Origin: Promethearchaeota archaeon
GTDB taxonomy: Archaea > Asgardarchaeota > Thorarchaeia > Thorarchaeales > Thorarchaeaceae
Length of the DNA stretch: 64,000 bases
Assembly: GCA_014728035.1 (NCBI GenBank)
Contig: WJMJ01000128.1
Coordinates: 16,139-80,138 of the forward strand
Direction of reading: 5' to 3'
Shown here: piece after piece, positions 1 to 64,000 of the stretch
Layout of the letters: each line of letters starts with the position of its first letter
How positions within the stretch are numbered: position 1 is the first letter of the stretch
Position numbers and translations under genes: made by a program
Notes under the pieces: model-generated
Seen by the model: only the letters and a program-made list of their open reading frames with translations
Told to the model about the DNA's origin: nothing
The model's database searches: none

Positions 1-430
1 GTGCGTGAGGATGATTCAGACTCACACCAATCGCCTTTCCCCGATTCTCGAACTGAAATACATATTCAATTCCTTTCAGAGCATCAAGTTCTTTGAACAC
101 TCTGGTATACTCATTCATGATCAGCCCAACCTGTTCATCGGACATATCCTCGATTTGAGTGTCGTGTTCTGGAGATGTCACTATTACTTTGCATACGCCA
201 TATGCAGGAGCTTCCATCACGATATCTCCATCGAGGGGCATCGGACCTACACCAGGAGACAATGCAGGAAAACGATTCTCTAAGGTCAGAACTTTCCAAT
301 CACCCTGAGTTTCTTTTTGGCCAGGGCAAAACGGGCATTGACGCTCCTTTTTTTGAAATGGACGTTTTGCTCGTTTTGGTGTGATTATTACCCATTCACC
401 CAACATTGGATTCCATCGCACATGGCTCAT
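1..430 (-). CDS. galT: Galactose-1-phosphate uridylyltransferase (5' part; runs off the window start)
   Basis: Not in the ORF track. Manual translation from ATG at 430: MSHVRWNPMLGEWVIITPKRAKRP...CPFCPG...ENRFPAL...FENRGKAIGVSLNHPHA, which carries the GalT RxxRP, CPFC and HPHxQ motifs. Confidence 0.92.
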   Translation of the reverse strand, partial: MSHVRWNPMLGEWVIITPKRAKRPFQKKERQCPFCPGQKETQGDWKVLTLENRFPALSPGVGPMPLDGDIVMEAPAYGVCKVIVTSPEHDTQIEDMSDEQVGLIMNEYTRVFKELDALKGIEYVFQFENRGKAIGVSLNHPHA

Positions 431-548
431 AGTCTAAATACACTCCAGTTACGAATGCTTCAAAATAGAGATACTGAAGAATCTTACCGAATACCTATTA
501 TTACAAAGATAGGAAATTCTAAAGGTTCCTTATCGTTTCGCACAGTAG

Positions 549-1310
549 GTGAAATTGTTGGTAGAAGATCTGAAAAAGAGATTACAAAGAATTGCAGCAT
601 CTGCATGGCCTGCTAAAGAGATGGAGCAATATGGGGGATGGCTATTAAGAGCCAACAATGGAATAACCAGTAGAGCTAACAGTGTGTTTCCTGAAGACAA
701 TCCTCCTGCAGAGTTAGAAGAAGCTATCGAATACGCAATTTCCTTCTACATGAAGCGGTCTATTGAGCCACAATTTCAACTTACCCACTTCACCAAACCA
801 TCAAACCTTGATGAAGCTCTTGATGCGAGAGGGTTTACCATATTGATGCCAACCCAAGTCCAGATTGCAAATATAGACGACATTCTAAAAACCGCATCAA
901 AAAACGCGGTAGAGGTTTCCAATGAAGTAACCGATGAATGGATAGAATGGTACCAAAATATCACTGGTAAAGGAGACTACTATATTAAAATAAGAAGAAG
1001 CATAATGGAAAGGATTCCACCACCAAAAATATTGGTATGGATTAGGCAAGATGAAAGAATAACATCACTGGCCATGGGAGTTCTAAGAGAAGATTGGGTA
1101 GGGTTGTTTTCTGTTACGACAGATCCCAATTACAGAAGAACAGGAGGCGCAACAGCAGTGACTCGATCTATTGCTGATTGGGCAAAGAGGCATGGTGCGA
1201 AAAAGGCATATCTACAAGTTGAGAGTGATAATGCTCCGGCTCTGGCAATGTATCAAAAATTAGGATTTACAAAGTTCTTTGATTATTGGTATAGAACGCT
1301 CGAGGTGTAA
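549..1310 (+). CDS. GNAT family N-acetyltransferase
   Basis: N-terminal GWLLR...TSRANSV motif; C-terminal GNAT acetyl-CoA motif (TDPNYRRTGGA; YLQVESDNAPALAMYQKLGF). Confidence 0.88.
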   Translation: MKLLVEDLKKRLQRIAASAWPAKEMEQYGGWLLRANNGITSRANSVFPEDNPPAELEEAIEYAISFYMKRSIEPQFQLTHFTKPSNLDEALDARGFTILMPTQVQIANIDDILKTASKNAVEVSNEVTDEWIEWYQNITGKGDYYIKIRRSIMERIPPPKILVWIRQDERITSLAMGVLREDWVGLFSVTTDPNYRRTGGATAVTRSIADWAKRHGAKKAYLQVESDNAPALAMYQKLGFTKFFDYWYRTLEV

Positions 1311-1347
1311 TTCCCCGAGCTCAATACCAAGACCTCGTGTTACATTT

Positions 1348-2178
1348 TCAAATTCTTCTTAGCCAGGATTCATAGTCACTCTTTATTTTCTTAGCATCTT
1401 CACTGTCGCCAAAATTACTGGGATTGATTGATAATTTATCGCCATCTAAAACAGCTTCGACAACAAGGATGCCAGGAACCTCTATTTTGAACCCAATTTT
1501 ACCATCACGTTCAAAACGTTCAGTGTATACCAATTCAGCATTCTTCACGGTTGAAAAAAGAAGATATGCTGCTTTCTGATCGGCACTTCCGGTGGATACA
1601 GGTGACGTTTCTTTCTCAGGTTTTGAAACTGACTTAGGAACGGGTTTCGGGTCGGGTTTTGGTGGCTTTGGTGGTTTTGATACAGCCGGCTTTGGTTCAG
1701 AGGAAGCAGGACTTGATGTACTAATAGCAGGAGAAGCTTCATAGCTAGCATCAGAAGATTCAGGAGGAGGAGCAGTTGGTCCAGAGCCATCATCCAATGT
1801 AGCGAGAACTTCGTCTTCAAATGTCCATTTCTGGTCTAAAGCAGTCTTAAAGCGCTCAATATTTGCAGCTACTTCGGGGTCTCCAGAGTCTTTTTCCATC
1901 ATTTCAACAAGATGACTTGTGGCCATTCCGATAGTTGTCACTCCTACGCTATGACCAGATTTCTGAATTCCTTTTCCAATACGTAATGCATGCATACGTG
2001 TTGGCATATTCACATCACGACCAATCCATACCCAGCAAGTGTCATTAAATTCATCTAAAACAATTAGAGCCCGATCACTAGTAACCATTCCGGGGTCTAA
2101 TTTTACTGGCAAAATCTCACCAGAGTCATCTTCTAGCATAAGCACAAAAGGTCTTCTTGATAACGTCTTAATTGGCAT
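1348..2178 (-). CDS. Gelsolin-like domain protein with Pro/Lys/Ser-rich linker and unknown C-terminal domain
   Basis: VTSDRALIVLDEFNDTCWVWIGR matches the gelsolin repeat core (LxSxDxFILD...IyVWxG); linker PTAPPP...KPPKPPKPDPKPVPK; SD-like GGAGG upstream. Confidence 0.75.
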   Translation of the reverse strand: MPIKTLSRRPFVLMLEDDSGEILPVKLDPGMVTSDRALIVLDEFNDTCWVWIGRDVNMPTRMHALRIGKGIQKSGHSVGVTTIGMATSHLVEMMEKDSGDPEVAANIERFKTALDQKWTFEDEVLATLDDGSGPTAPPPESSDASYEASPAISTSSPASSEPKPAVSKPPKPPKPDPKPVPKSVSKPEKETSPVSTGSADQKAAYLLFSTVKNAELVYTERFERDGKIGFKIEVPGILVVEAVLDGDKLSINPSNFGDSEDAKKIKSDYESWLRRI

Positions 2179-2287
2179 GTTAATACCTCCAATGGGTCTT
2201 GGTCCCAGTAATTTCTGGGAGTAGTCCTTTTTAACAAAATGTCAGACGAACTAGAAAAAGCAAGATTCCGTTGTAAATCCTCACCAA

Positions 2288-2554
2288 TTAAGACCCTAAC
2301 GAAGTTGAGATCATATCCAGTTCTGCATCGATTGCCATAAGAGATTGGGTTTCTTCCATGCCCTTGATTCTACGAATCTTTGTAAGAATAATGTCGACAA
2401 GACTCTCCATATCTCTGCCGCGTACCTCTGCAATTATATCATATGGCCCAAAGACTTTATGAGCCTCTTCAGTAACATGAAGATTCAAAATTTCTTTGAG
2501 GACATTATCCTCTTCACCAGCCTTCGTTCTAATAAGAATGTAAGCTTTGACCAT
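2288..2554 (-). CDS. Stand-alone Lrp/AsnC ligand-binding (RAM) domain protein
   Basis: KAYILI...EAHKVFGPYDIIAEV...KIRRIKGMEETQSL; no HTH. Confidence 0.9.
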   Translation of the reverse strand: MVKAYILIRTKAGEEDNVLKEILNLHVTEEAHKVFGPYDIIAEVRGRDMESLVDIILTKIRRIKGMEETQSLMAIDAELDMISTSLGS

Positions 2555-2739
2555 TGTGTATTACCACCAAAGGGGATTAGCTCACGACTCTTATCTTCCT
2601 GATAAACTCTTCTGAAAAATAATTAGACTGATAAAATATCCTCTCAAACCAGATAACAAAGTGTGACTGAGTGACGCGTATTTTCGCGCCACATTCAGCC
2701 AAGAAGATTTGGTATGCGACAGAGTCGCAGCTTGTCATT

Positions 2740-2877
2740 TTAGTCGGACATAGCAAATCTTGGGCATTTGTCTTTGTTTATACCTGGTGTATCGCAGGGC
2801 TTGTTCATCCCTTCATAGAATTTGAAGCCATCAACGCCACATTTGCTTTCATCCGCATTAAATTCTGGGCAGGTCAT
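2740..2877 (-). CDS. Small Cys-rich protein (putative metal-binding, about 45 aa)
   Basis: MTCPEFNADESKC...KPCDTPGINKDKCPRFAMSD; four Cys in two C-x9-C pairs; fills an otherwise empty gap. Start uncertain (the ORF track begins at 2928). Confidence 0.5.
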   Translation of the reverse strand: MTCPEFNADESKCGVDGFKFYEGMNKPCDTPGINKDKCPRFAMSD

Positions 2878-3105
2878 ATATTTGTTCTCCAGTATTGGTC
2901 CGCCATGTCGTATGTTCTTGAGAAACATTCAACATAGACTAGCGCAGAGAAATTCCCTTTAGAAACATATTAAGATTGTTCGGACACAATTGAAAATTCG
3001 TAAGGTTTGATAGCTTATCGAAGTCGAATAATAGGACAATCTATGCTGCATATCTCTATAACACATCAATTGTATAATTGTAAGATAGTTGTGGAGTTGA
3101 ATACC

Positions 3106-3927
3106 ATGATAGGTTCTCTACAGATAACAGTGCCTGCAGGATGTATGAACGATTGTCCATTTTGTGTATACAGACAACATGCAACTCGATTCAGAACTAC
3201 ATGGCAGAGCAATCATGCAAGATGGTCTCGTGAGATAGAACGCAGAATTAGATATGCAGCAAGTAGAGTAGCTGCCATAATGATCACAAGTCACGGTGAA
3301 CCAACCATCAATATCAATTACATTCGCGATATCATGAAGATAATTAATCGGGTGGCACCTGAACTTACTCACGTTGAGATACAGACTAGTGGAGTCGGAG
3401 TAGACGACGAAAAACTAGATAGTCTCTATGAAGCGGGTATACGAGTTATCTCGTTATCAGTTCCTGCTTTACACGAAGAAGATATACTACGAATCATGAA
3501 GGTACCTTCAAAGAAGAACTATAGACCACTTGAACTGGTTTCCAAAATACGAGAGAAGGGCTTTGTTCTCAGATTATCTATTGCAATGACGGATTGGTTC
3601 GACGACTATGATTTAGAATATGTAATGGCCCTTTTGGTAAAGGATTGGAAACCAGATCAAGCCTCATTCAAGAAGCTTTACGGTGCAGACGAGATAGCAA
3701 CAAAGAATTATGACAATCTGCTTGAAGATTTCAAGAAAGTAACAAGATACAGAAAGCTTGAACTACTCGCATTAGGTGCATGGAAGTATGATGCTGATGG
3801 AATCGGAATTGTTTGGAATGATGACTGTATGGTTGCAGATGAAGGCGAGGAACCACGATATCTCATTCTTCAGCCTGATGGAAGATTATATACTCGTTGG
3901 GACACAAAGGGATCAGTGATTTTCTAA
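3106..3927 (+). CDS. Radical SAM protein, uncharacterised family
   Basis: CMNDCPFC (CxxxCxxC) and SHGEPT (GGE-like) motifs; ATG 3106 chosen because GGAG lies upstream. Confidence 0.88.
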   Translation: MIGSLQITVPAGCMNDCPFCVYRQHATRFRTTWQSNHARWSREIERRIRYAASRVAAIMITSHGEPTININYIRDIMKIINRVAPELTHVEIQTSGVGVDDEKLDSLYEAGIRVISLSVPALHEEDILRIMKVPSKKNYRPLELVSKIREKGFVLRLSIAMTDWFDDYDLEYVMALLVKDWKPDQASFKKLYGADEIATKNYDNLLEDFKKVTRYRKLELLALGAWKYDADGIGIVWNDDCMVADEGEEPRYLILQPDGRLYTRWDTKGSVIF

Positions 3928-3935
3928 GGTTATAA

Positions 3936-4748
3936 CTAATCAAAAAGCCCTCTTTCAGTTAAAATGTCTATCAAAAGCTTGGGCTCATCTGTGAAAATAC
4001 CATCAACATCCATGTCTATAAGTTCCCCCATTGTTTCCTCATCATTGATAGTCCAGACATGAACTGCTATATTTCTCTCATGAGCTGCATCAACAAATCT
4101 TTGAGTAACAACTTCAATTCGTCCACTATCTTTAGGAACCTGAAGAGCAAAATATCGTGGATTTTTAGGAAGAAATCGCTCCATATGTGCAACCATTCCA
4201 AGAACAAATCGTTTTACCTCTCTAGGACTTGCAGCTGTCTTAATATCGGATGCTAGCCCTCTCATTCGCTCAATCTGCTTTGTATGGAATGAGCCGACGA
4301 TAACACGTTTTTTTGCTCCTAGGCGAGTTAGTAAATCAATTAACATCTGTGGAAACTCATCAATTTCATCCTTAATGTCAAGGTTAAATTTCGTCTTCGG
4401 AAAGGTTGTTAATGCTTTCTCAAGTGTTGCAATCTTATACCCCTGCCCTTTGAATGGGAATGTTTCACCATCGAGAGTATAGTGTTCTCCCATATCAAAA
4501 CCAAGTAGATCTTCCAAAGAGTAGTTTAGCAACACATCGGCTTCTCCGGTTAATCTTTCCATGGTGTCATCGTGAAACAATACAATCTGGCCATCACCAG
4601 TAAGACGAATATCTGTTTCAATATAGTCAACACCAATATCAACAGCTGCTTTTATTGCCTCCAGTGTGTTCTCTGGTGCAGCTTTTGGGTCTCCTCTATG
4701 ACCCATTATCAATGGACGATCAGTTTTTCGTAGGGGATTATCGGTCAT
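3936..4748 (-). CDS. Glycerophosphodiester phosphodiesterase (GDPD)
   Basis: HRG...PENT, ETDIRLT, HD, NLDIK, VHVWTIN, GIFTDEP motifs; start uncertain (ORF open to 4835). Confidence 0.93.
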   Translation of the reverse strand: MTDNPLRKTDRPLIMGHRGDPKAAPENTLEAIKAAVDIGVDYIETDIRLTGDGQIVLFHDDTMERLTGEADVLLNYSLEDLLGFDMGEHYTLDGETFPFKGQGYKIATLEKALTTFPKTKFNLDIKDEIDEFPQMLIDLLTRLGAKKRVIVGSFHTKQIERMRGLASDIKTAASPREVKRFVLGMVAHMERFLPKNPRYFALQVPKDSGRIEVVTQRFVDAAHERNIAVHVWTINDEETMGELIDMDVDGIFTDEPKLLIDILTERGLFD

Positions 4749-4859
4749 GATAGTAACACGTTGAACATTGTTAGCCATAAGTCTTCTTGATTTCGATTTT
4801 CGAAATCTATAATTGGACAAACTCTTAGCTCGCATTACCTGGATAGATAGTGGTTAAAT

Positions 4860-5480
4860 ATGATGGCACAAGTTGAATGGACTAAATCAGGAATCCCATC
4901 AAAGGAAAGCATCATAGACGCTGCTGCTGCTGGAATGGTATCTCGTCATGATGACGAGTACAAGGAATTCATGCCGGATATTTCGTTTGAACGTGCGAAA
5001 GAGTTTCTTAAAAAGATGATTAGACTAGGACATGATAGTGTTTTGGAACATATTGTCTTTCAATTTTGGGTCAGTATATCTAGAGTAGCATCACACCAAC
5101 TTGTAAGACATAGAATAGCATCTTATACTCAAAAAAGTCACAGGAAAGAAAGGAAACTGACATTGGATGATTTTGTCATCCCAGAACAACTTGATGGAAA
5201 AGATAGAGAAGAGTGGATTGACGATATTAAGAAGTACATTAAAACATATGAGAAATGGTTAGAGAAGGGATATGCTGTCGATATTGCTAGAAGAAAACTA
5301 CCTCAAGAAACTCGTACAGACTTGATTATGACCATCAATGCAAGATCGCTTCGAAACTTTTTCAGACTTCGAGCTGAACATGTAGCTGATTTCGAGATAA
5401 GAGATATGGCTCTCAAGATGCATATGTTAATAGAAAAGGAAAATCTTATCTTCCTTTTTGAGGATATACCAATAGAATAA
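4860..5480 (+). CDS. thyX: FAD-dependent thymidylate synthase
   Basis: GHDSVLEH, RHRIASYTQKSHR (RHRx7S), NARSLRNFFRLR. Confidence 0.93.
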   Translation: MMAQVEWTKSGIPSKESIIDAAAAGMVSRHDDEYKEFMPDISFERAKEFLKKMIRLGHDSVLEHIVFQFWVSISRVASHQLVRHRIASYTQKSHRKERKLTLDDFVIPEQLDGKDREEWIDDIKKYIKTYEKWLEKGYAVDIARRKLPQETRTDLIMTINARSLRNFFRLRAEHVADFEIRDMALKMHMLIEKENLIFLFEDIPIE

Positions 5481-5621
5481 CCATAGAAAATCAATCTGAT
5501 ACTATCAAAGTAACAGTCTTAAAAAAATTAGTATTGATAGTCACTATTGTGCTGTTTTTTACGTTTGGTGAAACTGCATACCAAACGATAATTGGCTTGC
5601 TTCATGGATTTTTCAGATTGT

Positions 5622-5657
5622 AAAAAAGAGGGAAAAAGGAGCACCTGTGAGTGCTCC
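5622..5657 (-). terminator. Hairpin plus T-tract terminator of the por operon
   Basis: GGAGCAC-6nt-GTGCTCC (5638-5657) followed on the minus strand by TTTTTCCCTCTTTTTT, just after the porB stop. Confidence 0.7.
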
Positions 5658-5665
5658 AATATTGA

Positions 5666-6622
5666 TTATTCTACACCGCATTTCTTCTTGAGCAGTTCCC
5701 AGTCCTCTTTAATCCAGGTCTGAATCTGCTTTCTGAAATCTTCCCACTGTGGGTCTTTGAATAAGTGTCTAAATTGACCCTGTGGTTTCATGTAGTCATC
5801 GACAGGAGTTAGCTCCTTCAGCCGCTTACTTGGACCGGACATGATGTATTCTTCACCATCAATAATCTCATAGAGAGGGTGAATACCAGTCTCAACAGCA
5901 AGTTTGGCTAATTCCATGCTTTTAGCAGTGTCAGACCTCCAACCTCGTGGACATGGAGAGTATGCATGAATGAATGCAGGACCCTCAACTTCAAGCGCCT
6001 TGCGAAACTTGTTGATGAAGTCTCGATGGTGGTAAGGAGTAACTGTTGCGACATAGGGAATCTTGTGAGCGGCTACAATCTCAGCGATTGGTTTCTTCCG
6101 CTGTTGCTTGCCGGGTTCAACTTTTCCTGCCCAAGAGGTAGTAGTTTCTTGACCAGGGAGTGTAGCACCTGAACGTTGGATACCGGTGTTCTGGTATGCT
6201 CCGTTGTCGTAGACCATGTATACAATATCATGGCCCCGTTCGAGCATTCCACTTAGAGAGCCAAACCCAATATCAAAGGTACCACCATCTCCACCGATGG
6301 CAACAACATCAACATGTTCGTGCTCAAAACGTCCCTTTTGATGCATCACCTTGTATGCTTCAGCGACACCAGAGGCGACTGCTGAGGCATTCTCGAAGGC
6401 CACATGGATCCAGGGAATCTCCCAAGCTGTGTAAGGATATATTGTTGTAGCGACCTCAAGACATCCTGTTGCCTCACATACCACTGTTGGACCGCGTAGT
6501 GCCATACCCATGAGTTTGACAACGGTAGGTGCTGCGCAACCTGCACACATTCTGTGACCTGATGAAAGAATCTGGTCTTTCTCAATCATATCTTTGATTC
6601 GTACTGCTGCTTCTTCAGTCAT
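5666..6622 (-). CDS. porB: Pyruvate/2-oxoacid:ferredoxin oxidoreductase beta subunit
   Basis: CAGC, TGCLEV, TPP-binding GGDGG...YDNGAYQNTGIQ, SPCPRGW. Confidence 0.95.
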   Translation of the reverse strand: MTEEAAVRIKDMIEKDQILSSGHRMCAGCAAPTVVKLMGMALRGPTVVCEATGCLEVATTIYPYTAWEIPWIHVAFENASAVASGVAEAYKVMHQKGRFEHEHVDVVAIGGDGGTFDIGFGSLSGMLERGHDIVYMVYDNGAYQNTGIQRSGATLPGQETTTSWAGKVEPGKQQRKKPIAEIVAAHKIPYVATVTPYHHRDFINKFRKALEVEGPAFIHAYSPCPRGWRSDTAKSMELAKLAVETGIHPLYEIIDGEEYIMSGPSKRLKELTPVDDYMKPQGQFRHLFKDPQWEDFRKQIQTWIKEDWELLKKKCGVE

Positions 6623-7824
6623 TATTTTCTAACCCCCAGTGTTTCATAGAGTGGAGCTTTGCCTTTCTCAAGATACTTCTTCGTTTTCTTGAATCCTTCA
6701 ACAAAGGTAGTTGGTGGCACATCACGGCCTCCGAGTCCCACTACAAAGTCAGCAATCAACGGGCGTTTCTCTGCTTCATAGAGTGCACTGCGAATTTCAA
6801 GAGCTAATGGATGAGTAACTGCTCCAAAGGACATTGCTTTCTCAAAAATCATAACAGCCTTTGCATCACCAACAGCTTTCTTGATGGCTTCAACAGGGAA
6901 TGGTCTGAACATCTTCAATCGGATGACCCCGACCTTCTCACCCTGTTCACGAAGTACATCAGCGACAACTTTTGCGGTTCCGCCCATGGTACTCATTGCA
7001 ATAATGATGATTTCAGCATCTTCAGTCTTGTATTCCTCAATCATTCCATAGGATCGTCCTGTGAGTTTTTCAAACTCCTTCTCGACTTTCTTGTAAATCT
7101 TTGGAACTTCTTGGATTGCACGGTCCTGTTGCTCCTTAAATTCAAAGTAATAATCCGTAAGAGCAAGTGGGCCCATTGTGATTGGTTTGTCTGGATGCAG
7201 TGGTAAAACTGGTTCACGAACACCTAAGAAATCAGTTACAACTTCAGTTGGAAGCATCTCGACTCGTTCAACATTGTGACTTAGAATGAATCCATCAATA
7301 CCCACCATTACAGGTAAGAGTACATCATGGTCTTCGGCTAATTTAAATGACATAATAGTTGTGTCATAGGCTTCTTGTGAACTCTGACAATAGAGTTGTA
7401 CAAATCCACTATCACGCATTCCCATACCATCTGAGTGGTCATTGTGAATGTTGATCGGAGCGCTCAATGCTCTATTTGCGACAGTAAACACAATCGGCAT
7501 GCGCATTGACGCTGCACAGTAGAGAATTTCCCACATAAGCGCAAGTCCTGCTGATGCAGATGCGGTAGCTACTCGTGCTCCGGTTGCTGAAGCTCCAACA
7601 CATGCAGACATTGCACTGTGTTCAGACTCTACAGGTATGACAGCGGTCTGTACCTCACCATCTGCTGCGAACTTTTGAAAGTCTTCTACGATGATGGTCT
7701 GAGGTGTGATGGGATATGCTGCAAGAACATCAAGGTCGCACTGCTTGAGTGCATGAGCAATTGCTGCATCGCCAGTCAGGCCTTCGATTGAAATCTTCTC
7801 TTTTGCTACTGTCATATTATTCAT
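6622..7824 (-). CDS. porA: Pyruvate/2-oxoacid:ferredoxin oxidoreductase alpha subunit
   Basis: AAYPITPQT, ESEHSAMS, NRALSAP, FRPFP, GLGGRD. Confidence 0.95.
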   Translation of the reverse strand: MNNMTVAKEKISIEGLTGDAAIAHALKQCDLDVLAAYPITPQTIIVEDFQKFAADGEVQTAVIPVESEHSAMSACVGASATGARVATASASAGLALMWEILYCAASMRMPIVFTVANRALSAPINIHNDHSDGMGMRDSGFVQLYCQSSQEAYDTTIMSFKLAEDHDVLLPVMVGIDGFILSHNVERVEMLPTEVVTDFLGVREPVLPLHPDKPITMGPLALTDYYFEFKEQQDRAIQEVPKIYKKVEKEFEKLTGRSYGMIEEYKTEDAEIIIIAMSTMGGTAKVVADVLREQGEKVGVIRLKMFRPFPVEAIKKAVGDAKAVMIFEKAMSFGAVTHPLALEIRSALYEAEKRPLIADFVVGLGGRDVPPTTFVEGFKKTKKYLEKGKAPLYETLGVRK

Positions 7825-8113
7825 TCTCCATGGTTATGCTGTCTGTTGGGCATTCGTTAGCACAAATACCACATCCCTTACAGTAGTCATAATTGTAAGC
7901 GTAAGCGTGGTTTCCATCCTTCTCAGTAAGAATCACAGCCATATCTGGACAGTATATCCAGCATTTTCCACAAGTTCCGTTTTTCACCCATAAACAAGTT
8001 TCAGGGTTATGTACGGGCCTCTGGGAGCGCCAGCCACCAGTTTTGTATTCAGTTGCGTTGCCAGGCTTGATTATATTACCAGCCATTGGAATCTCGTCAA
8101 ACTTTTCGCTCAT
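7817..8113 (-). CDS. porD: 2-oxoacid:ferredoxin oxidoreductase delta subunit (2x4Fe-4S)
   Basis: KTGGWRSQRP, CGKCWIYCP, YCKGCGICANECP. Confidence 0.95.
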   Translation of the reverse strand: MSEKFDEIPMAGNIIKPGNATEYKTGGWRSQRPVHNPETCLWVKNGTCGKCWIYCPDMAVILTEKDGNHAYAYNYDYCKGCGICANECPTDSITMENE

Positions 8114-8685
8114 CCTACTTGAGCCTCCTCTACTGCCTTTTCCATTGCGGCTTTGTTAAGTTCTCCAATCTTTCCAGGGTATCGTTCGAGTACTGCTTCA
8201 ATCGCAGTATCGATTTTTACCGTGCCAACAGCGTGAACAGCTGAAGCCATGGTGGGCATGTTGTAAAATGGACGACCAAGTATATCTAAAGCAATAGTGG
8301 TAGCATCCACTGTGACAACTTTACCAGTTTTGAAATCGTATTTCTCACGAACTTCATCAGGGGAAAGAGTAGTGTTAAGAACAAGAGTCCCTTCTTCTTT
8401 CAATCCTTCAACAGGATTTACAACCTCCAGTAGCGTTGGGTCAATACAGACCACTACGTCAGGATTGTAGACCTGTGCATAAATTTGAATGGGATTCTTG
8501 CTAATTCTCAGGAACGCCCTCACTGGTGCCCCTGTTCTCTCAGGGCCAAACTCGGGGAAGGCTTGGATATAATTGCCTTCTGCAAGGGCGGCCTTACCTA
8601 GCATCTGGTTCGAAGTGACAACTCCTTGGCCACCTCTTCCGTGCCATCTAAATTCGGTAATGCCTTTAGCAAAATCAAGTGCCAT
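8110..8685 (-). CDS. porG: 2-oxoacid:ferredoxin oxidoreductase gamma subunit
   Basis: RWHGRGGQG, FPEFGPERTGAP; start at 8685 or 8697. Confidence 0.95.
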   Translation of the reverse strand: MALDFAKGITEFRWHGRGGQGVVTSNQMLGKAALAEGNYIQAFPEFGPERTGAPVRAFLRISKNPIQIYAQVYNPDVVVCIDPTLLEVVNPVEGLKEEGTLVLNTTLSPDEVREKYDFKTGKVVTVDATTIALDILGRPFYNMPTMASAVHAVGTVKIDTAIEAVLERYPGKIGELNKAAMEKAVEEAQVG

Positions 8686-8803
8686 ATTTATTCTCACCTT
8701 CAGGGTGAACTATGGTGACTTCCCTTGGTCTATCCTTATGTATTTGATGGAGTGGTACATGAAAACCGATTGAATTCGATAAATGCGATGAAATCAGCGG
8801 TAG

Positions 8804-10021
8804 TTAGAATTTCTTAATCAAGAGAATTACCACAATGACAGATATCCCCGATAGAATAGATGCCATCACGACAATAGGAGTACCCATGCCACCAATCAGA
8901 CCTGGAATGACTGAAATATCTACAGTGTCTTGATCTACATTGCCCCTAGCGTCACGAACTTCAAGTGTTATATTATGAACACCTGGTGAAAGATTGTCGA
9001 TATCGACCGATATTGTTCTACCATGCCAAGGCATGATTTGTGGTTCATTTCCATCTAGTGAGAGTGAGTAGCTGTAAGGAAAGTCGTCACTTGCATTCCA
9101 AGATACAGTATTCCCACGAGTTTCATATTCAATTGTAATATCACTAGAGGGTTCAATTATTGGAAAATCTAAGTCAAGCAGTGTAACAGGAAAATGATCT
9201 CGTGAGCCCGCAGTTCCATCTATCTGATGCTCATCAGTTTGCTGAAGGTTGCTCCATCGATTTCCTTGGGCAATCCCATCATCCCAACGATTCCATGTGC
9301 CATCATCTTCTGCATTATTGAGTGGATGTATGTCATCAAATCCACCATTCCATCCAATGCTATTATTGAACACAAGATGGCCTTCTGAAAACCCATCAAG
9401 TTCAATCCCAGATAGACTATTCCCATATATTTTGCATTGGGTAACTGTAGAGTTTTGGCCACCAGAGATATCAATACCCTTAGCGTTATTGCTGGTAGTA
9501 CACTTGATGGCAGTACAATTTCGTGAAGAGGACATTCTGATACCTGAATTACCATTATGAAAACTACTGTTGATTATACTAAATTCTTCAACTCCAGACA
9601 ATTCGATACCATATCTTGGATTACCAACAACAATGCAATCTTGAACAATCCCATTTCTTGTGTTTGTCATCAACAATGCAGCATTACTCCCACCTCCAAT
9701 CAAGTAGCAATTTCGAATCACATAATGTGAGTCAATATTCCGTATGGATATACAAATAGTGCCGGAAATTCGAAGGTTCTCAATAACATATGGGTCTTCA
9801 ACACTGCCAGATCCTGAAAATCCATGAGATGTAAAATCAAGGTCATCATTGATTGAGAAAGGAATATGCTCCTCGTAAGAAAGGGCATGGTTTGAAAGAG
9901 GTATGCTATTTGCAGAATGAACTGATGGAATATATGCTGTACACATGCATAATAAAATCAGCATGACTAGACCCTTTGTCAAATAACCTTTCACCGTCAT
10001 GGTTAATTCCACTAGAATCAT
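8804..10021 (-). CDS. Membrane-anchored right-handed parallel beta-helix (NosD/CASH) protein with Ig-like domain
   Basis: Signal peptide, GSGSVEDPYVIE motif, GI-x-L repeats, WDDG...GNRWS, Ig-like LSPGVHNITLEVRDARGN, C-terminal TM plus KK. Confidence 0.85.
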   Translation of the reverse strand: MILVELTMTVKGYLTKGLVMLILLCMCTAYIPSVHSANSIPLSNHALSYEEHIPFSINDDLDFTSHGFSGSGSVEDPYVIENLRISGTICISIRNIDSHYVIRNCYLIGGGSNAALLMTNTRNGIVQDCIVVGNPRYGIELSGVEEFSIINSSFHNGNSGIRMSSSRNCTAIKCTTSNNAKGIDISGGQNSTVTQCKIYGNSLSGIELDGFSEGHLVFNNSIGWNGGFDDIHPLNNAEDDGTWNRWDDGIAQGNRWSNLQQTDEHQIDGTAGSRDHFPVTLLDLDFPIIEPSSDITIEYETRGNTVSWNASDDFPYSYSLSLDGNEPQIMPWHGRTISVDIDNLSPGVHNITLEVRDARGNVDQDTVDISVIPGLIGGMGTPIVVMASILSGISVIVVILLIKKF

Positions 10022-11934
10022 GTTCTAAGTCTACGTTTAAGGATAACGACCAGAATAATTACTGCTACGGAAATAGCGCTACCAACCAATATCATCAGAA
10101 GTAGAGGGCTGTCTCCCGAACCAACAGGTGGATAGGGATTTCTCTCGTATAAGGTCAATGGAAAATTATCTACACTATTAGCATCACCATCTATAGGATA
10201 GATTGCAGCTACCGACGGGTCGAAATCACTCCATGAGTTACCTTGACTTATTCCATCATCCCACATATTCTCTGAGCCTTCATCACGAGCATTTCCTTCA
10301 CCATTCCAACCAATAGCATTTCCAAAAATGAGATTATACTGACATGTAGAAGTGTACACGCCAAGATAGATTCCATATAGTGTGTTGTTGAATACTGCAT
10401 TATTTCGAATGGTCACATTCGTTGTATCATATATGAATTCGATACCATTAGGTGAGTTGTTATAAATCCGATTTCCAAATATCATTAATTCGAAACACAC
10501 ACCAACAGAGATTCCACCATGTTGCCAAGTAAATTTGCCATTATGGTGAATGTCATTGAATTCGATATAGCAATCTTTTGAAGAATACAGACTGATTCCT
10601 GCAACCACATTGTGATACAGTTCAACTTCACGAACTTCACAACCTTCACAGAAGATCAACTGGATACCAATAGAAGTATTATGAATACTTCCGGATTCAA
10701 TAGTTACATCATCAGCATTTGTCAGGATTATCTGGCCGTAGATATCTGCACTAAGATTCACATTGAAATCAGCGTTCGAGTAGTACAGAGGTTTTCCATT
10801 GACAATATTTGATTCTATAGTATGAATAGTTTGCGATATTGAACTAGCCACGAGTTCAATTCCACCATTAACAAAAACATTGTTGGAAATTTCAATACTG
10901 TTAGAATAAACAACTTGCAGACTGGAGCTCCCTTCAAAGTAATTTTCTAGGATTGTCAAGCTATCTGATTCCAGAACGATTATACTTGAGCTGAATGCGA
11001 AAATGTCATTGTCGGAAATATGTGCATCATTTGAATGCCAAAGTCTCATTCCAACTGATACATCATTCAATGCATTATTCTCAATTTTGAAATCACGGGA
11101 GAATTCTACCGCAATCCCATAATTAGCCGATGTGATGATGTTATCAGATACAATCCACCCATAACCATCACCTGCTAAGACTAACACAACAGACAGCACT
11201 ACAGCAGCTTCATTATAAGTTGGGCCACTATGATTCAGAATGGTGTTGTTTTCACAGATGCAATTATAGGATACTCCACTCAGTAAGATAGATGCTTGAC
11301 TACAAGATTGTATTGTGCTATTAGAAATAGTTGCATTCTCGGAAGTTATGATACCTATCCCAATTATAGAAGTAGTCACTTGATTAAGTATAACATCAGT
11401 ATTGTTGCATTCGAGTCCATAAATCGCTTGGAATGAGTGATGAACTGAATTATTTTGGATAGATATTTCATTAACCGAATGAACCGAAATTCCCGAATCC
11501 TTGTCACGAATTATATTATCTGCTACTGTACCATGTGTCACATTTTCGAAATATATACCAGAACCAAAATCAGGCCCAAAAAATGAATAAGGGGAAACTG
11601 AATCAATCCAGCATAAAGTGATTTCAAAGTAACTATGGATATTGGTGATATTGATACAGGTAACATCAGAAGTGATATTTAATCCAGAAATTATGTATGG
11701 ATCATTTTCTGTTCCAGAACCACCAAATCCTAATGTGCCAAAATCGCTTTCTTCGTCAATCAAGATAGGTGAGTGAGGAGTATAAGATCCAGTAGATATC
11801 TCTAGCGTGAAGTTTCCATTATCAGACTTGTCAGAAACAATATTTAGCTCCATAGGGTATGGATTTTTGTTTATTGGTTGAAATAGTACGATTGATAGCA
11901 GCAAAACGCCAATGGTCAAGCTTCTTATTTTCAT
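10018..11934 (-). CDS. Membrane-anchored parallel beta-helix (NosD/CASH) protein, long form
   Basis: Signal peptide, GSGTENDPYIIS, many PbH1-type repeats, NIVNGKPLYY insert, C-terminal TM plus KRR. Confidence 0.85.
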   Translation of the reverse strand: MKIRSLTIGVLLLSIVLFQPINKNPYPMELNIVSDKSDNGNFTLEISTGSYTPHSPILIDEESDFGTLGFGGSGTENDPYIISGLNITSDVTCINITNIHSYFEITLCWIDSVSPYSFFGPDFGSGIYFENVTHGTVADNIIRDKDSGISVHSVNEISIQNNSVHHSFQAIYGLECNNTDVILNQVTTSIIGIGIITSENATISNSTIQSCSQASILLSGVSYNCICENNTILNHSGPTYNEAAVVLSVVLVLAGDGYGWIVSDNIITSANYGIAVEFSRDFKIENNALNDVSVGMRLWHSNDAHISDNDIFAFSSSIIVLESDSLTILENYFEGSSSLQVVYSNSIEISNNVFVNGGIELVASSISQTIHTIESNIVNGKPLYYSNADFNVNLSADIYGQIILTNADDVTIESGSIHNTSIGIQLIFCEGCEVREVELYHNVVAGISLYSSKDCYIEFNDIHHNGKFTWQHGGISVGVCFELMIFGNRIYNNSPNGIEFIYDTTNVTIRNNAVFNNTLYGIYLGVYTSTCQYNLIFGNAIGWNGEGNARDEGSENMWDDGISQGNSWSDFDPSVAAIYPIDGDANSVDNFPLTLYERNPYPPVGSGDSPLLLMILVGSAISVAVIILVVILKRRLRT

Positions 11935-12047
11935 AATCTCTCCTCAAATATTGTACAGTGAATACGAGTCCAAACGAATATGAATTCTTGTTTTGAAAGA
12001 ATAAAAAATCTACGCGGAGAAACGGACTCGATATATTAAATCGACAA

Positions 12048-13211
12048 TCATTTCTTTCTTTTAATAATCAAGATGATAATGACGATGACAATTCCAGCAC
12101 CAAATGCACCCAAAAGTAATGGATTCAATCCCATTGAAGGCATAGTAGGGTCAGCATCAATACTGGCCCGAGGATAGGGATCCTGATTTTCCGCAGCTCC
12201 ATCAATTGCATAGGGAAAATCAATGATATCATCATCGTTAGCGTCAGGAGCAATCCAATCAGAATAGAAATTGAACATGAATTCATTATTTGCTCCAGCA
12301 TCATAACACTGACTAGTACCAGTATTTTGTACAAACGAATTCCATGTAATAGAGTTATTTACAGAATTACTCGAAAGAGAAACCCCGTAGTCGGAGTTCA
12401 TTCCTATAAGATTTCGAAAAACCAATCCATCACTTGATGACCGAAAAGCAATACCAACTCCGTCATTAGATTCTATTACACAATTGTCAATATTGATGGC
12501 TTCACATGAAGTCAGATTTACTCCATCTAGACCAGAGTAGGTTATCTCATTGCGTGCGATGTTTATGGATGATGAAGAAGACAATCTGACAGCATCAGAT
12601 GTTGAGTTAACAATATCATTATCTTCAATTGACAGTGTATCAGTGTCAATGGAAAGAATACCATTATCTCCGTTATGTTCAATATCACTTTCACGGATTG
12701 TAACATTGCTACAGGAAGATTTCATTTCAATTCCTTGAGCCGTGTTACTATGAATATCACAGAGTTGAATCATAACATTTTCACAATTTGAGAGAAGAAT
12801 GCCTGATGACCGATTATAGATTTCTACATTGAGTATTCTTCCGTTTGATACCTGATTTAGAAAAATTCCGGTCCATGTTCCACTTCCATTAATTATACAA
12901 TCAGAAAGTAAGAAGTAAACTGAAGTATCGGAAATACTAATCGCATGAGTAGTTGTATTATCAAATTGATATCCAGTTATCACATACGGATCGCTAAACA
13001 CTCCAGATCCGGTCCACCCTTCCGATATCGCAAGATTCTGAAAATCCAGATTACTGGTTATTAAAATAGGATCATGATACGCTATACTAGTGTCAATAAA
13101 TTTAGGGGATTGCCAAGTCTTCTTGGTTGAATCCAGAGGATATACATACATCATAGTAGTTATCAAAATCAAAAGGAGAAGGAAACTGGTTTTTTTATTC
13201 ATCTTCTTCAC
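12048..13211 (-). CDS. Membrane-anchored parallel beta-helix (NosD/CASH) protein
   Basis: Signal peptide, GWTGSGVFSDPYVI, beta-helix repeats, DANDDDIID Ca-binding-like loop, TM plus KRKK. Confidence 0.85.
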   Translation of the reverse strand: MKKMNKKTSFLLLLILITTMMYVYPLDSTKKTWQSPKFIDTSIAYHDPILITSNLDFQNLAISEGWTGSGVFSDPYVITGYQFDNTTTHAISISDTSVYFLLSDCIINGSGTWTGIFLNQVSNGRILNVEIYNRSSGILLSNCENVMIQLCDIHSNTAQGIEMKSSCSNVTIRESDIEHNGDNGILSIDTDTLSIEDNDIVNSTSDAVRLSSSSSINIARNEITYSGLDGVNLTSCEAINIDNCVIESNDGVGIAFRSSSDGLVFRNLIGMNSDYGVSLSSNSVNNSITWNSFVQNTGTSQCYDAGANNEFMFNFYSDWIAPDANDDDIIDFPYAIDGAAENQDPYPRASIDADPTMPSMGLNPLLLGAFGAGIVIVIIILIIKRKK

Positions 13212-13290
13212 TCCAAGCTGAGATATGAAGGCATCAGACTCTGTGATAAGAGAAAGTCGTGTTCAGTTATAAGGAATACTTTTTGAAAAT

Positions 13291-14661
13291 TTAGAAACGT
13301 TTCCTCACAAAAACTATCAAGATAAATACACATATTGCCGATACTATCGAAGAAACAGCGATGCGCATCAAATCCAACGCATTGAACGGGCTATCAGAAT
13401 AATACATCTGATTTATGATGAGAATAGATTCATTTCTGTATGGATTCTCATGTGGTCTGGAATCACTAATTCCTGTAGTACCTGCAAGCTGATACGGAAC
13501 ATCCACAACTTGATTGTTATCGATGTCGGGCTCTGTGTGGTCGGAATAGAAGTTATCTACAAATACGGTACTTATTCCATTATCATTAGCTTGAGGTGAT
13601 ATTCCATTATGAACAAAATCATTCTGCAGAACGGTGTTGTTGGTACAGCTTGGTTCGATTATCACTCCATAACTTTCACTTAGAGCAAATATGTTCCAAG
13701 ATATTCTGTTTCTTGAAGTAGATTGATTTTCTAGCGACGATGATTGTAGACGAAGCCCTTCATTAGAACAGTTCATTAGAATATTTCCATGAATTGTACA
13801 GTCTGATGCCAAAATCCACAACCCCCGATTACAGTTCTCCATGAGGTTAAAACTAAAAACACATTGTGCTGCCTGAGAACCTAGAGCTTCTCTATTTGAC
13901 ATGATTATTCCAGTCTGCCGAACTGATTGGATGTGATTTCGTATTACGGAAACATATACCGATTCTAAGATGTGAATACCTACAGATCTAAGGTCACTAA
14001 TCGTATTATTATCCAATACCAACCTGTTCTCTTCAGTCCCATGAGATGATGAAATGATGATGCCAGCACCTATGCAATCATAAATTGAATTTTCAGTCAC
14101 CACGATTGGACCAGAACAATTAGCTATCTGTATTGCGGAATATTCATCGGTCACAATATTTTCATTGATAGAAAAATTTGAACAGTTATAGATAACAATT
14201 CCATTCGTACCGTTCAATATGGTGTTTCGTTCAATAATGAAGTTCGTGCTATTTGAAATTTGGATTGCAGCCCATTGCGATGAATAGGTATTCAGGTAAT
14301 TGTCTAAGATATGAAAATGCAATCTAATGTTCTGGATACGAATCAGCCAACTTATTCCTTCTATAGAATACCGTTGGATTAGTATTGGATTCTCAATCGT
14401 TCCTGTTCCACTCCACTCATTTTCAGTTGCAATAGAAAGAAAATTCTCATCACTATCAATATGAATGGGATGCCTGTTTTCATAGAATGCTGCGTTTTCA
14501 ATTGAAGATACATTCAAATCCTGTTGGTTTTTTGTGAGAACTGGTATTGTTAATAGACTGAATAGAAGAAGAATGGTTAGCAACGATTGAAAAAGGTTGT
14601 ATCGCATTACGAACATCAAGCTAGATAGATGTGGTTTCAGAATTAATAGATTTACATCCAA
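13291..14661 (-). CDS. Membrane-anchored parallel beta-helix (NosD/CASH) protein
   Basis: Signal peptide, WSGTGTIENPILI, beta-helix repeats, DIDNNQVVD loop, TM plus RKRF; real start probably a little downstream of 14661. Confidence 0.85.
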   Translation of the reverse strand: MDVNLLILKPHLSSLMFVMRYNLFQSLLTILLLFSLLTIPVLTKNQQDLNVSSIENAAFYENRHPIHIDSDENFLSIATENEWSGTGTIENPILIQRYSIEGISWLIRIQNIRLHFHILDNYLNTYSSQWAAIQISNSTNFIIERNTILNGTNGIVIYNCSNFSINENIVTDEYSAIQIANCSGPIVVTENSIYDCIGAGIIISSSHGTEENRLVLDNNTISDLRSVGIHILESVYVSVIRNHIQSVRQTGIIMSNREALGSQAAQCVFSFNLMENCNRGLWILASDCTIHGNILMNCSNEGLRLQSSSLENQSTSRNRISWNIFALSESYGVIIEPSCTNNTVLQNDFVHNGISPQANDNGISTVFVDNFYSDHTEPDIDNNQVVDVPYQLAGTTGISDSRPHENPYRNESILIINQMYYSDSPFNALDLMRIAVSSIVSAICVFILIVFVRKRF

Positions 14662-14790
14662 GCATCAAAGTAAGAGTAATGCTGGAATATCTGGCATTTC
14701 ATAATAATCTGCAAAATTGATTTATACTTCAAATTTTAACCTGTAACCTGGGAAACAAAATAGGTATCATTTGAAATCTGGGAGATCATT

Positions 14791-17535
14791 ATGGAAACAG
14801 AATCTTTCGAGATCATCAGTTGCGATATAGAAGAGAATGAAGTAGAAATAATGGGCATCCCAATTTCAAACATATATTTTTCTAATGAATCTCTTGAAGA
14901 GAATACCTACTACTCTTTTGTTGGTGAAAAATTACCCCAAGTAGTTATGAAAGGTGTGAAAATTAATAAAGGCCAAAATAGTAGTTTCAAGCTTGATCAA
15001 ATAGGTGTATCAAAAGATATAGCGAGTCTTCTAGGTGGTAGAAAAAAAGCCAGTCTTTCATATTGTGGAATGTCATATTGGGGAATTAGCTTACTAGCTG
15101 ATGATAGATTTTCTGCAAATGAATCTATTTACTGTGATGAAGAATATCTCTATCTTGTTGACAACGTGTTTATTGAAATATTTGACAAGAAAACTTTACA
15201 TAGACTATCTACCATAAATATTGGAAGAAGGAAGATTCGTGTAATCAACACATCTAATGAGAAGTTATTTGTTATTGTTAACGAGTATATCTATGTATTT
15301 TCAAGACACAATTGGCGTCTTCTAAAGGGTAGACAATATACAGCAAAAGAACCGAAAGAAATACTTCCGGTTTTCAGAAAAAATAATTTCTTCGTGTTTG
15401 AAAAAGCAATTATTCGTATTGAAACTGATACTTATACGGAGAAAAAATACCTTGGAGGCACAAGGTCAACAGGAGCTATCACAGTTGATGATTCACACCT
15501 TTATCAAAGCGGATACAACGGTATAATGAAGATTTGGAAACTTAATCAGGATAGACCATTTACTGAATTACGGGGGCATAAGGCTGAATATCTATTGAAT
15601 GATGAAATCTATATCTATTCTTTCAAAGAAAATAAAATCAATATATGGAGCAAAGGAAGAAAAGAACTAAGAGTAAAAGGTTTAGTAGGTTCAATTTCTG
15701 CTCCACCTGCACAGTCAAAGAGATTTTTATTTGTCCCGATTGGTCAAATAATGTTGGTATTGGAAAAAACAACTTGGGAAAGTGTAACTATAGAAACTGG
15801 CAAGGTCAAATCAGTTTGTGCTGACAATGACAGAATATACGTACTAAGCGAGGATGAACTAAAGATATATCAAGAAGACACACACAAACTCATCTCAAGA
15901 CTTGAACGATCGGACCAGAAACTCAGAAAAAATGAAAGAGGGGGTTATTGGGGTGTGCTGAACGATAAGGTATATGCTGACATCTTTGAGGGGATGGAAA
16001 TGCATACCTATAGATGGGACATTGGTGACTGGGAGCCGAAAGTTGTCCATAGAGATGAATTCAAATTTTCCGACAGGTCAAAATCATCCCATGTGAGTCA
16101 GATTGGATCTCATATCGTCTTTATTTCCGACAAGAAGAATACTGCAGATATAGTAGGAAAGATGCTTGATACCTTGCAATTCGAAATGCCAATGGTGATA
16201 AAAAGCTCTGTTACACGGATAATTGAACCTGTTCTCTTGCAGACTAAAACAGATTTGTTTCATTTAGAATTGATACAAATGACAAGTGACCTTGAAATAC
16301 CTAGGGATTTCAAAATTAGAAGTCTAGATTTCTCTAGTGAGTCTACAATGGAAAAAGAGGAAAGAACTGAAGAACCAGTCGTTCCCGAGCTTATCCCCTC
16401 CAGTGACGAAATTAAGGAAGCGATAGATGAAATCGAATCCCACGGAGTTGTTGTGAAACGAGGCTATGTTAGTGAAGGTGGTAGTATAAAATACAAGGTC
16501 AAGATCGAAAATCATACTAAATATGTCATTAATAATGTTACAATCAATATTCTGGGATATCCAAATGATACGCTGAAACTAGTCAGTTCAAAAGAGAGAA
16601 TCGTTCAACGTATTGAACCAAATGGCGCATTCAGATCTCTGCAATTCATATTTCAACCAACTCAAGATTGTGTTGAAGGAGAGATACTTGCTACAGTATC
16701 CTATATAGACCACCAGAATGAGATTGTAACTATCAAAGTTGCACCTCAAGTCATACGATCGATATGCGATATGTTGGAACCAATTGAGATGCGATTAGAT
16801 GAGGTCATGGAATGTATTGATACAATGGATTCTGGACTTGAAGAACATCCTTTGCCATGGAATGCTGCTGTTACTTTTTCAATGCTGTCAAGATTAGTTG
16901 CACTAAAGAATATCCAAGTTACTAGTAGCGAGTCTCGGGAGGTTGGTAAGCAGTTTATTGGTACAATTCGAGGTATGGCTAAAGGAAAATATACGGATAA
17001 GCGAATAGCTCTTGAAATCGTCATAGTTGGCAATATTGCAGACCCAAAATGTATGATGAGTTTGAAGATCTGTAGTGATGAGGAAGATATGATTCCGGTG
17101 TTAATCACGGAAATCATGAAAGAGATTAGAAATCTGAGACTTTCCATAGACAAGGTTGTTACTGATATGGACCAACTCCTAATGAATGCAGGAGAATCTT
17201 TGGAATCAAGTAAAATCATTCTTGCAAGTATCCAAGAACTTGAATCAAAACAAGATACTAATTCATTATTAGCCAAGAAGATATTGGACTTGATAACGCG
17301 AAAATATGAGGAAATACTGACAAAGGAGGTTAATGAGGAAGCTGCAATTAATGAAACTCTTGATTTAGTAAAAATGATGTCCGAAAAAGTCCTAGAAAAG
17401 AAGTCCATTCGGGATCGTCTTATGTCGGGATTAAGAAAAGTTGCCAGTGAAAAAATTGAGAAGTCAGCAGCACAAGTCCTCTGTGGAATTGCAAAAACAG
17501 CTTTGTTGGTACTAACAGGAATTCCGATACCATAA
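14791..17535 (+). CDS. WD40/beta-propeller protein with adaptin/beta-COP appendage-like (Ig + platform) domain and helical C-terminus
   Basis: Propeller blades (AITVDDSHLYQSGYNGIMKIW...LRGH; SVCADNDRIYVLSEDELKIY). Aa ~553-780 (YKVKIENHT...IRSICDMLEP...SLKICSDEEDM) resembles the appendage sandwich plus platform, followed by a helical/coiled-coil tail. Confidence 0.65.
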   Translation: METESFEIISCDIEENEVEIMGIPISNIYFSNESLEENTYYSFVGEKLPQVVMKGVKINKGQNSSFKLDQIGVSKDIASLLGGRKKASLSYCGMSYWGISLLADDRFSANESIYCDEEYLYLVDNVFIEIFDKKTLHRLSTINIGRRKIRVINTSNEKLFVIVNEYIYVFSRHNWRLLKGRQYTAKEPKEILPVFRKNNFFVFEKAIIRIETDTYTEKKYLGGTRSTGAITVDDSHLYQSGYNGIMKIWKLNQDRPFTELRGHKAEYLLNDEIYIYSFKENKINIWSKGRKELRVKGLVGSISAPPAQSKRFLFVPIGQIMLVLEKTTWESVTIETGKVKSVCADNDRIYVLSEDELKIYQEDTHKLISRLERSDQKLRKNERGGYWGVLNDKVYADIFEGMEMHTYRWDIGDWEPKVVHRDEFKFSDRSKSSHVSQIGSHIVFISDKKNTADIVGKMLDTLQFEMPMVIKSSVTRIIEPVLLQTKTDLFHLELIQMTSDLEIPRDFKIRSLDFSSESTMEKEERTEEPVVPELIPSSDEIKEAIDEIESHGVVVKRGYVSEGGSIKYKVKIENHTKYVINNVTINILGYPNDTLKLVSSKERIVQRIEPNGAFRSLQFIFQPTQDCVEGEILATVSYIDHQNEIVTIKVAPQVIRSICDMLEPIEMRLDEVMECIDTMDSGLEEHPLPWNAAVTFSMLSRLVALKNIQVTSSESREVGKQFIGTIRGMAKGKYTDKRIALEIVIVGNIADPKCMMSLKICSDEEDMIPVLITEIMKEIRNLRLSIDKVVTDMDQLLMNAGESLESSKIILASIQELESKQDTNSLLAKKILDLITRKYEEILTKEVNEEAAINETLDLVKMMSEKVLEKKSIRDRLMSGLRKVASEKIEKSAAQVLCGIAKTALLVLTGIPIP

Positions 17536-17579
17536 CATTCGGAGTGAGATGCTCAAGAATGAATGCCAGCTGCAGATAG

Positions 17580-18170
17580 TTAGTCTTCAGTTTCTTCCAA
17601 TGGGTCTATTATTTCGACATATAACTCATTGAGCTCAAAAAAGATCTCATAATACTCAGGGCTTCTAATTTTAATGAAAAGTGCATCATCAAGTCGGTCG
17701 ACATCTACAAATTTGAGTTTTCTTTCTAATGTCCGAGGATAATATCCGTAGAGCAATGAAATAACCATCAGAAGGAATATCACTAGTAATGGAAAAAGAG
17801 GAGGAAGAATAGGGCGGTCGTTGTAGTATGCACTCAAAACACCCAGAAGAAAATAGATTCCAGGATACCAAAGAATTAGAAAAGCAATCCATGCCTTGAT
17901 TATTTTTCCAGTTGTTCTAACAGCTTTGCTTCCGTGACGCATACATGTTGGGACCCAAATCACAGTTGCTCCTTTCTTCGCGTGTAGTAGTGATTCCGTC
18001 TTATCTGCACTACCACTAAATGTTGTAGACGCAAGTTGTTTGTCCTCACTGCTCCAAACTTGCATTGATACCAAATCTTCAGCTTCAGCAAGACAGACTG
18101 GACATATCTCTGGAAAGACTACTTTAGATAGCTTAACCTTCAATAGGGGATTTCCATTTTTCTTGCTCAC
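17580..18170 (-). CDS. Zn-finger membrane protein, unknown function
   Basis: FPEICPVC...VPTCMRH metal-binding pair followed by two TM helices. Confidence 0.7.
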   Translation of the reverse strand: MSKKNGNPLLKVKLSKVVFPEICPVCLAEAEDLVSMQVWSSEDKQLASTTFSGSADKTESLLHAKKGATVIWVPTCMRHGSKAVRTTGKIIKAWIAFLILWYPGIYFLLGVLSAYYNDRPILPPLFPLLVIFLLMVISLLYGYYPRTLERKLKFVDVDRLDDALFIKIRSPEYYEIFFELNELYVEIIDPLEETED

Positions 18171-18189
18171 AGTTGATATTCACACCTTT

Positions 18190-18585
18190 CTATTTTTCAG
18201 CAGATTCTCCATCAGGAGGCATAACTAAAATCTGAACACTAGTCTGAGGTCGCTCCGTTTCAGGTTCATATGCGTCAAACGTGTCGAATGTCATTTGATA
18301 TCGAAAACGTTTCTCCATCTTCTTGATTTCATGGGCAATTCTGACAGAGAGGCCAATTCCTTTGAAACCATATCCTCGAATGGCAACCATTTTGTTTCCA
18401 TTCTTGACCAAATCATAAGCAGTGTTTGCAACTTTATAGACATCAATTCTCCCAGCAACATTAGAAATTTCTAATAGAATATAATCACTGGTGGGAAAGA
18501 CTCCAACATCTTTTTCCATGGTTGCTGCAATCAGAGAGTCGTCGGTAATTCTTAGCTGTTCGGGAATTCGGTCTCGGAGAGTCAT
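18190..18585 (-). CDS. Alba-fold nucleic-acid-binding protein (divergent)
   Basis: VAIRGYGFKGIGLSVRIAHEIKK...TFD...ERPQTSVQILV parallels Alba (IKARGRAISRAVDVAE...RNVSTIEIVL); start MTLRD at 18585 avoids overlap with the next gene. Confidence 0.6.
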   Translation of the reverse strand: MTLRDRIPEQLRITDDSLIAATMEKDVGVFPTSDYILLEISNVAGRIDVYKVANTAYDLVKNGNKMVAIRGYGFKGIGLSVRIAHEIKKMEKRFRYQMTFDTFDAYEPETERPQTSVQILVMPPDGESAEK

Positions 18586-18691
18586 AATTAATACCTTGAG
18601 AAAAGGACTAATCAATGTGTTGTCCAACGTACACAGGTCAAACACTATATGGTACAAATACAAATTAGTTACGCTAAAGGAGTAGAGCGCG

Positions 18692-19672
18692 ATGGAGAAG
18701 AATAAGACTGCTGCAATAGCAATCACTGCTATTGTGATTTCGTCATTAGTACTTGTTGCTGTTTGGTATCCTACAACTGTCCCAGATGTGAGAATCGGAT
18801 ACTTATCTCAAGACCTGCATCAACTAGCTCTGAGGGTAGCTGTTGTCAAGGGCTGGTTTGCCGAAGAAGGACTAGAAGTAGAATTAGTGCAATATGGAAA
18901 TGGAGCCCATGAGATGGACGGGTTTAACGGTGGGCAAATAGATATGGGATATCTAGGAGCTGCTCCAGCAATCACAAAACGCATCAACCAAGAGGTCTTG
19001 ATTACCATCCTGGCTGCTGTGAATCTCGAGGGTTCAGCAATAATGGGCTTGAAATCAGAATATGATGCTGGTAGAGTGACCACTATCGCAGATCTGGAGG
19101 GAAAAACAGTTTATCAACCAGGACCTTCAACTGTTCAAAATTTCCTTCTTCGCCTTGCATTGAATCAATCAGGACTCTCTTTTGAAGACATTATACCCGG
19201 AACCACATCCCCGGCGTATATGGCGGATTCACTTACCCCAGAAGCACCTGCCTTTGTAGTCTGGGAGCCATTCAATGCTCGAGCAGAATATGAAGGGAAA
19301 GCAGTTCCATTAGCAAAATCAGGTGAGATCTGGCCAGAGCATCCTTGTTGTGTAGTAGCATCGACTAACACATTTCTCTCAGACCATCCAGATATCGTAC
19401 AAAAGGTCATTGATATTCACAAGCGAGCTGAAGATTGGATTAACACCAACCCGGAAGATGCAATTCAGATAGCGATGGATTGGCTAATGATGGATGAAAC
19501 ACCAGTTTCAAACGCGTTCGACAACATCATTTTCGATTACAATCTGAATATGACGGGCCTTGAAAGATATCTTAGCTTTCTTATTGATGAAGAACAGGTC
19601 AGTATGGATCAAAGCGATATTGGAACTTTCTTTGATTCTTTTGTCAATACAACTTTTATTGAGAGCATCTGA
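18692..19672 (+). CDS. ABC transporter substrate-binding protein, nitrate/sulfonate/taurine (SsuA/TauA/NMT1-like)
   Basis: N-terminal anchor, RIGYL..DLHQL, IDMGYLGAAP, WEPF, WPEHPCCV. Confidence 0.9.
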   Translation: MEKNKTAAIAITAIVISSLVLVAVWYPTTVPDVRIGYLSQDLHQLALRVAVVKGWFAEEGLEVELVQYGNGAHEMDGFNGGQIDMGYLGAAPAITKRINQEVLITILAAVNLEGSAIMGLKSEYDAGRVTTIADLEGKTVYQPGPSTVQNFLLRLALNQSGLSFEDIIPGTTSPAYMADSLTPEAPAFVVWEPFNARAEYEGKAVPLAKSGEIWPEHPCCVVASTNTFLSDHPDIVQKVIDIHKRAEDWINTNPEDAIQIAMDWLMMDETPVSNAFDNIIFDYNLNMTGLERYLSFLIDEEQVSMDQSDIGTFFDSFVNTTFIESI

Positions 19673-19713
19673 GTAAAACGGCAGATTCAAAGGAACGATA
19701 CTGCGCTAACAAC

Positions 19714-20556
19714 TTGAGAAAAATGAAGTCCCAACAGGATACTACAAGTGTTAGCCAGTCAGTTCCTCAAAAAGGGAAAGATATCCGAAAAAGAAGAGGA
19801 ATCAACTTATTTCTGAAGATAATTCTACCCATTACAATTCTGGTTGGCCTCTGGCAACTTGTAGCCATACTTTCTGGAACTTCAATAGTAGAAGTGGTGG
19901 AGGCATTTGTAAGATTATCCATTGAAGGAGATAGTGAGGGACACCTCCTGATTGATCATGTACGAATGAGTCTCTTTCGCGTGGTTCTGGGATTCCTAAC
20001 CGCAATTATTACTGCAATACCAATTGGAATTGCTATTGGAAGATATCAATTGATAAACGATATTTTTGGTCCAGTCGTGGATGCAATGAGACCGATTCCT
20101 CCCATTGCATGGATACCACTATCAATACTCATGTTCCGTGCAAATCTTATTGGCTCTCAAGTTTTCATCATCTGGATAGGAGCATTCTTTCCAATCTTGA
20201 TTAACACAACCACGGGAGTAAGAAGAACTGAACCAGTTCACGTAGATGTTGCCAAGACATTCGGAGCATCTGAAACACAAATACTATCAAAAATTGTAAT
20301 TCCCTCAGCAGGACCTGAAATATTCGCTGGATTCCGAATAGGATTTGGAATAGGCTGGATGTGTCTAGTTGCATCAGAAATGATAGGTGGAGGTCTCGGT
20401 CTTGGATATCTCGTACTCATCATGCAACAAGTAGGAAGAACTGGAGAGGTGATTTCGGCAATGTTGCTAATAGGACTCATTGGGTTTCTAATTAGTTACG
20501 TCTTTCTCATAATCGAGAAAAACCTGCTCAAATGGAGGCAGGATGTTTCTGTGTAG
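19714..20556 (+). CDS. ABC transporter permease (SsuC/TauC-like)
   Basis: SLFRV, RPIPPIAWIP, EAA-type loop VAKTFGAS, VASEM..GLGY. Confidence 0.93.
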   Translation: MRKMKSQQDTTSVSQSVPQKGKDIRKRRGINLFLKIILPITILVGLWQLVAILSGTSIVEVVEAFVRLSIEGDSEGHLLIDHVRMSLFRVVLGFLTAIITAIPIGIAIGRYQLINDIFGPVVDAMRPIPPIAWIPLSILMFRANLIGSQVFIIWIGAFFPILINTTTGVRRTEPVHVDVAKTFGASETQILSKIVIPSAGPEIFAGFRIGFGIGWMCLVASEMIGGGLGLGYLVLIMQQVGRTGEVISAMLLIGLIGFLISYVFLIIEKNLLKWRQDVSV

Positions 20557-21337
20557 GACGTTCCTCCAACATCTTTTCTCGTTCTTCTCGTAAGACCTCA
20601 AGAATTTTGGAACGATAAGTAAGACATTCTGCAGATGTCCGATCACGAGGCTTAGGAATATCAATAGTATATTCTGCAATGATTTTCGCAGGGATATTGC
20701 TCATGATAATAATGCGATCTGACAAAAACACGGTCTCATCTACATTATGAGAAACAAAGAGAACAGTAGAATTAGTACGTTCTCGAATTCGCAACAACTC
20801 TTCCTGTAGAAAGTTTCTAGTTTGAGCATCTAAGTTTGACAAGGGTTCATCAGCAACTAAAATGTCGGGAGATGTGATCAAGCTTCGAGCCATTTCGGTC
20901 TTTCGGGCTTGTCCACCAGAAATCTCGTGGGGGAGATTGTCTTGATATTCTGTCATGCCGATTAGTTCCAACATCGAATCGGAAAGTTTACTTCTTTTTT
21001 CGGGGGTTATTCCCTGCAATTCAAGACCGAACTCGATATTTCCACGTACCGTTCGCCACGGGAAGAGAGATTCTTGCTGAAAAATGAAGCCGATTCGATT
21101 ATGACCCAGACTGACCTTAGTTCCATCAATTAGAATTTCACCCTTTGAAAAACGTAAAAGTCCAGCAATAATCCGTAACAAGGTGGTCTTACCACACCCA
21201 CTTGGTCCGAGAATACTTACGAACTCACCCTCAGCAATTTCAAAACTTATTGAATCAAGAACCTTAACCAATTCACCATCATCAGCTTCAAAGGTCTTTG
21301 AAAGATTTCGAATTGCAAGTTTTGACAGTGCTTTCAC
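20528..21337 (-). CDS. ABC transporter ATP-binding protein (SsuB/TauB-like)
   Basis: GPSGCGKTT, ISGGQ, ADEPLSNLD, LFPWRTV, VSHN. Confidence 0.93.
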   Translation of the reverse strand: MKALSKLAIRNLSKTFEADDGELVKVLDSISFEIAEGEFVSILGPSGCGKTTLLRIIAGLLRFSKGEILIDGTKVSLGHNRIGFIFQQESLFPWRTVRGNIEFGLELQGITPEKRSKLSDSMLELIGMTEYQDNLPHEISGGQARKTEMARSLITSPDILVADEPLSNLDAQTRNFLQEELLRIRERTNSTVLFVSHNVDETVFLSDRIIIMSNIPAKIIAEYTIDIPKPRDRTSAECLTYRSKILEVLREEREKMLEERPTQKHPASI

Positions 21338-21512
21338 CTATCTAATACTGACTAAGGCTCAGTTAAATACTGTATTGTCCTAACAAAATTCAAGTTCCCT
21401 CAGAACAAAGTAGAAAAGGACTCCCTTCATTGAGAGAATAATTAATACTGCATATTGGTAAGAACATCAGGTCCAATTATTAGCAGATTGAGTATATGAT
21501 TGAGGTATTGAA

Positions 21513-23828
21513 GTGACATCGCCCAAAATATTATCCGAAATTTCTGACGACTTAAGTACAAGCGCGATTGCAGTAGGAGATGTAACCGGTTCGGGTGAGC
21601 CGGAACTCTGTACTGGAGGACGTGATGGTGTATTACGTCTCTATAGCACAAATCATAGTTCGTATAAATTTCTAGCTCAACTGGACCTATCAGGAAGCAT
21701 TCTATCTATCAAGATTGCAGATGCAAATAATGATGGACAAAACGAAATTGTGATTGGTAGAAGTGTAGGGATTGGAGAAACACCAGGAGCAACTGGAACA
21801 GTTCAGATATACAGATACGCTCCAAGCGGGCAATTTGAACTATTGGCAGAACATGCTATTGATAGATTTGTTACCACTGTTGTAGTTACTGATGTCACAG
21901 GTGATGACAAAAACGAGATTGTTGCAGGAGGAAGTGATTCCACCCTCAGAGTTCTGAGAATGTCGCCTGAAAATCAATTATCTGAATATGCAAAATACCA
22001 ACTTGATGACATGCCGATTGCCATTGGTACTTGCGATGTGATTGGTGACGAGATTGATGAGATGGTCACTGGTAACCGTGATAAGACTCTGCGTGTATTC
22101 AAACTTCGAGAGGGTGTCATTGAGCAAATAGAAGTTCTTGAACTTCCCAGTCCAGTTATCTCAGTCACCTCAGGAGACATCCTGGGAGACCGAAAGATGG
22201 AACTTGGTGTTGTTACTCATGATGGCTCAATCAGAATTTACAGAAATGAAGAGAGTAAGCTTGACCTCTTCTCCACACTCGAGGATGTGAAAGCATTATC
22301 GATTAGAATGGAAGAGATAAATGCAGACCATATGGATGAGGTCATAATAGCTACTTCTGATATGAAAATCAATTTTTACAATCTGTATATGGCAGATCTG
22401 AACCTTGTAGCATCTGTAGATATAGACTCGAAAATACTAGCTCTAAGTGTAGGAGATTCGAGAGGGGATGAGCGGAAAGAGGTGCTTGTAGGAGTATCAA
22501 ATGGTCCATTGAAAATAATAGAGGGCCTCTACAAAGTTATTCCGAGTTTTGATATTCCACATTCCGCAAAAATTGGTAGTCCAATTATTGCCAAAGCAAC
22601 ACTAGAGAATGTCACAGACCAACCAATGACAGGAATCGCTGGGAAGATATACTGGTTTCCAAAAGATCACATGGAAATTTCAAATCAACAATTGCGATTC
22701 GACCTTGAACCAGGTGAGAAGAAAACCGTTGAAGTGAAACTCCTTCCAAAGAAAGAAGGTAGTGTCATCATTCGACCAGTCGTTCTGATGTGGAAAGACG
22801 ATCAAGAGAAAGTCAATCAAGTTACAACTCCAGAAACTGTTCTTCTGATAGAGAAAGGGGATGGAGAAGCTTTCATGACATCACTTGAGGAAGAAAGTTC
22901 AGAACCTGTCGAGTCAGTAGATTCTACACGAACTGAAACAGCCACTAAATTCACACCTGCAGAAGGAACTGGATTTAGTTCGATTCCAGACTCTGAAATA
23001 GCACAGATTACTTCACAAAAGAGTAGTCCTCAAGATTCGCTCAAGGAAGCTGAAGCTCTTTTGGATCAGTTATTTGGTGGTGAATCAGACGCGAAAGCGG
23101 CATTAGAGGACGTAAAATCCATGATGGGGTCAGAAACAGCTACCGAATCTGTTTCTACAACACCTGAAGATACCACGGAGCCAGAAGCCACGGAAGTTGA
23201 ATCTGATCTGGTCACCGAAATTCGGACCCGAAAACCAAAACCAACACGCCCCAATGCTTCAGCCGATGCCTATTCATACCTATTCAAGACCATGGTTATT
23301 GGTGAGGGTGCTGTTGGAAAGACAACACTGGTAAACCGTTATGTAACTGGTGTATTCGAACGAGATTACAAGACAACCATAGGATCACAATTTGCTGTTA
23401 AGCTAACGCATATCTCACCACCATCCAGCGAATATGCAGTTGGTATCAAGATACAAGCATGGGACGTTGCAGGACAAGCTAGATTCAAAGCTGTTAGGAA
23501 GATGTACTATTCTGGAGCAGCAGGGGTTATTTTGGTTTTTGATGTCACAAGACGCAGATCTTTCAAAGAGTTGCATAAATGGATAGAAGAAGCTGATTCT
23601 TCAATTGGAACCCGTGTCCCAATGATATGTGTAGGAAACAAAATTGACCTTCCAGATAGAGCAGTCAGTTCAGAAGAAGCCAAAAAGTGGGCTGAGGACC
23701 AAGGATTCCTCTACATGGAAAGCTCAGCAAAGACTGGGGAAGGTGTTGCTGACATGTTCACAGTTCTAGCAGAATTGATGTGGCGTGAAGCAAAGAAGAA
23801 TGCAGAGGCGAAAAAGAAGGGAATGTAG
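21513..23828 (+). CDS. FG-GAP/BBS2-like beta-propeller + Ig-like domain + acidic linker + Rab-like small GTPase fusion
   Basis: About seven repeats of the type D(V/I)xGDxxxE(I/L)VxGxxDxxLR; Ig sandwich; GTPase motifs GEGAVGKT, TTIGSQF, WDVAGQ, NKID, SSAK. Confidence 0.88.
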   Translation: MTSPKILSEISDDLSTSAIAVGDVTGSGEPELCTGGRDGVLRLYSTNHSSYKFLAQLDLSGSILSIKIADANNDGQNEIVIGRSVGIGETPGATGTVQIYRYAPSGQFELLAEHAIDRFVTTVVVTDVTGDDKNEIVAGGSDSTLRVLRMSPENQLSEYAKYQLDDMPIAIGTCDVIGDEIDEMVTGNRDKTLRVFKLREGVIEQIEVLELPSPVISVTSGDILGDRKMELGVVTHDGSIRIYRNEESKLDLFSTLEDVKALSIRMEEINADHMDEVIIATSDMKINFYNLYMADLNLVASVDIDSKILALSVGDSRGDERKEVLVGVSNGPLKIIEGLYKVIPSFDIPHSAKIGSPIIAKATLENVTDQPMTGIAGKIYWFPKDHMEISNQQLRFDLEPGEKKTVEVKLLPKKEGSVIIRPVVLMWKDDQEKVNQVTTPETVLLIEKGDGEAFMTSLEEESSEPVESVDSTRTETATKFTPAEGTGFSSIPDSEIAQITSQKSSPQDSLKEAEALLDQLFGGESDAKAALEDVKSMMGSETATESVSTTPEDTTEPEATEVESDLVTEIRTRKPKPTRPNASADAYSYLFKTMVIGEGAVGKTTLVNRYVTGVFERDYKTTIGSQFAVKLTHISPPSSEYAVGIKIQAWDVAGQARFKAVRKMYYSGAAGVILVFDVTRRRSFKELHKWIEEADSSIGTRVPMICVGNKIDLPDRAVSSEEAKKWAEDQGFLYMESSAKTGEGVADMFTVLAELMWREAKKNAEAKKKGM

Positions 23829-23830
23829 GA

Positions 23831-24430
23831 CTATTGAGTTGTTTGAGAAACTCCTATATCAAAGGCTTCAAGATTTTTTTCACTTGACCCTAAAACGTTA
23901 ATGAGCGCAGCTCTAATAGAATCAATGGAGAGGGGGGAAATTCTCATACCGGCCATCACACCAATAAGGAGTACATTAAGAGAACGAAAAGCATCGATAG
24001 ACCGAAGAATCTTATCTGTATCGATAGCAATCACTTTCATGCAAATTTTTTGGTGAATTGCAACAATACGTTCAACATCAGGATAGTGTTCAGTGCCTCT
24101 ATGTACATTGCTTGAATAGATAGGGGTTTTACTCAGAATCGCAATAGTATCAGACCCTGCGAATTTCACAGATGCTCGAAGAGATTCTATCGGTTCCAAA
24201 CCAATCAAAAGATTGAGTGTTCCCTTGGGAACTAAAGGACTTGCATCTTTATCCCAAACTCGGATATGAGTGAAAACAGATCCACCTCTTCTTGATGCAC
24301 CAAAGGTTTCCCCTACAACAGGACGTAACTCTTCAAGCTGAACAGCTTTTGCAAGTACTCTTCCAGCAATAACATTGCCTTGCCCACCAACACCAGCGAA
24401 TATGATGTTATATGGATAATCCATATTCAT
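23831..24430 (-). CDS. iorB: Indolepyruvate:ferredoxin oxidoreductase beta subunit
   Basis: AGVGGQG, GASRRGGSV, GLEPIE. Confidence 0.88.
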   Translation of the reverse strand: MNMDYPYNIIFAGVGGQGNVIAGRVLAKAVQLEELRPVVGETFGASRRGGSVFTHIRVWDKDASPLVPKGTLNLLIGLEPIESLRASVKFAGSDTIAILSKTPIYSSNVHRGTEHYPDVERIVAIHQKICMKVIAIDTDKILRSIDAFRSLNVLLIGVMAGMRISPLSIDSIRAALINVLGSSEKNLEAFDIGVSQTTQ

Positions 24431-26280
24431 TCCTCCTCAATAGCCCCATGAGGACAAACTGATATACAAGACCCACATCTCACACATTGATACTGCAGAA
24501 TTTCTGCTTTCTCGGTTTGCTTGTTCCAAGTGATTGCAGTACAACCATAATCGCGAACACAAATTTTACAATCAGTACCACGACATAATTCAGATTTTAC
24601 TATAATACGCGATGCATCACCTTGTTTCTGCCTACGTTTTTCTTCGAGCCTGCAAACCCCATCTAATAGGAGTACCTTTAGTCCAGACTCCTTTATAGTT
24701 GAATAGATCAAATCAGTTAGCTGAGACACATCGGTTGAATCTATCCTTGTAAATACATCTGGTTTAATACTTTGAACAATATCCGGAATTCTGACCATGT
24801 GCTTCATTTCGCCGATTTTCATGGAACCAGGATGCGATTGAAACCCTGTCATTGCGGTAGTAGCATTGTTCAGAATAAGAAAAGTCAAATCAGCATTATG
24901 ATGACGGGCATCAATAAGAGCAGGAATACAGGCGTGAAAGAAGGTCGAATCTCCTGCCACTGAAACCACTTTTGATTCAAGTCCAAACTTAGAAAGCTGT
25001 CCAATGCCACTAGCTGTTCCAATTCCTGATCCCATTGCTTGCATTGACTCCAAAACATCATTATAGAACACCCCCAAAGAATAACATCCAATATCTCCGG
25101 TTACTATCAGATTTCCTTTCAACCTTTTTCGAACTCGACTTAAGGCATAGAATACATTTCTATGAGTGCATCCTGCACAAAATGTTAAGGGTCGGGATAT
25201 CAGATGTTTTTCAGCATCATGGATACCTTCAGGCATTGTAGGCTGTTTCATTAATGTGACAAACTCACGTAGAGATTCTAATACAACATCTACATTCATC
25301 TCACCATGAGCTGGAACGAGATTGGTTCGTTTCCCCTCAATTCTACAAGTATGATCTTGAGTTGAAGCTATTGCACGGAATTCATCCTCAACAAAAGAAT
25401 CAGTTTCTTCGAAGAAGATGATAGTCTTTGCTTCTTCTAGTGCTTGTCTAACAAGTTTATCAGGAAGAGGAAAAGTTGTAACAAGACCTAGGAGGGACAC
25501 TGCTTCTTCAATATACAATTGTGCTTCTTCAACGTATTTTTGGCAGACACCTGTGGAAATAATTACTATATCATTCCAGTCAATAGGAATGGTATTGAGA
25601 GTGAAAGAGTTGAATTGCTCTCGTATTTTTTCAATTCGCCCCAGTAAGTCGAGATGGCGAAGGTCCGGGTGAGGTACATTGTAGAGACCTTTTGGTAAAT
25701 TCTGATGGGCAATCCATTTTCCACTGGAGATGTTTTCTGTTTTAACTAATGCGCTGGAATGAGATAATCTAGTTGTACTGCGAATTAGAACTGGGATTTG
25801 GAAATCTTGGGAGAGTTTCAGTGCAAAGTCCATGACGTCGTACGCTTCCTGTGGAGTACTTGGTTCTAGTAATGGAATATTAGCAGCTTTTGCGTAGAAA
25901 CGGGAGTCCTGTTCATTACTAGAACTATGTCCCTTCGGATCATCACAGACAATTATTACGAGCCCACCAGTTCCAGTGCCGGAGAGATTTAGATTTAATA
26001 GAAAATCTGAAGCCACATTTAGCCCCAATGATTTCATTACACAGACTGATGGGATACCCATCCAGCTTGCTCCAGCAGCTGCTTCCAAAGCGACTTTTTC
26101 GTTCACTGCCCATTCAATGATGTTGTTTGTTTTTGATTGGTAAAGCATAAGGGTCTCAATAATCTCTGTCGAGGGAGTCCCAGGATATCCAGTACAGAAA
26201 CCTATTCCTGCTGAAATAGATCCTCTTGCAAAAGCGATATTCCCACTCATTAACTGCTCAGATTTGAGACCTGAATCCAT
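24427..26280 (-). CDS. iorA: Indolepyruvate:ferredoxin oxidoreductase alpha subunit
   Basis: GYPGTPSTE, NEKVALE, SSSNEQDSR, FCAGCTH, GDIGCY, GDSTFFH, C-terminal ferredoxin; start about 26280. Confidence 0.93.
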   Translation of the reverse strand: MDSGLKSEQLMSGNIAFARGSISAGIGFCTGYPGTPSTEIIETLMLYQSKTNNIIEWAVNEKVALEAAAGASWMGIPSVCVMKSLGLNVASDFLLNLNLSGTGTGGLVIIVCDDPKGHSSSNEQDSRFYAKAANIPLLEPSTPQEAYDVMDFALKLSQDFQIPVLIRSTTRLSHSSALVKTENISSGKWIAHQNLPKGLYNVPHPDLRHLDLLGRIEKIREQFNSFTLNTIPIDWNDIVIISTGVCQKYVEEAQLYIEEAVSLLGLVTTFPLPDKLVRQALEEAKTIIFFEETDSFVEDEFRAIASTQDHTCRIEGKRTNLVPAHGEMNVDVVLESLREFVTLMKQPTMPEGIHDAEKHLISRPLTFCAGCTHRNVFYALSRVRKRLKGNLIVTGDIGCYSLGVFYNDVLESMQAMGSGIGTASGIGQLSKFGLESKVVSVAGDSTFFHACIPALIDARHHNADLTFLILNNATTAMTGFQSHPGSMKIGEMKHMVRIPDIVQSIKPDVFTRIDSTDVSQLTDLIYSTIKESGLKVLLLDGVCRLEEKRRQKQGDASRIIVKSELCRGTDCKICVRDYGCTAITWNKQTEKAEILQYQCVRCGSCISVCPHGAIEEE

Positions 26281-26393
26281 AGTAACCGAACTCACCATCC
26301 CAAAGATAAAGCAATAGAAAACAGTTTCCATTAACATAATTCCTGAGTGAAAACAATGAAAAAGGGTTGTGAATACTAGAAATTCGAATAACC

Positions 26394-27467
26394 ATGAGTA
26401 AAAAAGGAGAGGCACGAGGTAAAAAACTCACATCCGTGTTCTCAATTTCACACGATAAAGACGTGGATGGGTTATGTGCTGCAGCAATTGTTGCTAGATA
26501 TGCAAAACAGAAAAACCTCGAATTCGATGTACTCCTAACAGATTACGGATCATTCGAATATGCATTCTCGAAAGTAGCAGGATTGCGGGATACACTTATT
26601 GTAGTTACTGATCTCGGATTAGATGAGAACTATTTGGACGCTGTTGAGAAGGGCTTAAGCAGGGCGATTTCCCAGAATTGTAGAGTAGTATGGCTGGATC
26701 ACCACGAGTGGTCAAAAGAAGCTATCAAGACAATTATTCAATTAGAACGGAAGCCAATTGTGAAAATCAATCACGATTTCTGTGCAGCGGAGATAGTATA
26801 CAAAGTATTGATGCCTAGAGACCTCATCAGTGGAGAACTGGCTGCAATTGCTCATGATACTGATTTCAATGAAAGGAAGATACTAGCCGCAAATGCTTTG
26901 ACTGATGCGGTATCAGTGATTAGATTTAGTGCGATTGACAAAAGACATGATATCACTGATTCACTCAAACCCCTGTTATTTGCATTAAGTGAAAATGGAA
27001 TTGCAGGAGTATGGGACTCGAAACGCAAGAAATTACGAGATAACCTTCTCGCAAAACAAGTGCATCATTATAGAAAAGACAAAGCAAAGAAAATGAAGAA
27101 AGCCTTTGCAGGCCATTGTGATCAAGAGATTAAAGAACTCTTAGTTAGAATTGTAGAGATTCCCTCAGGAGTCACAACAACAGATTTTGGCACATACCTA
27201 GCAAATCCAGATAATTTGGAAATCGATGGCAAAAAATACAAGCCAGCAGACCTTTTAATTACACTTAGTCAAGGTGGAATGTTAGGATTTAGAAGAAGTG
27301 GAGAAAAAGCACTTTGCAATGCAGCTGCAAAAATCTTCAAAGGTGGTGGCCATCCGTACGCAGCCGGAGGAGAATACGGGCTCTACGATGATTTTGGTGC
27401 GGTTTGTGCGGATATCTTCAACACCCTTAGCAAAGACACTTCTTGGATTACAGAAGAATCAGGATAA
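26394..27467 (+). CDS. DHH family phosphoesterase (DHHA1 domain)
   Basis: HDKDVDG, TD, LDHH, GGGHPYAAG. Confidence 0.88.
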   Translation: MSKKGEARGKKLTSVFSISHDKDVDGLCAAAIVARYAKQKNLEFDVLLTDYGSFEYAFSKVAGLRDTLIVVTDLGLDENYLDAVEKGLSRAISQNCRVVWLDHHEWSKEAIKTIIQLERKPIVKINHDFCAAEIVYKVLMPRDLISGELAAIAHDTDFNERKILAANALTDAVSVIRFSAIDKRHDITDSLKPLLFALSENGIAGVWDSKRKKLRDNLLAKQVHHYRKDKAKKMKKAFAGHCDQEIKELLVRIVEIPSGVTTTDFGTYLANPDNLEIDGKKYKPADLLITLSQGGMLGFRRSGEKALCNAAAKIFKGGGHPYAAGGEYGLYDDFGAVCADIFNTLSKDTSWITEESG

Positions 27468-27476
27468 TAATCAGTT

Positions 27477-28415
27477 TCACAATAGGTCAATAGGTTCAGA
27501 TTCTTCCCATAGACGGTCAAAAGTCATAGATGCGGCTTTAATAAGTGGATAATTTGTTTCTTTAGTGATGAATACACCCGCATCTGGTTTGACCTTGTCA
27601 CTGAGAAGCAACATCATTTTGGAGTCGTTCCAAATTATTGCACGATATGTTCTAATGGGTTTTGGATGAAGTCGAATCTGCAATTTTCCAGAACGAATTT
27701 GCTTTTCTAATGAAATCGGATTGGACTTGGTGATTTTTTTGACCGATTCCAAGAGATTGGTTTTCTCATCGGGTGGACAAAGAAACACTCTGATATCAAC
27801 ACCACGTTCAGCAGCTTTTATGAGCTGCCTTTGTATCGGGCTATATTCGATAGACTGTTGAACGAAACTCCGATGGCCAAATACTCTTAGAATATCATCT
27901 TGTTTTGCAGGTTCTATTATCCCTACTATGATTGCGTTGCTAACTCCAACAATTCCATCAATGCCCCCAGGTGAAATATATTCAGAACCCGATAAGTACG
28001 AGTAAAATTTTCGAGCTAGTAATAAGGGATTTACTGTTCTAAGATGGGCAATTTTCATTTTTAATCCTTGAATTGCAGTATCCTGTTCAAGAATCTTGAT
28101 TTTGGATGCCTGACCAAGTGCATCTGCAATAATGTCTAGAGTGACAGAATATTTGTATGGACGTCCAAGACTATCTTTGTGAACGAAACCACGATCTACA
28201 AGACTATTCAAACAGTTCCGTACCCATCCACGAGTAAAGGGTGTATTTCCTTCTCTTTCACGTGTGCTATTGATATACTCTAGAATTTCTTTAAAGACCA
28301 AGGGTCTGTTTGTATTTCGAGATAGTTCTAATATTCTTCGTAAAACTTGAATTTCCCGAGAGGTTTCCTTCGCATCTAGAATCGCCAGCAAGTGTTTGGC
28401 TGTTTCTGGTTTCAT
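27477..28415 (-). CDS. TrmB-like regulator (wHTH + coiled coil + PLD-like effector domain)
   Basis: wHTH (TRGWVRNCLNSLVDRGFV...PYKYS); AAERGVDIRVF; IIWNDSKMML; FDRLWEES. Confidence 0.75.
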   Translation of the reverse strand: MKPETAKHLLAILDAKETSREIQVLRRILELSRNTNRPLVFKEILEYINSTREREGNTPFTRGWVRNCLNSLVDRGFVHKDSLGRPYKYSVTLDIIADALGQASKIKILEQDTAIQGLKMKIAHLRTVNPLLLARKFYSYLSGSEYISPGGIDGIVGVSNAIIVGIIEPAKQDDILRVFGHRSFVQQSIEYSPIQRQLIKAAERGVDIRVFLCPPDEKTNLLESVKKITKSNPISLEKQIRSGKLQIRLHPKPIRTYRAIIWNDSKMMLLLSDKVKPDAGVFITKETNYPLIKAASMTFDRLWEESEPIDLL

Positions 28416-29299
28416 GGTAACACCTCTATTGTCAAAGAGGCATCAAAAAATTCTCTATCAAAAGTACGAAGTGCATCTAATATTATAACATGATTCAAAT
28501 AATGTGGAATATATGATGCAGACAACGGTTCCTCCGATGTGACCATTATCAGACTATTATCATTTAGACTCACAAATTGATACGTTGCATGAGTATGGAT
28601 TCTTCTTCGAAACCATATTTTTTCTCTGTCACTAAGACCCCTTATATTCTCCAAAAGAGAAGACGGCACTTTCCAATCATGAGGCACTAATACTCGAAGT
28701 TCCACACCAGCGCTAGTTAATTCTTGAATGTTCTCAATGTCTAATAGAACACAATCCATTTCAGTTCCGCCCCATCCCAATGACATTCGAATAGTATCAG
28801 CATTTCCTGCAACATTAAAGACTTCACTAGAAATTAGACGTAGAATACTTTGCGCTCCAAGAGCAAATCGTGATTTTCTCTTTTGTTTTTCACCAGTTAG
28901 AATCTCAATAAGATACTGAGCTAGTATAGTTGTATCTACTTGTTTCAACTCTTTTTGAGATTGCTCAATTGATCTAAGTTCTGCTCTTAATCTGTTGATT
29001 GACTCAGGTAAACGCTCTCTCAAAACCCGGTCAAGATGATCAAATCCAGTATTGTAGATGTGCTTATAGCCAGATTCATCGATGGTCACCAATCCAATCT
29101 TTTGTAGTTCACTCAGTCCACGATAAACCAAAGACTCGTTTGCTTTTTTTCCACGAAGAAGATGCAATTTACTCATAATATCATTAAAAGTTGAACCAGT
29201 CAATCCTTGTGTTTGGATTATAGCAGTTAGAATATCAATATTAACCGAGTTCAAATCAATACCCAGAAATTCTAACACAGCTTCGTCATTTTGAAACAT
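28412..29299 (-). CDS. TrmB-like regulator (wHTH + coiled coil + PLD-like effector domain)
   Basis: ESLVYRGLSELQKIGLV...YKHIY; AGVELRVLV; FDREFFDA; 4-bp overlap with the next gene. Confidence 0.75.
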   Translation of the reverse strand: MFQNDEAVLEFLGIDLNSVNIDILTAIIQTQGLTGSTFNDIMSKLHLLRGKKANESLVYRGLSELQKIGLVTIDESGYKHIYNTGFDHLDRVLRERLPESINRLRAELRSIEQSQKELKQVDTTILAQYLIEILTGEKQKRKSRFALGAQSILRLISSEVFNVAGNADTIRMSLGWGGTEMDCVLLDIENIQELTSAGVELRVLVPHDWKVPSSLLENIRGLSDREKIWFRRRIHTHATYQFVSLNDNSLIMVTSEEPLSASYIPHYLNHVIILDALRTFDREFFDASLTIEVLP

Positions 29300-29315
29300 A
29301 TATGTTCACAAATCC

Positions 29316-29621
29316 TTACCAATAGATCTTCCAAAGGTCTGAGAGAACAATGCCGCCTATGATAGCCGTTTTCTGCAAATGTTTGACCTTCTTCTGCATC
29401 ATTAAGAACGTGGTATTCCGATTCACATAGGATTCTGAATAATCTCGGGTTGTATCACCTTTAACTAGTTCACAGGAAATCGCTCTATATGAAAAAGGAG
29501 CACATGGATACTGTTGAATTGAAAGCATTCCTTTTAGCAATGGCATTTCGCTAGAATCAGGATTGATGTCAATACATATCTTTGAATATTCTAAATGCTT
29601 TTGCGTGTATTTCTTAAGCAT
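29316..29621 (-). pseudogene. Truncated/degenerate wHTH-only paralog of the flanking TrmB-like genes
   Basis: SD GGAG upstream; CIDINPDSSEMPLLKGML...SESYVNR aligns with neighbours (GIDLN...ESLVYR; PSSEMLILQAIL); ends at 101 aa. Confidence 0.5.
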
Positions 29622-29662
29622 GATGAATTACTCCTTTTGAAGAATCGATTTACTTTTTGTTC

Positions 29663-30736
29663 TTACTCTCCATGATTGCTCTGCTTTTCTCTAATATCTT
29701 CAATCGCGTCACTAAGTAGTCTTGAAACCTGAGTGTCATACTTGTTAAGAATCTCGGGTGTTAAGTCAAGAAGAGGAATTGCCTGTACCCATTCCTTGTC
29801 AAAAGCTTCACAAACATTGTCTATCATATCCGGATTGAAATCCCTACTGACATATATCGCCGTCATTGGATTTTCTGTGATAATTAGAACCATTTGTTCA
29901 GAACCTATTGTAAGATGACTATATGTTCTCGGCCCTTCGTAAAGACGAACAGTAAAAGGAATACCTTGTTTTCGGAAGCCATCTAGGACTTGTAACATCT
30001 GTTTGAAAAAATCAACTGGAAAACCAGACTTCTCGATATCATCAATTTCAAGTAATTCGGGACCAACGAGATATTGAATCTCGATTCCTTTCATTGCAGT
30101 CCTAAGAAACTTCTGCATACGATTTTCAACATGGTCATCCAATGTTGACTGGACCCATTGGAGGATTACTCTTATCTTAGAGTTAGGATCAGCAGATGTT
30201 TCCATTAAATCATTCAAAACTATGTGAATCTCGTTGAGCCCTTTTAGAAAACGTGCCTTTACTGTAGGGCGTTCGTCTGAGTATGTTTCGAACAACTGCT
30301 GTGCAAGTTGACTACAATTTAGCTTAGAGAGAATTTCTAATCGGTCTTCAAGGTATTCTTTTTGCTCTTCAATCTCTTGAATTTGGTTTTTCCGAATTGC
30401 TTCGAGGCCAGAAATAACCGTATTGATATCTGCGGTGTAGTGTTTTCTATAAGACCCTTCAGTCACTGTCTTGATTAACCCTGTAGTCTCGAGTTTCTTC
30501 AGTAGTCTTTGTACCCATGGTCTTGTAAGACTTGCACCAAAGGAAGTAACAAGTGTACTATAGATTTCTTTAGAAGTCAAAGAGGTGTTTCCTTGGCTTA
30601 AGGATTGTAAAATTGCTTGTAGAATCAACATTTCTGAACTAGGTTTTTCATCATCAACTAATCCAAGAATACTGAGTGATTCCTTAAAGTCTTCAAAAGT
30701 CAATATATCCATGCCCTTTGTTACTATTTTTTCCAA
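29663..30736 (-). CDS. TrmB-like regulator (wHTH + coiled coil + PLD-like effector domain)
   Basis: LTRPWVQRLLKKLETTGLI...YRKHYTA; coiled coil; KGIEIQYLV; AFDKEWVQA. Alternative start at 30712. Confidence 0.75.
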   Translation of the reverse strand: MEKIVTKGMDILTFEDFKESLSILGLVDDEKPSSEMLILQAILQSLSQGNTSLTSKEIYSTLVTSFGASLTRPWVQRLLKKLETTGLIKTVTEGSYRKHYTADINTVISGLEAIRKNQIQEIEEQKEYLEDRLEILSKLNCSQLAQQLFETYSDERPTVKARFLKGLNEIHIVLNDLMETSADPNSKIRVILQWVQSTLDDHVENRMQKFLRTAMKGIEIQYLVGPELLEIDDIEKSGFPVDFFKQMLQVLDGFRKQGIPFTVRLYEGPRTYSHLTIGSEQMVLIITENPMTAIYVSRDFNPDMIDNVCEAFDKEWVQAIPLLDLTPEILNKYDTQVSRLLSDAIEDIREKQSNHGE

Positions 30737-30924
30737 GTAATGATTCCCAATATCCTTGTGATTTGAGACGTCTTTCTTACTTCATGACTGTATACAAACA
30801 CAGTATTTATAGAGATATGTATATCATCTAAGTATGTCGGGTCTAGCCGACACCAATCATATCCGAAAAAATGAATTTCTTCGTGTTATGATTGCACGGC
30901 ATGTTACGGCGGAAAAATCCGTCA

Positions 30925-30990
30925 GAAGCAGGGCTCCTCGGGGGGGCACCCCTGCTGTGGGGGGGTGAAATCCCTGCTTCACCTTTTTGT
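30925..30990. other. GC-rich structured intergenic element (multi-stem; T-tract on + strand)
   Basis: GAAGCAGGG (30925-33) pairs with CCCTGCTTC (30972-80); internal CACCCC/GGGGTG and CTCC/GGGG stems; two G7 tracts. Confidence 0.55.
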
Positions 30991-30993
30991 TCT

Positions 30994-32220
30994 CTATAAT
31001 CCACTTACTGCAATTGCTTTCATATAACCAATACCGATTTTTAGTACCATCGGTAAGAAGTTACTGAATAAATTCATGTATGTAGAAACTCCAGCAGTCC
31101 CTTGAATAAGTTCATTCAAAGTTTTTGCATCTAATTCCTCAAGTACAATCTCCGCTGCTGAAATAGGATCATTGAACATCGCATATTTAGAAACAGCCCA
31201 CATACCTTTACCAGTTTGAGTAATGTTGTATGCAAGTTTTGAAGCACGATATTCTTTCTCATATTGCTTGACACTCTTTGCGGAATAATCTCCCTCATCA
31301 GCCATTCGTTTGGCATGTTTTGCAAGCATGATACCAGCATGGAAACAGGTAGTGACACCACCACCCACAATCGAAGATACTTGACCAGCAGAATTACCGC
31401 ATAGAGCAACTCCTGCATTAGTAAATCGAGGAATAATTCCAGCACATGGGACAACGCCACCATTTACCGCAACAATTCTAGCATTCTTGGTTTCTTCGTG
31501 GGTACGCATATATTTTCGCAGTACATCTTTCATTGGTGGAAGTTTATTCCATTCTTCAACAGAGGATGGTACTCGACCAATTCCAAGGTTAACTTCCGTT
31601 TCACTTCGAGGATACATCCAGAGATAGCCGAGACCTACGTCTTTACCAACATAGAAGTAAGCAACATTTGGATCAACATCTTTGCAACCTGCAAGCTTGA
31701 ATCGGTATCCATAACTCAGCAACCACTTAGGATGGGTAAAGCCTGCAGTTTCTGAAACTCTACTGAACGATCCATCAGCACCGACAGTAAGTGATGCATT
31801 GATTGTTTCACCTTGGTTATATTTCACACCCGAAACAAAACCATCATCTTTAATTACAGAAGAAACACGTGAATTGAATTTGAAATCTGCCCCATCAGAT
31901 TCAGCTCTTTCACGCATTAGCTCTTGGCATTTATCTTCATCTAACAAGTAGGAATTACCAAGTAGTGTACGGTCAACGACAATATTGGAACCCGTATCAA
32001 GACTTTCTCCAACTATAGAGGTGTATTTGTTTCCAACATACTCTGAAGTTGGTTGAACCCGTAAAAATCGTAATGCTTTGTCAGTTACGAGCTCACCCAT
32101 CAATGAGTCAGTCTCTTTTTTTCGTTTTTCTAAAACAGTAATGTCAAGTCCATGGTCTGCCATTCGCCAGGCTGACATGAGACCAGCGGGACCAGTTCCT
32201 GCTATTATCGCATCTTTCAT
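30994..32220 (-). CDS. Geranylgeranyl reductase family FAD-dependent oxidoreductase
   Basis: IAGTGPAG, VGADG, GYLWMYP, NLGIG, GNSAGQV...GGG. Confidence 0.85.
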   Translation of the reverse strand: MKDAIIAGTGPAGLMSAWRMADHGLDITVLEKRKKETDSLMGELVTDKALRFLRVQPTSEYVGNKYTSIVGESLDTGSNIVVDRTLLGNSYLLDEDKCQELMRERAESDGADFKFNSRVSSVIKDDGFVSGVKYNQGETINASLTVGADGSFSRVSETAGFTHPKWLLSYGYRFKLAGCKDVDPNVAYFYVGKDVGLGYLWMYPRSETEVNLGIGRVPSSVEEWNKLPPMKDVLRKYMRTHEETKNARIVAVNGGVVPCAGIIPRFTNAGVALCGNSAGQVSSIVGGGVTTCFHAGIMLAKHAKRMADEGDYSAKSVKQYEKEYRASKLAYNITQTGKGMWAVSKYAMFNDPISAAEIVLEELDAKTLNELIQGTAGVSTYMNLFSNFLPMVLKIGIGYMKAIAVSGL

Positions 32221-32360
32221 TGTTCTTCACCAAGAATGCTTCTTGGATTTCGCAGAAAGAGTCCTCTATATCTCTTTTCCCTTGGTGAATATTTCCTCTA
32301 GTAACTAACTTATAGGGAGGTGTAAATGACAAAGACGAGTAAATTTGATGATGTGAAACC

Positions 32361-33221
32361 ATGAAAGCAAAGAGTATCGCTTATTCCATATACATGATTG
32401 TATCGATTCTATTTAGCTTCATGGTGGCATCCTTGATACCAATATTCATGTGGATGGTGTTCTACGAAAATATTGATCGAGTTATAGATGCAATGGGTTG
32501 GCCTTTTGTGAACTTTGAAGGTTTCATTCTTGACCTATTTGGACATCTACTACCTCAATTTGCTTTCGATCGGTTTTGGTTTCTGATATTCTTAGTTCCA
32601 ATGACCTTGATATGTTATGGATTCTTTCTTGGTTTTCTTATCGGTATGTTCAAGTTATCACGAAGAGGCATTCCGTTTTTGGAAGATGGATACTATCCTA
32701 TGGAAACGGAAAAATGGCTGTTGTATGAATACTACGAAGTTTACTATATTATGCTACCGTATTTTGCTTGGTTCTTCAGCGTGTTCTTAGACACAAAACC
32801 TCGACACACTCTATTTGGTGCTAAAATTGGTTCTAACACAGTAGTTGGTAGTGGAAGGTTGTTCAATCCAGAACGAACCGAAATTGGAAACGATTGTTTC
32901 TTTGGATATGATGCCATTGTGAGTGGGCATGTGTATGAAGGAGATAGACTCTACTTGAAGAAGGTAAAAATAGGTAACAATGTTACAGTAGGTGCTAATG
33001 CGGTCATCCTTGCAGGGGCAGTCATTGGAGATAATGTTATTGTGGGAGCAAATTCAGTCGTTCCAAAAAACCGAGAGATTCCACCAGATACGATTTGGGT
33101 ACATGGAAAAGCGATACCCAGGAAGTCTCGAAGAATAAAGCCAACAGATGCGGGAGTGGTGAAAGAACCAGCTGCTGAGGAAGACCTGACCGATGATGAA
33201 CTTACAGAAATAGATGACTAG
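32361..33221 (+). CDS. Membrane protein with left-handed beta-helix (hexapeptide) acyltransferase domain
   Basis: Two or three TM segments, then GAKIG...VKIGNNVTVGANAVILAGAVIGDNVIVGANSVV. Confidence 0.85.
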   Translation: MKAKSIAYSIYMIVSILFSFMVASLIPIFMWMVFYENIDRVIDAMGWPFVNFEGFILDLFGHLLPQFAFDRFWFLIFLVPMTLICYGFFLGFLIGMFKLSRRGIPFLEDGYYPMETEKWLLYEYYEVYYIMLPYFAWFFSVFLDTKPRHTLFGAKIGSNTVVGSGRLFNPERTEIGNDCFFGYDAIVSGHVYEGDRLYLKKVKIGNNVTVGANAVILAGAVIGDNVIVGANSVVPKNREIPPDTIWVHGKAIPRKSRRIKPTDAGVVKEPAAEEDLTDDELTEIDD

Positions 33222-33287
33222 AACACTTCATTCCATATTTCTAACAGATATTGGACAAGGCTAATATCACTCAAAAGGAGTGACTTA

Positions 33288-33707
33288 TTGAGAGAGATTG
33301 CTTTGCGTCTTCTAATGTTTCATGTTGAAAACTTTTGGTATAATCCTCACAATCCGCAGAATCCAGATATCCGAAACGAGCGGTTGGCCTTTGACGAATC
33401 AATCCTTGTTTGGATTCAAGCAGAAGAAAAGGACGAAGAAGAACGCACGAAAGTACTCCGAAAAATGGTCAAAAATATCCGATGGCTTAGCAAGAAATTG
33501 AATTGTAATAGCATAATTTTACATTCATTTGCACATCTAGGTGATAGTAAATCCTCACCCGAATTTGCAGACGAAGTTATTGAAGAAACGATGAAGCGTC
33601 TAGTGGATCGAGACTACAAAGTCCACATTGTTCCATTCGGAATATTCAATGAATTCCAGATGCATGTCAAAGGACCATCTCTTGCAAAAGTATTCAAGCA
33701 ATTCTAG
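33288..33707 (+). CDS. Stand-alone archaeal-type threonyl-tRNA synthetase editing domain
   Basis: LRLLMFH...EEKDE...HSFAHL...PFG..NEFQMHVKGPSLAKVFK matches the archaeal ThrRS N-terminal editing domain. Confidence 0.8.
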   Translation: MREIALRLLMFHVENFWYNPHNPQNPDIRNERLAFDESILVWIQAEEKDEEERTKVLRKMVKNIRWLSKKLNCNSIILHSFAHLGDSKSSPEFADEVIEETMKRLVDRDYKVHIVPFGIFNEFQMHVKGPSLAKVFKQF

Positions 33708-33742
33708 GCGATTATATCAGTTGATACAGATAGGTAAGTAGA

Positions 33743-35161
33743 ATGTCCGATACAAAACCAAAATACACTCCAAGAGGGTATCAAGAGTATATCCTTGATA
33801 GAATTGACGAGTACAAAGAAAGTAATCTGTTACTTGAACTTGACTGTGGTCTTGGAAAGAGGTTCATCACTCATCAGCTAGTAGTGGACCGATATCCAGA
33901 TGCTAGATTCATAATAATTGTTCACTCATCATCATCTTTAGCTGAAACAGTAGACTACCTCAAAGGAGAATATGGTGGTCTCGAAGAAGATTTAGGTGAA
34001 ATATCTTCTAGAGTGAGATCAGGAATTCGTAAATGGATTTTGAAAGAAAAAAGAGTTGTTGTTGCAACACCCCAGACACTTACAAATATAGTCAAACGAG
34101 ATCCGGAAGTGCTTGATGATTTCGATATATTCCTGATAAATGAAGTTGATACACTAGTTCGAAGAACAAGTGGACGTACAGCACTGGTATTCCCTTGGCC
34201 CACTCTTTTAGCTCATTTGAGAGATAAATGGGTAATTGGAATGAGTGGAACACTCAGAGATGACCATGCAGTCTTTACAAGGGAACAAGTTGAGATAAGA
34301 AAAGAGCTCAACACATTGAAAAAATACATCAAGAATTCTCAAGTCATTTCAATGGAAGACCTCTATGGTACAGATGTAGAACAGTATCTCGAACCCACCT
34401 TTCTAACGATGAAACGTGTCGTGGATGTACGAATAAGGTCGATATCAAAAGTGTTAGACGAGTTGATACGTACTACTAGGTCAGAGATATTTCACGAGTT
34501 GGGGGAGGAGGACAGTTTGCACCTTATTGATGGTGATGCAAGAAGAGTGCACATGATGCTTGAAAGACTACCAATTACAGAGGAGCTCAAAAGCAGATAT
34601 TCAGGTCTTCTTATGTTGAGAAAGTATGTATTTGCTATGCCGCCAAAAAGATTCCTGAGAATGTTCTACAATGACTATATGAAACACTACTTCAATGTGA
34701 GTGAGCTCCAACGAGTTTTGCCTACAATATCAGCTAAAGTAACAAAGGCACACAAGATAGCTGCGAAACATCAAAAGACCCTCATATTATCATCCTATCT
34801 AAGTATGGTCAAACAAGTCAAGCAAGTATTTGAAAAGTCTGGAATGCCAGTTCTTACAATCACAGGAAAGACCAGAGATAAAGGAGAGGTCTTACGAGAA
34901 TTCAAAGAGAATCCAGAAATTAGAGCGTTGGCAATGTCTCCAGTAGGAGAACGAGACCTCGATATTCCTCAAGCAGAAATTATGGTGATTATGGATGCAA
35001 TCAACACCAGTAAAACAATGTATCAAAAATTTAAGAGGACACGAGGAGGAGTCGTTGTACTTCTGGCATATGCCGGGACATCAGAAGAAATGAAGATGCA
35101 GCGACTCATGGACAACATCTTGAAGAAGTATCCATGGTCTACTGCAATACTTGATGAATAA
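33743..35161 (+). CDS. Hef/ERCC4-type SF2 helicase-like protein with degenerate motifs
   Basis: Q-motif PRGYQ, LDCGLGKR, VATPQ, INEVD, MSGT, ITGK, VGERDLDIP, YQKFKRT. Confidence 0.75.
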   Translation: MSDTKPKYTPRGYQEYILDRIDEYKESNLLLELDCGLGKRFITHQLVVDRYPDARFIIIVHSSSSLAETVDYLKGEYGGLEEDLGEISSRVRSGIRKWILKEKRVVVATPQTLTNIVKRDPEVLDDFDIFLINEVDTLVRRTSGRTALVFPWPTLLAHLRDKWVIGMSGTLRDDHAVFTREQVEIRKELNTLKKYIKNSQVISMEDLYGTDVEQYLEPTFLTMKRVVDVRIRSISKVLDELIRTTRSEIFHELGEEDSLHLIDGDARRVHMMLERLPITEELKSRYSGLLMLRKYVFAMPPKRFLRMFYNDYMKHYFNVSELQRVLPTISAKVTKAHKIAAKHQKTLILSSYLSMVKQVKQVFEKSGMPVLTITGKTRDKGEVLREFKENPEIRALAMSPVGERDLDIPQAEIMVIMDAINTSKTMYQKFKRTRGGVVVLLAYAGTSEEMKMQRLMDNILKKYPWSTAILDE

Positions 35162-35169
35162 ACTAGAAA

Positions 35170-36081
35170 CTAGGTTTCAGCAACAAAAACCGATGAGAAT
35201 AGGTCAAAGAGAGGTTCGAGGAACGAAGGTTCCAAATCGCTGTATACATGACGACACATTGCAATGAAATTCTGTGTCCGCTCCTCAGCATCTATTCCAC
35301 TTTCAAGAACTTTCTTTGACTTCTTTGTCAGACTCTTCGTTATGGATTTGGCGTTCTTGTGCTCACCCAAGAGTTTCTTTGTGTCTTGTTCAATACGTTG
35401 AATTTGGCTTTTAATCCGAATATCTGCGAGTTTATCTGTGCCCATAGATTTCACCAAGTCCATCAACACATCTAGAATAGCATTGTGAAGACCAGATGAA
35501 AGAGATTCTATCTCGTAGGCTGTAAATTTTACGCCACTGCCATCTACTCCAAGAGACCATTTCAAGTCACTCGTGCGTTTGATCCATAGTTCTTTTTGAC
35601 CAATGTGAATGTGTTCTTCAAAGAATTTACTATCAAGACTCGATGCTAATGACACTTTCAATAATGCCGCTTCTGGAAGACGAAGGCTGATTGAGTCTGA
35701 GTTGTTTTTAACGATCACACATTTTCCACCGCTAAGGGGAATTTTATGAGCATAGTCCGAGGAAGGAGCAACTTCTATTGGTGGGAGGTTTTTCAATAGA
35801 TTGGCTAGTTCTCTAATCTCACTTTCCGTACATATGAAAGATTGCCCATCACCAGAAACAGTAATCATACCTTCATCAGAACGCTCAAACTCAATTTTGT
35901 TTCCACTTCCCACATCAGTAGTCTTTTTGTAGGTCTGCTTATAATTTCGTGCAGTTTGTGCGAGTTTGTCTAATGCAGCTGAAATCATATGAGCTTCGCC
36001 GTATCCTATAGCAATCTCCTCTTCACCAGATGATCCGCGACCTATTCCAACAGCACCATCAGTCCTTATCTTTACATACAT
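35170..36081 (-). CDS. Hypothetical protein with four internal beta-beta-beta-alpha repeats
   Basis: 303-aa ORF with protein-like composition; repeats visible (see findings). Confidence 0.75.
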   Translation of the reverse strand: MYVKIRTDGAVGIGRGSSGEEEIAIGYGEAHMISAALDKLAQTARNYKQTYKKTTDVGSGNKIEFERSDEGMITVSGDGQSFICTESEIRELANLLKNLPPIEVAPSSDYAHKIPLSGGKCVIVKNNSDSISLRLPEAALLKVSLASSLDSKFFEEHIHIGQKELWIKRTSDLKWSLGVDGSGVKFTAYEIESLSSGLHNAILDVLMDLVKSMGTDKLADIRIKSQIQRIEQDTKKLLGEHKNAKSITKSLTKKSKKVLESGIDAEERTQNFIAMCRHVYSDLEPSFLEPLFDLFSSVFVAET

Positions 36082-36145
36082 CGTTGAATACCACTAAAGA
36101 ACGAGTATTCTTTACTCAAAACTATTGTGTATGTAATAATAAATA

Positions 36146-36182
36146 GAAAAAGAAGGAGTCTGCAGAAGGATGATCTTCTGCA
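36146..36182 (-). terminator. Hairpin terminator after 36191..36550
   Basis: TGCAGAAG-6nt-CTTCTGCA (36161-36182) followed on the minus strand by CTTCTTTTTC. Confidence 0.6.
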
Positions 36183-36190
36183 TTACTGAT

Positions 36191-36550
36191 TTAAATCGAA
36201 TCTTTGACATCAAAAGCTAGATTTCCAGCTTCTTTTGTTTTTATTGAGATGTCAATTTTATGTTCGCCTTCTTCTAGTTGTTCTGCATGAATGTGAATTG
36301 CAATCTCAACACCAACTTTAATTGGAAAAGCATTACTCTCTGAAATTTCTGAAGCCATGACCTCAGCATCACCAGATTTCACATGAATAGTTTCTAGCGG
36401 ATATTCAGTCCCATCTACTTTGATTGGAGTCATGCCAATTGCTGTGCCTGCAGAAAGAGAATTTTTTATTTTAAAGACGAAGCCATCATCAGTGTTCTCT
36501 AAGCTTCCTTTCACGTAAAGCTTTCTTAGCAAGAATTTCGGTATTTGCAT
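36191..36550 (-). CDS. Conserved small beta-sandwich protein
   Basis: IPKFLLRKLYVKGSLEN...FKIKN...EGEHKIDI; all-beta pattern; function not assignable. Confidence 0.8.
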   Translation of the reverse strand: MQIPKFLLRKLYVKGSLENTDDGFVFKIKNSLSAGTAIGMTPIKVDGTEYPLETIHVKSGDAEVMASEISESNAFPIKVGVEIAIHIHAEQLEEGEHKIDISIKTKEAGNLAFDVKDSI

Positions 36551-36687
36551 ATTATTATTGACCTTCCTCTAGATTGTTTACTAATTATTTCAAAGTCGTC
36601 GTACAGCTTTTATAGGTTCCGAACCATAGAAAAAGTGTTCTGAATTGACACTTTGAGAAAGAGAAGTATTATTGGAAAATTGTTTGG

Positions 36688-37788
36688 ATGGTTCAGAACA
36701 CTGTCATAGCAGCGGGAGATAACACAGTAATGGCCGAAAAAACCGATATTGTTTCACAATTTCGTTGTCAACAATGCAATGCACCATATCCTCTGGGAGC
36801 TGATGATGTAATAGCTACATGTCCATATTGTGGTTATACATTTGAAGTTGGGGGAGATGAAATAGCATCTCATTTAATCCAGAAGAACCAGCTTTCCACG
36901 AAGAAGGTAGTAGAACTAACAAAGACCTGGTTAGAATTTGCAGCAGATAAGACTGTTGGGAAGGGGATAATGAAAGATATCAAAATAGGAAAACCCGTTC
37001 TTCAGTGGATACCGACTTTCAAAGTTGATGCGTTCTGTAGCAAGTATCATCTTGGCGGAAAAAAAATCAAAAGAGGGAATGAAAAAGTCTGGAAGAAAAT
37101 TGAAGGTTCCGAGAACACTAGGGAGAATGAATGGGTTCTGGCAAGACGCCATGCTGCATCTTTTGGTATTAGAGAATTTATTGGTACTTTAGATAATGCT
37201 GAGATACATGATTTCTCCATAGACCTAACAGACAACTTTCCTGTGCTAAATGCGGAAATAGTCATTGATGACGCTGAACGTCGAGCACATCTGTTGAAAA
37301 CACGTCGAGAGAGAGATCAATTAAAGGAAGAAATGGATGAATTATTTGATTATCGACTAACTATGGACATTAAAAATTGTGATTATATCCATGTACCATA
37401 CTGGTTAGTTCGTTACAATTACAGGAATGGAACATTTCGAGTTGCAATATCGGGGTCAACTGCTGAAGTTGTGCTTGGAGAATTACCGGTTACGAAACAA
37501 TACAGGATTAAGAAATGGGCAATCAGCTTGGGCATGCTTATTATTTCAGCACTTTCTATGCAGGCTCTGCCGTACTCGGTTTTTCTAATTGCGCTGGGAG
37601 ATGGCGACTCAGATGCGTGGATTATCCCTCTTATTATCGCAGCAATTGGAATAATGACTTTCGTGGCTGCAGTAGTTTTAGTAGCTAACGTACTGAAATA
37701 TGAAATTCAAGTTGATGCAGATGGAGAAGAGAGAGAAGAAGAGTCTGATTTGCCATTAACACTCAAAGACATTGGAGGATTTTTCTAA
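36688..37788 (+). CDS. Zn-ribbon membrane protein
   Basis: CQQC...CPYC; HVPYWLVRYNY...ISGSTAEV motif; two C-terminal TM helices. Start may be 36729. Confidence 0.8.
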   Translation: MVQNTVIAAGDNTVMAEKTDIVSQFRCQQCNAPYPLGADDVIATCPYCGYTFEVGGDEIASHLIQKNQLSTKKVVELTKTWLEFAADKTVGKGIMKDIKIGKPVLQWIPTFKVDAFCSKYHLGGKKIKRGNEKVWKKIEGSENTRENEWVLARRHAASFGIREFIGTLDNAEIHDFSIDLTDNFPVLNAEIVIDDAERRAHLLKTRRERDQLKEEMDELFDYRLTMDIKNCDYIHVPYWLVRYNYRNGTFRVAISGSTAEVVLGELPVTKQYRIKKWAISLGMLIISALSMQALPYSVFLIALGDGDSDAWIIPLIIAAIGIMTFVAAVVLVANVLKYEIQVDADGEEREEESDLPLTLKDIGGFF

Positions 37789-38765
37789 TGAGCTCGATTA
37801 ATTGCCCAAATTGTGCAGGTAATATAGAGATACCTAAACAAAGTAACACCGTCGTTTGCCCATATTGCAATACAACAGTTCAGGTGAAAACTGGAGAGAT
37901 TATCAAAGAAAGCTATCTTATGCGTCTTCAATTCGATATCAAAGCAATAAGAGAGAAAACATTTAGTTGGGCAGCAAAACAACTTGGCGCACCAGACGAT
38001 ATCGAAGAGAAGGCGGAGATAATAGAGAAGGAATTGGTCTACTGGCCTTTCTGGGTAGTCGAAGTTGAAGCTAAAGCCGAATACGGTGGAAATCAGAAGA
38101 TACCCAAGTTTGGAAGCTCAACTGGATTAACTAAGATGGGGTGGATAGAAACCTATGAAAAAGATAACCTTGACATGGAAGAAGATATTTTTGTCCCAGC
38201 AACAAAAGACACCCCTAAAGTATTAGAATCATACATTATTCCGACAAAAAGAAAGGAGTATTTTACGAAGGATACCATTCTTGAACAACAAGCTACGACT
38301 CGTCCAATTCAAGTAAATCGAGAAAATGCTATGAAACAGGCAAAGAAGAAAATGGAAAAGATTCTTCGAGATGAAGCTTATGAAGAAGTGGATGAAATCG
38401 TACATTTTAGCTCTGAAATGAATATTCCAGCGGTATTCCTAGTGCATGTTCCAATCTGGCATATAAAATACAAATATTCCATCAGAACATATGATGCAAT
38501 GATAGATGGAGCTTCAGGTCGAATTATCAAGCTCGCATTTCCACGAAAAATGGCATTCCGGGCTATGGTGTTTACTGGAGGAATACTCCATCTAGTAATT
38601 GGTGGTGGAATTGGTTTGATTCTGGCGTATGTCGGCATTTTTGTCTTGGATGGGTTATTCCCCACTATATTTGGAGCTACATTTGGTTTGGGTATGCTAG
38701 CATTCAGCCTACGATTTTTCAGAACCGCAATTACACTCGAATCGGAGGAAGAAATCGCAAGCTAA
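37788..38765 (+). CDS. Zn-ribbon membrane protein (paralog of the upstream gene)
   Basis: CPNC...CPYC; HVPIWHIKYKY...IDGASGRI; two TM helices; TAATG coupling to the upstream gene. Confidence 0.8.
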   Translation: MSSINCPNCAGNIEIPKQSNTVVCPYCNTTVQVKTGEIIKESYLMRLQFDIKAIREKTFSWAAKQLGAPDDIEEKAEIIEKELVYWPFWVVEVEAKAEYGGNQKIPKFGSSTGLTKMGWIETYEKDNLDMEEDIFVPATKDTPKVLESYIIPTKRKEYFTKDTILEQQATTRPIQVNRENAMKQAKKKMEKILRDEAYEEVDEIVHFSSEMNIPAVFLVHVPIWHIKYKYSIRTYDAMIDGASGRIIKLAFPRKMAFRAMVFTGGILHLVIGGGIGLILAYVGIFVLDGLFPTIFGATFGLGMLAFSLRFFRTAITLESEEEIAS

Positions 38766-38790
38766 CCTGTAGATGAAAATCGCAAGAAGA

Positions 38791-40410
38791 TTATAGTGAA
38801 TCAAGATGGTCAAACCATCTTGTTGTATCTCGACTAGCTGGCATCCATGCCCCAGTTCGATCATCCCAATCATCTATCCATAGTGCTAGATGGTATGCAC
38901 CATGATATCGTTGACCAAGAACATGAATCTCAGGAGGTGGGGTCAGCTTTGCCATAGCAGATGCGAATCCATGAATACCACCTTGAGGGAGAAAGGTGCG
39001 CATCAATAAACGGTTAGTAGTATCAAAGTCAACATATGCAACAGGTAATCTAAGAGATAATGCACCACATATCTTCGCTGTATCAGGATTGTTTGCAATG
39101 ACCAGTGCGGATTCGTTTAATCCTACATGATGTATCTCCCAAATTTTTCTTATCACATCTTCATCTTTTAGTCTGCTCAATCTAGTAGTGATATCAGATG
39201 ACCGTCCACGTATTTCTTTTCGGAGTTCTCGAACTGTTTTGTATCCTTTTTCAAATGCAGATAGTAAACGAATATCTCTTTCATCCAAATCAACTGGAGA
39301 AGGGGCATCTTCTGTTACTAGAGGAAAAACAGGAGCCCACTCATCCCTCTGCAATAAATCAGATTCAAGAGATATCGCATTCCAATCCATCCGCCAGATT
39401 CCATTGTCGGGGTCATAAGAGTCCAAACTAATTGTCCGAGCAGACCGATGACGTTCAAAGACATTTACGAATATGCCAATACGCTTTACCGATTGGATAA
39501 ACCTGTGAAGATCAAGAATATTCTCGGAGTTATCAGGTATCGCTAAAGTAGCAAAAAGACCTCTCTTTCCAGTTACTACCGCATTTGAAGTGTATAGATA
39601 GGGACACCAATTTAGAACACTTACGCAATCAGAATAAGACGCTTGTCCAGGTTCCAGTACAACTTGAAAGACTCTGATTCCGATTTTAGAATAGACAACA
39701 GACTCGAATTCTCTTAGTTGTCTGCGTTTTTTCATTGCTGAAATTAATGTGCTGACCCATACCTGAGATATATCTGCTCTTTTTCCAATTTCGGTCTTTG
39801 AAATTTCTGGATTGCGCATCAATTCATCAATTATAGTGATTTCTGCTGAAGATAAAGCGCTTGAATAATTGCTTGCAAACCGATACAAGAAAAGCTGCCA
39901 ATCGGAGATGGTGAGGTCAATCCCATAACGAGAATTTTTCAATATTGAATCCACCAACTCATCCAAGGCATCCTCACCATCAAGATTGTAGAGAGAGGCA
40001 AAAGTCATTGATGGAGAATATACTGTCTGATGAGATGTGTCAATAGGAGGTTTGGTTTCATTCCATAAGGAATACCAAGTTTTAGATTGTTTTACAAATT
40101 CTCTACCAAAAGCAGCGGCGAGATTGTAACATACTTCATTGTTTTTGATAATTTTCAGAAGTGAGCAACGTAGAATTTCACGTGCTAACACCCCTCGAAG
40201 GAAAGGATGTTTTTGAAAATCACATTCTGGAACAAGTATCCGATCATTATCCAAAGATATCCTCCATAATGATTCAGGTGTAGAGTTCATATTCGCATCA
40301 AAATCTATTGTTGGAGATATAGGTGGAATATGAAACCGCTCAATAATAATTTGTTTAATATCTTCCAACCATTTTCTTAGCAGGTCTGCTGAATTCTCGT
40401 CGTGTCCCAT
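38791..40410 (-). CDS. Large wHTH regulator with tandem Lrp/AsnC-like modules
   Basis: HTH1 EISKTEIGKRADISQVWVSTLISAM...VYSKIGI; HTH2 TVRELRKEIRGRSSDITTRLSRLKDEDVI. Confidence 0.72.
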   Translation of the reverse strand: MGHDENSADLLRKWLEDIKQIIIERFHIPPISPTIDFDANMNSTPESLWRISLDNDRILVPECDFQKHPFLRGVLAREILRCSLLKIIKNNEVCYNLAAAFGREFVKQSKTWYSLWNETKPPIDTSHQTVYSPSMTFASLYNLDGEDALDELVDSILKNSRYGIDLTISDWQLFLYRFASNYSSALSSAEITIIDELMRNPEISKTEIGKRADISQVWVSTLISAMKKRRQLREFESVVYSKIGIRVFQVVLEPGQASYSDCVSVLNWCPYLYTSNAVVTGKRGLFATLAIPDNSENILDLHRFIQSVKRIGIFVNVFERHRSARTISLDSYDPDNGIWRMDWNAISLESDLLQRDEWAPVFPLVTEDAPSPVDLDERDIRLLSAFEKGYKTVRELRKEIRGRSSDITTRLSRLKDEDVIRKIWEIHHVGLNESALVIANNPDTAKICGALSLRLPVAYVDFDTTNRLLMRTFLPQGGIHGFASAMAKLTPPPEIHVLGQRYHGAYHLALWIDDWDDRTGAWMPASRDTTRWFDHLDSL

Positions 40411-41063
40411 GTTGAATCATTTTCCTGCCATTGTTGTGCGATCTTAAGTATAACTTTTCCAAGTGCTGTGATTCGAGTTATTCTTCGTCTGCCATGTTTC
40501 TGGACTTCAACATAACCAGCATCTCTCAAATCCCGAACATGCTCAGAGATGGATGATGCTTCCAAGTCTGTGCGAGAGCCTAACTCTTTATTTGACGTGA
40601 TTTGCTCATTCGGCTTAGAAAGAATTTGCTTAAGAATATTCTTTTTTGGTTTAGTCAACATCTGCCGTTTCTTTGGAAATAGATCAACTAGATGATATTG
40701 AGAATCAGCAGGCTTTCCCAATACTGTCAAATGTAAGATGCTCTCAGAATATTGAGCAGCCATACAAAAAGCTGTAACCATTATCTGATTGCTAGAACAT
40801 GGTGCAAAGTGAACTTCTGATTCCCGATACAGATATGCAATATCTAGTAAGGTAGATAGTATATCGTGATAGTCAACCGGTTGAACTTGATACGAGTCTG
40901 TATCAACAAGTTTTCTGAAATCATTTTTGATTTGCAAAACATATTCTCTAAGCTCAGCAGAATGAACGAATACAACAATACTACATTTACGTTGTAAAAG
41001 TATGCATTGAACCGCTTCAAAATTCCCTGTGTCCACAGACACAACTTGAACAATTTTTCTCAA
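40377..41063 (-). CDS. CARF-like (Csa3/DUF6293-type) + ArsR-type wHTH regulator
   Basis: Rossmann-like N-terminus (VQVVSVD...VVFVH...VDYHDIL...VHFAPCSS..MVTA); wHTH NKELGSRTDLEASSISEHVRDLRDAGYV...RITALG. Confidence 0.68.
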   Translation of the reverse strand: MRKIVQVVSVDTGNFEAVQCILLQRKCSIVVFVHSAELREYVLQIKNDFRKLVDTDSYQVQPVDYHDILSTLLDIAYLYRESEVHFAPCSSNQIMVTAFCMAAQYSESILHLTVLGKPADSQYHLVDLFPKKRQMLTKPKKNILKQILSKPNEQITSNKELGSRTDLEASSISEHVRDLRDAGYVEVQKHGRRRITRITALGKVILKIAQQWQENDSTWDTTRIQQTC

Positions 41064-41246
41064 ACTCCACCCACCAACACTTCGGTGTTATTTCCGAACT
41101 TGGCATACTAATCCGAATTTCGTTACCCGGATCGAAAATCGGACCTACTGTTTCCTTGCTGTTTGAGAGATGCTATTCCTTGATAATAATGATATCAAGG
41201 TTTGACCCAAAGGGTCCAGAAGATCCCCCCTGGTAATCTAATGCAA

Positions 41247-41283
41247 ACGTGAACAATAATTGTTCACGTATCTCTCTTTTTTT
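41247..41283 (+). promoter_or_regulatory. Perfect 11-bp inverted repeat followed by a T-tract (operator or terminator)
   Basis: ACGTGAACAAT-A-ATTGTTCACGT (41247-41269), then TCTCTCTTTTTTT. Confidence 0.55.
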
Positions 41284-41715
41284 GTGGTGGCAAGTATTAA
41301 TATATTGAGTACAGGTAATAAATTCTCAACTCGGATATTCTGAGCTGAATTTACAAATAAAAATACAGAAGTTCCAAAAACTCATTTTCTGGAAACAATA
41401 TCATAGTGTTTTGAAATTCTAGTTTATAGATGTTACCGGAATTCAATCGAAGATCCTTTTCATCAGATTCCGACGAGAAAATAATAGGTCTAGAGCGCCT
41501 CTAGAGCCGTTTTAGGCGATTGATGGTGGACACTTTTTCACTTATATTAGAAATTACCATACTTAATGTGTAATTATCGGTGTTTCTAATCGATATATGG
41601 AGTCGTAACGAAAATTTTGTGTAATCGTGGGGGGGCCTTTTCCTCCAAGATTCTTTAGATGATTTTTGTGATATAGAGAACAATAATACAAGAAAGAAGA
41701 TACCAAGCACTCTTA

Positions 41716-42303
41716 TTATTTCAGAGCATCCACTTCCGCAGCTGATTGAATCCAAAAACCAACTCGAACCAATACCTCTTCTAGGAAGCGAGGCATGTTA
41801 TCAGGCTTGGCATCTTCTGGAAAACGGTAGCTCCGATACTCGTTGAATTTTTTAAACGTTTTACCATATTTGGTATCCAAAGGTAATTTTACCTTCTTGT
41901 CGCATACCACTGCTAAAGCACGAATTAGAGTTATGTAATCGAAATCCAAGGCAAGAAGCCATTTTCGCAAGATTGGATAGTACTTTGTTTGATCAATCTT
42001 ATCCCAAGGTAAGGACTTGAGTTCTTCTCGGTTTTTTGTCATTACTCGTTCCGAGTTAAAACTGCATTTCTTATCATAGGGGCATCTCGCTCGTGCATAC
42101 ACCTGCTTATTTGCAATCCATACTACAATTTCATGGACCGCCTTTGTTTGTAATTTCTCTTTGTGTTTATCTGCTGGTAAAATCATCTCAATAACACGCG
42201 AGTCTTTGAATGGAGCGCCTTTTTTGAAATACAGACTAAGAGCCCATGCGAGTGCAGGCAAAGTATTAACTGGATAGTATTCATCAGGATCTGGCATTGT
42301 CAT
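41716..42303 (-). CDS. Hypothetical protein
   Basis: 195-aa basic ORF with no recognised domain; co-oriented with the Rab gene. Confidence 0.75.
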   Translation of the reverse strand: MTMPDPDEYYPVNTLPALAWALSLYFKKGAPFKDSRVIEMILPADKHKEKLQTKAVHEIVVWIANKQVYARARCPYDKKCSFNSERVMTKNREELKSLPWDKIDQTKYYPILRKWLLALDFDYITLIRALAVVCDKKVKLPLDTKYGKTFKKFNEYRSYRFPEDAKPDNMPRFLEEVLVRVGFWIQSAAEVDALK

Positions 42304-42474
42304 TCCAGACCATACAAAACTCCTTGATATGATTTAGGGTGTTTGACAGTCCCTGAAAACTTGGACAACGGAAGGTTCCTACTGCAAGGAAAAATGTATG
42401 TTTTCAAAATGGAATGACGATTCTTAGCACACTGCTCTGAGTAGTGTGTTACAAATAAGACAAAGGAAATATAT

Positions 42475-43098
42475 TCACTCTTTCTGACGTTCTTCAACAA
42501 GCGTCTTTGCTAATTGTTCAAAGATGTCAACAATTCCTTGTCCTGTCTTCGCACTTGACTCAACATAAGGCATGTCATGACGTTCTGCGAATTCTTTGCC
42601 CTCTGCAGGGTCTACAACACGATCTGGTAGGTCTGTTTTATTAGCAACAAGAACTAAAGGTATTTTCTTTCCTAGTGCTTTCTCTAATTCATTCAGCCAT
42701 TCTTCAAGAACGATAAACGTTCTTCGTCGACTAACATCATAGACGAGAATTCCACCACTAGACCCACGATAGTACATTGGACGTAGAATCTGAAAACGAG
42801 ACTGGCCAGCAACATCCCAAATTTGAAGTTTTACTGTTAGAGGATCACCACTACGGGAAGGGATCTCAAGGTTCTTCACGGCAAATTGAGAGCCGATTGT
42901 TGTCTTGTAATCTGTACGGAAAAATCCATGAGAGAAGCGTGTAACAATAGCAGTCTTACCTACTGCTCCTTCCCCTAGCACAACCACCTTAAACAGGAAA
43001 TCATAGCTACTACTCACGTGAACGCCTCGTTTGATTTTATAGGGAGTGGTCGAATCGAAATTCGACAATAACTTGTCCAAATCGTCAAGAAATGGCAA
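42475..43098 (-). CDS. Rab-like small GTPase
   Basis: GEGAVGKT, TTIGSQF, KLQIWDVAGQ, YYRGS, LVYDVS, NKTD, SSAK; no C-terminal Cys. Confidence 0.93.
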   Translation of the reverse strand: MPFLDDLDKLLSNFDSTTPYKIKRGVHVSSSYDFLFKVVVLGEGAVGKTAIVTRFSHGFFRTDYKTTIGSQFAVKNLEIPSRSGDPLTVKLQIWDVAGQSRFQILRPMYYRGSSGGILVYDVSRRRTFIVLEEWLNELEKALGKKIPLVLVANKTDLPDRVVDPAEGKEFAERHDMPYVESSAKTGQGIVDIFEQLAKTLVEERQKE

Positions 43099-43149
43099 GT
43101 GTTCTCTAGCGATTTTAAGAGGGATAGCATCTAATAAGCTTTCGCGAGC

Positions 43150-43959
43150 TTAATACATCCCACCAGGAAATCTTTCGGATTCAATTAATTCTAGGAAGTC
43201 AGCCAGAATATCATTGAACTGGTTAGGTTGTTCGACCATGGGATTGTGGTCAGACTTTCTAACTATTGCAATTTCAGCGTTTGGAAACAGTATTTCGTAT
43301 TCCTGGACTTCATCAACAGGCATAATGTTGTCCTCATCACCACAGACAACAAGAATTGGAACTCCAATTTCAGGTAGACGGTCTGTGACATCAAAAACAT
43401 CGCAGGCTTTCAAGTCCCGAGACATCATCTTGGGCCGTTTTTCCTTATACTCCCCTTCAAGTGAACGAATTTCATACTCACGAGATTTGTGCTTGGACAA
43501 TCGGCCCCGTAGAAGGTTGAAAGTGTCTTCAATCGCTTCAATCACTAGTCCAATTGCCAAGTTTCGAATTTTCAAGTCTGGACGTGTACTCACAAGAACC
43601 ATGGCGGTCGGTTGAAAAAGATCTTTCTGAAGCCCATATGACATGACAACCCCACCACCCATACTGTGACCAACAAGCACATACTTGTCAAGACCAACAT
43701 AATCAACTAAAGCTGCAACCTCTCGTGCGTATTCATCAATATCCGCAGGAGAATCATTATCATCTGAAAGCCCATGATTGGTCAGGTCGATTGCGATTAC
43801 TCTATGCTTTTCTGCGAACTTTTCAATCTGGATGGACCAGATAACGTGGTACGAACCTGCACCATGAACTAATACAAGAGGAATACCTTTGGTCTTATCT
43901 TCTCGTTCATCTACATCCAAATAATGTATCTTGAGTCCATTATACTCGAAGTATGGCAT
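43150..43959 (-). CDS. Alpha/beta hydrolase
   Basis: LVHGAG, GHSMGG nucleophile elbow, GDED, catalytic His in SDHNP; start MPYFEY at 43959. Confidence 0.92.
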   Translation of the reverse strand: MPYFEYNGLKIHYLDVDEREDKTKGIPLVLVHGAGSYHVIWSIQIEKFAEKHRVIAIDLTNHGLSDDNDSPADIDEYAREVAALVDYVGLDKYVLVGHSMGGGVVMSYGLQKDLFQPTAMVLVSTRPDLKIRNLAIGLVIEAIEDTFNLLRGRLSKHKSREYEIRSLEGEYKEKRPKMMSRDLKACDVFDVTDRLPEIGVPILVVCGDEDNIMPVDEVQEYEILFPNAEIAIVRKSDHNPMVEQPNQFNDILADFLELIESERFPGGMY

Positions 43960-44053
43960 ACAGACACCTCGAAAAGAAAATGAACGAGTCCATATAGAGA
44001 TATTTTGCGTATCAGTAGATAGCTTTTTACAGAGAATTTTTGGATAGCACATA

Positions 44054-45436
44054 GTGACCATAATGACAAAGCTGTTTGGTACTACTGGAGTTAGAAAAAT
44101 TTACGGAACTGAATTTGATGTTGAGATGGCCTTGAAGTTGGGAAAGTCTCTAGGTACGTATCTCAAGGAGGGTACTGTCCTGATAGCACGAGATGCTAGA
44201 ACTACCGGACTTATGATTGCTGATGCCCTTTCTGCGGGATTATTGTCAACCGGAGTAAATGTAGTACGTGGTGGAATCATTCCAACGCCAACGTTGGCAT
44301 TGATGACTAGAGAGCTCGGATATGATGCAGGTTTGATGGTCACAGCATCACATAATCCACCAGAATACACTGGAGTGAAGTTCTGGGGAGCAGACAGTAT
44401 GGGACTTACACAAGATGTTGAGTCTAAATTGGAAGAGATCTTTCATTCAGAACAGTACCAAGTTGCCACGTGGAAAAAGCTTGGAAATGAGTCAAGTAAT
44501 GGTACATTGGTAGCAAGTCATATTGAAAGATTGCTTGAAAGGTGTGATGTTGATAAAATACGTTCAAAGAAATACAAAGTAATTGTTGACCCAGGCAATG
44601 GAGCTGCCTGTGTACTTACTCCATATCTTATGCAAGAATTGGGATGCAAGGTAGTCACTGTAAACGGTCAACTGGATGGACATTTTCCAGGTAGAAAATC
44701 AGAACCTGAAAAAGAGTCCCTAACAGACTTAATTCGGCTGATTGAAAATACTGGGGCAGACTTGGGAATTGCACATGATGGGGATTCGGACCGGGTTGTA
44801 TTTGTGACCGAAACAGGGGAAGTAATTCGTGGTGATCGGACAATTGCTTTTCTGGCACAAGAGTATCTCAAGACTACCGCTAGCAAGACCATTGTTACAA
44901 CAGTAGATAGCTCACAGGTTCTAGATGAAACCGTTAAGAAAGCAGGTGGCGAAACTATCCGTACTCCGGTCGGAGATATTCAAGTTGCAATAAAGATTCG
45001 AGATGAAGATGCAGCAATGGGAGGAGAGGCATGTGGTGTATTTATCTTCCCGGAATTTCATTTGGCACCTGAGCCATTTTTGGCAGCTTGTAAGATTCTT
45101 GAAATCATGGCGAAGACAGACAAATCCTTTGGGAGTCTAATTACAAATATTCCGATTTATCCTCTTCAGAAATCAAAAGTCCCCTGTGCTAACGAATTGA
45201 AACCTAAAGCAATGGAAAAGCTATCAGATGTGCTTCCCAAAGCCATGGGAGATGTCGTTGAAGTCTTAACTGTTGACGGTCTGGGAGTGTTTCTTAAGAA
45301 AGGCTGGGTTCTTGTACGTCCATCAGGAACAGAACCAATCATTCGTATAACCTGTGAAGCTCCAGAAGAGGAAATAACTCAGAATATCCTCAAACAAGCA
45401 AAATCGATCGTAGAGGAAACAATGGAAACTCTTTGA
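44054..45436 (+). CDS. glmM: Phosphoglucosamine mutase / phosphohexomutase
   Basis: LFGTTGVR, TASHNP, DGDSDR, GGEACG, VRPSGTEP; substrate specificity (GlmM versus PMM/PGM) not resolved. Confidence 0.8.
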   Translation: MTIMTKLFGTTGVRKIYGTEFDVEMALKLGKSLGTYLKEGTVLIARDARTTGLMIADALSAGLLSTGVNVVRGGIIPTPTLALMTRELGYDAGLMVTASHNPPEYTGVKFWGADSMGLTQDVESKLEEIFHSEQYQVATWKKLGNESSNGTLVASHIERLLERCDVDKIRSKKYKVIVDPGNGAACVLTPYLMQELGCKVVTVNGQLDGHFPGRKSEPEKESLTDLIRLIENTGADLGIAHDGDSDRVVFVTETGEVIRGDRTIAFLAQEYLKTTASKTIVTTVDSSQVLDETVKKAGGETIRTPVGDIQVAIKIRDEDAAMGGEACGVFIFPEFHLAPEPFLAACKILEIMAKTDKSFGSLITNIPIYPLQKSKVPCANELKPKAMEKLSDVLPKAMGDVVEVLTVDGLGVFLKKGWVLVRPSGTEPIIRITCEAPEEEITQNILKQAKSIVEETMETL

Positions 45437-45567
45437 GGTGGATTCCAAAAAATATGATTCTGATTTGCGGAATAACAAAGTCTATCAAATAGAACACACA
45501 TAAGCAAACAAGGTTTATAGCACAATTAAATAAAATCAGATATGATTACTTAAAGGTCTGAATAGCC

Positions 45568-45963
45568 ATGGGCGACGACGAAGATTTCATTATGGAAGAA
45601 TTTGAATGGGCTCTTAAGGACCCGACCGAAGAAAAACTACGCGAACTTGGAGAAGTAGTTAGCACAATAACAAAGAAATTGATTGAATTCATTGAATCAC
45701 TCCAATCTGAAGTCGCCGGATTAAGGTCGGAAGTTGGAGGGCTCGAATCAAAAATTGGCTCTCTCGAATCTAAGATGGCCTCTGGTTCTTTCACACCCTC
45801 ATCATCAGCACCATCTTCAGCAGCTGATGCTGCTCCTGCAATGGCAAAGGCACCCACAGCGAGAGCACCCCCACCTAAATCTAGCGCTGGGGGCGGCGGT
45901 GGAATGATGGGCGAACTCAAAGCTCTTCTAGCAGCTCGAAGAAAGAAAGCAGAGGGCAGCTAG
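45568..45963 (+). CDS. Coiled-coil, Pro/Ala-rich protein with C-terminal VASP-FAB/WH2-like motif
   Basis: Heptads LQSEVAG-LRSEVGG-LESKIGS-LESKMAS; APPP; GGGGGMMGELKALLAARRKKAE; TATA-like TTTATA upstream at ~45514. Confidence 0.8.
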   Translation: MGDDEDFIMEEFEWALKDPTEEKLRELGEVVSTITKKLIEFIESLQSEVAGLRSEVGGLESKIGSLESKMASGSFTPSSSAPSSAADAAPAMAKAPTARAPPPKSSAGGGGGMMGELKALLAARRKKAEGS

Positions 45964-45967
45964 TTAC

Positions 45968-46681
45968 TCAGAGCAGTGTTTTGACACTGTTTTCAGGATA
46001 GAATGGTCCTGCATGTTCTGGTAAAGAGATTGTAAAAGCTTCTGCACGTTTTACATCAGCTTGTACGCCCCGTAGACGAGTTCGAGCATCATACAGTTTC
46101 TCATAGAAATCATTAGCTTTTGATATCTGTGATTTGTGCTGCTTCAATGCCCGAAGTGCAGTAGAGTAGGATTCTGAAATATCTACTTGGATGTGAGGGT
46201 GAGAATGTAAAGAGTTGATCTCCATATGATAGATCCTTTCTACACGATGGGCGTTATCAAAAATCGTAATATGAGATGCCCACTCAACTGCTTGTTGTAC
46301 TATTTGGACGCAAATCTGGTGATTTCTGTTATAATCATCTTCAGAATGTGTGATAATGATAGTTGGACGTGACTTGAGAATTGTAGCCACTACCTCGTGG
46401 ACCATACTCATGTCTATATCAAAATCATCCCGTTCACTAAGATAGAGATTTCGCACACCAAGAACTGTACACGCCTTTTTCAGTTCCTCATTTCGTTCGT
46501 CATTACCAGTCATACAATGAACATCAACTGGAATGCCATTTCTCACATGTTGATGAATCGTTCCTCCAGCACCTAAAGATTCATCATCAGGATGAGCAAC
46601 AATAACGAGTAGAGAAGGAGATTTACCAGACATAATGAGTGCTTTTCTTTTCTTCAATATCAACATTGTGAAAGAAAGCAA
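45968..46681 (-). CDS. bshB1: PIG-L family deacetylase, BshB1-like
   Basis: AHPDDE, RNEE, VDIS...HKSQ, AEAF; divergent from bshA; real start probably MSGKS (~46633). Confidence 0.75.
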   Translation of the reverse strand: MLSFTMLILKKRKALIMSGKSPSLLVIVAHPDDESLGAGGTIHQHVRNGIPVDVHCMTGNDERNEELKKACTVLGVRNLYLSERDDFDIDMSMVHEVVATILKSRPTIIITHSEDDYNRNHQICVQIVQQAVEWASHITIFDNAHRVERIYHMEINSLHSHPHIQVDISESYSTALRALKQHKSQISKANDFYEKLYDARTRLRGVQADVKRAEAFTISLPEHAGPFYPENSVKTLL

Positions 46682-46734
46682 TATGCTCCTACCACTGTTC
46701 TTAAAGGTGGGCTAAATTAGTTAGTAACAAAAAG

Positions 46735-47907
46735 GTGAACTACTTGAAAATAGGAGTGAATATGTATCCCTCCGTCGGAGGTTCTGGATACCTTGCTACA
46801 AGATTGAGCCAAAATCTTGCACATCGAAATCACATAATCCACTTTATCACCTATGAACGTCCATTCTCTTTGATGTGGGAACAACCAAAAGGGATTCACG
46901 TCGATCTTGTTGATAGATTTGATTATCCATTATTCAAAGCAGTTGGTCCCCCATATTCAATGGCTCTTACGTCAAAAATACTAAAGGTTGTCAAAGAGGC
47001 GAAATTGGACCTTATTCACGCACATTACGCAATTCCACACGCAATGTCTGCTTATATGGCACGAGAAATCTCTGGCATACCATATGTAGTTACATTACAT
47101 GGCTCTGATGTACACACTCTTGGTCTTGATCCAGCATACAAACCAGTAGTTCAATATACTGTCCAGAAAGCTAATGCGGTTACTGCAGTTTCTGAATTTT
47201 TAAAGGAAAAGGCAGTAAACGAACTGGGAATAGAACGTAAGATACATGTCATTCCAAACTTCATTGATGTAGAAGAATTTCAACCAGCCAATGATTGCAG
47301 ATTGGTAGTTGAAAGCGGATGTGTTTCTTTACGACAGGTTGAGGATCCGGAGGCAATCCATCCAGAGGAAAAGGTTCTCTTGCATGCATCAAACTTCAGG
47401 TCGGTAAAACGAGTTGTGGATATAATAGAAATCATGAGGATTGTTGTCGATCATCAACCTGAAACACGATTGATAATCGCTGGAGACGGGCCGACTCGAA
47501 TAGAGGTGGAGAGGAAAATCGAGGCATTGGATTTGTGTAATCATGTTCACCTCTTAGGAGTCAAGAGTAATATCCAAGAGATTATGTGTTCGGCAGATTT
47601 GTTCATACTGAATTCCACACTGGAAGGAATGCCATTAGTACTCTTGGAATCCATGGCTTGCCAATTGCCCATTGTTACAACTCCAGCAGGAGGAATTCCT
47701 GAACTCGTTCGACCGGGACTGGATGGAGTGGTTACAAAAGGATTTGAGCAAGAAGAATTTGCAGAAGCTATCATTGATTTATTAGTTGATGACAAAAAGA
47801 GAAAAAGATTTGCAGTGGCTGGAAGAAAGCGAGTTGAAGAATCATTTTCTGCAAAGGCAATTGTACCAAAATACGAAAAGGTCTTTGAAGAAGTTGTCGG
47901 AAAATAG
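46735..47907 (+). CDS. bshA: N-acetyl-alpha-D-glucosaminyl L-malate synthase (GT4)
   Basis: YPSVGGSG, PYSMALTSK, HAHYAIPH, TLHGSD, HASNFRSVKRV are BshA hallmarks. Confidence 0.9.
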   Translation: MNYLKIGVNMYPSVGGSGYLATRLSQNLAHRNHIIHFITYERPFSLMWEQPKGIHVDLVDRFDYPLFKAVGPPYSMALTSKILKVVKEAKLDLIHAHYAIPHAMSAYMAREISGIPYVVTLHGSDVHTLGLDPAYKPVVQYTVQKANAVTAVSEFLKEKAVNELGIERKIHVIPNFIDVEEFQPANDCRLVVESGCVSLRQVEDPEAIHPEEKVLLHASNFRSVKRVVDIIEIMRIVVDHQPETRLIIAGDGPTRIEVERKIEALDLCNHVHLLGVKSNIQEIMCSADLFILNSTLEGMPLVLLESMACQLPIVTTPAGGIPELVRPGLDGVVTKGFEQEEFAEAIIDLLVDDKKRKRFAVAGRKRVEESFSAKAIVPKYEKVFEEVVGK

Positions 47908-47921
47908 GATGTCATTATTGT

Positions 47922-49637
47922 ATGAAACCAAGTATCTTTCGAGTCTATCAGGAGTTCATTTGGAAAGAAGAGCATAAAGAATTAGCAGAAAAGCTCTATG
48001 ATGATCCTATCAGAAAAATGGGAAGCCTAGTATCAAGAGGAAAAACTATCCTCACAAAGTACAAAGAAACAAAATGGTTTACTCAAGAGAGAGTTGAGGG
48101 TATTCAGCATGTTTTGACAGAGATAAACAAAGAGATAGGATGTCTCACCCCAAAAGTGAGTGATTCGATAACGAATCTCCATCAAGGAGCAGTCGAATCT
48201 GCACATCAAACAGTAGTCATGGGTGGACCGGGATACATATTGAACAAAGCTGCTTCTGCAGTATCAATTTCAACCTATTGTGGTGATAACGGATTCCCTG
48301 TCACTCCATATTTCTGTGTTGCTGACTATGATGTAGTACAATCCGAGTTGACTAACATTAGAACACCGAATATGGGTCAGAGTGGAAATCTGGTAAGCAT
48401 CCCAGTTCCAGAAGGATACGAGAACTCTCCTGTAAGTCATCTTCCATTACCTGGATTCGAGTGGTATTCAAAGATAGAAGAATCAATTCGATCAAGCTAT
48501 CGTCCCTTCTTTAAGATGTTAGAAAGAACAGCTCATACACTCTTCGCTGAAAGACTTGAGAACTGTTTAACAGTAACACGGGATGCATTTGTGAACTCAA
48601 CTACACTGGGAGAATGGGCGACTAGAATACTAGGAAAATTGTTCAATATCATTGGAGATTTGGGAATACCTCTAGTTCCAGCTGGAGATGTCAGGCTTCG
48701 AAAATACATTTGTGAAGGACTAGAATACCTACTTCAAACAAAGAATCGTGAGATATTCTTGAAAGCCCACGATGAAGCTACAAGATTGATTACTAACAAC
48801 GGATATGCTTCTGGCGCAGGACCAAGAGGGCGTGATTACGTTCCATTTCTCTACGAGTGTCCTAATTCAGGATGTAACAGAAGCAGGACTGAACTCAATT
48901 ATCAAGATGTTGGAAACAAAGCAATTCTTGAAGGTAAATGTATTGAATGTGGAGAGCAGATTCAGATTGAAGTCGATAAAGATTCACCAGATCTATCAGA
49001 ATATGCGCCCTATCTTTCGTTGCGTGTCGATTCTAGACAACTTGCGATAGATACAATCATACCTACAATAGCCCATGTAGGGGGGCCTGGAGAAACAGCA
49101 TATTATGCACAAGTAATTCCAGCTGCTAAGATGATGAACGAGCCATTTCCATTATTTATGAGATATCCCAGAACATATTTCAACACACCTTGGACTGAAA
49201 CGTTAGGCAAGGAACTGAAACAAAAAGAGATTCCTGTTCTTCACGAGGGGAAGCTCTTCAAGCTTAGCGGGAAGGTCAACAAGTTCAGAAGGAAAGAACA
49301 GTTCGAGAAAATGAATGAAGCGATCTTTGAATTTAATGCATTCATTCATCAAGTTCATTCACAACTCAACGATACGCATGAGCAAAAAGTACAAGAAATT
49401 GAACAAGCATCCGGTGAGAAGTATGACAAATTGCAGATGCTCAAGTTAGATATAGAAAAATATCTCAGTTGGACATTTGGACAATACGCACCAAAAAAGC
49501 TTGGTCAAGAGTCAACATGGTCATGGATAGAGTGGGCATTGAATTCAGGATTCACTGATCTCTTTGGAGCTTATCATAGGGCACACTCAGAAGGATTGAA
49601 GAATGGCGCAACGCTCTTTGTGAATTTCATGGTATGA
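47922..49637 (+). CDS. bshC: Bacillithiol biosynthesis cysteine-adding enzyme BshC-like
   Basis: SAHQ..MGGPGYILNK, VADYD, PTIAHVGGPGETAYYAQ...PR; 571 aa; helical C-terminus; follows bshA. Confidence 0.82.
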   Translation: MKPSIFRVYQEFIWKEEHKELAEKLYDDPIRKMGSLVSRGKTILTKYKETKWFTQERVEGIQHVLTEINKEIGCLTPKVSDSITNLHQGAVESAHQTVVMGGPGYILNKAASAVSISTYCGDNGFPVTPYFCVADYDVVQSELTNIRTPNMGQSGNLVSIPVPEGYENSPVSHLPLPGFEWYSKIEESIRSSYRPFFKMLERTAHTLFAERLENCLTVTRDAFVNSTTLGEWATRILGKLFNIIGDLGIPLVPAGDVRLRKYICEGLEYLLQTKNREIFLKAHDEATRLITNNGYASGAGPRGRDYVPFLYECPNSGCNRSRTELNYQDVGNKAILEGKCIECGEQIQIEVDKDSPDLSEYAPYLSLRVDSRQLAIDTIIPTIAHVGGPGETAYYAQVIPAAKMMNEPFPLFMRYPRTYFNTPWTETLGKELKQKEIPVLHEGKLFKLSGKVNKFRRKEQFEKMNEAIFEFNAFIHQVHSQLNDTHEQKVQEIEQASGEKYDKLQMLKLDIEKYLSWTFGQYAPKKLGQESTWSWIEWALNSGFTDLFGAYHRAHSEGLKNGATLFVNFMV

Positions 49638-49639
49638 AC

Positions 49640-49661
49640 GGTATCGGAAAAAACCGATACC
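49640..49661. terminator. Hairpin between convergent bshC and aminotransferase
   Basis: GGTATCGG-AAAAAA-CCGATACC. Confidence 0.55.
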
Positions 49662-49674
49662 ACTCAATACCAGT

Positions 49675-50946
49675 CTATTCAAGTTCTTTTGTAAGAAGTT
49701 CTCCCAATCTATGAATTCCCTCGGAAATAATCTCAGGCGTTGCATAGGAGAATCCAATTCGCATCGTATTGCTCTCTGGTTTGCTATCAATTAGGTCGTT
49801 GCCATTATCTGACAAAGTATACCCAGAAATTGGATAGAAGGGGCCTCCAGGAACATAGAGCAAATCATTAGGAATCGCAACTTCTTGCATGAAACGACTA
49901 CTATCAAAGTCCTTATTCTCACTTTCCCACCAGATAAAGAATCCTCCAGTAGGATCTGTACGAGTCCCTGCAGGGAAGGACTCATCAATTGCTACAGCCA
50001 TTGCCTCGTATCTCTTTCGATACAATGGAATCGCTTTTGCCATCGCTTCATCAATGTATTTGCTATAATATTCATCAAGAATACGTTGGACTAACGTGGA
50101 TGTACAAAGATCAAGATAGCCCTTATCTTTCAAAACCTGTTCACGGACTGATACGGGAAGAACCGAATACCCAACTCGCAGTACTGCAGCTTCTTTACTT
50201 GTTGTCCCAAGATATGCTACTCGCAAATTATCTTTGTCAAGAGTCTTAATTGGAGGGGGATTCTTTTTGAACTGGATTTCAGCATAAGCCGAGTCTTCCA
50301 GAAGTAGCATATTATGACTCTCACAGATATCAAATAGTGCTTGACGCCGACTCATTGGGAGGGTAGTGCCCTTTGGATTGTCTGAGTCTGGAACCACATA
50401 GAGAATATCGGGAGTTTTTCCAAATTTTATTTTTGAAACACGAACCGCCTTTTCAACATATTCGGGAATGATGCCTTCCAAGTCTGTAGGAACCGTGATA
50501 ATGCGAGCACCAAGTTTCACCGCAGGTACTAAGAACCCAAGATATGCTGGAGAAGGTGTGATAATCACATCTCCGGGGTCTATCATTGTATCAAGAAGTG
50601 CATAGAGCGCTTGTTGAGACCCATTTGTTATGGAAACATTTTGCCATTCATCAGTACAGTCAATAGGAATACCTCGAACATCACAAAGCCGTTTTGCTAA
50701 GGTTTTGAGAAACCAAGGTTGACCCCCGGTTGGGCCATAATTAAGATCCTCAAGTGCCAATTTTGGATCTTTAGCATATACCTCACTCAGATCTGCAAGA
50801 ATCTTTGAGAAGATATTAGTAGGCATGATGCCCGGTTTTCCACCTGCAAAGTAATATTTGACATTATACTTCAAAAGGGCTCGAATCTGTGATTCTTCAA
50901 TAAAAGAAGTCCATGTCGCAAAGCCATAAGAACCGTTTTTAGCCAT
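49675..50946 (-). CDS. PLP-dependent aminotransferase class I/II (LysN/ARO8-like)
   Basis: YGPTGG, TNGSQQAL, NPKG, EDSAY, GTTSK...LRVGY, MRIGFS. Confidence 0.92.
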   Translation of the reverse strand: MAKNGSYGFATWTSFIEESQIRALLKYNVKYYFAGGKPGIMPTNIFSKILADLSEVYAKDPKLALEDLNYGPTGGQPWFLKTLAKRLCDVRGIPIDCTDEWQNVSITNGSQQALYALLDTMIDPGDVIITPSPAYLGFLVPAVKLGARIITVPTDLEGIIPEYVEKAVRVSKIKFGKTPDILYVVPDSDNPKGTTLPMSRRQALFDICESHNMLLLEDSAYAEIQFKKNPPPIKTLDKDNLRVAYLGTTSKEAAVLRVGYSVLPVSVREQVLKDKGYLDLCTSTLVQRILDEYYSKYIDEAMAKAIPLYRKRYEAMAVAIDESFPAGTRTDPTGGFFIWWESENKDFDSSRFMQEVAIPNDLLYVPGGPFYPISGYTLSDNGNDLIDSKPESNTMRIGFSYATPEIISEGIHRLGELLTKELE

Positions 50947-51128
50947 CTAGAACTCGCTCCAAGAGATCGTGTGGGAAATACTATCTCTATGGATGTACTT
51001 TTCAGTACATGCCGTGTATGAAACATACGAAGCAGAGATATATCCTTTTCTAAGTTAACACGGTTCTGATAGTTCGATTTTGCTACCTGATGTACAGTTA
51101 TGAGTAGTTGCAGAAAGCAGCTTCTTGT

Positions 51129-51926
51129 CTATTTTGTTTGACTAGCTATTTCTTGAGCAATCTTTGCTGGGTCATCAGCGTTACAAATTGACCTTGCTAC
51201 TATAACATAAGATGCTCCTGCAGCAATTGCAGCTTTGGCGTTACCTCCTTGAGCTCCAACACCAGGACAGATTATTGGTACGGAGTCGCCAACTATCTTT
51301 TTGACTTCAGTGATTTTCTCTGGATATGTTGCACCAACAATGATACCATCAGTATCCCAAAGTTTAGCCTTTTTCGCGAATGTGATGTACAATGGTTCAT
51401 GTTGCTTCATTTTATCATCTGTAGCAATCTGGAGCCCATATCCTTCATGAGCTGCTGGATGGGACATATATCCAAGTGTTATCACACCCTTATCGCGGCT
51501 CTTGGCCAGTTTGAACACCGAGTCGAGACCTCCCTCCATCCCAACTAGAGGATTTGTGATAAGAGCATCAAATCCAGCATCAAAATAGTATCGTGCAATG
51601 TGATGGTTTGTTGATCCAACATCATTGATTTTGCAATCCATTATTGCAGTCAATCCCAAATCATGAATTGTATCAATCAAACGAGGAACACCATCAAATA
51701 CACCGATTGGTAGAACCAATTGACGATTAAACTTGTATGCAACTGCATAATCAGCTGTAGCTTCGATTATTCGCATAGCTTCTTTTTCGATGCGTTCTTT
51801 TTCATGGGATATACCATCAGCACTTTTTCCAGCCATTTCTGCAGGAATATCCAGGCCAACAATCAACCTAGTCTTTCTGACAAATGTAGCTGCATTTAAT
51901 TTTCTTTTATAGGTCACTTCCTGCAA
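51129..51926 (-). CDS. pyrF: Orotidine 5'-phosphate decarboxylase
   Basis: LIVGLD, DCKINDVGST (DxKxxD), VGAT, PGVGAQGG, VARSI. Confidence 0.93.
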   Translation of the reverse strand: MQEVTYKRKLNAATFVRKTRLIVGLDIPAEMAGKSADGISHEKERIEKEAMRIIEATADYAVAYKFNRQLVLPIGVFDGVPRLIDTIHDLGLTAIMDCKINDVGSTNHHIARYYFDAGFDALITNPLVGMEGGLDSVFKLAKSRDKGVITLGYMSHPAAHEGYGLQIATDDKMKQHEPLYITFAKKAKLWDTDGIIVGATYPEKITEVKKIVGDSVPIICPGVGAQGGNAKAAIAAGASYVIVARSICNADDPAKIAQEIASQTK

Positions 51927-51980
51927 TCCTCATTCCGTATTATGCAGCACATACTTATTAGCAATTTGGACACGAAATGA

Positions 51981-53036
51981 TTGGGTGGAAGTGTGAGCCC
52001 AGACTGGTTAATGACCCGATTGGTAGTTGTAATAGTGGCAATTCTTGGCCCTGTGTACTTTTTCCTTTTTGTATGGTTATTACCATTTCAAATAACCTTA
52101 TTCCAAGATCCCATCCAGGATTGGTGGTTTCATTACATCATAGTTCCAGCTGTTTTTAGTGCACCATGGTTGGGAATTATCCACAATAACCGGTATCGGT
52201 TATCAAACACAATTCATCTGATGCAGGAAACCACAGATACCGTACCCCTCAGATGGAGAGTGTTCTATGGAAGCAATGCAGCTTTCGTACTGATGTTCTT
52301 CATTCTTCCAGTGGTGACTGCCCCATTAGCAATTGTTGGCGGATTGGTTGTTGCAGGAAGAGTCTTCTATCAGGTCGGACTGGGAAAATTAGGAGGAGGT
52401 AGGGTTGCAGCACTATTTGCAGTACTTGTTGCAATTGCACTGTGTATTCTTCCCACCATCATCATGCTTCAGTTCATTCCAAGTTATATTGCAGTATGGG
52501 ATACTATCCTGCAGGCATGGAGTGACTTTTGGTTCAAGGTTGTGTACGGTATAGCTCAATGCCTTGTAAACGCTTTGAGTTTCGGTAGTCCCTTTTACTT
52601 CATATTTCATGCTGCTCAACAGTATGACAAAGGGCTCTATGGACAGGTTTACACTCAAACACCAACCACAAAGATTAGAATTGGCGAGATGATTCTCTTT
52701 GTGATCTTCACTGCATTGTACCTTCCCCCAATCCCTACACCATTTGGTGCGATTCCTTTTGCTGATAGGTCGGATTTGTTTACCAATTTCATTAATTGGA
52801 TATCACTATCTATCGTGGCTGTTATGGTTCTAGTAAAATGGAGAGTAGGAGAATCCGATAACAGCACATTTGGTGGTACTTCAAATATTCTGATTATTGG
52901 AATGTTTTTAGTTGTCGAGCTCTTTTTCAAAACAAGTCTACTAATCGTAACACTAGTAATCTGGTTAGCATTTCTGATTTTCGCACTTGTCACAGCAGCG
53001 AATTTTGCACGTGCTTCATCAAGGGAGTTATACTGA
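51981..53036 (+). CDS. Polytopic membrane protein, unknown function
   Basis: About 9-10 hydrophobic segments; coupled to the NUDIX gene (TGATG). Confidence 0.8.
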   Translation: MGGSVSPDWLMTRLVVVIVAILGPVYFFLFVWLLPFQITLFQDPIQDWWFHYIIVPAVFSAPWLGIIHNNRYRLSNTIHLMQETTDTVPLRWRVFYGSNAAFVLMFFILPVVTAPLAIVGGLVVAGRVFYQVGLGKLGGGRVAALFAVLVAIALCILPTIIMLQFIPSYIAVWDTILQAWSDFWFKVVYGIAQCLVNALSFGSPFYFIFHAAQQYDKGLYGQVYTQTPTTKIRIGEMILFVIFTALYLPPIPTPFGAIPFADRSDLFTNFINWISLSIVAVMVLVKWRVGESDNSTFGGTSNILIIGMFLVVELFFKTSLLIVTLVIWLAFLIFALVTAANFARASSRELY

Positions 53037-53476
53037 TGTATAGGAATCCAAGTCCCACAGTTGATACCATCATACTCGACAAAGATAGAGTAGTCCTAGT
53101 AAAAAGAAAAAACGAACCTTACAAAGGAATGTGGGTCTTGCCTGGTGGTTTCGTGGATTATGGTGAAACTGTGGAAGAAGCTGCGGTACGAGAAGTTATG
53201 GAAGAAACCGGATTAGAAATCAAACTGAAAGCAATTCTCGGGGTTTACAGTGATCCAGCAAGAGACCCACGGAAACACATCCAAAGTACTGTCTTCATAG
53301 CCCAGTATATATCTGGAACTCCAATAGGAGGAGATGATGCTGCAGAGGCGAAATGGTTCACATTAGAAGAGTTGAACAAAGTTTCACTCGCTTTTGACCA
53401 CAATCAGATCATCAAGGATTTTATAGACTGGATGAATGAAAGAGAAACCTACTGGTCCAAAAAGGACCGCACGTAG
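53036..53476 (+). CDS. NUDIX hydrolase (ADP-ribose pyrophosphatase-like)
   Basis: Nudix box GGFVDYGETVEEAAVREVMEETGL; RDPR; LAFDH. Confidence 0.93.
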   Translation: MYRNPSPTVDTIILDKDRVVLVKRKNEPYKGMWVLPGGFVDYGETVEEAAVREVMEETGLEIKLKAILGVYSDPARDPRKHIQSTVFIAQYISGTPIGGDDAAEAKWFTLEELNKVSLAFDHNQIIKDFIDWMNERETYWSKKDRT

Positions 53477-53481
53477 GTTTT

Positions 53482-53850
53482 TCAGATATCAAGAATTTCT
53501 AGTTTCTCAGCTAGACGAATCACAGGTAGATGGACAGTCTGTGGATCAGGTTCAATCGTTTCAACAAACCGTACCTTTTCTTTATCACGAGGTTGATATG
53601 CTAAGAAATTGCCATCAGGTCCACTATCATGCTCGATATAAATCCAGAGTGGTAGGCCCATATACTCATAATATCCGTGGTTAGAAATTAATGTTCCAAA
53701 GATGTGTTTCCCATCATATTCAAAATACATAACACTCGCAGGACGGTCTCGTTGGGACCAAGAAACTAACATTCTAGCCAAGTCCTTCAGAGATGCGATA
53801 CGAAGATTGACAGGAGGTCTGATTTCGTCTTTGCTCATAATCGTCACCAA
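53482..53850 (-). CDS. Conserved archaeal hypothetical protein
   Basis: I.SLKDLAR...GYYEYMGLP...PVIRL pattern recalled from TACK-type conserved hypotheticals. Confidence 0.72.
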   Translation of the reverse strand: MVTIMSKDEIRPPVNLRIASLKDLARMLVSWSQRDRPASVMYFEYDGKHIFGTLISNHGYYEYMGLPLWIYIEHDSGPDGNFLAYQPRDKEKVRFVETIEPDPQTVHLPVIRLAEKLEILDI

Positions 53851-53911
53851 TGACCCAATGCAGATTTATAACCTTATAAGCGCATGGACTACACTGAAAG
53901 TATATCCAAAT

Positions 53912-56131
53912 CTATCTCATGGCCACTCTGAATTGGTCAGAGAGTATGGAAACACTTCGGATATTTGTACCGCTGAATACCACAGGTATACAAACTCTTT
54001 CTTTGCTTACTCCCGCTGAGAAAGCAACTCGAATCTCATCCTTTCTGAAGAGAACGAATGTGAAATCATCTTCGTGTCGTAAAGAATCGATATGTAATCC
54101 TTTGTTAAATAGAACAGTAGCAATCTGTTCAATCAAATCCCAAGGATCTACATCTTCAGCTTCAATTAGTACAGTTTCACGTTCAACGGATTCAGTAGGA
54201 AATAGAAATTCATGTGAAGCTCTAGAATAGAGTACCTTTCTAGTCATAGCTTTTGAAAGGAGTGATGTCTGCAGATTCCCGAAACGTCGTACTGCAATAT
54301 CTGATACATCAATGACAGGCTCACTATCATCAGGAAACTCTTCAATTATTGGCTCATCAACAATTGATTTCTCAAGTTCAACAACTTCTCTTGGTGATGT
54401 TTCTTCCGTTATTGAGAACTGTTGCTGTTTTTGTTCAAAGAGCTTGGTAACATAATCCTGAATCCAGCTATCTAAAACCTCCCAATCTTCTCTACTTAGC
54501 TTAACAGGTGGACGAGGGACATCAGGTAAATCGGGCAAGTCCTCATCAATGTATTCAGGTATATCTTCAGCGGGTTCTTCAATTTCTTCATCATCTGAAG
54601 CGGCATCTTCAATATCATGTATTGGCACCTCGTCATCAAAATCATCATGAGGTGTTAGCTTTGCTGCTTCGAACAATCCTGAAAGCCGATCAGTGCCTCC
54701 ATGTTGAGACATTCTTGGTCGTATCTTTAGAATGAAGCCTCGTTTATTCTCGGTTGTCTGATCAAACAGTAATGCAACACCACGTGGCAAGCTACTAATG
54801 AACACTTTATCTTTAAACTGCTCAGGCATGACTGCTGGGGCCCGTTGTTGGAGCGCTCTGATATCATTATCATGTGATAACGAATGAGAGAGAATAATAT
54901 CAGATTGGGATATTGCATCATCAGCAACTGCTGATGGCTGCTGTGTACACAACACAAGACTGCATCCAAATCTCCGACCAAGTTTAGCATAGCTGATGAT
55001 TGCATCTTTTGCAGGAGTGTCTCCCGTTCTGGGAACGAGAGTATGAGCTTCATCTACAATTAGCCAAGTTGGAGGGAGTTCCTCACGAGCACTGGTGCCA
55101 TCATCAGTCCAAGTCATTCGATAAGTTAGGACTTGCCTACAGAGCATATTTGTAAGAATCGCAAGTACCGATTCCGCGTCCGAACCAAGAGGAGCGACAT
55201 CAATTACCGTAATCTGACCACCGATAGCTAAATCTTGAGCGCTAGTTCCACCAGGATGGAAAACACCTAGTCGGTCAGCCCTACGAAGACGCTGAATCAT
55301 CGCGGTCTGTGTGGAAGCCTTGTAAAGCTCTTGAATTGAAGGATCTCGTTCAATGACACGAATCATATCTTTGATACTAAAATCACGAACAGCTGACTGT
55401 TTTTCTCCATCTTCCAGCGTATACCCATGTCGAAGGCTATCAATGATGTCTCCAATGAGGTTCTCCATTGTGGTACTCAGCTGACCACCTTTCTCTAAGA
55501 CATATCCCCAATCCGAATCAGATAATTCTCTGGGGCTGATAGCTAACGGGAACAAGCGAGCTTTTTTCTTAACTTCATCTGGCAATCCAGCATATGTACG
55601 ACGGGGGATATAGACAGAAACGGGGAATCCTTTAGCTTCAAAACCCCATTTCTTCAGCAGGTCAATCTGGCCTACATTTTCTTCAACCATCTGACGAAAT
55701 ACATCAACTGTATCAATAATGACTCCAGCAACTTCGATATGAGACCGTTCCATCGCTAGAGCTAGTTCTTCAGCGATTATGCCGAGTGTGTATGATTTAC
55801 CGGAACCTCTTTTACCAGCTACAAACATAACATGAGGACTAACTAGGTCTAAGAGAACTGGAGTGCCTAGAAGAGAGGTGAGAACGTCATCGCTGGCCTC
55901 TGATACCGCTCCAAGCATACCTAAACCAACTGGACCGTACTTTTTGTGGAAAGAGTTTGATCTTCCGACTATCACACCAGTCCCTGGATCGACCAATACG
56001 TCTAGTTGCTCCTTTACTCTTGGATGATATTCAAGAGTTTCTTCGGAGATCAAGCGAACGGGATCATAGTCTTTCTCAGATTCAGTGTCATCTTGTTCAG
56101 AGATATCTTGCATATCTTGTTCTTCATCCAT
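53912..56131 (-). CDS. HerA/FtsK-like (DUF87) P-loop ATPase with acidic linker and C-terminal domain
   Basis: HVMFVAGKRGSGKS, IIDT, LIVDEAH, GRRFG, TQQPS. Confidence 0.87.
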   Translation of the reverse strand: MDEEQDMQDISEQDDTESEKDYDPVRLISEETLEYHPRVKEQLDVLVDPGTGVIVGRSNSFHKKYGPVGLGMLGAVSEASDDVLTSLLGTPVLLDLVSPHVMFVAGKRGSGKSYTLGIIAEELALAMERSHIEVAGVIIDTVDVFRQMVEENVGQIDLLKKWGFEAKGFPVSVYIPRRTYAGLPDEVKKKARLFPLAISPRELSDSDWGYVLEKGGQLSTTMENLIGDIIDSLRHGYTLEDGEKQSAVRDFSIKDMIRVIERDPSIQELYKASTQTAMIQRLRRADRLGVFHPGGTSAQDLAIGGQITVIDVAPLGSDAESVLAILTNMLCRQVLTYRMTWTDDGTSAREELPPTWLIVDEAHTLVPRTGDTPAKDAIISYAKLGRRFGCSLVLCTQQPSAVADDAISQSDIILSHSLSHDNDIRALQQRAPAVMPEQFKDKVFISSLPRGVALLFDQTTENKRGFILKIRPRMSQHGGTDRLSGLFEAAKLTPHDDFDDEVPIHDIEDAASDDEEIEEPAEDIPEYIDEDLPDLPDVPRPPVKLSREDWEVLDSWIQDYVTKLFEQKQQQFSITEETSPREVVELEKSIVDEPIIEEFPDDSEPVIDVSDIAVRRFGNLQTSLLSKAMTRKVLYSRASHEFLFPTESVERETVLIEAEDVDPWDLIEQIATVLFNKGLHIDSLRHEDDFTFVLFRKDEIRVAFSAGVSKERVCIPVVFSGTNIRSVSILSDQFRVAMR

Positions 56132-56235
56132 AGAGGTTCCCTCTTAATCAAGACAGGTTCGGAAACGGATAAAGTTTTGCAGGCACGCGCCGCTACTCAG
56201 CAACACTCAAAACCAATAGCCGTGGAAGTAGACTC

Positions 56236-57021
56236 ATGCCAGACAGAATTGAAGACGGTTCTTATGTCTATATTTTTCTCGACCATCGAAGAAACTGGAT
56301 TAAACAGGTCAGGGCAGGAAAGAAGTTTCATACGAACAAAGGAATCATCGATTACGACGACATCATAGGAAGGCCATTTGGACTCAAAGTCGAGAGCCAT
56401 TCAGGTAAGACCTTTCAAATCCACAGGCCGAGTCAAACAGACATTCAGATAGCTATGGGGCGAAATACGCAGATTATCTATCCTAAAGATGCAGGAACAA
56501 TTCTAATTGAAGCTGATATTCATTCCGGATGCCGAGTAGTTGAATCAGGTACAGGCTCAGGAGCACTCACCAGTATTCTGGCAAATGCGGTGGGAGAAAA
56601 TGGACACGTTTACACTTACGAAATTCGAGAGGACTGGCATAATGGTGCAAAAAAGAATCTCTCAAAATACGCAGACATGGATAGAATAACTATGCATCAT
56701 CAGGATATTCTAGAGGGAATTCAGGAAACAAATCTCGATGCAGTAGTATTGGATCTTGCCACACCTTGGTTACTTGTCGATGAGATTCATCGCGTGCTGA
56801 AACCAAGTCGATACATAGCAAGCTATAGTCCAACAATTGAACAAGTCATGAAAACCTGTAAAGCCATGGGAGAAAGTGGAAAATGGGGAATGATAAAAAC
56901 TCTTGAAGTTCTTCAGCGTGAGATTATGGTTCGAGAAAATAAGACCAGACCAACAACATGGATGGTTGGACATACAGGATACATGACTTTTGGTCGCACA
57001 CTAGCAGAAAGTGAAGAATGA
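56236..57021 (+). CDS. trmI: tRNA (adenine-N1)-methyltransferase
   Basis: TQIIYPKD, ESGTGSGAL, LDLATPW, YSPTIEQ, GHTGY. Confidence 0.95.
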   Translation: MPDRIEDGSYVYIFLDHRRNWIKQVRAGKKFHTNKGIIDYDDIIGRPFGLKVESHSGKTFQIHRPSQTDIQIAMGRNTQIIYPKDAGTILIEADIHSGCRVVESGTGSGALTSILANAVGENGHVYTYEIREDWHNGAKKNLSKYADMDRITMHHQDILEGIQETNLDAVVLDLATPWLLVDEIHRVLKPSRYIASYSPTIEQVMKTCKAMGESGKWGMIKTLEVLQREIMVRENKTRPTTWMVGHTGYMTFGRTLAESEE

Positions 57022-57053
57022 TGGGACTGTTCTTCAATTAATCATTTCAACTA

Positions 57054-57146
57054 AAAACTTATAACCATTTGAAGCTACAGTAACTTGTTGACGGTTGTCG
57101 ATTGTTGTCGATTATTGTTGACGACATTGACCGTTTTCAACAAGTT
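57054..57146 (+). promoter_or_regulatory. Archaeal promoter (BRE/TATA) followed by four 10-bp-phased TTGTYGA direct repeats
   Basis: AAAAAC-TTATAA (TATA 57059-64); TTGTTGA 57085, TTGTCGA 57095, TTGTCGA 57105, TTGTTGA 57115; inverted copy TCAACAAGTT 57137-46. Confidence 0.65.
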
Positions 57147-57189
57147 GTGCGGGACCATAAGTCACAAAATACGATTAGAGGTACGAATA

Positions 57190-57561
57190 ATGGGTTATCA
57201 TCATAAGCGGGAAACCTGTGCTAAAGGCACCAAAGAGGTTCTTGAGAATATCTTGAAATCTCGAAAGTCTGAATACGAGATTCTAGGTTCAACAGAAGCA
57301 ATCCAGGTTGGAAGCCCAATTGAAGAAATAGTAGAGGAAGAAGCAGTAACAAATATTCTTCCCGGTGAAACAGAAGATATCATTGAAGAATCGGACCAAG
57401 TAGATGTAGAATCCACTGAAGAATTAAACGAGCTAGATTCACTCGTTGAATACAAAGCCATGATACCAGTAGATCTGCCTACCAAGGATGCTAAAGACGA
57501 ATACGAGAAGAAGCAGAAGAAAAGAAATTACATCGAGTTTCGATTTGATTATGCTCGATAA
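57190..57561 (+). CDS. Acidic, probably disordered hypothetical protein
   Basis: SD GAGGT before ATG 57190; Glu-rich centre with basic ends. Confidence 0.65.
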   Translation: MGYHHKRETCAKGTKEVLENILKSRKSEYEILGSTEAIQVGSPIEEIVEEEAVTNILPGETEDIIEESDQVDVESTEELNELDSLVEYKAMIPVDLPTKDAKDEYEKKQKKRNYIEFRFDYAR

Positions 57562-57578
57562 TTAGAGAGGGGACAAGA

Positions 57579-57953
57579 TTGGATAGGGATACAGAAATCC
57601 AACAACTAAAGGAAGAAATATTGTCCCTGAAAAAGACAGTCATGGACTTGAAAGGGGTCATTACCGACCTTAAGTCACAAGTCATTGAAAAAGAACCACA
57701 AAGACCATCTCCAGAGGTTGGGAGATACGACATGTTTCCAAACCAAGATTGCATCGAACGTGATGCCAGCTGGGACAGATTATTGAATTTTCTGTATGAT
57801 GCCGAAAAAGGTCTGACAACTACTGAACTCGCTCAGCAGTGGGGGCGGTCGCGTTCACGGACAAGCGAGGTGTTGAATCAGCTTGTTGAAGAAGGGCATC
57901 TGGTAAAATATCGAGATGGTCGAAGAATGAAGTTTCGAGCAATTGAGGATTAG
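57579..57953 (+). CDS. Coiled-coil + wHTH DNA-binding protein
   Basis: Heptads LKEEILSLKKTVMDLKGVITDLK; LTTTELAQQWGRSRSRTSEVLNQLVEEGHL. Confidence 0.82.
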   Translation: MDRDTEIQQLKEEILSLKKTVMDLKGVITDLKSQVIEKEPQRPSPEVGRYDMFPNQDCIERDASWDRLLNFLYDAEKGLTTTELAQQWGRSRSRTSEVLNQLVEEGHLVKYRDGRRMKFRAIED

Positions 57954-58084
57954 TCCCCTCAATTGCAATACCAACATGTTTTTTGCGCATTTTTTTGAGA
58001 TTTTTATGTAACAACCCAGTTATTCTTAAGTAGAATGAGAAGCGCGTATTCTTAATACTTACCTCCTCTTGAGGGTGTTCTCTA

Positions 58085-60409
58085 TTGGGTAATGAATTTA
58101 GAAAAGATAAAAGCGGTTCCGAAAAAAACCCTGATGTCAAAGTATACACAAGTCAGCTCTTTGAATTAAATCTACATGCTCAGGATGCTGTTAGAAGTTT
58201 TGTCCTTCACGATATTGATGATGTAGAAGGAGTTGAAATGAAACGAATAGCTATGCATGATGCTTTTACTGATTTGTATCAGGGTATTGCCTCCTTTAGT
58301 GAAGAAAGTATGGGAGAAGAATTTGATGTTGCGTTCCTTAGAGATCGCGTGGCCCAATCAGAAGGAGAACAAAAGGAACAATTTGAACAAGCATTGAAAA
58401 GTCTTCAAGAGCAGATCCAAACAAATTTGGCAAATATATGGATGGCAAGAGTGATGGCATGGCTTCACCAAGCTGCTGCTGCCAGTGGTCCATTTATCGA
58501 AGACGAACATGAAGAAAAAAATGATACTGCAAAGAAAACCTTAGCTGCAGTATATACTATGCTCGAAAAACCATTTTCTGCAGTACCTAAGAAAGTAGAT
58601 GGAACTCAGAAACTTAGACGTGTTGCATTAGGACACAAAGCATATAGCTTACTTTCGGATGCGGATGCAGACGAAAAGATTCTTGCTGAAATCTCAGGAA
58701 AGAACAAATCTGCAGAAGCTGAATTCTATGATGAATTTCTCAATGAGTTGATTGGTGTTGAGAGTACATTTCGACAAGCGTTCAATCCGTTTGATGAACT
58801 CATATGGAGAGACATGCTTAGTTCATATATTTTTGAGAAAGCTACTGATCTCTACAATGAAGCACTTCCGTTTTTTGAAAAAACCACAAACGGATATCAA
58901 CAAACTATTGGTACAATAAAATCATGGAAACAGAATACTGCAGGACTCAGTGAGGTCTACTTAGCAATGACCTATAATGATATAGCCGATGCACAAATGC
59001 GTGCTGGAAATCTAGAAGATGCTTCAAAACTATATACATCAGCTTCTGATGCATTTGGAAGAGCTGAGAAGTGCTTCAAGAAAGTGGTGAGTCTCGCACC
59101 AAATGCAGAGCAATCAAGGATAGACAAGGAACACAAGAAAGCACAAGCATTATTCTGTTCTGCAGAAACGTCCGTCAAAACACTTACCGATTTACTTGAA
59201 ATGAATAATCGCGAGGAGGCACTGGTTGTTCTCAAGGAGATATTCAGAGACCTGAAAAAAGCTAGCAAATTATCAAAGACCCGTGAGCTTACTAGTGCCA
59301 TCAAAGAGAATCTGAAGACCTTTTCATTCGTTGAAGAACTCATCAAAAAGAACACTGACGAAGATATTAGCGGAGTCATCACACAAATTTCCTTTGCTAA
59401 GGATCTTAGAAAAACAGGTCTAATAGAAGATGTACAAAAATCACTCGATGATGCACAAAAGAATATGAGCAACAACCCTTCAGACGCTCTTGAAGCCATT
59501 AGAGAGGCTTTGAATAGTTTGGGAATCCTCCTAAGTCTTGAAAGTGAAGATGAAGAGGTAGGTGACTTGCGCAACAAGACATTAGCTCTGTTGAATAACG
59601 TAAAATATGTCATTCAATTTCAACTGAGCTCACAACTTCAAACTGGCACCAAATTCATCATGTCAAGAATTCTTGAAAACCTCCATGCAGAAGAGGCCGC
59701 CTCCTACTATCAAATAATCGGTCAAGAGCCAGTTGCATCAGAACTAAAGGATCTTGGAAAATTGGCGCTAGCGACAGCTTATGCCTCGGAAGCTCAGACC
59801 TTTTCACGGCAGTCAGAACAGTGGGCTTTCCGGTCGCAAGTAGCACGAGTGAACACAGTCAAAGCACTTGGTGATGAGCTAGGCCAATTGGAAGCTGAAG
59901 GGTCAATGGATGGTACATTGAAGACCCATGATGAAACTATAAAACGCATCAATCAAGCAGTAGCATCTTTTGAATGTGCTGCAAATGAACTGAATAGTGT
60001 AGAGGGCGAAGCAATTCGTGAGAAAAACAATGTGGATGCCCAAGTCAAACAGCTCCAAGGAGTTGTTATGAAGCTTCGAGGAGACCTCAAACGACTCATG
60101 GGTGCAAAGAGCGATTTCATAGCAGAAATGTTCTATCTAAAAGGAGATATTACAAAGGCCAAGATACACTACTCCGATGCAAGCGATCAGTTACGAGAGG
60201 CAGTTGGAGCATATACAGGGGCTGCTGAATTATTCCAACAGTTAGGAGATATGCAATCAGCTAGAACTATTGGTAGTAGGGCTCAGACTACAGACCTAGT
60301 TGCCAGAAGTGTATGGGATAACAAGCAGAAGCTCGGTAGAGACCAAGACCCACTGCTTAAAGGAGAAGCTGAACTATCAGCTCTCTATATGGGAATCACT
60401 AACATGTAA
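58085..60409 (+). CDS. Large all-alpha (TPR/SNAP-like solenoid) protein
   Basis: Entirely helical composition; TPR-like units (IADAQMRAGNLEDASKLYTSASDAF; AVGAYTGAAELFQQLGD). Start uncertain. Confidence 0.75.
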   Translation: MGNEFRKDKSGSEKNPDVKVYTSQLFELNLHAQDAVRSFVLHDIDDVEGVEMKRIAMHDAFTDLYQGIASFSEESMGEEFDVAFLRDRVAQSEGEQKEQFEQALKSLQEQIQTNLANIWMARVMAWLHQAAAASGPFIEDEHEEKNDTAKKTLAAVYTMLEKPFSAVPKKVDGTQKLRRVALGHKAYSLLSDADADEKILAEISGKNKSAEAEFYDEFLNELIGVESTFRQAFNPFDELIWRDMLSSYIFEKATDLYNEALPFFEKTTNGYQQTIGTIKSWKQNTAGLSEVYLAMTYNDIADAQMRAGNLEDASKLYTSASDAFGRAEKCFKKVVSLAPNAEQSRIDKEHKKAQALFCSAETSVKTLTDLLEMNNREEALVVLKEIFRDLKKASKLSKTRELTSAIKENLKTFSFVEELIKKNTDEDISGVITQISFAKDLRKTGLIEDVQKSLDDAQKNMSNNPSDALEAIREALNSLGILLSLESEDEEVGDLRNKTLALLNNVKYVIQFQLSSQLQTGTKFIMSRILENLHAEEAASYYQIIGQEPVASELKDLGKLALATAYASEAQTFSRQSEQWAFRSQVARVNTVKALGDELGQLEAEGSMDGTLKTHDETIKRINQAVASFECAANELNSVEGEAIREKNNVDAQVKQLQGVVMKLRGDLKRLMGAKSDFIAEMFYLKGDITKAKIHYSDASDQLREAVGAYTGAAELFQQLGDMQSARTIGSRAQTTDLVARSVWDNKQKLGRDQDPLLKGEAELSALYMGITNM

Positions 60410-60429
60410 CTTGGAAAGAAGTGGATTCC

Positions 60430-60457
60430 ATGCATGACTCACATTGTTTTCATGCAT
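60430..60457. terminator. Hairpin between convergent genes
   Basis: ATGCATGA-12nt-TCATGCAT. Confidence 0.4.
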
Positions 60458-60462
60458 AGAAG

Positions 60463-62673
60463 TTAATTCACCGCATAGCCAGATTGTGTTGGAAGGTCGA
60501 AATCTTTTGATGGTGCCATGGTGTGTATCCGTTCAATTCTAAATGGTTCAAAAGGCACACCACCAGCATGATAGAACTTGCTAAACCATTCAACGAAATG
60601 TAATCTCAGAGTATGCATGAAAGCAAGTAATCCTTCCAAAATGCCGACTATGAGTGTACCCACTACAGCACCAAGTAGGGGCAGAAACGGTTGAACTTGT
60701 TCGGGACCATGAGCTCCTTCATGCCAGACCAATTCGGGAATGATTTCAACACCCAGAATCTCGATATGTGGAAAGGGTATGTTAAGAATTGGTGGGAGTA
60801 AAGTTATGAAGACCCCACTAAGAATAACATGAACTGTGTTCAATGCAAAAATTCGAGCGTAGCTGACAGTGTGGCTGATCATACCTAGCACACTTTCTAG
60901 CAAATGAACCATTCCGTCCATTCCACCCACAAAGGATAGCATCGCCATGATTACAAGAGGTATGATAAGCATGAAAATTGTGAATGTCTGGGCACCAACT
61001 GGTAATAGAGGATACACTCCATTATTACCTGAGCCATAGCCGATTCCCACAAAGGGTAACCACATATTCACGGCTCCAGCTGGATCAAACCATTTCTCTA
61101 TACTATTGTAGCTTACTCCAAAGAGGAGATTAACGAAACCAACGTAAAGCCAGAGATAAAATGCAGATATGCCAGCCTTTCGCATTTCATGGTGCTTGAC
61201 GTGATTATAGATACTAAGAAGAATGCCTAGTCCAATCTGAATAGCTCCAATTTCAATCGACAATTTCAACATATGTACTGCACGATAGGGGTTTGGATGA
61301 CCATGTTCATCAAGATGTGCAAAAATTGGCCATAACGGTTCAATAACAGTTTCAGCACCAAAAAAGCTGCCGAAGAGAAAACCACCTATCATGGCAAATA
61401 TCCCCATCATAATAAGGCCTTCAGCCCCAGCTTGGAGATATCCAAGCATAGAACCCCAGTCATCTCCTTTTTTCTTTGATCGCCAAGCTGCGATACCAAT
61501 AAGTAAAATCAAGAATCCTTGGCCAACATCAGCAAAGACCAAACCAAAAATGAGCGGAAAAGAAATCCACATTAGCTTCGTAGGGTCAAGGTCGTGTTTT
61601 GAAGGAGTACCGAAGGACTCTACTACCTTCTGGGTTGGTTTCATGAAATCTGGATTATCTAAATAAGTAGGTGATTCAGTTTCCGTAAAATCAGGTTCTT
61701 CGATATTAAGTACAAGAGCACTTCCGATATGCTTTTTCAAAATACTCTCCAAACGTTCTTCTTTTCCCTTTGGAATCCATCCCCAAGTCTTCACTGATTC
61801 TTCTGTATATACATAGAATCTACGAGCATCAAGTCGTCTGCGTTCGATATCCATTAATTCCCAAGCAACAGCTATTTTCGTTCTCCATTCCTTTCGAAGA
61901 TCATCTTTCCTCTGTTGTAGATCTGCAATCCTTTTCTTGATTTCAGAGATTCTTGAGATAGCATCTGAAAGAATTACCTCTGGAGACCCCTCAGATCCGT
62001 CTGGAATCGAAAAGGACTCAAAACCAAGAGCTGTGAGAATTCGTCCAACTGCAGATTGTAATGCTACTGGAACACTGATGGTTGCAACAGTTACTCCACG
62101 TTTCAAGTCAATGGAGCTGACTGCAAAGGAATCTTCAGTAACTTCCTTCAAGCTCCACTCTAACTCGGAGAACTTTGAGGTCTTAATGACTCCTGCAGTA
62201 GTATAAGTGTACTCGGTAGTGCCAATATAACCTGGGTCCAACCCTAAGGGTTCAAGATATTGGGCGACATCGCGAATGTTCATATATCTCTCAAGGTCCA
62301 TCTGCAGACTAACTAAATCTTTGTCAATCTCAAGAACCTCTGGTTCAACAGATCTAATCACATCACTAACATATTCAATAGAGCTAGAGAGTGTAGAATC
62401 ATCAATAGAAGCACGTTTGGATATTCCACGATCAAGTTCGATATCGAAAGTAGATGCAAGACGTTCAATTCGTTCTAAAGCGGCAATAGCTGTTGACTCG
62501 TCACGCGTCTTTTCAACAGTTGCTAAATTAGACCGCTTTCGAACATCGATGAACTCAAATAAACCGAATTCTTCCAGAGCAAGGGTCATTTGGCGATCCT
62601 TGTCCTTGTGCGATATGATCTTAGCCACTACCATTTTTGTGGGACTCATTTGTAGGCCCATTTTCAGAATCAC
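60463..62673 (-). CDS. atpI: A/V-type ATP synthase subunit I (a)
   Basis: GWIP, DPT, FGLVFADVGQG, SYARIFAL (essential Arg), HTLRLHFVEWFSKFY..GG.PF.PF; start likely ~62649. Confidence 0.95.
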   Translation of the reverse strand: MILKMGLQMSPTKMVVAKIISHKDKDRQMTLALEEFGLFEFIDVRKRSNLATVEKTRDESTAIAALERIERLASTFDIELDRGISKRASIDDSTLSSSIEYVSDVIRSVEPEVLEIDKDLVSLQMDLERYMNIRDVAQYLEPLGLDPGYIGTTEYTYTTAGVIKTSKFSELEWSLKEVTEDSFAVSSIDLKRGVTVATISVPVALQSAVGRILTALGFESFSIPDGSEGSPEVILSDAISRISEIKKRIADLQQRKDDLRKEWRTKIAVAWELMDIERRRLDARRFYVYTEESVKTWGWIPKGKEERLESILKKHIGSALVLNIEEPDFTETESPTYLDNPDFMKPTQKVVESFGTPSKHDLDPTKLMWISFPLIFGLVFADVGQGFLILLIGIAAWRSKKKGDDWGSMLGYLQAGAEGLIMMGIFAMIGGFLFGSFFGAETVIEPLWPIFAHLDEHGHPNPYRAVHMLKLSIEIGAIQIGLGILLSIYNHVKHHEMRKAGISAFYLWLYVGFVNLLFGVSYNSIEKWFDPAGAVNMWLPFVGIGYGSGNNGVYPLLPVGAQTFTIFMLIIPLVIMAMLSFVGGMDGMVHLLESVLGMISHTVSYARIFALNTVHVILSGVFITLLPPILNIPFPHIEILGVEIIPELVWHEGAHGPEQVQPFLPLLGAVVGTLIVGILEGLLAFMHTLRLHFVEWFSKFYHAGGVPFEPFRIERIHTMAPSKDFDLPTQSGYAVN

Positions 62674-62851
62674 CCAAAACTGCAGGTTATGATGGAATCA
62701 TCCAGATGTGTGTGGTTCATCTAGACAACTATGAGCAACTAGCTGAATTGATAAATGTATTCCCAGAGGAAAAACATGAAGTAAGCCAGAAGTGAATCTT
62801 TATCAAGGTCATAGGTTAAGAGAGCTTATACGTATCTCGGAGAATGGAGTA

Positions 62852-63175
62852 ATGTCGTCCGCTCAAAATGAAATTGACAGAATCCATGAGGCTGAAGTTG
62901 AAGCACAACAAACTATCAAAGATGCTGAAGACCGAGCACGTGAGATTCGAGAAGAAACAGAGAAAGAAATCAAGACTATTCTAGAGGCTGCGGAAACAGA
63001 TGCAAAACGCGATGCTGAAAAGATGCTAAGTGACATCGAGAGTAGGAGAATGAGCATCGAAAGAGACATCCGGAAGGAAGTTGATGGTGAAATTGTATTA
63101 GTTAGAGACGAAGCATCAAGAAAGTCTTCTGACGCAGTGGATCTAGCTGTAAAAATCATGCTTGGAGAGGAGTAA
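62852..63175 (+). CDS. atpH: A/V-type ATP synthase subunit H/G (peripheral stalk)
   Basis: IHEAEVEAQQTIKDA...AVDLAVKIML coiled coil; SD GGAG before ATG 62852. Confidence 0.8.
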   Translation: MSSAQNEIDRIHEAEVEAQQTIKDAEDRAREIREETEKEIKTILEAAETDAKRDAEKMLSDIESRRMSIERDIRKEVDGEIVLVRDEASRKSSDAVDLAVKIMLGEE

Positions 63176-63176
63176 A

Positions 63177-63794
63177 ATGTCCGGTGCTGATAACATCATT
63201 GATATGATTCGAGAGAAAGCCGAAAAAAAGGCTGAGAAAATCATACTCGATGCGGAAAGCCAGAAAACACTGCGTTTAAAGAGTGCTAAACAAAAAGCGG
63301 AAGAGATAGCAGAAGAGATACGTCAAAAGGCGGAAACCAAGACTAAATCTGAACTAAGCAAATACAAAGCAAGTGCCAAACTCAAGTCGAAATATCGATT
63401 TCTTGAAGTCAAAGAGGAATTAATTCAGAACGTACTATCAGAGATGCATAAACAACTTGAGAAGAAAGTTAAAAGTAAAAAATATGCAGATGTTCTGGAA
63501 AGTTTAGCAATCCAAGGAGGTGTATCATTAGGTGGAGGAAAGCTAGAGATAGTTCTCCCTTCAGACATTGGTACCAAACCGGATACAGATAAAATATCTA
63601 AAGAGGTCTCAAAGAAAACGGATGAAAAGACGACTGTGAAAATCTCAAAAGAAACAGTTCGTGCAACTGGCGGACTGATCATCCGAAAAGCAGATGGGAC
63701 AAAATGGGTAAACAATACATTCGAAGGACGACGTGAGCGTCTTGAGAACGAAATTCGAGATAAAATCGCATCCATTCTTTTTGTTAAAGGTTAA
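63177..63794 (+). CDS. atpE: A/V-type ATP synthase subunit E
   Basis: IREKAEKKAEKII...GGLIIRKADG...NNTFEGR...IASILF. Confidence 0.9.
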   Translation: MSGADNIIDMIREKAEKKAEKIILDAESQKTLRLKSAKQKAEEIAEEIRQKAETKTKSELSKYKASAKLKSKYRFLEVKEELIQNVLSEMHKQLEKKVKSKKYADVLESLAIQGGVSLGGGKLEIVLPSDIGTKPDTDKISKEVSKKTDEKTTVKISKETVRATGGLIIRKADGTKWVNNTFEGRRERLENEIRDKIASILFVKG

Positions 63795-63828
63795 TAGATG
63801 AGAGGGGCCATTATCCCCTAATCATCTA
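63795..63828. terminator. Hairpin immediately after atpE
   Basis: TAGATGA-G-AGGGG / CCCCT-AA-TCATCTA. Confidence 0.5.
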
Positions 63829-64000
63829 CTACTGTTCATTACTAGCTGAACAAACTCGGACCGTTCATTTTTAGTTGGGCAAACTTGGACACCCGAGCGT
63901 TGTCCGTCCAGAAACGGTACTGGAACTGGCTCGGTCCTTTTCAGGGAATGTGTGTCTGGTGACCAGACCTTCATCGTGTATCATCCCACATAACCTCCTA

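Follow-up and report, generated by a model that had tools for sequence, protein, structure and literature searches.

The eukaryotic large Rabs (Rab44, Rab45/RASEF and CRACR2A) carry N-terminal interaction domains, a long linker and a C-terminal Rab domain. Their N-terminal parts consist of EF-hand and coiled-coil regions, and the proteins are prenylated. In the archaea, Thor-Rab (PDB 7EZB, 7EZD and 7EZE) is a stand-alone protein of 182 aa that is active as a GTPase and carries no lipid anchor (Tran et al. 2024, PMC10933270). The BBSome subunits BBS2, BBS7, BBS9 and BBS1 (PDB 6VBU, 6VOA, 4YD8 and 4V0M) each have a seven-bladed propeller of the FG-GAP superfamily followed by a beta-sandwich, and the BBSome is linked to a GTPase, the separate and Arf-like ARL6. 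ITFG2 of KICSTOR (PDB 9O5A, 9V6E and others) is a cytosolic protein with one propeller of FG-GAP type, whose loops are E-type. Most of the prokaryotic FG-GAP_3/VCBS proteins with Ig domains (ASH, DUF11, FlgD-Ig or CARDB) are secreted or lie at the cell surface, and they are often giants with several propellers; their D-type loops resemble Ca-binding loops.

In this study, we describe a gene from a 64,000-nucleotide stretch of thorarchaeial DNA (the window), in which a Rab-like switch is welded to a large interaction platform, a rare case that is kept in single copy across a whole order. Asgard archaea have numerous Rab-like GTPases, of which hardly any partners or cellular roles are known. The architecture proposed in an earlier note on this DNA, namely a propeller, an Ig sandwich, an acidic linker and a Rab-like G domain, was found to be present in one open reading frame (Table 1).

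The GTG of this frame is the earliest in-frame start past a TGA stop, and a GAGGT element lies 7 nt 5' of it. Further upstream, the A/T-rich AATAATTAATA stretch is a putative promoter. The gene forms its own transcription unit: the ABC ATPase gene upstream is on the minus strand and hence divergent, and the downstream gene is convergent, with the end of iorB only 2 bp away. No operon partner was identified, as the neighbouring ABC transporter, iorAB and DHH protein genes lie on opposite strands. The order ABC transporter, fusion, iorBA, DHH was the same in all of the loci compared (10/10), and of these conserved genes the ABC transporter and iorAB are metabolic. A link to an upstream 914-aa protein (14791-17535) was considered and discarded, because its gene was missing near the fusion in 10/10 other loci, including those of the same genus. 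That protein has no Pfam family, and its reading as a propeller comes from the earlier note. Neither a signal peptide nor a transmembrane segment was found in the 771-aa protein (maximum Kyte-Doolittle average over 19 residues, 1.22), in agreement with the earlier note as regards the signal peptide.

Table 1. Positions in the window of the fusion gene, its parts and the nearest GTPase paralog
Feature	Position	Strand	Basis or remarks
Whole ORF, 771 aa	21513..23828	+	GTG start, TAG stop
5' region	21438..21512	+	A/T-rich TATA-like stretch AATAATTAATA, about 21438-21448; GAGGT Shine-Dalgarno-like element, 21502-21506
Seven-bladed FG-GAP-type beta-propeller, aa 3-339	21519..22529	+	AlphaFold2, Pfam, Foldseek, VIA-align, loop census
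Ig-like beta-sandwich, aa 342-454	22536..22874	+	No linker between propeller and sandwich
Acidic, low-complexity, variable linker, aa 455-588	22875..23276	+	Composition, family comparison
Linker motif 1, aa 480-488 (F..x.GTGF)	22950..22976	+	F480 and T486 almost invariant (34 sequences)
Linker motif 2, aa 513-522, amphipathic helix (A-E-x-L-L-D-x-L-F-G)	23049..23078	+	Family alignment
Basic/proline junction, aa 570-592 (I-R-x-R-x-P-K-P-x-x-P ... D-x-Y-x-Y-L-F-K)	23220..23288	+	Conserved
Rab-like small GTPase domain, aa 589-757	23277..23783	+	G1-G5 intact, catalytic Gln655
C-terminal tail, aa 758-771	23784..23825	+	Mixed K/E charge, no Cys
Stand-alone Rab-like GTPase, nearest paralog of the fused G domain	42481..43011	-	G000:C99:58619-59149

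The G domain belongs to the Ras superfamily, with all of the G1-G5 motifs (among them G1 GEGAVGKT at residue 597, G3 DVAGQ at 651, G4 NKID at 709 and G5 SAK at 738) and the catalytic glutamine of Switch II. It scored 157 bits with Pfam Ras, only 50 bits with Pfam Arf and 85 bits with NCBIfam small_GTP. Its sequence matches place it nearer to Rab than to the Ras, Rho, Ran or Arf groups, as the 60 PDB matches listed are all Rabs or Thor-Rab; the best is Thor-Rab 7EZB (E = 1.3e-44, 155.6 bits), with Rab14 next. These results bear out the description of an intact Rab-like G domain. A GTPase phylogeny had also been suggested, and in it the fused G domains formed one clade (support 100/96), separate from the other stand-alone Asgard Rab-like GTPases and sister to a stand-alone thorarchaeial Rab-like paralog (92/89). 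In the window, this paralog is a 224-aa open frame that shares 51% identity with the fused G domain and lies outside the fusion gene. Five segments (IGSQF, KIQAWD, RFKAVR, YYSGA and LVFDVT) were judged by eye to be RabF-like, the definitions of the RabF motifs being cited in PMC10933270. The fused G domain and Thor-Rab, which come from the same archaeal class, have in common the P-loop G-x-G-A-V-G-K-T, DxAGQ and NKxD, recognisable RabF-like segments and the lack of a C-terminal cysteine. They differ in that the fused domain makes up the last fifth of a 771-aa chain and has a Thr (DYKTTIG) where the Thor-Rab chain carries an Arg (DYKRTIG); compared by eye, this Arg is probably the Switch I Arg37 of PMC10933270.

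An AlphaFold2 model of residues 1-455 (pLDDT 92.3, pTM 0.88) contained 28 strands, which form seven blades of four strands each (residues 6-336), and a beta-sandwich (342-454) directly adjoining them. This agrees with the "about seven FG-GAP-type blades" of the earlier note, whose quoted motifs lie at residues 127, 175, 221 and 314. FG-GAP_3 was the top propeller family in Pfam (61.6 bits, four stretches) and FG-GAP scored 23.8 bits; the repeated FG-GAP-type blades and the seven-bladed fold place the propeller in the FG-GAP/VCBS superfamily (PF13517, PF01839). BBS2_Mid, Beta-prop_BBS7 and Itfg2 scored 54.3, 53.0 and 36.8 bits respectively, all above the Pfam cut-off of 27 bits. In a loop census, the recognisable blade loops were all of the D-x-x-G-D-x-x-x-E-h-h ... 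h-R-h-F type (E-type). The E-type loop with its h-R-h-F strand is common to the fusion, BBS2 and ITFG2, unlike most giant FG-GAP proteins, in which the fraction of E is 0.13. The propeller is in the same superfamily as those of BBS1/2/7/9 and ITFG2, with which it shares E-type blade loops. The domain that follows had been called an Ig/GAE domain; the Ig-like sandwich is present, but its fold is probably that of a generic MG/CARDB-type sandwich and not specifically GAE.

The linker proved to be acidic as claimed, with 30 D+E against 11 K+R in residues 451-588, and to contain a nearly invariant short amphipathic helix. Its length (123-151 aa across the family, about 135 aa here) and acidity are conserved, and no Pfam family scored above the cut-off in it. 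Three short motifs are conserved within its otherwise variable sequence. In motif 2, E514 is invariant and A513, L516, L517, D518, L520, F521 and G522 reach 90% conservation or more; its strict pattern was matched by 30 of the 32 main-family rows, the remaining two being variants (LF and ML), and it is not present in a sister lineage of 43% identity. The main family and the divergent P0124 lineage alike conserve the junction leading into the G domain. By eye, the helix fitted neither a clathrin-box nor an acidic-dileucine pattern, the acidic position not being conserved. The claim of a polybasic tail (KKNAEAKKKGM) did not survive the family comparison, since the tail is of mixed charge and its sequence and length differ among members, basic residues being absent from some and the tail itself from others. 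This variability rules it out as a conserved membrane anchor. In the 32 family members scanned, the final 22 residues contain no cysteine, and the listed C-terminus of P0124 has none either, so that the fusion does not have the prenylatable C-terminal cysteine of the eukaryotic Rab family proper.

We consider it reasonably probable that the protein is a cytoplasmic "large Rab-like GTPase" of a single origin, in which a Rab switch is tethered in cis to a propeller-Ig platform of FG-GAP type. A duplicated thorarchaeial Rab-like gene would have been joined, in one fusion event at the base of the Thorarchaeia, to a propeller-Ig module of the common prokaryotic type, here without a signal peptide. 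The C-terminal switch is predicted to be hydrolysis-competent, and a disordered acidic leash, about 135 aa long, would connect it to the rigid seven-bladed FG-GAP-superfamily propeller and the Ig-like sandwich, which may together act as a protein-interaction platform. GEF and GAP proteins would set the nucleotide state of the G domain, which may decide where or when this platform engages its partners: a site that binds the GTPase could recruit the whole protein, or the G domain or the amphipathic linker helix could dock on the platform and then be released. The linker motifs may have roles in this mechanism.

The design, a switch and an effector-like module in one chain, is shared with the large Rabs, and so is the C-terminal placement of the Rab domain. 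The large Rabs differ in being prenylated and in having EF-hand and coiled-coil regions instead of a propeller and an Ig domain, and the parallel does not imply that the non-GTPase parts are homologous. Counted against the large Rab-like reading are the lack of operon partners, the metabolic neighbours, a tail that is not convincing as a membrane anchor, and the first places of BBS2 and ITFG2 in the PDB-based rankings. With the platform, the linker helix and the G domain each amenable to expression, the protein offers a tractable way to find effectors or regulators of an Asgard Rab for the first time.

A role as a signalling or polarity module is unlikely. The propeller-Ig part would then sense a ligand or bind the cytoskeleton, and the G domain would act as an output switch of the Roc or MglA type, for instance in the control of cell shape, protrusion or the cytoskeleton. 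The closest relatives in both sequence and ESM Atlas structure are prokaryotic FG-GAP(+Ig) proteins, which counts for this role as it does for the large Rab-like reading. By phmmer, thousands of prokaryotic FG-GAP proteins gave E-values far better than those of any BBS or ITFG2 chain, and the nearest sequence relatives outside the family are such proteins (E = 1e-41 to 1e-12). The ESM Atlas structure search, which used the Atlas's own lower-confidence model (pTM 0.54), returned mostly bacterial FG-GAP proteins with Ig domains (ASH, DUF11, FlgD-Ig or dockerin), aligned over both domains at TM 0.68-0.74. They share FG-GAP_3 and the CARDB/MG-type Ig fold with the fusion, which differs in being cytosolic, in its single propeller and E-type loops, and in its attached Rab-like GTPase. 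Multi-domain small GTPases are numerous in Asgard genomes (PMC10933270), and this genome has 26 small-GTPase matches, including a second multi-domain one of 485 aa. Eukaryotic Ig/ASH-type sandwiches bind Rabs, and the OCRL ASH-Rab8a complex is among the Foldseek matches. Against a signalling role, the G domain is clearly Rab-like and not Roc- or MglA-like, no kinase, COR or MglB-like partner is found nearby, and no ligand is indicated.

The earlier note favoured a proto-coat or BBSome-like adaptor, which we consider rather improbable. The propeller-Ig part would be homologous specifically to the BBS2/7/9/1 or ITFG2 lineage, and the fused Rab, comparable to ARL6 or Rag, would recruit it to membranes when bound to GTP for cargo sorting or membrane shaping. 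The Foldseek search of the propeller that the note had called for did favour BBS proteins and ITFG2, which filled ranks 1-13 against the PDB (in the order BBS2, BBS9, BBS7, ITFG2, BBS1). VIA-align against solved structures also placed BBS2 and ITFG2 first, but the geometric margin over the WD40 propellers of CIAO1, LGI1 and COPI was only about 2 Z units. With the family profile, ITFG2 was the best PDB sequence (E = 2.2e-7), and there was no integrin among the matches listed. BBS2 and BBS1 clusters appeared among the ESM Atlas feature neighbours at 0.82-0.84, scores that are leads only, being below 0.9. The E-type loops that the fusion shares with BBS2 and ITFG2 are also consistent with such an adaptor, but they are seen as well in a VCBS protein from Euryarchaeota whose N-terminus is signal-like. 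In a 2026 preprint, one structural cluster that only Asgard archaea and eukaryotes share is labelled BBS7/ITFG2 (10.64898/2026.10.28.762692).

The BBS and ITFG2 Pfam models, however, scored generic giant FG-GAP/VCBS proteins as well as or better than the fusion. On BBS2_Mid (PF14783), to which the fusion matched over model positions 2-107 of 108, generic FG-GAP giants reached 57-67 bits, and within the same genome the best domain of a signal-bearing 2245-aa ORF scored 22.9 bits against 23.1 for the fusion. The match to Itfg2 (PF15907) covers only positions 9-113 of 330, and a secreted 1960-aa ORF of the genome scored slightly above the fusion. The giant FG-GAP ORFs of this genome have signal-like N-termini, unlike the fusion. 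BBS2_N (PF14781) and BBS2_GAE (PF14782) are not among the 25 listed of the 27 Pfam families at E <= 1. The coiled coil, platform and helical domains of the BBSome proteins are absent, a disordered linker and the GTPase following the Ig domain instead. The N-terminal half is all-beta by DSSP and no helical domain is present, so the fusion does not have the protocoatomer arrangement of an N-terminal beta-propeller and then an alpha-solenoid. Its GTPase is Rab-like and covalently joined, whereas ARL6 is Arf-like and separate. ITFG2, in turn, has neither an Ig domain nor a GTPase, and the fusion has no known context of KPTN, SZT2 or C12orf66. The weakness of the tail as an anchor and the restriction to one order, which is not among the lineages nearest to eukaryotes, also count against an adaptor.

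The likeness to BBS2 that the earlier note had proposed is thus measurable in Pfam, Foldseek and profile searches, but it is common to ordinary prokaryotic FG-GAP propellers, and for this reason specific common ancestry and a coat function are not established. Because the ESM Atlas matches are dominated by bacterial FG-GAP+Ig proteins over both domains, the proposal is half undone, yet the PDB ranks still favour BBS and ITFG2. The further suggestion of a Rosetta-stone fusion is not upheld: the search turned up no orthologue that is unfused and paired with a GTPase, there is no operon partner, and the gene is confined to one Asgard order. More generally, prokaryotic Pfam matches to BBSome and KICSTOR models should be taken with caution, as they reflect the FG-GAP superfamily and not eukaryote-specific ancestry. 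There is a slim chance that the propeller-Ig part, along with small signal-less E-loop propellers of other Asgard archaea, is an early branch of the lineage that gave rise to the BBS1/2/7/9 and ITFG2 propellers; such small Asgard propellers include P0137, P0187 and a 335-aa ORF on contig C103 of this genome. If so, the covalent Rab would record an ancestral partnership of GTPase and scaffold, a self-recruiting membrane or cargo adaptor predating the BBSome and KICSTOR.

A literature search returned no paper describing a propeller-Ig-Rab fusion, and the main text of PMC12962969 makes no mention of BBS, ITFG2, FG-GAP or propeller. An artefactual join of adjacent propeller-Ig and Rab genes, through a missed stop or a mistake in sequencing or assembly, at which the long low-complexity linker alone hints, is refuted by the recurrence of the fusion, with the same architecture and similar linker length, in 78 independent genomes and no fewer than 164 protein clusters, and the uninterrupted frame and conserved junction motif also speak against it. 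As for the distribution across Asgard archaea, which the earlier note had asked about, conservation was seen in these 78 thorarchaeial genomes, but about 313 other Asgard genomes yielded no copy of the fusion, which is restricted to one Asgard order. The gene is real, single-copy and strongly conserved in the Thorarchaeia: it was present, always fused, in 77 of the 85 genomes of its own family and in the one genome (1/1) of the sister family. The copies in these two families are at 63-89% identity, with open frames of 757-826 aa where the gene is not cut by a contig end.

The gene for the fusion was found in the window sequence as an uninterrupted frame of 771 aa, opening at a GTG that is the earliest in-frame start past a TGA stop, with a GAGGT element 7 nt 5' of it; the same start residue was seen in the orthologues. 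Pfam assigned Ras (157 bits) to aa 592-755, and FG-GAP_3 (61.6 bits, four stretches), BBS2_Mid (54.3 bits), Beta-prop_BBS7 (53.0 bits) and Itfg2 (36.8 bits) to the N-terminal 340 residues, each above its curated cut-off. Motifs G1-G5 are intact, as is the glutamine of Switch II, and no hydrophobic segment fit for a signal peptide or membrane anchor was found in the protein. An AlphaFold2 model of aa 1-455, computed from a 33-sequence family alignment (pLDDT 92.3, pTM 0.88), contained 28 strands, four to each of seven blades (aa 6-336), with a beta-sandwich (aa 342-454) immediately after them. The frame, Pfam matches, motifs and model bear out the propeller, Ig sandwich, linker and Rab-like domain described in the earlier note, save for its polybasic tail and the label 'GAE'. 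Judged from its sequence, the protein is a conserved cytosolic chain in which a predicted hydrolysis-competent Rab-like switch is tethered to a propeller-Ig platform.

Close homologues bear names that mark the window's genome as a Thorarchaeota-type Asgard archaeon. Clustering at 90% identity gave at least 164 protein clusters with the full architecture (~757-826 aa, 63-89% identity to the query). In a search of 400 genomes of the phylum, the propeller-Ig part occurred as one copy per genome in 77 of 85 from the window's family, and the one genome of the sister family had it too, with an open frame of 757-826 aa wherever the contig permits. The remaining ~313 genomes gave no match at E <= 1e-20 with one weak exception, a propeller protein of 744 aa that lacks a GTPase and comes from another Asgard family; this was the only match beyond Thorarchaeia. 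In that protein an N-terminal FG-GAP/BBS7-like propeller is followed by ~400 aa of unannotated sequence, and its gene adjoins a TFIIB gene. phmmer, run exhaustively over 1.84 billion representatives, returned no unfused orthologue and just three full-length or near-full-length family members; a Ras domain was confirmed in one of the two of ~780 aa (P0124, a sister lineage at ~43% identity), and the remaining close matches were fragments.

In a maximum-likelihood tree built from ten fused G domains plus the 25 remaining small-GTPase matches in the window's genome, the fused domains, the 43%-identity lineage included, formed one clade (support 100/96). Its sister (92/89) was a stand-alone Rab-like paralog within the same window. 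This topology indicates a single origin of the fusion, by way of a duplicated Rab-like gene in Thorarchaeia. Outside the window, the same genome encodes a second multi-domain small GTPase, with its G domain at the N-terminus and ~300 aa after it.

Features of the fusion, its surroundings and related proteins (L002 and L036, loci; G000, the window's own genome, with contigs C88 and C103; G143, a genome of another Asgard family)
Feature	Position	Strand	Remark
Fusion ORF	window 21513-23828	+	771 aa
Linker island 1	aa 480-488		F..x.GTGF
Linker island 2, amphipathic helix	aa 513-522		A-E-x-L-L-D-x-L-F-G
Linker island 3, basic/proline junction into G domain			I-R-x-R-x-P-K-P-x-x-P...D-x-Y-x-Y-L-F-K
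Stand-alone Rab-like GTPase	window 42481-43011	-	224-aa open frame; closest paralog of fused G domain, 51% identity
Right-handed beta-helix / NosD genes x4, tandem	window 8804-14661	-	405, 638, 387, 456 aa
914-aa ORF	window 14791-17535	+	4 kb upstream of fusion
iorA, longest ORF	window 24427-26415	-	662 aa, GTG start
Single propeller	L002:1471-2478 (G000, C103)	+	335 aa
Propeller protein without GTPase	L036:580-2814 (G143)	-	744 aa
Second multi-domain small GTPase	G000:C88:18465-18830	-	485 aa

The linker (aa 451-588, 138 residues) carries 30 acidic against 11 basic residues. Across 32 main-family sequences it measures 123-151 residues, with 20-34 D+E against 6-12 K+R, and is variable except for three conserved islands. 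In the helix island E514 is invariant, and conservation reaches 90% or more at six further positions; the sister lineage at 43% identity retains the junction and lacks the helix motif. The C-terminal tail, previously read as polybasic, proved to be of mixed charge and variable, short and not basic in some members, with no Cys in any of the 32 sequences; it is unlikely to serve as a conserved membrane anchor. A lipid anchor is likewise absent from Thor-Rab, the solved stand-alone Rab-like GTPase of Thorarchaeia, for which no membrane targeting was observed in HeLa cells (PMC10933270).

Foldseek comparison of the high-confidence model with the PDB ranked BBS2 first (E 2.8e-18), ranks 1-13 being BBS2, then BBS9, BBS7, ITFG2 and BBS1, with integrin alpha headpieces (~1e-12) and WD40 propellers (~1e-11) below. 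A profile confined to the N-terminal part gave ITFG2 (E 2.2e-7) as the best PDB sequence, then BBS7 (0.007) and BBS2 (0.04), and no integrin was among the PDB sequences listed. BBS and ITFG2 proteins lead both results, so the enrichment for BBS/KICSTOR proteins expected in the earlier note is present among solved structures; yet the controls showed that the resemblance is not specific. By sequence, the nearest relatives beyond the family are large FG-GAP_3/VCBS proteins with multiple repeats (E 1e-41 to 1e-12), which themselves score 57-67 bits for BBS2_Mid, up to 56 for BBS1, up to 63 for Itfg2 and up to 46 for BBS7, all over the Pfam cut-offs. Within the window's genome, the best BBS2_Mid domain scored 22.9 bits for a 2245-aa ORF vs 23.1 for the fusion, and the best Itfg2 domain 21.6 bits for a 1960-aa ORF vs 20.2; both giants have signal-like N-termini and the fusion has none. 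In the ESM Atlas, which includes prokaryotic models missing from the PDB, an Asgard cluster came nearest in structure, ahead of eight bacterial FG-GAP propeller-Ig clusters (Ig types ASH/DUF1573, DUF11, FlgD-Ig and dockerin), aligned over both domains (residues 1 to ~404-453, TM 0.68-0.74). Language-model features placed VCBS clusters (0.87) slightly above BBS2 and BBS1 clusters (0.82-0.84), all below 0.9 and hence leads only. We assign the propeller to the FG-GAP superfamily, to which BBS1/2/7/9 and ITFG2 belong as well; the results do not single out a special kinship with these proteins, though one may exist.

In the loop census, every recognisable blade loop of the fusion followed D-x-x-G-D-x-x-x-E-h-h, then an h-R-h-F strand. 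The loop form quoted for BBS2 and ITFG2 is the same, whereas the giant FG-GAP matches mostly have Asp at the Glu position (E fraction 0.13). All-E loops were also found in small signal-less proteins of Helarchaeales (P0137) and Promethearchaeota (P0187), and in a VCBS protein of Euryarchaeota whose N-terminus is signal-like; with this last case, the loop type reads as a trend and not as diagnostic. The window's genome also encodes a signal-less single propeller of 335 aa on another contig, with E-type blades (...DGKQELV...GDLRVF...) and Pfam matches to FG-GAP_3, BBS7 and BBS2_Mid, whose sequence places it in a cytosolic paralog class with P0137 and P0187.

The Ig domain was modelled separately (aa 338-455, pLDDT 87.3). 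Its best Foldseek match was TRAP-beta (E 1.8e-5, TM 0.79), and the complement and alpha-2-macroglobulin MG domains, transglutaminase/protein 4.2 C-terminal domains, the Pyrococcus PF1109 CARDB domain and MSP/ASH domains were among the others. As modelled, aa 342-454 form a generic Ig-like sandwich; the Ig part of the former 'Ig/GAE' label stands, and nothing points to a GAE relationship, though one is possible.

The fusion is most likely a 'large Rab-like GTPase'. The nucleotide state of its C-terminal G domain may set where or when the platform engages partners, either through recruitment via the G domain or through that domain or the conserved linker helix docking within the molecule. Eukaryotic large Rabs offer a parallel in design. 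A signalling or polarity module is an unlikely reading, and less likely still is the proto-coat or BBSome-like adaptor first proposed: the architecture and a measurable BBS/ITFG2 likeness speak for it, but the FG-GAP giants and the Atlas controls speak against specific kinship, and the fusion is not evidence for a proto-coat. An assembly artefact is refuted. Multi-domain Rab-like GTPases and FG-GAP propeller-Ig modules are known kinds, and their combination here is a new variant. Literature searches found no published description of the fusion; the accessible part of a 2026 preprint lists one Asgard-eukaryote-exclusive structural cluster, 'cilium-associated (BBS7/ITFG2)', among clusters matching an existing ESP catalogue, and describes it no further (10.64898/2026.10.28.762692). 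For work on Asgard Rab biology, the fusion is a clean and conserved handle that lends itself to experiment.

The gene forms a separate transcription unit between a divergent upstream and a convergent downstream gene, and its kept neighbours (an ABC transporter, iorBA and a DHH protein) are all metabolic. The 914-aa ORF upstream, previously read as a propeller, had no match to a Pfam family at E<=0.001. None of the 10 other Thorarchaeial loci examined, the same genus included, had it beside the fusion, so its linkage to the fusion was rejected and it looks like a lineage-specific insertion. In other Thorarchaeia, too, copies of the beta-helix/NosD genes lie close to the neighbourhood of the fusion, and the four genes here are therefore a locally expanded paralog array. 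The first ~45 residues of the longest iorA frame are hydrophobic and Phe/Cys-rich, resembling an over-extended start more than real protein, and the true start probably lies further downstream.

Follow-up and report, generated by a model that had tools for sequence, protein, structure and literature searches.

A near pan-Asgard coiled-coil protein family ending in a VASP FAB-like helix: a candidate actin-assembly factor

The window analysed here, a stretch of 64,000 nucleotides from a Promethearchaeota archaeon of the Thorarchaeaceae, encodes a 131-residue protein which, as judged from sequence searches, belongs to a near pan-Asgard family that is present in most Asgard lineages and is mostly single-copy. 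For this protein, a coiled coil is predicted, together with a flexible arm at whose end sits a conserved basic amphipathic helix. On balance, it probably acts as an oligomeric actin-filament tethering or elongation factor, a candidate actin-binding adaptor that would work in the manner of VASP's EVH2 half, only with the parts rearranged.

Asgard archaea crawl and form actin-filled protrusions, and their known actin regulators are profilins and gelsolins only. Filament nucleation machineries are yet to be found in these organisms (PMC7444086, PMC9433394), and their motility has been contrasted with systems using formins or Ena/VASP (10.1101/2025.11.30.690169). By its sequence features, the coil–Pro–end-helix family is a good candidate for the actin-assembly factor still missing from the closest relatives of eukaryotes. 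Since the family is small, soluble, and mostly single-copy, and has an abundant ortholog in the cultured Candidatus Lokiarchaeum ossiferum, the question of actin binding is readily testable; if such binding is true, FAB/GAB-type motifs would predate eukaryotes. In the openly accessible literature on Asgard actin regulators covered here, no description of this family was found.

Gene, domain layout, and predicted structure

The coordinates, strand, length, and C-terminus of the reading frame, all given in an earlier sequence-only reading of this DNA, agree with what is found by sequence inspection (Table 1). In comparison with a genome of the same genus, codons 1–74 carry 41 synonymous and 6 non-synonymous changes, while the last 25 codons carry 11 and 1, respectively; because synonymous changes far outnumber non-synonymous ones, the frame is a real gene, and it is under purifying selection. 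A TTTATA hexamer lies at a similar distance upstream in all seven relatives inspected, a probable TATA box that makes a separate promoter for this gene likely. A Pfam search with the protein, as well as with broad and N-terminal alignments, returned generic coiled-coil families at most. A search of the ESM Atlas gave unnamed Asgard clusters only, an exact-sequence look-up with eight queries returned nothing, and Foldseek with the monomer model gave no matches.

Table 1. Coordinates of the features described. Positions are those of the window except in the last row; residue numbers refer to the 131-residue protein.
Feature	Position	Strand	Description
ORF, 131 aa	45568..45963	+	Thorarchaeota member of the near pan-Asgard coiled-coil/Pro-linker/end-helix family
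TTTATA hexamer	45514..45519	+	Probable archaeal TATA box, from sequence
Conserved N-terminal block, residues 8–41	45589..45690	+	Short helix, then the first part of the long one
Canonical heptad coiled coil, residues 42–70	45691..45777	+	a = Ile/Val, d = Leu; predicted oligomerisation
Disordered Ala/Ser/Pro linker, residues 71–108	45778..45891	+	From pLDDT and Pro-run counts
Gly run and basic amphipathic end helix, residues 109–128	45892..45951	+	VASP-FAB-like putative docking motif
Bacillithiol-type bshB/bshA/bshC-like cluster	45968-49637	-	Retained across Thor loci; names assigned by sequence inspection
Rab-like small GTPase	42475-43098	-	2.5 kb upstream; kept in 17/24 Thor loci
30-nt insert in the conventional actin gene	L055:1021-1050	-	Contig C103, outside the window; also L083

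In the AlphaFold2 monomer model, helices span residues 3–17, 21–71, and 112–130, with a disordered linker in between; pLDDT is 85–97 across residues 21–70 and below 50 in the linker. Leucines recur at 24, 31, 38, 45, 52, 59, and 66, and Ile or Val at 42, 49, 56, and 63, so that both the heptad listing and the predicted helix 21–71 bear out the Leu-heptad coiled coil proposed in the sequence-only reading. PDB profile matches of the coil are generic GCN4-type and trimeric coiled coils. According to the rule known from GCN4, Ile/Val at a together with Leu at d favours a parallel dimer, and such a dimer is thus favoured for the Thor coil.

Two blocks are near-invariant among the homologs, residues 8–41 and 113–127. 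Within the first, F12, A15, L16, D18, P19, G28, I34, and T35 are invariant in 94 Thor sequences, and this block is a probable second partner-binding site. The coil, linker, and end motif listed earlier as the modules of the protein are indeed all there, but the equally conserved N-terminal block had been missed. Within the second, M114, E116, L117, K118, L121, A122, A123, and R124 are likewise invariant in the 94 Thor sequences, and the motif M-x-E-L-x-x-L-L-x-x-R-R, on whose conservation the actin reading had been staked, is kept in 119 of 121 sequences of the larger Thor set. The 131-residue protein has no Trp after residue 14.

The linker, on the other hand, is variable across Thor homologs: its polyproline is degenerate there, while Loki orthologs have true polyproline. 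APPP, initially taken as a polyproline feature of this linker, is present in only 42 of 121 Thor sequences and so does not stand as a conserved one; a run of four Pro occurs in 3/121, 51/121 have no PP at all, and the longest Pro run of the 131-residue protein is three.

Spread, long forms, and genomic context of the family

The 176 close homologs, where named at all, are Thorarchaeota hypothetical proteins. Genome searches gave a match in 81 of 85 genomes of the source organism's own taxonomic family, and a broader profile (E<=1e-4) matched 235 of 320 genomes, including 78 of the 90 high-quality ones, with the reservation that the weakest of these matches may be generic coiled coils. Two taxonomic families are almost blank with this profile (1/22 and 0/12 genomes). 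Distant matches, when read directly, have the same layout, with the end-helix consensus R-x-x-[IL]-[MQ]-x-E-L-K-x-L-F-x-[KR]-R, and Loki-type members carry runs of 4–5 Pro ahead of it; the L. ossiferum ortholog is located at CP104013.1:2628799-2629257. One genome has two tandem paralogs (L069, G124:C202:82-973). No relatives were found in the viral contigs searched, and a search for longer proteins bearing the tail gave none at E<=10, which is weak evidence. The N-terminal tree of the family has no resolution at depth, and hence no order of events is supported by it.

In three Heimdall-type genomes, the family profile finds its best match in a protein of about 300–320 residues, with relatives of up to 395. 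When a profile of these long forms is aligned with that of the family, the match covers the N-terminal 54 columns (hhalign 95.4%, E 1.7e-8), and the long forms thus appear linked to the short family largely through the coiled coil. Most of them also have one or two end-helix matches at 11–24 bits with a profile built without them; the match is missing in two members of one family. The long forms also bear, after the Pro/Gly region and before the end helix, one to three repeats in which a short amphipathic helix leads into L-[KQT]-K-[AV], so the order of parts is that of VASP. By eye, the repeats follow a WH2/GAB pattern with one extra residue relative to the N-WASP spacing; Pfam WH2 does not match them, and VASP GAB scores only 8.3 bits on the repeat profile (top 1.4e-4). 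The end helix is followed by an acidic patch, and the tails contain no Trp. In two Heimdall-group homologs (L169:541-1725 + and L172:687-1844 +), as many as some 15 near-perfect G-G-P-N-L repeats precede three helix-LKKV-type repeats.

The coil–Pro–helix module, or its tail, is also seen at the C-terminus of Arf/Rag-like GTPases and HEAT-repeat proteins (P0179, P0196, P0240, P0244, P0265; L121; P0230, L114). Unrelated Asgard proteins contain the end-helix motif at 23–33 bits (L106:277-1905 +, L096:1429-1809 +, L119:1312-2232 -), one of them being a tyrosine-recombinase-like (integrase-like) ORF. The recurrence of the motif in unrelated proteins suggests that the end helix may be a reusable docking motif.

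In the window, the gene is preceded by a phosphohexomutase-like gene and is convergent with the bshB/bshA/bshC-like cluster, all named from sequence inspection. Thor synteny is conserved, and the neighbours are metabolic: the mutase and the bshB-like gene are kept in all 24 Thor loci. Such constancy would agree with an accessory protein of the phosphohexomutase or the bacillithiol-type genes, unrelated to the cytoskeleton. However, the gene has a TATA-like box of its own, the bsh genes are convergent to it, and in the further Asgard lineages inspected it sits among different genes; this role is very improbable.

The genome encodes a conventional actin, a divergent actin-like protein, a two-domain gelsolin, and a profilin-like protein (C25, 33% identical to a relative's candidate), none of them near the 131-residue gene. 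Thus, an actin gene, whose absence would have spoken against the actin reading from the start, is present. The second, divergent actin-related gene is located at L056:1411-2517 -. The conventional gene bears an insert of 30 nt with an in-frame stop just ahead of the last helix (Table 1). The insert has a bulge-helix-bulge intron shape (fold z -3.9), and without it the protein reads Q-K-M-W, as in relatives that have no intron; at the identical site, another Thor genome carries an insert of different sequence.

The immediate upstream neighbour of the family gene in 10 of 15 Loki-type loci is a gene for a three-helix protein of 206 residues, on the same strand where inspected. BAR domains are the best matches of its model (arfaptin, Z 13.6, rmsd 4.6 over 186 residues; Foldseek E 0.007–0.02); a Z of 13.6 is about the level that helical bundles reach by chance, and BAR domains nonetheless fill the top ranks. 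This unannotated BAR-fold gene is found at L067:764-1381 + and in nine other Loki-type loci, and also at L185:1480-2100 -. In L. ossiferum, the ortholog of this BAR-fold gene has another location, and its position corresponds to neither Bar1 nor Bar2 of 10.1101/2025.11.30.690169. A search of the window's genome with the 206-residue query did not find the gene.

The end helix and the proposed function

In human VASP, GAB occupies residues 223–239, FAB residues 259–278, and the coil residues 343–380 (PMC10340426). Against residues 109–128 of the Thor protein, the FAB is identical at 12 of 20 positions, the comparison having been picked post hoc and spanning 14–20 residues. When the 3,512 proteins of this genome are scanned with FAB, the 131-residue protein ranks first both with the Gly run (63 vs 36 for the next protein) and without it (39 vs 32). 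The resemblance, which had been claimed in the sequence-only reading, holds against the published sequence and is far above the genomic background. A profile of 48 non-Thor members gives FAB 18.3 bits, with the next background window among about 1.15–1.16 million at 14.3; a broader 79-member profile gives it 14.4 bits, which seven background windows (again among about 1.15–1.16 million) reach. By extrapolation, a human-sized proteome would contain a few to tens of equally good chance windows. The N-WASP C helix (sequence from PMC5217673) places the protein at rank 67 of 3,512, and VASP GAB at rank 414. As the family profiles score FAB highly and N-WASP C comes 67th, the likeness is a property of the family and is closer to FAB than to C. 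Neither Pfam nor PDB searches matched the end helix or the Heimdall repeats to VASP, WASP, or WH2. The PDB sequence searches, which used the full and the end-helix profiles as well as the tail and the repeats, gave no actin regulator, and FAB itself may be missing from PDB sequences. Taken from sequence comparison, the FAB likeness is a strong lead for homology with VASP, short of proof. A reading as an ESCRT-III MIM1 motif was considered and dropped on the sequence pattern alone.

The rank of the C helix also bears on the idea that the family is an ancestral WASH/WAVE-complex subunit or a nucleation-promoting factor, with a CCDC53/BRK1-type coil and a central (C) helix activating actin-related proteins. 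One Heimdall member does pass the Pfam CCDC53 cut-off (25.5 vs 24.6 bits), but it is the only one of 14 to do so, the 131-residue protein does not, and the N-terminus alone of a near-identical sequence falls to 16.8 bits. A weak HSBP1 match in 6 of 45 N-termini, the acidic patch behind the helix in Heimdall forms, and the second actin-like gene of the genome point in the same direction; against them stand the far worse fit of the C helix compared with FAB, the lack of an acidic Trp motif in the 131-residue protein, and PDB matches that are generic coils. ArpC2 was not found in a search of the genome, with an uninformative control, and the actin-family genes are two only. We regard this idea as unlikely.

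The L. ossiferum ortholog can be followed in published proteomes and a Lokiactin co-IP (10.1101/2025.11.30.690169). The masses in that work are monoisotopic (Arf, 38.10 kDa), and since the upstream Elf1 gene (24.03 kDa average mass) fits the tag GNAMCCOK_02218 (24.01 kDa), we infer from gene order and this mass that the ortholog is GNAMCCOK_02219. It is present in all 16 proteomes at a mean log2 abundance of 18.47, between profilin Pro2 (17.38) and actin (21.69). Gelsolins and a profilin are enriched in the co-IP, while GNAMCCOK_02219 is not among the enriched proteins and is absent among the co-IP rows listed, which go down to a log2 ratio of -1.06 and leave 841 rows aside; the background is high, with Elf1 itself enriched (log2 1.36). 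This absence is evidence against stable stoichiometric actin binding, and weak or filament-end binding would be compatible with it. The co-IP-enriched Arf (38.10 kDa, L130) was considered as a carrier of the coil–Pro–helix module, which is absent from it.

The co-IP result would also suit a more general coiled-coil adaptor of the membrane/small-GTPase system, whose end helix would dock onto acidic lipid or onto a partner other than actin, be it a BAR protein, a Rag/Arf-type GTPase or its regulator, or an AAA ATPase, the FAB likeness being convergent. Other Asgard proteins carry the full module behind Arf/Rag-like GTPases and HEAT repeats, the end motif is seen again in proteins of no relation to the family (the integrase-like ORF, for example), Loki-type loci have the BAR-fold neighbour, and the searches against VASP, WASP, and WH2 families were negative. 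Still, such an adaptor leaves unexplained the helix-LKKV-type repeats of the Heimdall forms and the closeness of the FAB match, and eukaryotic actin-assembly factors likewise show GTPase and BAR links; for BAR proteins, the link is established in the IRSp53–VASP pair. An adaptor of this kind is a real but less probable explanation.

If the family is indeed an actin tether or elongation factor, its action may be pictured as follows. The coiled coil of residues 21–71 would be parallel, with a dimer as its likeliest state in Thor and possibly a trimer in other lineages. The hydrophobic face of the end helix (M113/M114, L117, L120, L121) would dock in the cleft that separates subdomains 1 and 3 of actin, while the Arg/Lys cluster of the same helix would touch the acidic actin surface. 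Two or three arms would provide avidity, so that the protein might hold a filament end or cross-link filaments, and the N-terminal block 8–41 would anchor it to a membrane-shaping or GTPase partner. For the Thor form, which has little polyproline and no G-actin-binding repeat, tethering or bundling is likelier than fast processive elongation; in the Heimdall forms, the additional WH2-like repeats could further allow monomer loading or nucleation.

Of the steps in this mechanism, the loading of profilin is the weakest. The polyproline recruitment of profilin suggested in the sequence-only reading fits the runs of 4–5 Pro in Loki members but is weakly supported for Thor, where the Pro run is not conserved. 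Moreover, Thor profilin binds polyproline (10.1101/2021.08.06.455371), whereas Loki profilins reportedly do not (PMC9433394; 10.1101/2021.08.06.455371), so the run is weakest where profilin could bind it and strongest where it reportedly could not. A wider proposal, tentative and rather doubtful at present, is that the family is an archaeal forerunner of eukaryotic oligomeric actin polymerases and nucleation factors, which would couple the ends of Lokiactin filaments to BAR-shaped membranes and GTPases, tandem WH2/GAB repeats having been gained in part of Heimdallarchaeia to give the VASP EVH2 order before eukaryotes.

Comparison with known actin-assembly systems

The closest parallel is the EVH2 half of Ena/VASP with the preceding proline-rich region. 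Both have a basic FAB-like helix behind a Gly run, an oligomerising coiled coil (predicted here), and a flexible Pro-containing arm, and the Ena/VASP order of Pro region, GAB-like, and FAB-like parts is matched by the Heimdall long forms. However, EVH1 is missing from the 131-residue protein, which is all helix and coil and has no such Pfam match; profilin-binding polyproline of GPPPPP type is absent in the Thor form, unlike in many Loki orthologs; GAB (WH2-like, with the KLRK motif) is also absent there, GAB-like repeats being seen in Heimdall forms only; and the VASP coil is a C-terminal right-handed tetramer, while the coil here is N-terminal with a 7-residue repeat. Lacking both EVH1 and GAB, and with a coil of another kind, the protein is not a member of the Ena/VASP family. 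The initial proposal of an Ena/VASP-like regulator is supported in part, in line with the FAB match, Loki polyproline, Heimdall repeats, and the Loki BAR neighbour.

With WH2 (PF02205), the 131-residue protein shares an amphipathic helix but has no LKK[TV], and a PF02205 search of this genome gave zero matches. The VCA factors of WASP/WAVE/WASH, together with CCDC53 and BRK1, are similar in having a coil at the N-terminus, a Pro region, and an amphipathic helix like C, and Heimdall forms share WH2-like repeats and an acidic patch with them; the poor C-helix fit, the missing acidic Trp, the marginal CCDC53 match, and the Arp2/3 subunits not found set them apart, and the 131-residue protein is not a WASP-type factor either. 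Among the tandem-WH2 nucleators are Spire, Cordon-bleu, and VopL. The Heimdall long forms have in common with these three proteins two or three spaced helix-LKKV-type repeats and an oligomerisation coil, though Pfam WH2 does not recognise these repeats, and the 131-residue protein lacks them. Finally, Asgard profilins and gelsolins (PMC7444086, PMC9433394) occur in the same genomes and use the same actin cleft that is the proposed target of the end helix, while in sequence and fold they are unrelated to the coil–Pro–end-helix family.

Follow-up and report, generated by a model that had tools for sequence, protein, structure and literature searches.

A linked bshB, bshA and bshC gene set in Thorarchaeota that probably encodes a bacillithiol-type thiol pathway

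Introduction

Among the closest described systems to the locus reported here is the bacterial bacillithiol pathway of Bacillus, Staphylococcus and Deinococcus, with which it shares the three enzyme families and the physical linkage of bshA, bshB and bshC. The bacterial reference set comprises BshA (TIGR03999; structures 5D00, 2JJM and 6D9T), BshB1/B2 (TIGR04001/04000; 2IXD and 6P2T) and BshC (TIGR03998; 4WBD). In bacteria, bshC was first identified through its co-occurrence and co-localization with bshA, and no in vitro reconstitution of BshC activity has been achieved, even with the bacterial enzyme (PMC5790435). For archaea, 39 BshA and 39 BshC matches, mostly Asgard, have been reported (Rawat and Maupin-Furlow 2020, PMC7278568). 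Measurements of bacillithiol itself, a sugar-cysteine antioxidant, come from bacteria only, and no archaeon has been found to contain it (PMC7278568). The gene-level idea of an archaeal pathway is not new, having been published there and annotated in GenBank, which already labels these proteins BshC. The Thorarchaeota locus analyzed here, contained in a 64,000-nucleotide stretch of DNA hereafter called the window, is therefore one more instance and not a discovery. New here are four Asgard gene arrangements, three Thor-specific motif changes and the finding that known recycling enzymes were not detected in the genome.

Results

The bshB, bshA and bshC open reading frames were intact where a first-pass annotation, made from the sequence alone, had placed them (Table 1). 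Alignment suggested that the likely true start of bshB is an ATG near 46638. The A+T-rich spacer that separates the divergent bshB and bshA genes is presumed to act as a bidirectional promoter, and the 14-bp gap between the bshA stop and the bshC start, which agrees with the first-pass annotation, suggests that these two genes are probably co-transcribed. The glmM-like mutase noted nearby was recognized as an archaeal GlmM (524 bits against TIGR03990, cut-off 439), lying two genes upstream with one small ORF between it and bshB. Its position beside the cluster is kept in all Thor genera checked. GlmM provides GlcN-1-P for UDP-GlcNAc, the BshA donor, and a functional tie to the bsh cluster would be consistent with this placement. 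A search of the 4.33-Mb genome found the PIG-L gene and the PF10079 gene of the cluster to be the only ones of their kind.

Table 1 Features of the Thorarchaeota cluster and its neighbors, in window positions.
Feature	Position	Strand	Remarks
Archaeal phosphoglucosamine mutase GlmM	44054..45436	+	TIGR03990, four PGM/PMM Pfam domains
bshB	45968-46681	-	237-aa ORF
BshB N-R-N-H, residues 118-121, replacing H-P-D-H	46319..46330	-	alignment A2, 2IXD
BshB AHPDD motif, residues 29-33	46583..46597	-	two of three zinc ligands and catalytic Asp
bshB/bshA divergent intergenic region	46639..46734	.	~96 bp, A+T-rich; starts placed from alignments
bshA, GT4 retaining glycosyltransferase, N-acetylglucosaminyl L-malate synthase family	46735..47907	+	390 aa, GTG start
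BshA EX7E motif, E297-G-M-P-L-V-L-L-E305	47623..47649	+	alignment A3
bshC-like, putative cysteine-adding enzyme, Asgard-type clade	47922..49637	+	571 aa
BshC four-cysteine ribbon, C313-x4-C318 ... C340-x2-C343	48858..48950	+	beta-hairpin insert
BshC GGPGETAYYAQ motif, residues 387-397	49080..49112	+	counterpart in B. subtilis BshC: AGPGEINYW
Class I/II aminotransferase	49675-50946		convergent to bshC-like gene

BshA was the only protein of the three to pass its curated equivalog cut-off. It scored 380.2 bits against TIGR03999 (cut-off 273.7) over model positions 1-374 of 375, a surplus of 106 bits, and the next family scored 147 bits. The N-terminus MNYLKIG aligned to MRKLKIG of B. subtilis BshA, and the five best PDB matches were all BshA structures (5D00 at 257 bits, followed by 2JJM, 3MBO, 6N1X and 6D9T). 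The first-pass annotation had recognized BshA by its hallmark motifs, and these were borne out: the GT4 catalytic motifs GGSG, TLHG(S/T)D, SNFRxVK, EX7E and GGIPE are present in the window protein, and in alignment A3 the acceptor-side and catalytic motifs, among them GGSG, HYAIPH, TLHGSD, SNFRxVK, GDGP and GGIPE, were invariant. The GlcNAc-binding motif ESFG, highly conserved across BshA (PMC10361700), was sought in the window protein, which carries EGMP instead. Within alignment A3, EGMP is common to five Thor genera, family f14 has EGAP at this position, and ESFG or ESFN is kept in families f8, f9, f10, f32 and f13. At the equivalent position of the Neisseria meningitidis capsule polymerases, Gly versus Pro switches the use of UDP-Glc and UDP-Gal (PMC10361700). 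Because EGMP recurs in another, unrelated GT4 of this genome, the motif is a weak and non-specific marker of a galactose-type donor. An insert of about 20 residues was found in Thor BshA only (A3); together with EGMP, it weighs against the pathway.

The divergent PIG-L deacetylase on the minus strand, BshB, was likewise recognized by profile search (70.5 bits against PF02585, cut-off 28.2). The BshB1 family TIGR04001 was its best-scoring family yet was not passed (87.5 bits, cut-off 182.5), and its best solved relatives were the BshB1 structures 2IXD and 6P2T. In alignment A2, H30, D32 and D33 were invariant in 11 Asgard BshB-like proteins, with AHPDD aligning to AHADD of 2IXD, and the zinc ligands H30, D33 and H121 were all invariant and aligned with those of 2IXD. 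A complete H-P-D-H was not found in the window BshB, where Asn stands in place of both the first His and the Asp. The five Thor sequences, one from each of five genera including the window, read DYNR(N/G/A)H against DRHPDH of 2IXD, and this loss of the first His and the Asp also counts against the pathway. Families f14, f10, f32 and f13 retain that first His (H-x-[DE]-H), and exact H-P-D-H occurs in f13, f32 and one f14 sequence.

BshC scored 59.8 bits against PF10079, the BshC Rossmann-like domain (cut-off 27), and 68.5 bits against TIGR03998, which it did not pass (cut-off 265.8). BshB and BshC thus both lie far under their curated cut-offs, a further point against the pathway. The AlphaFold model of BshC (pLDDT 92.4, pTM 0.92) had as its top Foldseek match 4WBD, the B. 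subtilis BshC, whose fold it shares along its full length (E 1.7e-18, TM 0.66/0.69), followed by a class I LysRS (E 1e-8, TM 0.37). Thirteen residues were invariant over the Asgard-type sequences and one bacterial-type sequence in alignment A1. G388, E391 and Y394 of the GGPGETAYYAQ motif, whose presence in the gene downstream of bshA had been correctly noted at first pass, were invariant in the same alignment, and a core of Q96, G102, K109, D137, E142, the GPGE motif and Y394 also matched B. subtilis BshC in a pairwise alignment. C313 and C340 of the four-cysteine ribbon were nearly invariant in A1. The Cys4 pattern was present in 18 of the 28 Asgard-type BshC representatives listed and in one bacterial-type sequence among those listed, P0203, a long-branch exception among bacterial-type BshCs that, where examined, otherwise have no Cys4 ribbon. 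No cysteine aligned at the ribbon position in B. subtilis BshC. The ribbon is probably a zinc binder.

In unrooted trees built with FastTree and IQ-TREE, a branch with support of 100 separated the Asgard-type BshCs from the bacterial BshCs sampled, one of which is named for Acetohalobium. The window BshC was placed outside the bacterial clade, and by these unrooted trees the Asgard-type clade is sister to the sampled bacterial BshCs. Named members of the Asgard-type clade are all archaeal and almost all Asgard, with some named 'Bathyarchaeota' and Harpocratesius. The first-pass annotation had described a complete bacillithiol-type cluster and had proposed profile searches and phylogeny as a check. 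All three families are indeed present and BshA passes its model; with BshB and BshC below theirs, BshC outside the sampled bacterial clade, substitutions in normally conserved active-site motifs of BshA and BshB, and no Brx, YtxJ or YpdA partner found, neither completeness nor bacillithiol as the product is established.

Taken together, the three Thor-specific motif changes leave the exact product uncertain. A possible, though unlikely, reading keeps the pathway logic and changes the product to a structural variant in place of bacillithiol itself, for example a galactosamine epimer from a UDP-GalNAc donor, a compound built on a different hydroxy acid or a thiol that is modified further. The three Thor-specific deviations fall in substrate-contacting motifs, with EGMP standing for ESFG at the UDP-Glc/UDP-Gal switch position of the N. 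meningitidis polymerases (PMC10361700), N-R-N-H for H-P-D-H in BshB, and a BshC from a clade of its own that bears a Cys4 ribbon. Relatives in which a GT2 replaces BshA show that the Asgard pathway tolerates an altered first step. This reading has to contend with the 106-bit surplus of BshA and its invariant acceptor-domain motifs, with the EGMP of the unrelated GT4, and with other Asgard families of the same BshC type, in which ESFG is retained and the BshB motif still has its first His.

Across the Thor family, a BshC-like gene was found in 79 of 85 genomes and BshA in 76 of 85. The gene order of a 12-kb block is kept in four further Thor genera (five with the window). Adjacent bshA and bshC genes occur in differing arrangements in families f1, f8, f9, f10, f14 and f32, with bshB alongside in f1, f10, f14 and f32; this linkage across Asgard families follows the same logic by which bacterial bshC was discovered (PMC5790435). 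In f11, f12, f21, f22 and f23, Asgard-type BshC is present and BshA is not, so the enzyme is not tied strictly to bacillithiol, a point against the pathway. The stronger argument, that BshC without BshA lies outside any thiol pathway, was softened, since GT2 and PIG-L genes adjoin the BshC-like gene in f21 and f22; a Thermus control genome, which has BshC and no BshA above the cut-off, bears on the same point. No glycosyltransferase was found in the gene neighborhood of the f11 BshC-like gene. Four Asgard arrangements can be told apart. Asgard-type BshC is paired with a GT4 BshA in one, belongs to a GT2-based cassette in another and stands as an orphan BshC-like gene in a third; the fourth is a bacterial-type operon, probably acquired on a separate occasion. 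The class I/II aminotransferase was considered as a BshC partner, since in f1 and in the BshA-less f11 alike it and the BshC-like gene are convergent. Its orthologues lie apart from the BshC-like gene in f8, f13 and f14, and because orthologues of 50-60% identity are widespread in BshC-less Asgard families, it was rejected and taken as housekeeping.

Profile searches for the Brx, YpdA and BstA partners that the first-pass annotation had suggested found none of them. In the genome, which is 97.9% complete, neither BrxA/B (TIGR04191) nor YtxJ/BrxC (TIGR04019) had a match, and the best match to YpdA/Bdr (TIGR04018) reached 78 bits against a cut-off of 339.9. Three DinB_2 proteins are encoded and could be thiol S-transferases; as BstA candidates they were rejected, with no NCBIfam match to any BstA model. 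These results weigh against the pathway and, if it operates, imply a reductase outside the known set. The absence of BrxA/B and YtxJ does not discriminate, since both were also undetected in BshC-bearing Thermus and Deinococcus controls, where Deinococcus alone gave a sub-cut-off YtxJ match.

The missing recycling and usage genes would also fit a product that is not a redox thiol, such as an aminoacyl-hexosamine or GlcN-malate compound that serves as osmolyte, cofactor precursor or glycoconjugate, the BshC-like protein then adding something other than cysteine. The five families with Asgard-type BshC and no BshA point the same way, and no organism's BshC has a proven substrate (PMC5790435). 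We consider this improbable: residues common to both BshC clades are kept, the core ones in B. subtilis too, the gene is closely linked to a genuine bshA as in bacteria, and the controls that carry BshC also yielded no BrxA/B or YtxJ.

That the cluster is bacterial DNA, brought in by binning contamination or very recent transfer, as the 8.5% contamination estimate of the genome bin and the typically bacterial nature of BSH genes might suggest, is effectively refuted by an 80-kb contig bearing Ras-family GTPases, a V-type ATPase subunit and an archaeal GlmM, by synteny of the whole block in five Thor genera, by a cluster G+C (0.40-0.41) that matches the window, and by a BshC clade in which every named member is archaeal. 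The best match to BshC, 72% identical, is named Thorarchaeota. The first-pass annotation's view of an Asgard host, of a composition like that of the window and of no recent transfer is thus upheld.

Discussion

We consider it fairly likely that these genes form a three-gene, chromosomal and vertically inherited Thorarchaeota pathway for a bacillithiol-type low-molecular-weight thiol. The pathway is real and old and is probably functional, and its product is most likely bacillithiol or a close variant. Starting from the observed genes, families, BshC fold, conserved residues, gene linkage and distribution, we infer every substrate and product as follows. BshA would join an N-acetylhexosamine to L-malate, the sugar most likely being GlcNAc donated by UDP-GlcNAc, with the neighboring GlmM feeding this nucleotide-sugar pool. 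The single PIG-L deacetylase would strip the acetyl group, and the Asgard-type BshC, a predicted class-I aminoacyl-tRNA-synthetase-like Rossmann enzyme that carries an additional four-cysteine ribbon, would couple cysteine to the amine thus freed and give Cys-HexN-malate.

The altered BshA sugar-binding motif and the altered BshB pocket suggest a more speculative proposal, which we hold to be rather unlikely. Thorarchaeota, together with f14, would make a previously undescribed bacillithiol isomer or derivative, for example a galactosamine-based one, and the Asgard-type BshC would be an old sister lineage of bacterial BshC whose study could reveal the BshC reaction and its activated cysteine donor. 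The Asgard-type enzyme may in any case serve as a second system for this still unsolved reaction. If Thorarchaeota do make bacillithiol, redox buffering in the closest prokaryotic relatives of eukaryotes relies on a 'bacterial' sugar-cysteine compound and not on glutathione, which would bear on the change of redox buffering during eukaryote origins.

Comparison with known systems

Mycothiol biosynthesis in Actinobacteria (MshA, MshB, MshC) follows the same logic: a GT4 enzyme transfers GlcNAc, a PIG-L protein deacetylates the product, and a relative of the class I aminoacyl-tRNA synthetases ligates cysteine. The Thor proteins differ from it: the MshA model gave 60 bits (cut-off 462.5) and the MshB model 29.5 bits (cut-off 224), the cluster contains no MshC/CysRS-type ligase and no MshD, and the mycothiol acceptor is inositol phosphate, not malate. 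The cassette of f21 and f22, composed of GT2, PIG-L, BshC-like and amidohydrolase genes, shares the BshC clade and its tight clustering with PIG-L. Its first enzyme is a GT2 and it includes an Amidohydro_2 gene; in the window, a true GT4 BshA takes the first step and amidohydrolase genes are absent.

The bshC-bshB-bshA operon of f13 also has an archaeal host, with a close relative named Heimdallarchaeota, and carries all three genes. Unlike the Thor protein, f13 BshC is nested in the bacterial clade (SH-aLRT 98) and has no Cys4 ribbon; f13 BshA scores, at 405-423 bits, are the highest of the phylum, and the three genes lie on one strand. These features point to a separate acquisition from bacteria. 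Compared with the bacterial pathway itself, all three archaeal enzymes deviate from those studied. The Thor BshC has a Cys4 ribbon and is part of an Asgard-type clade distinct from the bacterial one, a single deacetylase is present with no BshB2/Bca, BrxA/B, BrxC (YtxJ) and YpdA (Bdr) were undetected in the genome, and the host belongs to the Archaea. The Thor and bacterial enzymes have in common the fold and core residues of BshC and the zinc ligands of BshB.

Gene cluster layout and host

The three open reading frames that the first-pass annotation had read as a bacillithiol-type biosynthesis cluster were found where it placed them, with bshB divergent and bshC starting 14 bp past the bshA stop; the motif GGPGETAYYAQ that it noted in BshC is located at residues 387-397. 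The divergent bshB and bshA starts are about 96 bp apart, in A+T-rich DNA. The nearby glmM-like mutase matched the archaeal-type model TIGR03990 (524 bits, cut-off 439) and, as described, lies two genes away, with one small ORF intervening. This ORF keeps its position in five Thor genera, had no match in Pfam or NCBIfam searches, and seems to have no role in making the thiol. The G+C content of the cluster (0.40-0.41) is the same as that of the remainder of the window, in agreement with the compositional claim.

The window lies within a contig of 80 kb; the bin, of 4.33 Mb, has an estimated completeness of 97.9% and contamination of 8.5%. The closest BshC relative, 72% identical, is assigned to Candidatus Thorarchaeota, as are most of the other named top matches, and the window codes for Ras-family small GTPases, a GTPase fusion protein, V-type ATPase subunit I and indolepyruvate oxidoreductase. 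The whole block (orf195, Ras GTPase, alpha/beta hydrolase, glmM, orf131, bshB, bshA, bshC, aminotransferase, OMP-decarboxylase-like gene, orf351, NUDIX) recurs in the same order in another four Thor genera, where the proteins are 44-94% identical. Bacterial contamination and recent transfer, the latter already doubted in the first pass, are therefore excluded, and the host is archaeal. In Thorarchaeota this is a real cluster of old origin, and selection acts on it. The two GTPase genes included in the table are typical Asgard signature genes and aided placement of the contig.

Features of the window and of related Asgard loci (L numbers, extracted loci; f numbers, Asgard families, f1 being the Thor family)
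Feature	Position	Strand	Remarks
771-aa protein	21513-23828	+	small-GTPase domain at end
Ras-family small GTPase	42475-43098	-	165 bits to PF00071
glmM, archaeal type	44054-45436		
Small ORF, 131 aa	45568-45963	+	between glmM and bshB
bshB	45968-46681	-	
bshA	46735-47907	+	
Thor-only BshA insert, about 20 residues	47292-47365	+	residues about 187-210, RLVVESGCVSLR..., between two Rossmann domains
bshC	47922-49637	+	
Class I/II PLP aminotransferase	49675-50946	-	convergent to BshC-like gene in Thor family
f13 bshC-bshB-bshA operon	L047:5162-8564; L046:7709-9580	same strand	BshC without four-cysteine ribbon
f11 orphan Asgard-type BshC-like gene	L044:7155-8846; L045:7266-8960; L048:6492-8183		with four-cysteine ribbon
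f11 aminotransferase	L044:8864-10135; L045:5921-7177; L048:8239-9552		convergent to BshC-like gene; f11 distant, without BshA
Thioredoxin-reductase-like flavoprotein, Pyr_redox_2, 314 aa	L052:7181-8125	+	genome G205, f22; divergent, adjoins GT2/PIG-L/BshC-like cassette

BshA and BshB

Profile searches upheld the assignment of BshA, which scores 380.2 bits against the curated equivalog model TIGR03999 (cut-off 273.7), whereas BshB and BshC fall below their equivalog cut-offs. The five best solved relatives of BshA are all BshA enzymes. In all five Thor genera aligned, the EX7E motif of this GT4 enzyme is E-G-M-P; f14 has E-G-A-P and the other Asgard BshAs E-S-F-G. ESFG is the GlcNAc-contacting motif and is highly conserved in BshA; in meningococcal capsule polymerases, glycine or proline at the fourth position switches between UDP-Glc and UDP-Gal use (PMC10361700). 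A galacto-type donor for Thor BshA is thus conceivable, a weak reading since an unrelated GT4 of the same genome also has EGMP. The Thor BshA insert was found neither in any other Asgard BshA aligned nor in B. subtilis BshA.

The genome has a single PIG-L gene, and its product is BshB (PF02585, 70.5 bits, cut-off 28.2). The top-scoring family of this protein is BshB1, yet at 87.5 bits it remains under the cut-off of 182.5; among solved structures, the BshB1 entries 2IXD and 6P2T come closest. The AHPDD motif and the third zinc ligand, H121, are retained. Among the Asgard BshB-like proteins aligned, an exact H-P-D-H motif is limited to f13, f32 and one f14 sequence, the first histidine is retained in f10, f13, f14 and f32, and Thor BshB has N-R-(N/G/A)-H. 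By work on MshB, the first histidine assists catalysis, and the asparagine that replaces it could still hydrogen-bond. Strict conservation of this asparagine argues that Thor BshB is active and that its pocket is altered.

BshC fold and subfamily

The window BshC, product of the sole PF10079 gene of the genome, passed that model (59.8 bits, cut-off 27) and not TIGR03998 (68.5 bits, cut-off 265.8). A sequence search of the PDB matched 4WBD alone (E 1e-4). The AlphaFold model, for which the alignment input was 26 Asgard sequences, was confident (pLDDT 92.4, pTM 0.92); its top structural match was B. subtilis BshC, 4WBD (E 1.7e-18, TM 0.66/0.69), and the next was class I lysyl-tRNA synthetase (E 1e-8). 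Thirteen residues are invariant in 26/26 aligned BshC-like sequences, among them one, from f13, of bacterial type: Y9, Q96, G102, K109, D137, E142, R260, G388, E391, Y394, P410, Q529 and E530. Pairwise alignment showed that Q96, G102, K109, D137, E142, the GPGE motif and Y394 are common to B. subtilis BshC.

Of 1.84 billion cluster representatives searched by profile, 5869 proved to be relatives. A top group scored from 850 to about 230 bits; below a gap came ordinary BshC, at no more than 170 bits, the group that includes BshC of the bacterium Acetohalobium. Named members of the top group were Thor-, Heimdall-, Odin-, 'Promethearchaeota', Ranarchaeia and Harpocratesius, with one cluster labelled Bathyarchaeota; its lowest rows (for example P0165, 233 bits) proved to be of bacterial type. 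Instead of falling inside the bacterial BshC clade, the Asgard-type BshCs formed one side of a support-100 branch in both the FastTree (88 rows) and IQ-TREE (45 rows) trees. A C-x(1-6)-C ... C-x2-C pattern occurs in 18 of the 28 Asgard-type representatives listed, the window cysteines C313, C318, C340 and C343 sitting in a beta-hairpin insert; bacterial-type representatives are without it, except for the long-branch sequence P0203. From the fold match, invariant residues and tree, the window BshC is therefore homologous to bacterial BshC over its full length, in structure and in sequence, yet belongs to an old and separate archaeal subfamily of mostly Asgard-named sequences. GenBank lists as Candidatus Bathyarchaeota one protein cluster (P0127/P0285) that is of Asgard type, has the four-cysteine ribbon and comes from contigs of up to 335 kb. 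The clade must then reach past Asgard archaea, unless these bins are misassigned.

Distribution in Asgard archaea

In a survey of 400 Asgard genomes, Asgard-type BshC (E 1e-10 or better) was present in 195 and BshA above its own cut-off in 146. The Thor family has BshC in 79/85 and BshA in 76/85 genomes. Both are near-universal in f1, f8, f9, f10 and f14, and occur also in f7 (single genome sampled) and one f32 genome. The genes adjoin in tandem in f1 and convergently in f8, f9, f14 and f32; in f10, one genome has them as convergent neighbours, and another has them on the same strand with about 3 kb between them. The bshB gene is next to them in f1, f10, f14 and f32. That this linkage survives rearrangement between families gives good grounds to think that bshA and bshC share a function; the same argument first revealed bshC in bacteria (PMC5790435).

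The f13 operon differs in that its BshC is placed among the bacterial BshCs (SH-aLRT 98); f13 BshA scores are the highest of the phylum. With this operon, Asgard archaea appear to have acquired the pathway a second time, independently. Asgard-type BshC without BshA was found in f11, f12, f21, f22 and f23. In f21 and f22 the BshC-like gene belongs to a cassette of GT2, PIG-L, BshC-like and amidohydrolase genes, and the adjoining f22 flavoprotein may be a disulfide reductase for an Asgard thiol or, equally, an ordinary thioredoxin reductase. The f11 gene has an aminotransferase, ArgRS and an LPG-synthase-TM protein as neighbours, with no glycosyltransferase (BshA or GT2) nearby, and complete genome G067 has no GT4 match to the BshA model at E 1e-25. 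The repeated adjacency of BshC-like and aminotransferase genes may reflect ancestral gene order; the same aminotransferase is widespread in Asgard genomes without BshC.

Redox partners and function

The bacillithiol redox partners suggested for a genome search gave nothing above cut-off. There was no BrxA/B (TIGR04191) or YtxJ/BrxC (TIGR04019), the best match to the YpdA/Bdr model (78 bits) was far under the cut-off of 339.9, and the three DinB_2 proteins of the genome matched no BstA model. Little can be read from the absence of Brx and YtxJ, because control genomes of Thermus and Deinococcus carry BshC and yet have no match to these models above cut-offs. As judged from its genes, the cluster probably serves to make bacillithiol or a close Cys-hexosamine-malate variant, with about a third of that likelihood falling to a variant product.

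For no organism has the reaction of BshC been reconstituted (PMC5790435). A 2025 survey of RefSeq by BLAST thresholds reported the full pathway in no archaeon (PMC12719100); divergent archaeal BshB and BshC would miss such thresholds, and most metagenome bins are absent from RefSeq. Archaeal InterPro matches already numbered 39 BshA and 39 BshC, mostly Asgard (Rawat and Maupin-Furlow 2020, PMC7278568). The present analysis adds the absence of the known recycling enzymes, three Thor-specific motif changes and a map of four Asgard gene arrangements. Since Asgard bsh genes are already known at the gene level, the Thor cluster is one more case of a known kind.
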